This document shows, piece by piece, positions 1-20,000 of a DNA stretch of 20,000 nucleotides. The position numbers were made by a program, and so were the translations under genes. The stretch's first letter is position 1; the number at the start of each line of letters is the position of its first letter. Origin of the DNA: an uncultured virus (IMG/VR IMGVR_UViG_3300033141_004351) (taxonomy: Duplodnaviria > Heunggongvirae > Uroviricota > Caudoviricetes); the IMG/VR virus record IMGVR_UViG_3300033141_004351. One strand, given 5' to 3'. The notes under the pieces are model-generated. The model was not told where the DNA came from, did no database searches, and saw only the letters and a program-made list of their open reading frames with translations.

Positions 1-54
1 ATTTTACGGAGCTTTTCTTTTTTCTAATAACTTTTTTTCTAATTGGAGGGCATT

Positions 55-450
55 ATGGGTGACACTCATTTATCAGGACCGCTGCTCGTAGAGGCTGGAA
101 TAGAAGGTGCGAGGTTGTTTGCAACTGAAGGTGTGAAGAAGGTAGCAACGGTATATGCTGCTAATGTGGCTTTGGGCGATGTGGACTTTCCGACCGATTA
201 TATTGAGCTGGATGGGACTCTTGCTGCTGTCGGGATTACCGAATTTACCCCGACGCCCGGCAAGACGTACGTTTTTGTATGCTCAAACTCTACTGAGGCG
301 ACGACACTAACGGCTTCTTCCGGTGTAACGTTGGACGGGACTAACGATGTGGTGACTTTTGTGGCCGCAAACGATATTCTGGTATTGTTTGCAGTTTCTG
401 CGACCAAATGTTTGGTTGTGGCTAATCCGCAGACGCTGACATTCAGTTAA
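55..450 (+). CDS. Putative virion structural protein (capsid decoration/fibre-like), 131 aa
   Basis: GGAGG RBS at 45-49 precedes ATG 55, which is preferred over TTG 43. The N-terminus MGDTHLSGP resembles the 'MG.THFSGP' start of small phage structural proteins. The sequence is T/V/A-rich and beta-like. Confidence 0.5.
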   Translation: MGDTHLSGPLLVEAGIEGARLFATEGVKKVATVYAANVALGDVDFPTDYIELDGTLAAVGITEFTPTPGKTYVFVCSNSTEATTLTASSGVTLDGTNDVVTFVAANDILVLFAVSATKCLVVANPQTLTFS

Positions 451-451
451 A

Positions 452-790
452 ATGAAGCGTTACGGGGCTATACTGGCAATTTTAGGATCTCTGGTTGTCC
501 TGGGATCCGTGGTGGTGGGCGCTTATACTCAATTTACGACGAAAGAGCGCCACGTTTTAGATCACCAGGCCCAACAACTGGAAATTGCCGGTGTTTCGTT
601 ATTCCAACAGCAGGTCAGCACCCAGCAGCAGATTAAATGGTTGGAACAGGATCTTAGGGAATATTATAGAAAGTACGGGAAACCACCGTATTCTGATCCC
701 GAGGTCCAGCTTGACTATGAAAAACTGAAGCGGGATCTGGACGACGAAAGAGCTGCCCTGCGGGATATACGCAATAAGATTAAAAAATAA
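452..790 (+). CDS. Hypothetical membrane-anchored protein (N-terminal TM helix, C-terminal coiled coil); possibly lysis-related
   Basis: MKRYG followed by the hydrophobic stretch AILAILGSLVVLGSVVVGAY; the charged helical C-terminus ends in RNKIKK. Starts 2 nt after the previous stop. Confidence 0.5.
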   Translation: MKRYGAILAILGSLVVLGSVVVGAYTQFTTKERHVLDHQAQQLEIAGVSLFQQQVSTQQQIKWLEQDLREYYRKYGKPPYSDPEVQLDYEKLKRDLDDERAALRDIRNKIKK

Positions 791-801
791 AGGAGCGCAT
801 A

Positions 802-1023
802 ATGCATATAAATGATAAAGATGATAACTGGCAACATCGATCAGAGCGTATGCGTTGCAGCACTTGTATGTGGTGGGTTAAAAAAAGCTCTCTTTCTGAA
901 AATCCTACCACCGGGGCAGAAATCGGTCGTTGTCGCAAAGGGGCACCAACGATGTGCGGATGGCCGGTATTATTTGCTACCGACTGGTGTGGGCAGCACA
1001 AATTGGACGAAACTAAAATATAG
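802..1023 (+). CDS. Small four-cysteine metal-binding phage protein (CxxC...GxCR...P...WP.....WCG.H)
   Basis: AAGGAG RBS. The motifs CSTCMWW, GRCRKGAP, GWPVL and DWCGQH match a pattern common in small phage proteins, often labelled HiPIP-like. Confidence 0.65.
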   Translation: MHINDKDDNWQHRSERMRCSTCMWWVKKSSLSENPTTGAEIGRCRKGAPTMCGWPVLFATDWCGQHKLDETKI

Positions 1024-1034
1024 GAGATTAACCT

Positions 1035-1262
1035 ATGGGTTATGACGTAAAAGCCTGGCTGTCGAATAAAATTTTTGGCGGCGGCGAAAGGGGCGAGGAT
1101 CCCCAGGAGGGTGTTTCCGGGTATATGAAGCCCAAGGCCGGTGTGACAAGGAAGTTGGACGAGGCTGGCGATATTAGCGGGCCTCCTCCGCGCAGAGGCG
1201 ACACTGATGGCGATTATGATACATACACTGAAGACCGCAACCTGGATGAAGACGAAGATTAA
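1035..1262 (+). CDS. Hypothetical acidic, probably disordered protein
   Basis: AGGAG RBS at 1022-1026; D/E-rich C-terminus; stop overlaps the next start (TAATG). Confidence 0.6.
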   Translation: MGYDVKAWLSNKIFGGGERGEDPQEGVSGYMKPKAGVTRKLDEAGDISGPPPRRGDTDGDYDTYTEDRNLDEDED

Positions 1263-1480
1263 TGCGAGGGATTAGCCTTTATTTACATAATGGGCAACCG
1301 CGGCAGCTTCAACGAGTGTCGGCATCCCTGAAACCGGCTGTTGGACTGTATGAAATAAAAAAGTCAGCGCCAGCGGGAAGTTTAGCCAGTCGAAAAGCTC
1401 TGGCCCCAAAACGACAGTCGAGGGCGAAACGTAGCCAGACTGGAGCTTTGCCTGGCTGGCATCGTAAACGGAAGTGGTAA
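1262..1480 (+). CDS. Hypothetical basic protein
   Basis: TAATG coupling to the upstream gene; fills the gap up to the ATG at 1482; K/R-rich. Confidence 0.5.
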   Translation: MRGISLYLHNGQPRQLQRVSASLKPAVGLYEIKKSAPAGSLASRKALAPKRQSRAKRSQTGALPGWHRKRKW

Positions 1481-1481
1481 T

Positions 1482-1748
1482 ATGGGCAAAATAGAACATC
1501 TTGACATTTTTGATAAAACCGGATTCAGAAAGAATGTCGCGGATTTCGTTAAGGAATATGATTCGGACAATCTTGAGGCCATAGCCATTATGTACCGGCG
1601 CAAAGATGGCAGTATCCGAACTTACTGGAATGGCAATCCAGGGGAAATGTTGATTTTAAATGCAATCTTTAAAAGAGATGTTGTTGAAGACCGGTTTCCG
1701 GTTGATGACAACGCTTCTATCGATTTTGACAGTATGGACGAAGAATAA
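1482..1748 (+). CDS. Hypothetical protein directly upstream of terminase
   Basis: 88-aa ORF with an acidic tail and a TAATG overlap with terL. Not recognisable as a terminase small subunit. Confidence 0.65.
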   Translation: MGKIEHLDIFDKTGFRKNVADFVKEYDSDNLEAIAIMYRRKDGSIRTYWNGNPGEMLILNAIFKRDVVEDRFPVDDNASIDFDSMDEE

Positions 1749-3226
1749 TGGGTGAACCTGCTATCCAAATAGATCCAATGCAGCGTAAAAAACTGCGGAT
1801 CGAACAGAAAATTGCCAAGGCTAAGACGCGACAAGCTTTGGCATTGCAGGGACAAATTCGGTATCGCAAAGAAAACGAGATCGAGTTTTTTATCAGGCCC
1901 AATCCGCGCCAGGAGGAATTGCTGGAAGCCTGGACCCATCCGAGCTTTAAGGTTTTTACGTTTACCGGTGGCAATCGTCTGGGGAAAACGACAATCGGTA
2001 CGATTATTGCGATAGCAACTATGAGAGGTCGCTGGCCATGGAACAACCTGAAACTGCCATTCATGCACAATCAAATCAGGAAGATCAGATATGTTGGTCA
2101 GGACTGGGAAAAGCATATTCGCAGCGTTATTATACCGGCGCTTAAAAAATGGTGGCCCAGTCGGGTTCCCGTTAAGGTTCTCAAAAATCAGCACGGAATT
2201 GAAGCTTACTGGGAAGATCTGGACAATGGGTCTACGCTGGAGGTAATGAGCAACAAGCAGGATGTGGAACTTCACGAAGGTTGGGAGGGAGATCTTATAG
2301 TTTACGATGAACCGCCCAAGCGTAATATTCGGGTGGCCAATGCTCGTGGATTGATTGATCGCCAGGGGCGTGAGCTGTTTTGTGCCACACTTCTTAAAGA
2401 GGCATGGATCGATAAAGAGGTTATTAAAAAGAAGCTGGAGGACGGACGACCAGATCCCACTGTGTTTAATGTGCATGGTGAAATCTATGACAATGTGGGT
2501 TTTGGATTAACTTCCCAGGGTGTGGCTGATTTTGAGTCAAAGCTTAATCCGGAAGAAAAAGAAGCTCGGCTAAAAGGTATTCCGAGCTATATGTCCGGGC
2601 TGATCGCCAAAAGTTATAATCGCCAACGCAATGTGGTTGAACCTTTTACCATCCCAACGAACTGGTTGGTTGATATTGGGATCGATACTCACCCGCGCAA
2701 ACCGCAGGCACTTTTATTTATGGCTACGGATGAAAGAAATTTCAGGTACCTGTTTCATGAAATCTGGGATCCGGGTAGTGGTCACGATATCGGGGACTGG
2801 ATTGTCAGGATTATGAAAAGACGTGTACTGCGAATTAATCGAATTATCTGTGATCCACTTGCCAAGGGAGATCCCAATAACGACAATACGACCTTTGATA
2901 AAATTGCCGAAAAACTTTTTCCCTATGATATTATTCTGGAAACTGCTACAAAGGATAAAGACTCTGGAATTATCGAGATGAATGACCACTTGCTGGGTCC
3001 AAACAAAATGCCCAGTTTGTTTATATTCAATACGCTTATCCGCACTATTGACGAAATCGAGGGTTGGATGTATGGTGATGACGGAAAGCCGGTTAAAGAA
3101 GATGACGATTTTATGGAAAATCTGTATCGGATGCTTTTGTTGGATACGGAGTATGTGCCACCCGAAGATGAAGTTGACGAAGAAGAAGCAGATAACGATA
3201 CTATTAACCCAATAACGGGGTATTAA
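1748..3226 (+). CDS. terL: Terminase large subunit
   Basis: Q-motif (PNPRQ), Walker A GGNRLGKT, Walker B LIVYDE, coupling motif AT. RNase H-like nuclease motifs GIDTHP, ICDP and DDFME. Lies immediately upstream of the portal. Confidence 0.93.
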   Translation: MGEPAIQIDPMQRKKLRIEQKIAKAKTRQALALQGQIRYRKENEIEFFIRPNPRQEELLEAWTHPSFKVFTFTGGNRLGKTTIGTIIAIATMRGRWPWNNLKLPFMHNQIRKIRYVGQDWEKHIRSVIIPALKKWWPSRVPVKVLKNQHGIEAYWEDLDNGSTLEVMSNKQDVELHEGWEGDLIVYDEPPKRNIRVANARGLIDRQGRELFCATLLKEAWIDKEVIKKKLEDGRPDPTVFNVHGEIYDNVGFGLTSQGVADFESKLNPEEKEARLKGIPSYMSGLIAKSYNRQRNVVEPFTIPTNWLVDIGIDTHPRKPQALLFMATDERNFRYLFHEIWDPGSGHDIGDWIVRIMKRRVLRINRIICDPLAKGDPNNDNTTFDKIAEKLFPYDIILETATKDKDSGIIEMNDHLLGPNKMPSLFIFNTLIRTIDEIEGWMYGDDGKPVKEDDDFMENLYRMLLLDTEYVPPEDEVDEEEADNDTINPITGY

Positions 3227-3228
3227 TA

Positions 3229-5418
3229 ATGCCAGCTGCAACAACCACCAGGAATCCAATGGATACAAGCCAGCTTCCAACAGAAGATGTGCCGATAGAA
3301 GAAGCCGAGCTGCCTTCACACGAAGGTGTTGATATTTTAGATATGATGCTTCAGGCGGAAAATGTTGCCGAGGAGCTAACCGAGACTGAACTTTTAACCA
3401 TTGGCCGTACAGTGAAAGACGAATATCAGATCGACAAAGACTCAAGATCCGACTGGGAAAAACGGATGGTAGATGCCCTGAAGCTGGCACGCCAGCTGAG
3501 AGCGACAAAAACCTGGGGCGGAGAAGTAACCTCAAATATTAAATACCCGTTAATTTCTACAGCCTGTATTCAGTTTTCATCCAGAGCCTATGGTAATATT
3601 GTTAAGGGTGAAGATTACGTTAAGGTTAATGTGTTCGGAGCTGACGAAAGCGGAGAGAAGAAAAAACGGGCAGAGCGCGTGAGGGTTCATATGAACGCCC
3701 AGCTGTCGGCTGCCACTACCGGATGGGAAGACGAGATGGACCAGTTGTTGATTTCCATGCCGCTTTTAGGCTGTGCCTTCAAGAAAACCTATCGAAACTT
3801 TATCGATAACACTACAATTTCCGAATATGTGGATCCTGAACAGCTGATAGTTAACTATTGGGCTAAGTCTATGGAGACGGCTCCCAGGGCTACGCATGTT
3901 GTTGAGTTGACCAAAAACAGCTATTTAGAGCATACTCGATCCGGTTTATGGCGTGACGCTGGCATTGAGAATAAACAACCGGATACCTCTGAAGATGAAA
4001 AGAAAAATAAAAATGATAATGTTCAGGATACTGAAGCTACCTATATATTTTTAGAGCAACACCGTTGGCTGGATCTGGACGGTGACGGTTATAAAGAGCC
4101 CTATATTGTAACAATTCATAAAGCGTCACAGGAAGTGATGCGGATTGTTCCGCGCTTTAGAGCGACTTCTGTTCTTCGCAATTCCAACAATGAAATCATT
4201 AAGATTATACCTGATCAGTATTTTACCCGTTATCTTTTCTTTCCGGACTTTGATGCTAACTTTTATGGTCTGGGTTTCGGAATCCTGCTTTCTCCAGTCA
4301 ATGAAACCGTTAATTCAATTATAAACCAGTTGCTTGACTCTGGTACAATTCAAAATCGCCAGTCCGGCTTTATTAATCGCGGAATCCGCTTAATGAAAGC
4401 CGGTGGATCAGGATCGGTTAAATTTAAAGCTGGTGAATGGAAATTTATTAAATCCGCAGGAGACGACCTGCGTAAAAGCATTTTCCCCCTGCCTACCAAA
4501 GAGCCGTCGGCTACGCTGTTTCAATTGTTAGGACTAATGTTAGAGGCCGCCAAGGACCTGGCCTCACAAGCAGAAGTTCTGTCGGGAGAGCAGCGTCAGC
4601 CGAATGTGCCCGCTACCACTACTCTGGCATTGATCGAGCAGGGGCTTAAGGTTTTTTCTTCAATTTATAAAAGGATTCATCGAGCGCTGAAAAGTGAATT
4701 TATTAAAATTCAACGCTTGAACATGCTTTATACCACCCCTGAAGAATATAATCGGATTCTTGATCTTTACGACGAAGGGGAATTTGATCCCAGGATTGAT
4801 TATGATCCTTCCGATCTGGACATTGGACCGGTAAGTTCCACAGCTGATGTTTCCGATACTCAAAAAATTATAAAGGCTGAAGCCTTGATGCAGGTTATGG
4901 GCAAGGGCCTGGACGACCAGAAAATCCTGTATCGATATTTAGACGCGATTCAGATAGATAACTGGAAAGAGTTAATACCTGAAGAACCGCCACCCAATAT
5001 TCCTTTAATTATGCACCAACAGCAGATGTCTATCGAAATGGCCAAGGTTCAACAGGCCGAAAGAAAGCTGGACTTAGAGGAAAAAGAGGTAATGATAAAA
5101 GATGCTGAGACCTTTTACAAAATGGTCAAGCTTCAGGCAGAGGCAGTTAAAGCTATGGCCCTGGCCGAAGCGGCAGAGATGGGGCCACAGATAGAAGAAT
5201 ATAAAACACAGGTCGGTCATTTGGCCGCTGTGATTAATGCTAAAAGGGTGGATCTGGAAGCAGATCTTAAAAAGAAACAATACGAGGATCAACAGCGCAG
5301 AGAAGCGCAGCAAGGTGGTGGCCAACAGGGTGCCGGAGAAGGACAGCCGATGCCACCAGGAGGCATGCCACAGCAAGGAGGAGCAGGTGCAGCAGTCCAA
5401 CCAGGAGGAGCTATCTAA
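3229..5418 (+). CDS. Portal protein
   Basis: 729 aa after terL. Motifs SRSDWE, GCAFKKTY, LEQHRWLDLDGDGYKEPYIVT, FYGLGFG, INQLLDSGT, KEPSATLFQLLG and ATTTLALIEQGLKVFSSIYKR are typical of podovirus-type portals. Long helical and Q/G/P-rich C-terminus. Confidence 0.92.
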   Translation: MPAATTTRNPMDTSQLPTEDVPIEEAELPSHEGVDILDMMLQAENVAEELTETELLTIGRTVKDEYQIDKDSRSDWEKRMVDALKLARQLRATKTWGGEVTSNIKYPLISTACIQFSSRAYGNIVKGEDYVKVNVFGADESGEKKKRAERVRVHMNAQLSAATTGWEDEMDQLLISMPLLGCAFKKTYRNFIDNTTISEYVDPEQLIVNYWAKSMETAPRATHVVELTKNSYLEHTRSGLWRDAGIENKQPDTSEDEKKNKNDNVQDTEATYIFLEQHRWLDLDGDGYKEPYIVTIHKASQEVMRIVPRFRATSVLRNSNNEIIKIIPDQYFTRYLFFPDFDANFYGLGFGILLSPVNETVNSIINQLLDSGTIQNRQSGFINRGIRLMKAGGSGSVKFKAGEWKFIKSAGDDLRKSIFPLPTKEPSATLFQLLGLMLEAAKDLASQAEVLSGEQRQPNVPATTTLALIEQGLKVFSSIYKRIHRALKSEFIKIQRLNMLYTTPEEYNRILDLYDEGEFDPRIDYDPSDLDIGPVSSTADVSDTQKIIKAEALMQVMGKGLDDQKILYRYLDAIQIDNWKELIPEEPPPNIPLIMHQQQMSIEMAKVQQAERKLDLEEKEVMIKDAETFYKMVKLQAEAVKAMALAEAAEMGPQIEEYKTQVGHLAAVINAKRVDLEADLKKKQYEDQQRREAQQGGGQQGAGEGQPMPPGGMPQQGGAGAAVQPGGAI

Positions 5419-5653
5419 GGAAAGTTTCGGTTTGTGGAAAACACTGCCGATCACAAACGAGATTCTTAAAGGACTTCGGGAAGAAAAGCGTCTATTACAG
5501 ATAACGCTTAGTACCGGCCAATCTCTTTTGGGTGACGCTGGAGCCACAGCTGAAAAGACAGCCGAGTTAGTCGGCATGATTAAGGGGATTGATTTAGTGT
5601 TAAATATTGAATATGAGGATGGGGAAGGAGGAACTTATGGATTGTCCGATTGA
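5387..5653 (+). CDS. Small conserved hypothetical protein between portal and GroES (about 88 aa)
   Basis: AAGGAGG (5375-5381) precedes an in-frame GTG at 5387, which is more plausible than the 5237 start deep inside the portal. Contains F..WK..P.T and G.I.G....L motifs. Confidence 0.65.
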   Translation: MQQSNQEELSKESFGLWKTLPITNEILKGLREEKRLLQITLSTGQSLLGDAGATAEKTAELVGMIKGIDLVLNIEYEDGEGGTYGLSD

Positions 5654-5987
5654 TCCGGAAGGAACTAAGGTAGTGATTGTGCCCGACAAGGTTGGGGAAA
5701 AGACAGCCGGTGGGCTTATTATTGTACCATCAGGTACACGGCAGCAGGAGCAAAACGCTGTTACCCAGGGTACGCTGGTGGCCATTGGCCCCAGAGCTGA
5801 AATCTGTTGGAATAACGGAGATGGCAAGGAGATAGCGGCAAAGATAGGCGATAGGGTTATTTATGCCAGATACGGTGGCACGCAGTTTAACTGGGGGAAG
5901 AAGACTTTTCAACTTCTTCAGGACCAGGATGTAGTGGGCAAAATGCTGGAAGAACCGCCAGCCGTTGATCTTGTCTTAAAACAATAA
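5637..5987 (+). CDS. groES: Phage-encoded co-chaperonin GroES (Cpn10)-like protein
   Basis: AAGGAGG RBS before ATG 5637. Cpn10 motifs: P.G.KVVI, mobile loop EKTAGGLIIVP, GTLVAIGP, KIGDRVIYARYGGT, LLQDQDVVG. Confidence 0.9.
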   Translation: MDCPIDPEGTKVVIVPDKVGEKTAGGLIIVPSGTRQQEQNAVTQGTLVAIGPRAEICWNNGDGKEIAAKIGDRVIYARYGGTQFNWGKKTFQLLQDQDVVGKMLEEPPAVDLVLKQ

Positions 5988-5999
5988 AGGAGAGGAATT

Positions 6000-6920
6000 A
6001 TGGATGGATTACAAGGAGAAGCAGCGCCGGAGGTTATAGTTACTACCGGCGACAAACCCCTTGCCGGAGACGGCACTGGGGTGCAAAAAGAAGCAGGGGG
6101 TGGAGAGAAACAGTATGGTGAAGTCGAGGTTCTGGCAATGAAGATGGGTTGGAATCCGGAGCATGACGAAAACTCCGGTAGACCATTTAAGAGCGCTGAT
6201 CAGTATATCATAGATTCAAAACAGATCCAGGATACTACCGTAAAGACGCTCAATTCTTTAAAGGCCACTAACGAGGAACTGGTGGCTGGTATGCAGAACT
6301 TAAAGACGACCTATACTAAAGTTGCTAAAGTAGAACAGGCCAGAATCGACAACGAGATTGCAAATCTTAAGGAAAAGCGGGATGTGCATATCGAAAATTC
6401 TGACAAGGGGAAAGTCAAAGAAGTCGATGGCCAAATTGAAAATTTGCAAAAATCGAAAAAAGACATGGACGAGCCGGCTGCACAGCAGCAAGCTCAGCAA
6501 CAGACAGGAACGGGAGACTTTAAAGCAAAATCCGCACAGTGGATGGCTGAAAACTCCTGGTACGGCAAAAATACAGAGATGACAAACTATATAGATGCTC
6601 AAAGTGAGCGCTTTAGAGGTTTGCCGGACGATACTTATTTTGAGAAACTGTCCGAAGTTGCCATAACCATGTTTCCAGAAGCATTTAAAGGAAAAGCTTT
6701 GTCAGGCCAGAAGGTAGTTACTGGCCAGCAAAATCAGCAACAGACTGTAGTTGGTGGGCAGACCCGCCAAACCGGTCCTGGAGCTAAACAAAAATATACC
6801 ATTAATGATCTGTCGCCCGATCAGCAGAAGTTTGCCAGGTTTTATGAAAAACAAAAGGTGATGACAGTGCAGGAGTATGTGGACGAACAGGTCAAAATAG
6901 GTAACATCATAGGAAGGTAG
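6000..6920 (+). CDS. Putative capsid scaffolding protein
   Basis: Located between portal and capsid genes. AMKMGWNP motif, long charged coiled coil, W..ENSWYG motif, Q-rich linkers and a C-terminal helix-turn-helix-like segment (DLSPDQQKFA...EYV). Confidence 0.75.
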   Translation: MDGLQGEAAPEVIVTTGDKPLAGDGTGVQKEAGGGEKQYGEVEVLAMKMGWNPEHDENSGRPFKSADQYIIDSKQIQDTTVKTLNSLKATNEELVAGMQNLKTTYTKVAKVEQARIDNEIANLKEKRDVHIENSDKGKVKEVDGQIENLQKSKKDMDEPAAQQQAQQQTGTGDFKAKSAQWMAENSWYGKNTEMTNYIDAQSERFRGLPDDTYFEKLSEVAITMFPEAFKGKALSGQKVVTGQQNQQQTVVGGQTRQTGPGAKQKYTINDLSPDQQKFARFYEKQKVMTVQEYVDEQVKIGNIIGR

Positions 6921-6944
6921 CCGTAAAGACGGCGAGGAGGAATT

Positions 6945-7586
6945 GTGGACCAAGAAAACCAAGAACACAAAATAGTGCTTCGTACAAATGGCTTACCATT
7001 TGCCACAGCAAGGGCAGCGGATTTGCGTATTGCTGCTATGGCCAAGCAGGGTAAAGATTATCAGAGGATCCCCTGGACGGCGCAGGACGACGGAAAACCG
7101 GTTGAGGGCTATGCTCTTGAGCGTATTGATTCCGAAGTGCGTCGGAAAGAAAGGATCCCTGTAGGACAAAGGAATCGGCTAACAGCGCCGAGACGGCCAG
7201 GCTATAAACGCAGATTTGTGAATGTTCAACCAGGCAGAGTCCAAATGTTTGAGGATGCAGGATATCAGATGGTTACCGACCAAACTTATGATCCGGATAA
7301 TCCCGGGGTAATAAAGGCCGGAAGCCAACCGAGAGGAACGACACCACTTGGATCTGCGGTTGTAGAGGAAGTTGGCGGTGGTCAACAGGCTGTTTTAATG
7401 GAGATACGGGAAGACTGGTTCAATGAAGATCAGGCGAGAAAAGCAAGACGCCTGGACGAAATGGAAGCTCAAATTAAACGTAGACCTAAAAAAAATGGCC
7501 ACTATGGGAGTGTTAAAGCTGAATCAGCCATGACCCCTCCGCCGAAAGATGTGGCGGATATAGATATGGATCAGGGACATTTTTGA
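6945..7586 (+). CDS. Conserved hypothetical head-module protein
   Basis: GAGGAGG RBS with GTG start. The R-rich motif RPGYKRRFVN..GR...F.DAGY and the AVLMEI..DWF.EDQ motif are typical of the gene following scaffolds in this type of phage. Confidence 0.7.
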   Translation: MDQENQEHKIVLRTNGLPFATARAADLRIAAMAKQGKDYQRIPWTAQDDGKPVEGYALERIDSEVRRKERIPVGQRNRLTAPRRPGYKRRFVNVQPGRVQMFEDAGYQMVTDQTYDPDNPGVIKAGSQPRGTTPLGSAVVEEVGGGQQAVLMEIREDWFNEDQARKARRLDEMEAQIKRRPKKNGHYGSVKAESAMTPPPKDVADIDMDQGHF

Positions 7587-7632
7587 TTGTTTTATACTTT
7601 TGCAGCTGGCCGTGAAGTAGGAGGTAAAAATT

Positions 7633-8226
7633 ATGGCTAATATTGATCGTCCAAGAGGGCTACGTCCGGTCAAGCATATGAACGGAAATCCCTATAATGG
7701 CGAAATAAATCCTTACTTTGTGCCAGCATCCGATGCAGTAGCACTTTTCATTGGTGATCCGGTAACTCTTGCCGGAGCAGCCGATGCGTCAGGTAAATAC
7801 CCCACTGTAAAACAAGCAGTGGCGGGTACGACCAACCTGATCGCCGGTGTTGTTATGGGCTTTGGTCTCACACCAGAGATCGCAGCTATGGTTAACAGCC
7901 TTGAAAAGCGCTATCGTCTTGCCAATGAAGATATGTATGTCTTTGTGGCAGACGACATGGATCTTATTTTTGAGATCCAGGAGGTCTCCGGAGGAACGGC
8001 ATTAACCGCTGCCCAAATCGGGAACAATGCACCGATTGTAGTTGGCAGTGGGAACGTTGACACGGGACTTTCCGGCGTAGAACTGAATAACGTCGGAGAG
8101 ACAGCTGCCACTGAACAGATCAGAATCTTACGCCTGGCACCAGGTTTGGATAATGAGCTGGGCGAACATGCCAAGTGGTGGGTATTTATTAACGAACACG
8201 CATTTAACCAGGAGCTTGGGGTTTAA
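7633..8226 (+). CDS. Putative capsid decoration/minor capsid protein
   Basis: AGGAGG RBS. N-terminus MANIDRPRGLRPV...GNPYNG plus ALFIGDPV, V.DD.DLIFEIQ and V.INEH motifs. Directly upstream of the MCP. Confidence 0.7.
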   Translation: MANIDRPRGLRPVKHMNGNPYNGEINPYFVPASDAVALFIGDPVTLAGAADASGKYPTVKQAVAGTTNLIAGVVMGFGLTPEIAAMVNSLEKRYRLANEDMYVFVADDMDLIFEIQEVSGGTALTAAQIGNNAPIVVGSGNVDTGLSGVELNNVGETAATEQIRILRLAPGLDNELGEHAKWWVFINEHAFNQELGV

Positions 8227-8254
8227 CCTGGCGAACCGATAAGGGAGGTATGTT

Positions 8255-8299
8255 ATGCCTGTTATTACAACTGGATCATTCGCCAAGGACCTATGGCCT
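8255..8299 (+). CDS. Major capsid protein, exon 1 (MPVITTGSFAKDLWP)
   Basis: Strong RBS AGGGAGG at 8242-8248 and ATG at 8255. Fifteen codons ending in CCT, whose U forms the U.G pair of intron P1. Joins in frame to GGC GTT AAC at 9145, giving AKDLWP|GVNKWYG. Confidence 0.88.
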
Positions 8300-9144
8300 A
8301 AAACGTTGGGCCTTCAGATGGCAACATCTGTAGCAAATCCCTTTAATTCAGTGAAACTCCTAACGTAAAGACGAGGACAATACTGAGCGAAGCATGAAAC
8401 GATACGGAATCATATATAGGATTAAAAACAGGGTGAATGGTAAATCTTATTTTGGCCAGACTACCCAGGGTATAGCTCGCCGAAAAGGTGAGCATATTTA
8501 TCGTTTTAAATCCAAAGAGCGTGACCATAAGATATATTTAGCTTTTAAAAAATATGGTCTGGACGCATTTGATTTTCAAGTGTTTTGTAGTTGTTTCGAC
8601 CAAGACGGTTTAAACACTACAGAAACGGCGATGATCAAAGAGTATGATACCTATCAAAACGGTTATAATATGACAATAGGTGGAGATTTTGTGAGTGATG
8701 AAACCAGGGAAAAGCTCAGAAAGATATTTACTGGGCGCAAGATTACCTGGGGACAAAAAATTTCAAAATCTAAAAAAGGGGTTCCAACCGGCAGAAATAT
8801 GTCGGGTCGAAAAAGTCCCCGCCACAAAACCTTTATTATTACTGATCCCAATGGCGTTGAGCATGTTGCAATGGGATTAAGGCAATTTTGTCGGAGATGG
8901 AAACGCGACAAATTATTCCACAACAATCTATTGCAAGTAGCGATGGGTCGATGGAACCATTATAAAGGTTATAAATGCCGTTATCATGAACGTGCAACGA
9001 CTATTCCGCAAGGAAGTACGGCCAAGTGGCTGGAAACGGGGGAGGCCCTGAAACGGGCTGTGATATAGTCTGATCTGCATGGAAACATGCAGCTGCCGAA
9101 AGGCGGGGCAAGATTAGAGCGAATTTGCCTGAACATTATCAATG
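8300..9144 (+). mobile_element. Self-splicing group I intron (IA2-like, 845 nt) in the major capsid gene
   Basis: P1 GGCCU(8295-99)/GGGCC(8308-12) with U.G at the 5' splice site. P10 AACGUU(8302-07)/GGCGUU(9145-50). P2 CAGAUG-GCAA-CAUCUG. P3 UCCCUU(8338-43)/GGGGGA(9038-43). P4 UUCAGUG(8347-53)/UACUGAG(8381-87). R element GUGCAACGACUA and S element UGAUAUAGUC give P7 GACUA(8999-9003)/UAGUC(9066-70). P7.1 UUCC-GCAA-GGAA, P7.2, P8 GCCC..GGGC, P9 CUGCAUG-GAAA-CAUGCAG, P9.1 CUGCC-GAAA-GGCGG and P9.2 are present. Terminal omega-G at 9144. Confidence 0.93.
8394..9068 (+). CDS. Intron-encoded GIY-YIG homing endonuclease
   Basis: GIIY-x10-YFGQT variant of GIY-YIG, with the conserved Arg (ARRKGEH), Glu (LNTTE) and GYN motif. 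Followed by a basic NUMOD-like DNA-binding region (SDETREKLRK, KISKSKKG). Inserted in the P6 loop of the intron. Confidence 0.92.
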   Translation: MKRYGIIYRIKNRVNGKSYFGQTTQGIARRKGEHIYRFKSKERDHKIYLAFKKYGLDAFDFQVFCSCFDQDGLNTTETAMIKEYDTYQNGYNMTIGGDFVSDETREKLRKIFTGRKITWGQKISKSKKGVPTGRNMSGRKSPRHKTFIITDPNGVEHVAMGLRQFCRRWKRDKLFHNNLLQVAMGRWNHYKGYKCRYHERATTIPQGSTAKWLETGEALKRAVI

Positions 9145-10008
9145 GGCGTTAACAAATGGTACGGGCTTGCCTATTCTGAGTATCCGACAGAATTTACGGA
9201 GATCTTTGACGAGGAGCAATCCCAACTGGCCTTTGAGGAAGACGTAGGAATTTCGTCTTTTGGTCTGGCCCAAGAGAAACCTGAAGGACGAGGGACAGCT
9301 TACGACGACGCTCGTCAGGGTTTCATTGATAGATATGTTCATGGGACCTACAGTTTAGGTTTCATCATCACACGAGAGATGTGGGAAGATGGGATCGCGG
9401 GGACTGTGGCATTGAAAAGAGCCAGGGCTTTGGCGTTTTCAATCCGCCAAACCAAGGAAATACTGGGTGCGAATATCCTCAATCGCGCCTTTAACTCGGA
9501 TTATGTTTTCGGTGATGGTGTAGAGATGATTTCTACCCTGCATCCCAATGTAGCGGGAGGCGTGTGGTCGAATGAATTGGAAACACCGGCTGATTTATCT
9601 GAAGCTGCACTTGAGCAAGCGTGCATTGATATTGCCAATTTCACTAATGATCGAGGTCTTCGGATTGCTGTACGGCCAATGAAGTTGGTCGTGGCTGTGG
9701 ATAATACTTTTGAGTCCACCAGAATCCTGAGATCTGAACTGCGTGTGACATCGGCAGACAATGACATCAACGCAATTCGTGCGTTGGGTATGATCCCAGA
9801 AGTGGTTATTAATCATTATCTTACCGACCAGGATAGTTGGTATATCAAAACAGATTGCCCAGACGGTTTGAAGTATTTTAACCGTCGAAGCGACGAGTTT
9901 GATACCGATAATGATTTTGATACCGAGAACGCCCGTTTCAAATCTACATTCAGGGCTTCCTGGGGCGCTTCCGACAAGCGTGGTATATACGGATCTGCTG
10001 GCGCTTAA
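9145..10008 (+). CDS. Major capsid protein, exon 2 (spliced product 302 aa)
   Basis: Motifs FEEDVGISSFGLAQEKPEG, YSLGFIIT.E..ED, LAFSIRQTKE..GANILNRAF, DLSEAALEQA.I.I..F.NDRG, NHYLTD.D.W.I.TD.P.G and DFDT.N..FK..R.S.G.SD.RG.YGS.GA are characteristic of an HK97-fold (Mu gpT-like) MCP family. The ATG at 9142 has no RBS. Confidence 0.92.
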   Translation, partial: GVNKWYGLAYSEYPTEFTEIFDEEQSQLAFEEDVGISSFGLAQEKPEGRGTAYDDARQGFIDRYVHGTYSLGFIITREMWEDGIAGTVALKRARALAFSIRQTKEILGANILNRAFNSDYVFGDGVEMISTLHPNVAGGVWSNELETPADLSEAALEQACIDIANFTNDRGLRIAVRPMKLVVAVDNTFESTRILRSELRVTSADNDINAIRALGMIPEVVINHYLTDQDSWYIKTDCPDGLKYFNRRSDEFDTDNDFDTENARFKSTFRASWGASDKRGIYGSAGA

Positions 10009-10028
10009 AAACCGCCTGTGGCTAAAAT

Positions 10029-10103
10029 AGGGGTTGTGGCCTGTGCTGCAACCTCTTGCCCAGGACAGGTTTAGGTTCTTGCGCTCCTTGCCCATCCTGG
10101 GCA
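10029..10103 (+). other. Tandem RNA hairpins downstream of the MCP stop
   Basis: AGGGGUUGUGGC(10029-40)/GCUGCAACCUCU(10045-56) forms a 12-bp stem with G.U pairs. It is followed directly by UGCCCAGGA(10057-65)/UCCUGGGCA(10095-103). No adjacent U-tract. Confidence 0.7.
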
Positions 10104-10139
10104 CTTACACTATAACTGTTTTTAAAACGGAGAATACTC

Positions 10140-10745
10140 ATGCGTCCGAAACAAATAAATTTCGATACGCTTGCCAATGATACTGATTACCTGGCATCCT
10201 CACAGCAATTAGCAGCTGCCGGTTATCTTGCACTGCTTCCTGCGGCAGCCGGAAAATTTATACCGCAAAAGGTCACGCTTACATCCGCTGGCAATATCGC
10301 AACGGTTGTATTTACTATTGTTGGTCTGGGTCAAAACGGTGAACCTCAAACAGAGGACATCACTGGTATAAATGGTAATACTGTAGCGTCCACGCTTTAT
10401 TACACTGCGATTACTTCTATCTATGGAGACGCTGGTACAGGTGCAAGTAGTGTTGAGGCTGGTATCAATGGTATAGCGAGTTTTATATATCCTGTAGACC
10501 CATATTGCCACGGCAATCGGATAATGGTCAGCGGTACTTTTGTTGCCACCTACACAGTGTTTTGGTCAAACCAAAAGATCCTGGCTGGAGAAACACCCGT
10601 TTGGGTGGCTGAAGCCGATCAAACCGACAAGACTGGTGTAACCGGATTGCATTACGATGGTGGTATCACAGCGTTTAAATATGAGATAACCGCTTATACC
10701 AGTGGTGCGCCGGTATTTTCGCATAGTGACCAAAAGTCTGTATAA
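10140..10745 (+). CDS. Putative virion structural protein
   Basis: GGAG RBS. T/G/A-rich with the motif VTLTSAGN....FTIVG..QNG....E.I.G.N...V. First gene after the MCP. Confidence 0.65.
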   Translation: MRPKQINFDTLANDTDYLASSQQLAAAGYLALLPAAAGKFIPQKVTLTSAGNIATVVFTIVGLGQNGEPQTEDITGINGNTVASTLYYTAITSIYGDAGTGASSVEAGINGIASFIYPVDPYCHGNRIMVSGTFVATYTVFWSNQKILAGETPVWVAEADQTDKTGVTGLHYDGGITAFKYEITAYTSGAPVFSHSDQKSV

Positions 10746-10761
10746 CCTATGGGGGTAAGCC

Positions 10762-11586
10762 GTGACAAGACACACCGACAGGGAGTATTATCCTGGCGAC
10801 CACCTGGTTATCTGCGACCGTTGCGGATTCAAACATTACCGGTCTCAATGCCGTAAGGAATGGCAGGGCTGGTTAGTTTGTAACAGCTGCTGGGAACCAC
10901 GTCATCCACAGGATATAACGCCACCATATCGTCTGGATCGTCAGTGGGTAGATGATGGTCGTCCAAGGCCGATAGACGATTTTGATACGCTGTCTAATGA
11001 AGTCTGGACTGTTCAGGACTGGACTACCTATATTGAAACCGATCCCAATAGCCGCCTGACGGTGGCTGCCAACCAGGTAGACCTTGCCTTAAATCAAAAT
11101 GCTGATGCCAGGATTTTCAAAAATTTTGGAAAAGACTTTTTTACCGACCGTTTTGGTTTCCGGATTACACTAAATGCCACCCATGCCGGAGGGGCTCTTT
11201 CGGGCCTAATGGACCTTTTACGTCTAACTGACGAAGTGGCAAATCCATCCGCACCGACTATTTATCTTCAGGCCAGCATCAATGATACCCCTGATATTGA
11301 CTTAGGTCTTTATGCTGGGGGGACAATCCAGAGTCAGATTACCGGTCTCTTTACCGGTGTCGATCTTTTCATTGAGCTAACCTTTGACAACGGTCAATTT
11401 ACACTAACCCTTTATACAGATGGCACCTACACAACAATCCTGCAACAGTCTACGGCTGATTGGTCGTGGGGCTATCGTTATTATGATTATTTGTTTTCAC
11501 CTGGATTTTTCAGTTTAGGTGTGGACGAGCTTCAGGCCAATGCGACCGTAACCAACATGCAGGTCAGAAGCATTACCTTGGTTTAA
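10762..11586 (+). CDS. Putative virion protein: N-terminal Cys4 Zn-finger-like domain fused to a beta-sandwich-like domain
   Basis: GTG start after GGGG. ICDRCGFK...RKEW.G..VCNSCWEPRHPQ...RP.P in the first ~70 aa, then ~200 aa of aromatic, beta-rich sequence. Confidence 0.65.
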   Translation: MTRHTDREYYPGDHLVICDRCGFKHYRSQCRKEWQGWLVCNSCWEPRHPQDITPPYRLDRQWVDDGRPRPIDDFDTLSNEVWTVQDWTTYIETDPNSRLTVAANQVDLALNQNADARIFKNFGKDFFTDRFGFRITLNATHAGGALSGLMDLLRLTDEVANPSAPTIYLQASINDTPDIDLGLYAGGTIQSQITGLFTGVDLFIELTFDNGQFTLTLYTDGTYTTILQQSTADWSWGYRYYDYLFSPGFFSLGVDELQANATVTNMQVRSITLV

Positions 11587-11596
11587 AGGAGAAGTT

Positions 11597-12301
11597 ATGG
11601 CACTTACAATCGATCCGCTGGAGTTCATGCCGAATATCGCTCCGGCTTTTAACCTTGCACCGACTGCGATCATCAGATCATGGATTATAGAAGCGTGCCG
11701 TAAATTCTGTTGGGAAAGCTTACTGTGGCGCGAACAGGTCGATCCTGTTTCTGTGGTGGCTGCTCAGGCTTTTTACGATCTGACCGACGATGCTATTGTT
11801 TTGGAAGGTACCAGCACCCAGGTTAATTCCATCGCTGACATTGTTTCGTTGGAACACATAGAGCTGGCTCAAATTGATCTTGAGACTTCCTCAGAGCGAT
11901 ATCTCGACGAGAACGAGCGCGGATGGAGGCAGAGAGTAGAGTCGAGGCCCAGGCGCTTCATAATGGACGCAAAGAGGCAATTGCGACTGGTTTATATACC
12001 TACTCAGGCTATTGCTGATGGCCTGGATATGTGGTTGACATTAATGCCGGCAAGATCAGCTACCTTAATTGAACAGTTTATTTATGATGATTACCGGCTG
12101 GCCATCGAGAATTGCGCTATGGCCTTTATGCTTGAAATGCCGGGGGTGCCCTGGAGTGATCCGAAAGGGGCTCTGTTTTACTGGACTAAATGGGAGATGT
12201 ATATGGAAGATGCCACGGATAAGAAGACATCCGGCTATACTGATCATCAGGCATCATATTATTTCCAACCGGACCATCGAAGCGCATCCGGTGGTGTGTA
12301 G
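11597..12301 (+). CDS. Putative head-tail adaptor / tail tubular protein A-like
   Basis: AAGGAG RBS. Motifs F.P.I.P.....P, A...FC..S..WR, L.L..IP, L.P.R.A, L.MPG.PWSDP..A..Y. Post-capsid position. Confidence 0.65.
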   Translation: MALTIDPLEFMPNIAPAFNLAPTAIIRSWIIEACRKFCWESLLWREQVDPVSVVAAQAFYDLTDDAIVLEGTSTQVNSIADIVSLEHIELAQIDLETSSERYLDENERGWRQRVESRPRRFIMDAKRQLRLVYIPTQAIADGLDMWLTLMPARSATLIEQFIYDDYRLAIENCAMAFMLEMPGVPWSDPKGALFYWTKWEMYMEDATDKKTSGYTDHQASYYFQPDHRSASGGV

Positions 12302-12312
12302 GATAATCTTTA

Positions 12313-15219
12313 ATGGCAGATTGTAAAATACCGGAAATACCGTTTCCTTCAGGCGTTGAGCAGAACCTGCAACGCATATTGTCTCCGATCAAAGAGACCT
12401 TGGATATTTGGGCTGGTCGGATCGGGGATCCGTTGTGCCGGGCAATTACTGTTGAAGATCTGCTGGACGAAGCCGTTACTGTAAACATTATTGGTTCGGG
12501 AGGGAGTGGTGGTACTGATTCTAATGCCATCCACGACAATGTGGCTGGTGAGATCTCAGCGATTGCGCTAAAATCTACTCCGGTATCTGCGGATCTACTT
12601 CTTATAGAAGACTCCGCAGTTTCTTTTGCCAAAAAGCACATTACTGTCGGATCAATTAGTGCTGGCGGTGGAACCACCTTTATGGTTTCCGCAAACGACA
12701 CTACGCCTGGATACCTGGAAGATAAACTTATTGTTTCTCATGGTGCAAACAGCGCAAATCCGCTTGAACTGTCTACCTTAAATGATGGTGCTGATGAAGA
12801 TCGGCAGCTTCAATTTGATGAAGCCAAGGTTGACCATGATCAACTTCTCAACTTTTTAGCCGCAGAACATATTGATTGGGCCGTAACTGGTGGTGAAGAT
12901 ATCCATGTTGATCGAATTACAGCAGCTGCCGTCACCCAGCACGTTGGTTCAATCAACCATGATAGCCTACTTAATACTCACAATCTTACCACCGATATTG
13001 ATCACGATCAGCTTGATAATTTTGAGTCGGGTGAACACACCGATGCCATGGTAAAGATTTCTTCCAATGATTCTACGCCCGGCTATCTTGAAGACAAGGT
13101 GGTGGTTTCTGATGGTGCGAATACAACCTATATCCTTGAGCTATCTACCTTAAATGATGGTGGAAATGAGGACATTCAGATCCAGATCGATGAAGCTAAA
13201 ATCAACCATGCTAATTTATTAAATCTTACCACCGGGGATCCCCACACTCAATATCAGTTAGAATCCGAAAAAAGCGCTGCAAGCGGCTATGCTTCTTTAG
13301 ACGCTTCAGTTTTGGTGCCGACTGCTGAGCTGGGTACCGGATCAGCCAGTTCGGCTAACTTTTTAAGAGGGGACCAGACCTGGGCAGCAGCAGCTGGCGG
13401 GGATGTGTCTAAGGATGGGACACCGGTAGATGATCAGGTGGGAGTCTGGACTGGTGATGGTACCATTGAAGGTACGGTTGGGCTTACATATGATGGGACC
13501 GCATTAGACATAACTGGCAACATTACCTTGTCGGGTACGGTTGACGGAATAGACATAGCCACAGATGTTGCAGCTAATACGCTAAAAGACACCAATGCAG
13601 ACCATACCGGAGAGGTAACGGGAAGCGGGGCTCTTGCGCTTGACAACACTTCAATCAGTAACAGAGATATAGTAACTGCACTTGGCTCAGACTATGTGCT
13701 GATAGGAGATTCAAGCGATTCCGACAATCTGAAGCGTGCTTTAATATCTGATTTTGCGAGTGCCGGTGGAGATATGGCTGCCGCTACATATGATCCAGAT
13801 ACAATCGCAGCTGACTGTTTTGATATGGATAATATGGTTGAAGGGACAACCACAAAAATTCTAACAGATACAGAACGTACCGATATAGCAACAAACACTT
13901 CTGCAAGGCATACCCAGGGCACAGATACAACTCTTGGCACTATGACGGCTGATATTGATATGAATAGTTTATATCAGATTGTAAATTTACAAGCCCCTGC
14001 CACCATCGGTGAAGCCATTAGACAAACAGCCAATATTACCGAAGCAAACTTAGAAACCTTAACCGACAATTCAATTGCCAACACACTTCACAGACATTCT
14101 GAACTTGTTGCAAGTGACGGTGCCCCTGATCCTGCTTTCAGTATTGACGCTACAGGTTTAGCTTCGTTTCCTGCCGGAACAGGAATAAACGAATTTTCAA
14201 CAGACGGAACATTAGCTGGTGATTCAGATGATGCGGTTCCAACTGAAAAGGCAGTTAAAACCTATGTAGATGGAGCTGCTGGTGGAGACTTGCCCAATAT
14301 TCTTATCAATCAAAACTTTTCTATCTGGCAAGAGAATACAACTTTTACTAATCCTGCAAATGGTGTCTATACGGCTGATGGATATTATGTTAATAGTACT
14401 GCTGGTGGGGGAACTATCCCAACTATAAATGTAAAGAAAAATACCTCTGCTATGGAAACAGGGTTTGCTCAATGTTGTGAATGGGAAATTACAAATGTTG
14501 GTTCAGCGGGGACAACACGATCTTGGTCATACAGACAAAAAATTGAAGATTTTGAAAAATATCGGGGGAAGACTGTAACTTTTTCAATTAGGATTAAAGC
14601 GTCAACTGCGATAGCCTTAACTGTCGCCAGAATATTAATGTGGGATGGGGTGAGCGCAAGTAGCACCACTATATCATCTGTAACAACTTCCTGGGTAACA
14701 TATTCAACAACCTTAACCGTAGATAATAATGCAACTGGATTAGAATTGCGAGGTTTTGATGTTATTGCTTTAACAGGTACAATCTCCACAACGGGGTCAA
14801 TATACGTCCAGTGGATGAAACTCGAACTTGGTTCAGTTGCTACAGCTTTAATTCCAAGAAATACAGGTGAGGATTTAAGGCTTTGTCAGAGATATTACCA
14901 GAAAAGTTATTTACAAGCGACTGCCGTTGGGGCAGCAACAACTGTTGGCTCCACACATACTTATTTAACGGGTGTGGCAAGTTCAAATTATTCAATGTAT
15001 TTTAATGTTCGGCTGTTTTCTGTTATGAAGGCTGCTCCAACTGTAACCATTTGGGATGTTGCTGGTAACTCCGGCAAGGTTACGATGTCGGCAGGAGACG
15101 ATATCATTGGTTCTGCTACAGGAATATCAGACTCTTGTTTTCTTGTGACAGCTACAAATGGAGCTGTTGCGACAGACAGGAAATTGACGTTTCAGTGGGT
15201 GGCAGTTTCAAGGATATAG
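12313..15219 (+). CDS. Tail fibre / receptor-binding protein (968 aa)
   Basis: N-terminal anchor (IPEIP...IKETLDIWAGRIGD...RAIT..DL), HD-containing repeats, GDPHTQY, GYASLD and FSTDGTLAGDSDDAVPTEKAVKTYVD fibre motifs. C-terminal domain runs NILINQNFSIWQ...KLELGSVAT...LRLCQRYYQKSY (carbohydrate-binding-like). Confidence 0.85.
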   Translation: MADCKIPEIPFPSGVEQNLQRILSPIKETLDIWAGRIGDPLCRAITVEDLLDEAVTVNIIGSGGSGGTDSNAIHDNVAGEISAIALKSTPVSADLLLIEDSAVSFAKKHITVGSISAGGGTTFMVSANDTTPGYLEDKLIVSHGANSANPLELSTLNDGADEDRQLQFDEAKVDHDQLLNFLAAEHIDWAVTGGEDIHVDRITAAAVTQHVGSINHDSLLNTHNLTTDIDHDQLDNFESGEHTDAMVKISSNDSTPGYLEDKVVVSDGANTTYILELSTLNDGGNEDIQIQIDEAKINHANLLNLTTGDPHTQYQLESEKSAASGYASLDASVLVPTAELGTGSASSANFLRGDQTWAAAAGGDVSKDGTPVDDQVGVWTGDGTIEGTVGLTYDGTALDITGNITLSGTVDGIDIATDVAANTLKDTNADHTGEVTGSGALALDNTSISNRDIVTALGSDYVLIGDSSDSDNLKRALISDFASAGGDMAAATYDPDTIAADCFDMDNMVEGTTTKILTDTERTDIATNTSARHTQGTDTTLGTMTADIDMNSLYQIVNLQAPATIGEAIRQTANITEANLETLTDNSIANTLHRHSELVASDGAPDPAFSIDATGLASFPAGTGINEFSTDGTLAGDSDDAVPTEKAVKTYVDGAAGGDLPNILINQNFSIWQENTTFTNPANGVYTADGYYVNSTAGGGTIPTINVKKNTSAMETGFAQCCEWEITNVGSAGTTRSWSYRQKIEDFEKYRGKTVTFSIRIKASTAIALTVARILMWDGVSASSTTISSVTTSWVTYSTTLTVDNNATGLELRGFDVIALTGTISTTGSIYVQWMKLELGSVATALIPRNTGEDLRLCQRYYQKSYLQATAVGAATTVGSTHTYLTGVASSNYSMYFNVRLFSVMKAAPTVTIWDVAGNSGKVTMSAGDDIIGSATGISDSCFLVTATNGAVATDRKLTFQWVAVSRI
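12682..13224 (+). repeat. Internal in-frame duplication in the tail fibre (12682-12852 and 13054-13224)
   Basis: SANDTTPGYLEDKLIVSHGAN..LELSTLNDG.DED.Q.Q.DEAKVDH versus SSNDSTPGYLEDKVVVSDGAN..LELSTLNDG.NED.Q.Q.DEAKINH. An identical 19-mer TCTACCTTAAATGATGGTG occurs at 12772 and 13144 (spacing 372 nt). Confidence 0.9.
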
Positions 15220-15227
15220 GAGAAATT

Positions 15228-15413
15228 GTGGTAAAATATAAATTAACAGAAGGCGGAGTACAAAACACAGAAACAACAGCTTTTATTCCTAACGATGAAA
15301 GGAATAATGATTGGCGGGAATATCAAAATTGGCTTAAGGGGCTGGATGTAGATGGCAAAGATTTAGGAACGGGAAAAAATACACCGGAAAAACTTGAAGT
15401 TATAGAACAATAA
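15228..15413 (+). CDS. Putative tail fibre assembly chaperone / fibre-associated small protein (61 aa)
   Basis: AGGAG RBS overlaps the fibre stop, with an in-frame GTG at 15228. The motif YKLT..GV......FIP.D..N.DW.EY..WL is typical of genes following this class of fibre C-terminus. Confidence 0.7.
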   Translation: MVKYKLTEGGVQNTETTAFIPNDERNNDWREYQNWLKGLDVDGKDLGTGKNTPEKLEVIEQ

Positions 15414-15429
15414 TCAGGGAGTTAAAAAT

Positions 15430-16095
15430 ATGTCTACCTACACAGTCGGATCGGTAATCGATGTTTGCAGAAAGCGTATCCTGGATGAATCCAGTATCGA
15501 TTTTGATGATCCGGAGATGCTGAATTTGTTTAATTTGACCGGTCGCAAGATGGTAATGCTAAATCCAAAGGTGCATACCAGGATCCGGACATTAAAAATG
15601 CAACCCGGAAACAAACAGATTCTGTCAGCTACGCCACCTGTTGGCTTAGAGCTTATTGACGTAATTCGCAATATGGGCACTGATGGATTAACGCCAGGGC
15701 GCGCCATTCGTCAGACAGACAGGAGTTTTATCACACGCTATGTGCCTGCATTTTCCACGGATCCGGTTAATGCTGATGCCAGTATCTGGGACTGGTGGCC
15801 CCTTCCTGAATATCCGGAACAGTTTTATGTGCATCCAAAGTCTGATGGTACCGGTTATATAGAACTTGAGCAGGCCGAGACTCCACCCGATATTGTCTAT
15901 GATGCACCCGGGGCCTGGAGATCACTGGCAATTCCTACCAGTGACTATTATTTAGATGGATATATTAACGGGATCTTGTTTCAAGCCTATGATGATGATA
16001 CAGATATTCCCGGGAATACGCCCAGGTCTCAGTTATATTACCAACGGTTCATAATGGCTCTGGGCTTGCAGCAAGAAGGAGGTCAACCACAATGA
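15430..16095 (+). CDS. Putative head-tail adaptor protein (second adaptor)
   Basis: GGGAG RBS. Motifs I.D......D.E.L...N, G.KQ.L, LIDVIRNMG..G..PGRAI, P.QFYVHP, AY..D and R...YYQ.F...LG resemble DUF6682-type adaptors (from recall, not searched). Confidence 0.65.
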   Translation: MSTYTVGSVIDVCRKRILDESSIDFDDPEMLNLFNLTGRKMVMLNPKVHTRIRTLKMQPGNKQILSATPPVGLELIDVIRNMGTDGLTPGRAIRQTDRSFITRYVPAFSTDPVNADASIWDWWPLPEYPEQFYVHPKSDGTGYIELEQAETPPDIVYDAPGAWRSLAIPTSDYYLDGYINGILFQAYDDDTDIPGNTPRSQLYYQRFIMALGLQQEGGQPQ

Positions 16096-16529
16096 CAGAA
16101 TATTTATTTGCAAATAATGCTGCTGGTGCATTAAATACAGCTATCGGTACCGGTGACACGTTGCTTGTGCTTGAATCTGGAGACGGGGCACTGTTTCCAT
16201 CTCCTGGGGCTGGCGAAGCTTTCCGGCTTATTGTTTTCGAAAGCGCTTCTGTTTTTGAGTGGATGACCTGCACTGGGGTGTCCGGCGACTCTTTAACGGT
16301 TACGCGAAGTGCGAGCCCGCTTTCTTTTAATATTGGGGCATCCGTGGAACATCGGATAGACGATGAAGCCTTGGAGAATTTTTTACAAAAAGGCACTGAT
16401 CGCATAGTAACATCAGATCCGGATGGATCTTTGGCGGCATCGTACTTTGGGGAAGAAGTTTATCAGAGCGTTACTGGTGTATGGTTTAAGCACACGACTG
16501 GTACCGAATGGAAGGAGATGAATATCTAA
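16092..16529 (+). CDS. Putative tail-associated protein (145 aa)
   Basis: AAGGAGG RBS and ATGA overlap. FANNA...L...I......L....G..FP...E...CT..SGD.LTVTR...F..G..VE.R is a common phage fibre N-terminal attachment pattern. Confidence 0.65.
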   Translation: MTEYLFANNAAGALNTAIGTGDTLLVLESGDGALFPSPGAGEAFRLIVFESASVFEWMTCTGVSGDSLTVTRSASPLSFNIGASVEHRIDDEALENFLQKGTDRIVTSDPDGSLAASYFGEEVYQSVTGVWFKHTTGTEWKEMNI

Positions 16530-17881
16530 TGGCTCTGGTCTTCAATATGGGATCTCAGGCAAGGCTGGCGGCTAACATTGCCGCTGTTGACACCAGGATA
16601 CTTTTAACCAGCTACGATACATTTTTGAATAAAGGTGGTGTCGGTGATAGTTTTTATGCCCAGATGATTAATGTTGAAGGGGACCGGGAAATCGTACTGG
16701 TAGATGTTGAAAATTCTGATGCGGTTCAGGGCTTATCCGTCACGCGTGGGGTGGAATCGACTGTTGCCAGGGCCTGGGGTGGAGGAACGATTATATGGCA
16801 GGTTTTATCCGAAACCTCCTGGGATGCGGTTGGGCAGAAATCAATTTCCAGGCAAGTGGCTTATATCCCTGATGGTGCGTTGGTTTCTGACTATATCGGT
16901 GAGAAGGTTTATCAGTCGGATACACAAATGTGGTGGAAGGCTATTGCTGCTGCTTCTACCGAATGGCGCTTGATTGCAGGTGAGATTTTTGTTGCTGATG
17001 TAGACTTCGATCCGTCATCGGGAACGTATCCACCGGGCTACACATTAACAATGTCTTGCATTACGTCTGGTGTGTCTATCTATTATACCGATGATGGCAC
17101 AGATCCTGACGAAACCGATACGCTTTATACTGCTCCTATCACGTTGCCGGAGCCAGGACCTACAACTTATAAAGCCAGGGCTTTTGGGGCAGAGCGTTGG
17201 CAAAGCCCAAGTGTAAACATTACCAGCGGTGTCTATGAGATCGAACCTTTTGTTGGAGTATTTGCAGAATATTTTGAACGCCCCGGACCACTTTATGATG
17301 GTTATGATAATGTTGGCTGGAGTGAAGCTACAACCGCCAATGGAATAGTTGATGCAGATGCTTTAAGTTCAATAGTTGGTAGTCCGCCTGGTTGGGGAAC
17401 AGAATGTCTAAAGATTTTTACTCCCAGCCTTGAAGGGGGATCTAACGGTACGATTTCTCCACTCTTTACGTCTCAGGCTGCCCTGTATATAAGGTTTGAG
17501 ATTGTGTTCACTTCTTTATCGTTAACAGATTCATATGATGAAACAGATATATTTAGGCTTCTTACCCCTTCTAATTCGTGGGCTAATTCCATCTCTGTGT
17601 ATCGAGAATCAGTGGGCGTATATAAGTTCAAGATTCAGAATCAACCAGCATTAAGCGATGCCATTAGCCTTGACACAGTTTATAGGATTGAGATCCATCA
17701 CGACCAGTCGGGTTGGGAGTGGAAGGTAAACGGGGTAACTATAGATAGTGGTTCGTGGAGTACAACGATTGAATTTAACCATTTAGATCTTGGTGCAATA
17801 GACGGTAGTGAAACCTTCCATGAATACACAGCATACTTTGATAAGGTAGGAATAAGCATTATTAACTGGATAGGACCATAA
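16529..17881 (+). CDS. Putative receptor-binding/adhesion protein: attachment domain, chitobiase/FN3-associated Ig-like domain and lectin-like C-terminus (450 aa)
   Basis: AAGGAG and a TAATG overlap support a start at 16529. N-terminus is paralogous to 16092-16529. FDPSSGTY...T.SC.T.G.SIYYT.DG.DP...LYTAPI....T.KARAF matches the CHB_HEX_C/FN3-associated pattern. Aromatic-rich C-terminus (YRIEI...W.VNG) is ConA/LamG-like. Confidence 0.72.
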   Translation: MALVFNMGSQARLAANIAAVDTRILLTSYDTFLNKGGVGDSFYAQMINVEGDREIVLVDVENSDAVQGLSVTRGVESTVARAWGGGTIIWQVLSETSWDAVGQKSISRQVAYIPDGALVSDYIGEKVYQSDTQMWWKAIAAASTEWRLIAGEIFVADVDFDPSSGTYPPGYTLTMSCITSGVSIYYTDDGTDPDETDTLYTAPITLPEPGPTTYKARAFGAERWQSPSVNITSGVYEIEPFVGVFAEYFERPGPLYDGYDNVGWSEATTANGIVDADALSSIVGSPPGWGTECLKIFTPSLEGGSNGTISPLFTSQAALYIRFEIVFTSLSLTDSYDETDIFRLLTPSNSWANSISVYRESVGVYKFKIQNQPALSDAISLDTVYRIEIHHDQSGWEWKVNGVTIDSGSWSTTIEFNHLDLGAIDGSETFHEYTAYFDKVGISIINWIGP

Positions 17882-17886
17882 ATTAT

Positions 17887-17979
17887 GATGCGCTCAGCCG
17901 CAAGGCGACAAAAAACTTTTATAACAACTGTGGAGACGGTCGGGAAAGGGTTTTTAAAATGCCTGCGGCTGGGCGTATC
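17887..17979 (+). other. Long intergenic RNA stem-loop (93 nt)
   Basis: GAUGCGCUCAGCCGCA(17887-902)/UGCGGCUGGGCGUAUC(17964-79) gives 16 contiguous pairs including 2 G.U. Inner pairings are GGC/GCC and AAAAACUUUU/AAGGGUUUUU, with an apical ACUGU-GGAG-ACGGU hairpin. Confidence 0.75.
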
Positions 17980-17997
17980 TCCAATCAAGGATAGAAT

Positions 17998-19596
17998 ATG
18001 AAAATAAGCATCCCATTATTCAGTGGTCTCAGGCCGGTCAGGGCCAGGCAGCTTCTGGAAGCCAATGAAGCGCAGGTGGCCAGCAACGTTAAGCTTGTTT
18101 CCGGGGAGATACGGCCCTGGGATAATGAGCTGAAAGATGCCGATGCAAAGCTTGGCGTACTGGTTAGAACGATTTATCTATATCGGTCTCAGTTTTGGTT
18201 GGAGTGGTCAGCTGACGTGGATGTTGTTTTAGGGCCGGTATCCGGAGATACTGATTTTAAGTTTTATTATACTGGGGATGGGATTCCCAAGAAATCAAAC
18301 GAGGCTGAGGCCACTACCGGTGGCGGTGCGCTGCCGATTAATTTTTATTCCATGGCCAGCCCACAGCCATGGATAAAGCCAACAACCAATAATGTGGGTG
18401 GGGGTTCCGGTGATGCCAGAGATCTGGTTTACGCGTGGACTGTAATGACAACCTGGGGTGAGGAGTCCGCCCCGTCACCGGTTTCTGATGTAGTGGTCGG
18501 AGCATTACCGGGAGACCAGATCGATCTTACCAATATGGACATGACCTGGCTTACTGGACAGGGTTATGATTTAACTGATTTTGTAATTCCCAGCACTCCC
18601 AATGGGTATGTTTATAAATGTGTTCAGGCTGGCACAACAGGTGGCCCAGAGCCTGCTTGGGGAACCGTTGTAGATGGTGACACAACCGACAATACGGTTA
18701 TCTGGAGAGCTTATGAAAACACGATATTGTCCAAGTTTATTTACAGATTGAATCAGGGTGAAACAGCAGCTCAGTATCAGTATGTAGATCAGATTACAGC
18801 GACAGCTACGGTTTATTCCGACAGCAAAGAAGATACTGAATTGGGAGAGGTTTTACAGACAGGGCTTTCGCCTCCACGATGGTTGCCACCACCGGACAAT
18901 CTGCTTGGAATTGTGGCATTACCCGGTGGGATATTGGCGGGTTTTGTCGGAAAGGATCTTTATTTTTCCGAGCCGTTCCAGCCGCACGCATGGCCGGAAG
19001 AATATGTGCTTACTTTGGAATTTTCCATTGTGTCCCTGGGCGTGATGGAGAACAACCTGGTGGTAGCTACAGATCAAAATCCGTATATCGTTACAGGCAC
19101 TACGCCATACTCTATGACGCCAAACAAAATGCCGGAATCGCAACCATGTATATCCAAACGGTCTTTGGCTGAATATAAGTTTGGTGTTCTTTATGCTACC
19201 AGTGATGGCCTTGTCCTGGTTTCGGGAGGCCGAGCTGTTAATGCCACCGAGGGGTTTTTTACTAAAAACGAATGGGAAGATTACGAACCAGATACCTTTA
19301 TAGGGGCCTATCAGAATGGACGGTACTATGGATTTTATGATCAGGGTGACTTTGAGGGTCGCGTTCTGGTCATAGATTTTGACCAAAAAAAGATTACAAC
19401 CTTGCTTTTAGGCGCTGAACCTAATACGAATTATGCTCCGGCTGTGCATGTAGATCCACGCACCGATACGCTTTATTTTGTGAAACAAACCGCTGAGGTT
19501 TTATTGCAGATGGGCGGAACCAGTTATCCTAACAGGGCTGATCAGATTGTGCAGATCGGATCTGGGGATAATATATTTTTAATTGCAGACTTATAG
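17998..19596 (+). CDS. Putative tail tubular protein B / nozzle (stabilisation) protein with inserted CBM-like module
   Basis: Motifs F.G.RP.....LL....AQ.A.N..L.SG...P, W..DVDV..GP, Y.WT..T.WGEESAPSP, W.PPP..L.G...LP.G..AGF.G....FSEP..PHAWP..Y, QPC.SKRS and V.YA..DGLV suggest beta-propeller-type repeats. Confidence 0.78.
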   Translation: MKISIPLFSGLRPVRARQLLEANEAQVASNVKLVSGEIRPWDNELKDADAKLGVLVRTIYLYRSQFWLEWSADVDVVLGPVSGDTDFKFYYTGDGIPKKSNEAEATTGGGALPINFYSMASPQPWIKPTTNNVGGGSGDARDLVYAWTVMTTWGEESAPSPVSDVVVGALPGDQIDLTNMDMTWLTGQGYDLTDFVIPSTPNGYVYKCVQAGTTGGPEPAWGTVVDGDTTDNTVIWRAYENTILSKFIYRLNQGETAAQYQYVDQITATATVYSDSKEDTELGEVLQTGLSPPRWLPPPDNLLGIVALPGGILAGFVGKDLYFSEPFQPHAWPEEYVLTLEFSIVSLGVMENNLVVATDQNPYIVTGTTPYSMTPNKMPESQPCISKRSLAEYKFGVLYATSDGLVLVSGGRAVNATEGFFTKNEWEDYEPDTFIGAYQNGRYYGFYDQGDFEGRVLVIDFDQKKITTLLLGAEPNTNYAPAVHVDPRTDTLYFVKQTAEVLLQMGGTSYPNRADQIVQIGSGDNIFLIADL

Positions 19597-19605
19597 GAGA
19601 CCGTT

Positions 19606-20000
19606 ATGGCAGATCTTGACATTACCCAAATGACCCAATTGTCGGTAGCTCCGGCAGCAGACGATGTTGTTTACCTTGGAGACGTTTCAGAGGTGGTTCT
19701 TGCCGATCAGAATAAACATATTGAGATTGAAAACCTGTTTCAGTATCTTGATGGTGGATACCAGAGTGATATCGTCCTAAATGCTGCTGCTACGCTTGAT
19801 CTTTCGGCAGGTACCGTTCATCTTAACGAAGCTGTCCATCTGTTAGCTACCTCTACAGAGCTGAACCAGTTGGATGGCGTGTCGGTTGGAGGTTCTGCGG
19901 CTGGAGATATTACCACCATAGATGGTACCCAGACGCTTACCAATAAGACTTTGACTACACCCACGATTGGTGATTTGACCAATATGAACCACGATCATTC
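19606..20000 (+). CDS. Tail fibre-like protein, 5' part (runs off the window; absent from the ORF track)
   Basis: AGGAG RBS and ATG 19606, open to the window end: MADLDITQMTQLSVAPAADDVVYLGDVS...ATSTELNQLDGV...TIDGTQTLTNKTLTTPTI. The QTLTNKTL and ELN.LDGV motifs are typical of phage fibres. Confidence 0.8.
   Translation, partial: MADLDITQMTQLSVAPAADDVVYLGDVSEVVLADQNKHIEIENLFQYLDGGYQSDIVLNAAATLDLSAGTVHLNEAVHLLATSTELNQLDGVSVGGSAAGDITTIDGTQTLTNKTLTTPTIGDLTNMNHDH

Follow-up and report, generated by a model that had tools for sequence, protein, structure and literature searches.

In an uncultured tailed phage, the major capsid gene appears to be split near its 5' end, which raises the question of what interrupts it and whether the interruption serves the phage. 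The window analyzed here is a 20,000-nt stretch of the IMG/VR record IMGVR_UViG_3300033141_004351. An earlier note on this DNA had placed a group I intron after capsid codon 15 and had proposed that its splicing could act as a timing or metabolic gate on capsid synthesis. In this study, we examined the capsid gene, the insert, and their relatives among metagenomic and cultured phages.

Results

All features described below lie on the + strand. A Shine-Dalgarno sequence, AAGGGAGG (8241-8248), was read from the sequence 6 nt ahead of the capsid ATG at 8255. Exon 1 (8255-8299) consists of 15 codons, MPVITTGSFAKDLWP, and ends in U8299, the U of the 5' splice site. Its reading frame continues for 66 nt into the intron and meets a stop at 8366-8368. 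An intein was ruled out because the exon-1 frame reaches this stop within the insert. Exon 2 (9145-10008), with 287 codons and a stop, begins with GVNKWYG and is in the same frame as an ATG at 9142. The predicted spliced protein has 15 + 287 = 302 aa, and the nearest full-length homologues have the same length and start with MAVITTGSFAKDLWPGVNKWYG. The ribosome-binding site, the 15-codon exon, GVNKWYG at 9145, and the 302-aa product had all been given correctly in the earlier note.

Exon 2 matched the Pfam families Phage_capsid_4 and Mu gpT (PF25209, 29 bits, cut-off 27; PF10124, 29 bits, cut-off 20.1), and annotated capsid genes of cultured phages matched its product at up to 53% identity. 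A structure model of the capsid protein of an intronless sibling (pLDDT 74) was compared using Foldseek and retrieved T5 pb8, HK97, and encapsulins at E ~1e-7. The gene shares a module with genes for the terminase large subunit and an SU10-type portal. The interrupted gene is an HK97-fold major capsid gene. Residues K11, L13, P15, and G16 were invariant in 35 capsid homologues. Residues 6-26 are predicted to form one N-terminal helix, and the splice junction falls in the middle of this helix, between P15 and G16. A scan of 7500-10300 for promoters and terminators found sites no more numerous than in shuffled sequences. Cultured relatives of this phage lineage have aquatic and environmental bacteria as hosts.

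The 845-nt insert lies between capsid codons 15 and 16. In the closest intronless contigs, L003-L005 (capsid identity 94%), CTATGGCCT is followed directly by GGCGTTAAC as uninterrupted DNA. Since these contigs hold the ligated junction as continuous DNA, the insert is exactly 8300-9144 and no sliding of its ends is possible. The intron was also present in contigs L001 and L002, with 0 and 2 mismatches in 6861 nt, and intron-plus and intron-minus alleles coexist in one contig collection. The continuous alignment over the junction that had been expected was seen in 116 of the 120 best capsid homologues. Among 195 capsid loci, 183 were contiguous, 7 had inferred introns, 1 was apparently frameshifted, and in 4 the N-terminus lay outside the locus. 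A stretch of 71 nt around the site was 100% identical to L003-L005, compared with ~88% elsewhere. We considered this stretch as a co-conversion tract and dropped the idea; its conservation extends to the more distant L006, which leaves homing and plain conservation unseparated.

We then modeled the insert as an IA-like group I ribozyme, an assignment based on the exact insertion relative to L003-L005, covariance-model half-hits, homology, and sister introns. In the P1 hairpin (8295-8312), exon GGCCU (8295-8299) pairs with the guide GGGCC (8308-8312) and ends in the wobble U8299-G8308. P10 joins 9145-9150 to 8302-8307 by 6 bp, 4 of them Watson-Crick and 2 G-U. P2 (8315-8330) is a 6-bp hairpin with a GCAA loop. 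The 5' strand of P3, UCCCUU (8338-8343), pairs with 9038-9043; all its pairs are canonical and its placement agrees with the RF00028 alignment. The P4-P5-P5a domain (8347-8387) contains P4 (8347-8353/8381-8387) and P5 (8358-8361/8374-8377) and shows compensatory changes. The 3' strand of P6/P6a (8984-8995) has its partner at 8387-8397 in the minimum-energy fold of the ORF-deleted core. P7 is formed by GACUA (8999-9003) and UAGUC (9066-9070). P7.1 (9004-9015, GCAA loop) and P7.2 (9019-9032) occupy 9004-9032, as indicated by the fold and by compensatory changes in relatives. The 3' strand of P3 (9038-9043) and the P8 hairpin (9044-9059) follow at 9038-9059. The J8/7-P7 3' strand, GAUAUAGUC (9062-9070), was invariant in 8/8 and 4/4 aligned introns. 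P9 (9075-9092, GAAA loop), P9.1 (9093-9106, GAAA loop), and P9.2 (9107-9129) fill 9075-9129, and the intron closes with the terminal omega-G at 9144, which doubles as the last base of the in-frame ATG (9142-9144). This start codon could in principle yield a capsid protein lacking 15 residues.

The modeled group I core is complete, with both P3-P8 and P4-P6 domains, and every hand-modeled pair is canonical. P7 (GACUA/UAGUC), the helix that contains the guanosine site in group I introns, did not vary across 8/8 aligned introns. RNAalifold recovered P7, P7.1, P7.2, P8, P9, P9.1, and P9.2, with compensatory change in 30 of 41 pairs, as well as P2, P4, and P5, where 12 of 16 pairs showed such change. 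The fold z-scores of the ribozyme were -4.2 and -2.8. P7.1 and P7.2 lie between P7 and the 3' strand of P3, the arrangement of the IA type, a subgroup name reportedly due to Michel and Westhof. The U.G 5' splice site, P10, P3/P4/P7 core, and omega-G listed in the earlier note were all found. Together with the intronless junctions and the homologues, these core pairings bear out a predicted group I intron after capsid codon 15.

A covariance-model match had also been anticipated. At the gathering threshold (50 bits for RF00028), Rfam gave no match in the whole window. Below this cut-off, RF00028 gave two half-hits of 29.4 and 25.7 bits (E 2.4e-5 and 3.1e-4). The expectation therefore held for the half-hits and failed at the cut-off, because a 675-nt ORF sits in the P6 loop. 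Controls explain the difference: the annotated ORF-bearing intron of phage 4HA13, which has a related ribozyme, scored only 27.3 bits, whereas ORF-less relatives scored 72-106 bits, and the ORF-less intron L296 (263 nt), a sister at the same capsid site, scored 92.7 bits. No second intron was found by a whole-window E-value search. Over the window's own assembly, RF00028 returned only the same two half-hits and one hit of E 0.88 on another contig. A blastn search matched both core halves to 854 phage records; among these were a DNA polymerase gene annotated as spliced and a feature annotated as Intron_gpI.

The ORF in the intron (8394-9068; 675 of its 845 nt, 224 aa) encodes a putative GIY-YIG homing endonuclease, an element that the earlier note does not mention. 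It matched PF01541 (GIY-YIG) at 27.4 bits against a cut-off of 22.6 and PHROG 7168 (homing endonuclease) at E 1.5e-24. The only solved relative was the I-TevI catalytic domain (1ln0/1mk0; E 0.01, 18 bits), with the counterparts of R27, E75, and N90 kept. The ORF starts in the P6 loop, runs through P7, P7.1, P7.2, the P3 3' strand, and P8, and stops at a UAG inside GAUAUAGUC. Its AUG lies in the CAUG/CAUG helix of P6a. A single-protein scan of viral contigs for other copies of this endonuclease returned the window's own phage alone.

Homologous introns occupied the window's site in three unrelated metagenome contigs. The sisters L296 and L298 (RF00028, 61.9 bits for the latter) were 66-85% identical to the window over two aligned stretches, namely the intron ends with adjacent exon. 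At this capsid site of metagenomic phages, one ribozyme lineage occurs without an ORF or with a GIY-YIG, LAGLIDADG, or HNH gene. The three kinds of ORF all lie in the P6 loop, read in one shared frame into the catalytic core, and end at the same UAG in GAUAUAGUC. When viral contigs were scanned with the capsid proteins P0033 and P0073, no relative exceeded 70% identity and none had an intron at the window's site. A degenerate-pattern search of viral contigs gave 11 loci, 2 from the window's phage and 9 in unrelated genes, and no further same-site intron.

Other group I introns in the same capsid family lie 7-8 nt upstream and 13 nt downstream of the window's site. The insertion sites span 21-22 nt, which code for the invariant portion of the capsid N-terminal helix; at three of these sites, related GIY-YIG genes are present. 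The other-site introns were only 50-65% identical to the window's ribozyme, no closer than introns of unrelated phages, and this identity rules them out as its closest ribozyme relatives. We considered and dropped the idea that ectopic reverse splicing of the window's intron gave rise to the L056 intron (13 nt downstream). The two introns have the guide UUGGGCCUU in common.

Discussion

In this study, we found that the major capsid gene of this uncultured tailed phage is very likely interrupted at 8300-9144 by a mobile group I intron, whose splicing and homing are predicted from its anatomy. The late transcript would fold into the ribozyme, and an external guanosine would attack after U8299, which the guide GGGCC would hold in P1. 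Once released, exon 1 would attack after G9144, with exon 2 aligned by the 6-bp P10, and the ligated message would encode the 302-aa capsid protein. The GIY-YIG endonuclease presumably cuts intronless capsid alleles in co-infections, leading to copying of the intron into them. Folding of the ribozyme and translation of the endonuclease are probably mutually exclusive on a given RNA, because P6a sequesters the AUG of the ORF and the last ~70 nt of the ORF belong to the catalytic core. Ribosomes in the exon-1 frame, open for 66 nt into the intron, could in principle disturb P1-P5 before splicing.

The intron is best read as a selfish, near-neutral element and not a regulator, since it carries a homing-endonuclease ORF, intron-plus and intron-minus alleles coexist, and the sister introns point to endonuclease turnover. 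These features also leave the proposed timing or metabolic gate on capsid synthesis without support, and we consider it very unlikely that the intron has been co-opted in this way. Group I splicing requires guanosine and Mg2+, which was counted for such a role, and capsid production must depend on the predicted splicing if exon 1 is needed. However, nothing in the data calls for regulation. The intron is absent from close relatives, the capsid N-terminus is uninterrupted in 183 of 195 loci, and a ribozyme that carries three unrelated endonuclease families or none follows the pattern of a selfish element.

It is highly improbable that the insert has decayed and does not splice, with the capsid protein made from the ATG at 9142 without its first 15 residues, or with the allele dead. 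This ATG is in frame with exon 2, and gene callers give a 288-aa form; the protein-database entry P0001 is the truncated call from 9142 that the earlier note had foreseen, and P0033 and P0073 share this start position. However, no purine-rich ribosome-binding site precedes 9142, and a start there would halve the predicted helix 6-26. The N-terminal segment is kept in 116 of 120 homologues, with K11, L13, and P15 invariant. Every ribozyme core pairing is canonical, the endonuclease ORF is intact, as are both exons, and a P0073-type start is accounted for by the same-site intron in L298. An assembly artefact or chimera that fused an endonuclease gene into the capsid gene can practically be discounted: the source is metagenomic and window positions 1-11709 are one contig of a 399-contig bin, but the same arrangement occurs in two more contigs from other assemblies (one contig differs by 2 mismatches elsewhere), homologous same-site introns occur in three unrelated metagenome contigs, and the insert has exact group I boundaries.

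The predicted intron resembles several known systems. The T4 td intron is likewise of IA type with P7.1/P7.2 and has a GIY-YIG ORF (I-TevI) in its P6 region. It differs in lying in a nucleotide-metabolism gene, compared with the structural gene here; its I-TevI is only distantly related to the window's endonuclease (18 bits), and the window's ORF extends into the catalytic core. The DNA polymerase intron of Escherichia phage vB_EcoM_4HA13 (MN136198.2) belongs to the same ribozyme family, with ~79% identity over both core halves. In its P6 loop, the ORF begins at the same GCGAAGCAUGAAA as in the window, it has the same 3' tail (...UGAACA...AAUG/G), and it also falls below the Rfam cut-off owing to the ORF. 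In that record, the polymerase CDS is annotated as joined with an HNH ORF inside the intron; the host gene, the endonuclease type, and the phage, an E. coli myovirus, all differ from ours.

Introns in phage capsid genes had been thought uncommon in the earlier note, a view that the literature does not uphold. Splicing of the capsid-gene intron of mycobacteriophage LittleE was shown by RT-PCR (Pope et al. 2013, PMC3706429). As described in the sections of that report on this intron, it is ~0.8 kb long, interrupts the major capsid gene, includes a putative homing endonuclease, and was found by comparison with intronless relatives; exon 1 ends in U and the intron in G. Its ORF is LAGLIDADG-like and on the opposite strand, whereas ours is GIY-YIG and on the + strand, and it comes from a phage of an actinobacterial host with an unrelated capsid family. 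The LittleE intron was called "most likely group I", whereas here the ribozyme class is firmly assigned and splicing is predicted only. In crAss-like phages of the Delta and Zeta groups, metagenomic phages as well, capsid genes are split by endonuclease-bearing group I introns that complicated annotation (Yutin et al. 2021, PMC7886860). According to the portions of that paper on capsid genes, these phages belong to another order and capsid family, have up to four interruptions per gene, and their introns were recognized by protein domains only. In the Bacillus cereus group, homologous prophage introns were invaded by GIY-YIG or H-N-H endonuclease genes (Tourasse and Kolsto 2008, PMC2504315). 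As far as the relevant parts of that article go, those introns sit in different genes, whereas the window's lineage carries GIY-YIG, LAGLIDADG, HNH, or no ORF at a single capsid site. PMC6669764 contains nothing on capsid introns.

Capsid-gene introns being already in print, the intron adds a further case to a familiar class of selfish elements, and it opens no new principle. Its practical consequence concerns annotation. Gene callers place the capsid start at 9142, which removes 15 conserved residues, with P0001 as the database example; the truncation of P0073 is explained likewise through L298, and that of P0033 probably is too. The same truncation occurs in at least 22 IMG/VR contigs with the upstream-site intron. 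Truncated calls affect capsid-based phage classification and the structural models built on them. The 21-22 nt capsid stretch may be a contested landing pad for homing elements, and the shared read-through, if selected rather than accidentally inherited, might then be a switch between endonuclease translation and capsid-mRNA splicing; we offer this tentatively, as a possibility that is rather unlikely. If true, the intron series would offer a natural setting in which to study how endonucleases turn over and how introns are retargeted within a late gene of a phage. The finding adds a well-documented candidate mobile ribozyme, located in the late gene with the highest expression in its phage lineage, and the single-site series, ORF-less or with GIY-YIG, LAGLIDADG, or HNH genes, is useful for following the movement of endonuclease genes into and out of introns.

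Results

Exon junction and allele distribution

The capsid gene was re-read directly from the sequence. AAGGGAGG at 8241-8248 is separated by 6 nt from the ATG at 8255, from which 8255-8299 translates as MPVITTGSFAKDLWP; the same frame enters the insert and stops at 8366-8368. The frame of the ATG at 9142 reads M-GVNKWYG... and stops at 10006-10008. Joining 8299 to 9145 preserves the frame and gives a product of 302 residues, in agreement with the exons, frames and join described in an earlier note on this DNA.

Of 8000 candidates scored against exon 2, 7031 qualified as relatives at E ≤ 0.001, and the closest full-length relatives have 302 aa with the N-terminus MAVITTGSFAKDLWPGVNKWYG. The junction was spanned continuously in 116 of the 120 best-listed homologues. 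Three others start exactly at the junction: P0001 (the gene call for the window itself), P0033 and P0073; P0023 starts further in. The capsid of a metagenome contig, L298, is of the P0073 type and carries an intron at the window's site, which explains P0073 as a truncated gene call. At the DNA level, GACCTATGGCCT runs uninterrupted into GGCGTTAACAAATGG in the IMG/VR contigs L003-L005 (94% capsid identity), and the insert is present in contigs L002 and L001 (differing from the window at 0 and 2 positions, respectively, across 6861 nt). The match is lost when the boundary is shifted by one base in either direction, which fixes the insert at 8300-9144 (845 nt). The homologues and the intronless DNA together demonstrate that the claimed exon join is real, and that intron-plus and intron-minus alleles coexist.

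Three capsid-based scans gave 195 capsid loci, with one contig counted twice. The N-terminus was contiguous in 183, interrupted by inferred introns in 7, and off the locus in 4. In the remaining one (L140:1051-1110) it is apparently frameshifted (MGIINSSSFAKSLWPG, then out of frame), perhaps through an error in sequencing or through programmed frameshifting.

Around the insertion site, over 44 nt on its 5' side and 26 nt on its 3' side (stretch listed as window 8255-8325 and 9145-9170), the window and intronless L003-L005 are 100% identical, with flanks at ~88%. Across nearly the same stretch a more distant contig, L006, differs at one position. The identity may be the footprint of a homing site or of co-conversion, or the 5' end may simply be conserved.

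Host gene

Exon 2 has matches to the Phage_capsid_4 and Mu gpT families. Annotated capsid genes from cultured phages, among them phages of Alcaligenes, Roseobacter, Pelagibacter, Caulobacter and Planktothrix, are as much as 53% identical to it. The neighbouring genes encode the terminase large subunit, an SU10-type portal and virion proteins. An AlphaFold model of an intronless sibling capsid (pLDDT 74) had HK97-fold proteins as its best Foldseek matches (T5 pb8, HK97 and encapsulins). The N-terminus of the model is one helix, residues 6-26, and the intron falls mid-helix between the invariant P15 and G16. No ribosome-binding site was seen in the sequence upstream of the ATG at 9142. Because of this and the mid-helix position, capsid protein derived from unspliced RNA is unlikely to exist or function.

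Only window 1-11709 coincides with a contig (C332, reverse strand) of the 3.99-Mb, 399-contig assembly with which the window was binned; the remainder lies off C332. That this phage structural module shares a bin with a bacterial genome could be a pointer to the host, but need not be.

Ribozyme core

The group I assignment was examined using the Rfam model RF00028. The covariance-model check gave a divided answer: at gathering score Rfam had no match in the window, and by E-value RF00028 gave two matches over 8200-9250. The 5'-half match is well aligned over 8290-8555 (25.7 bits; P1, P2, P3, P4 and P5), and the 3'-half match over 8868-9092 (29.4 bits; GACUA, GAUAUAGUC and P9). A 675-nt ORF lies between the core halves, so a single match cannot span both. 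Two controls attribute the low score to this ORF. The ORF-bearing DNA polymerase intron of E. coli phage 4HA13, of the same family and with its CDS annotated as a join, scored 27.3 bits, and ORF-less relatives scored 71.9, 83.6 and 106.2 bits. An ORF-less 263-nt intron at the identical capsid site (L296) scored 92.7 bits. With blastn in distant mode, both core halves were found in 854 phage records at ~78-81% identity, and none of the 854 reached at least 80% query coverage.

RNAalifold was run on alignments of the window intron with seven other introns. It predicted P7, P7.1, P7.2, P8, P9, P9.1 and P9.2, with compensatory change in 30 of 41 pairs; for P2, P4 and P5, also predicted, the figure was 12 of 16. 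In a hand model of the sequence with 8401-8980 deleted by script, all pairs of P1, P2, P3, P4, P5, P5a, P6a, P7, P7.1, P7.2, P8, P9, P9.1, P9.2 and P10 are canonical. The minimum-energy fold of this construct recovered P1, P2, P4, P5, P5a, P6, P6a, P7.1, P7.2, P9 and P9.1; P3, P8 and P9.2 were missing from it, as expected for a pseudoknotted core. Folding z was -2.8 and -4.2 for the intron ends against shuffles. The P7.1/P7.2 pair in the interval from P7 to P3' is a mark of IA-type architecture. The matched halves, the covariation, the canonical core and the L296 score bear out the group I assignment.

Endonuclease ORF

The ORF at 8394-9068 encodes a GIY-YIG endonuclease of 224 aa (Pfam 27.4 bits, cut-off 22.6; best E 1.5e-24 with PHROG homing-endonuclease families). 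Its sole solved relative is the catalytic domain of I-TevI (E 0.01), and counterparts of R27, E75 and N90 are retained in the alignment. No relative from a cultured phage exceeds 38% identity. The AUG lies inside the CAUG/CAUG helix of P6a, and the final ~70 nt form P7, P7.1, P7.2, P3' and P8, with the UAG stop within GAUAUAGUC. Given these overlaps, endonuclease translation and ribozyme folding would be mutually exclusive on one RNA.

The exon-1 frame stays open for 66 nt inside the intron, and its stop at 8366-8368 is in the P5a loop (window 8300-8368). Ribosomes initiating on unspliced RNA would traverse P1-P5.

Introns at the same and nearby sites

Searching metagenome contigs with the degenerate pattern 'ATG + GV(N/H)...YG' revealed three further introns at the exact window site. 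They are L296:1241-1503, which has no ORF; L297:819-1503 (685 nt), with a LAGLIDADG ORF at L297:917-1426 (Pfam E 1.8e-7); and L298:95-866 (772 nt), with an HNH ORF at L298:181-792 (Pfam E 2e-7). In the two stretches that could be aligned, covering the intron ends and adjacent exon, L297 shares 83-85% identity with the window, L296 75-82% and L298 66-70%; identity to other introns is 50-65%. Capsid identity to the window is 87% for both L296 and L297. The window, L297 and L298 ORFs share the UAG stop in GAUAUAGUC and a ribozyme-encoded tail, ETG...VI. These results demonstrate endonuclease turnover at this site.

At other sites in this capsid family, intron boundaries were inferred by applying the U-G rule and requiring a terminal G and a restored reading frame. 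In IMG/VR the family is most often interrupted 7 nt upstream of the window's site, where 22 contigs carry GIY-YIG group I introns of ~790 nt (L153:1701-2493, L187:782-1564, L204:1701-2493, and 19 more: L213-L219, L222, L223, L225, L227, L229, L230, L232 and L254-L258). There, exon 1 ends ...KAL and exon 2 starts WPG, and the endonucleases share 39-41% identity with that of the window. At or next to this site, ~8 nt upstream of the window's with a tentative boundary, L192:1671-2492 holds a ~822-nt insert, a candidate intron with a LAGLIDADG_2 ORF (E 4.3e-17), in which RF00028 gave no match at E ≤ 0.001. A site 13 nt downstream, which splits the W20 codon between its first and second bases, holds an ORF-less intron (L056:2227-2498; RF00028 82.9 bits) and an intron with a GIY-YIG gene (L207, ~1895 to contig end). 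The L056 and window introns have the guide UUGGGCCUU in common, and the L207 endonuclease is the closest relative of the window's (55% over residues 1-132). Among the 80 best endonuclease-related loci, 27 flank the window capsid family. Just 3' of the capsid gene, L187:2454-2490 carries an abiF RNA motif (RF03085, 50.8 bits; cut-off 37).

Discussion

Capsid-gene introns have precedents. PMC3706429 gives RT-PCR proof for LittleE and cites a further case in lactococcal phage Tuc2009, and PMC7886860 describes them in the Delta and Zeta groups of crAss-like phages. PMC2504315 reports homologous introns whose endonucleases belong to different families, and a 2025 survey mentions over 100 phage introns (PMC11878797). 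Full-text searching, with queries that were not family-specific, found no literature on the window's capsid family or insertion site.

The timing or metabolic gate on capsid synthesis that the earlier note proposed is unsupported. What interrupts the capsid gene is a genuine group I intron, mobile and apparently intact, that carries a GIY-YIG endonuclease; its boundaries, ribozyme class and endonuclease class are established. The intron probably splices from the capsid transcript and probably homes into intron-minus alleles.
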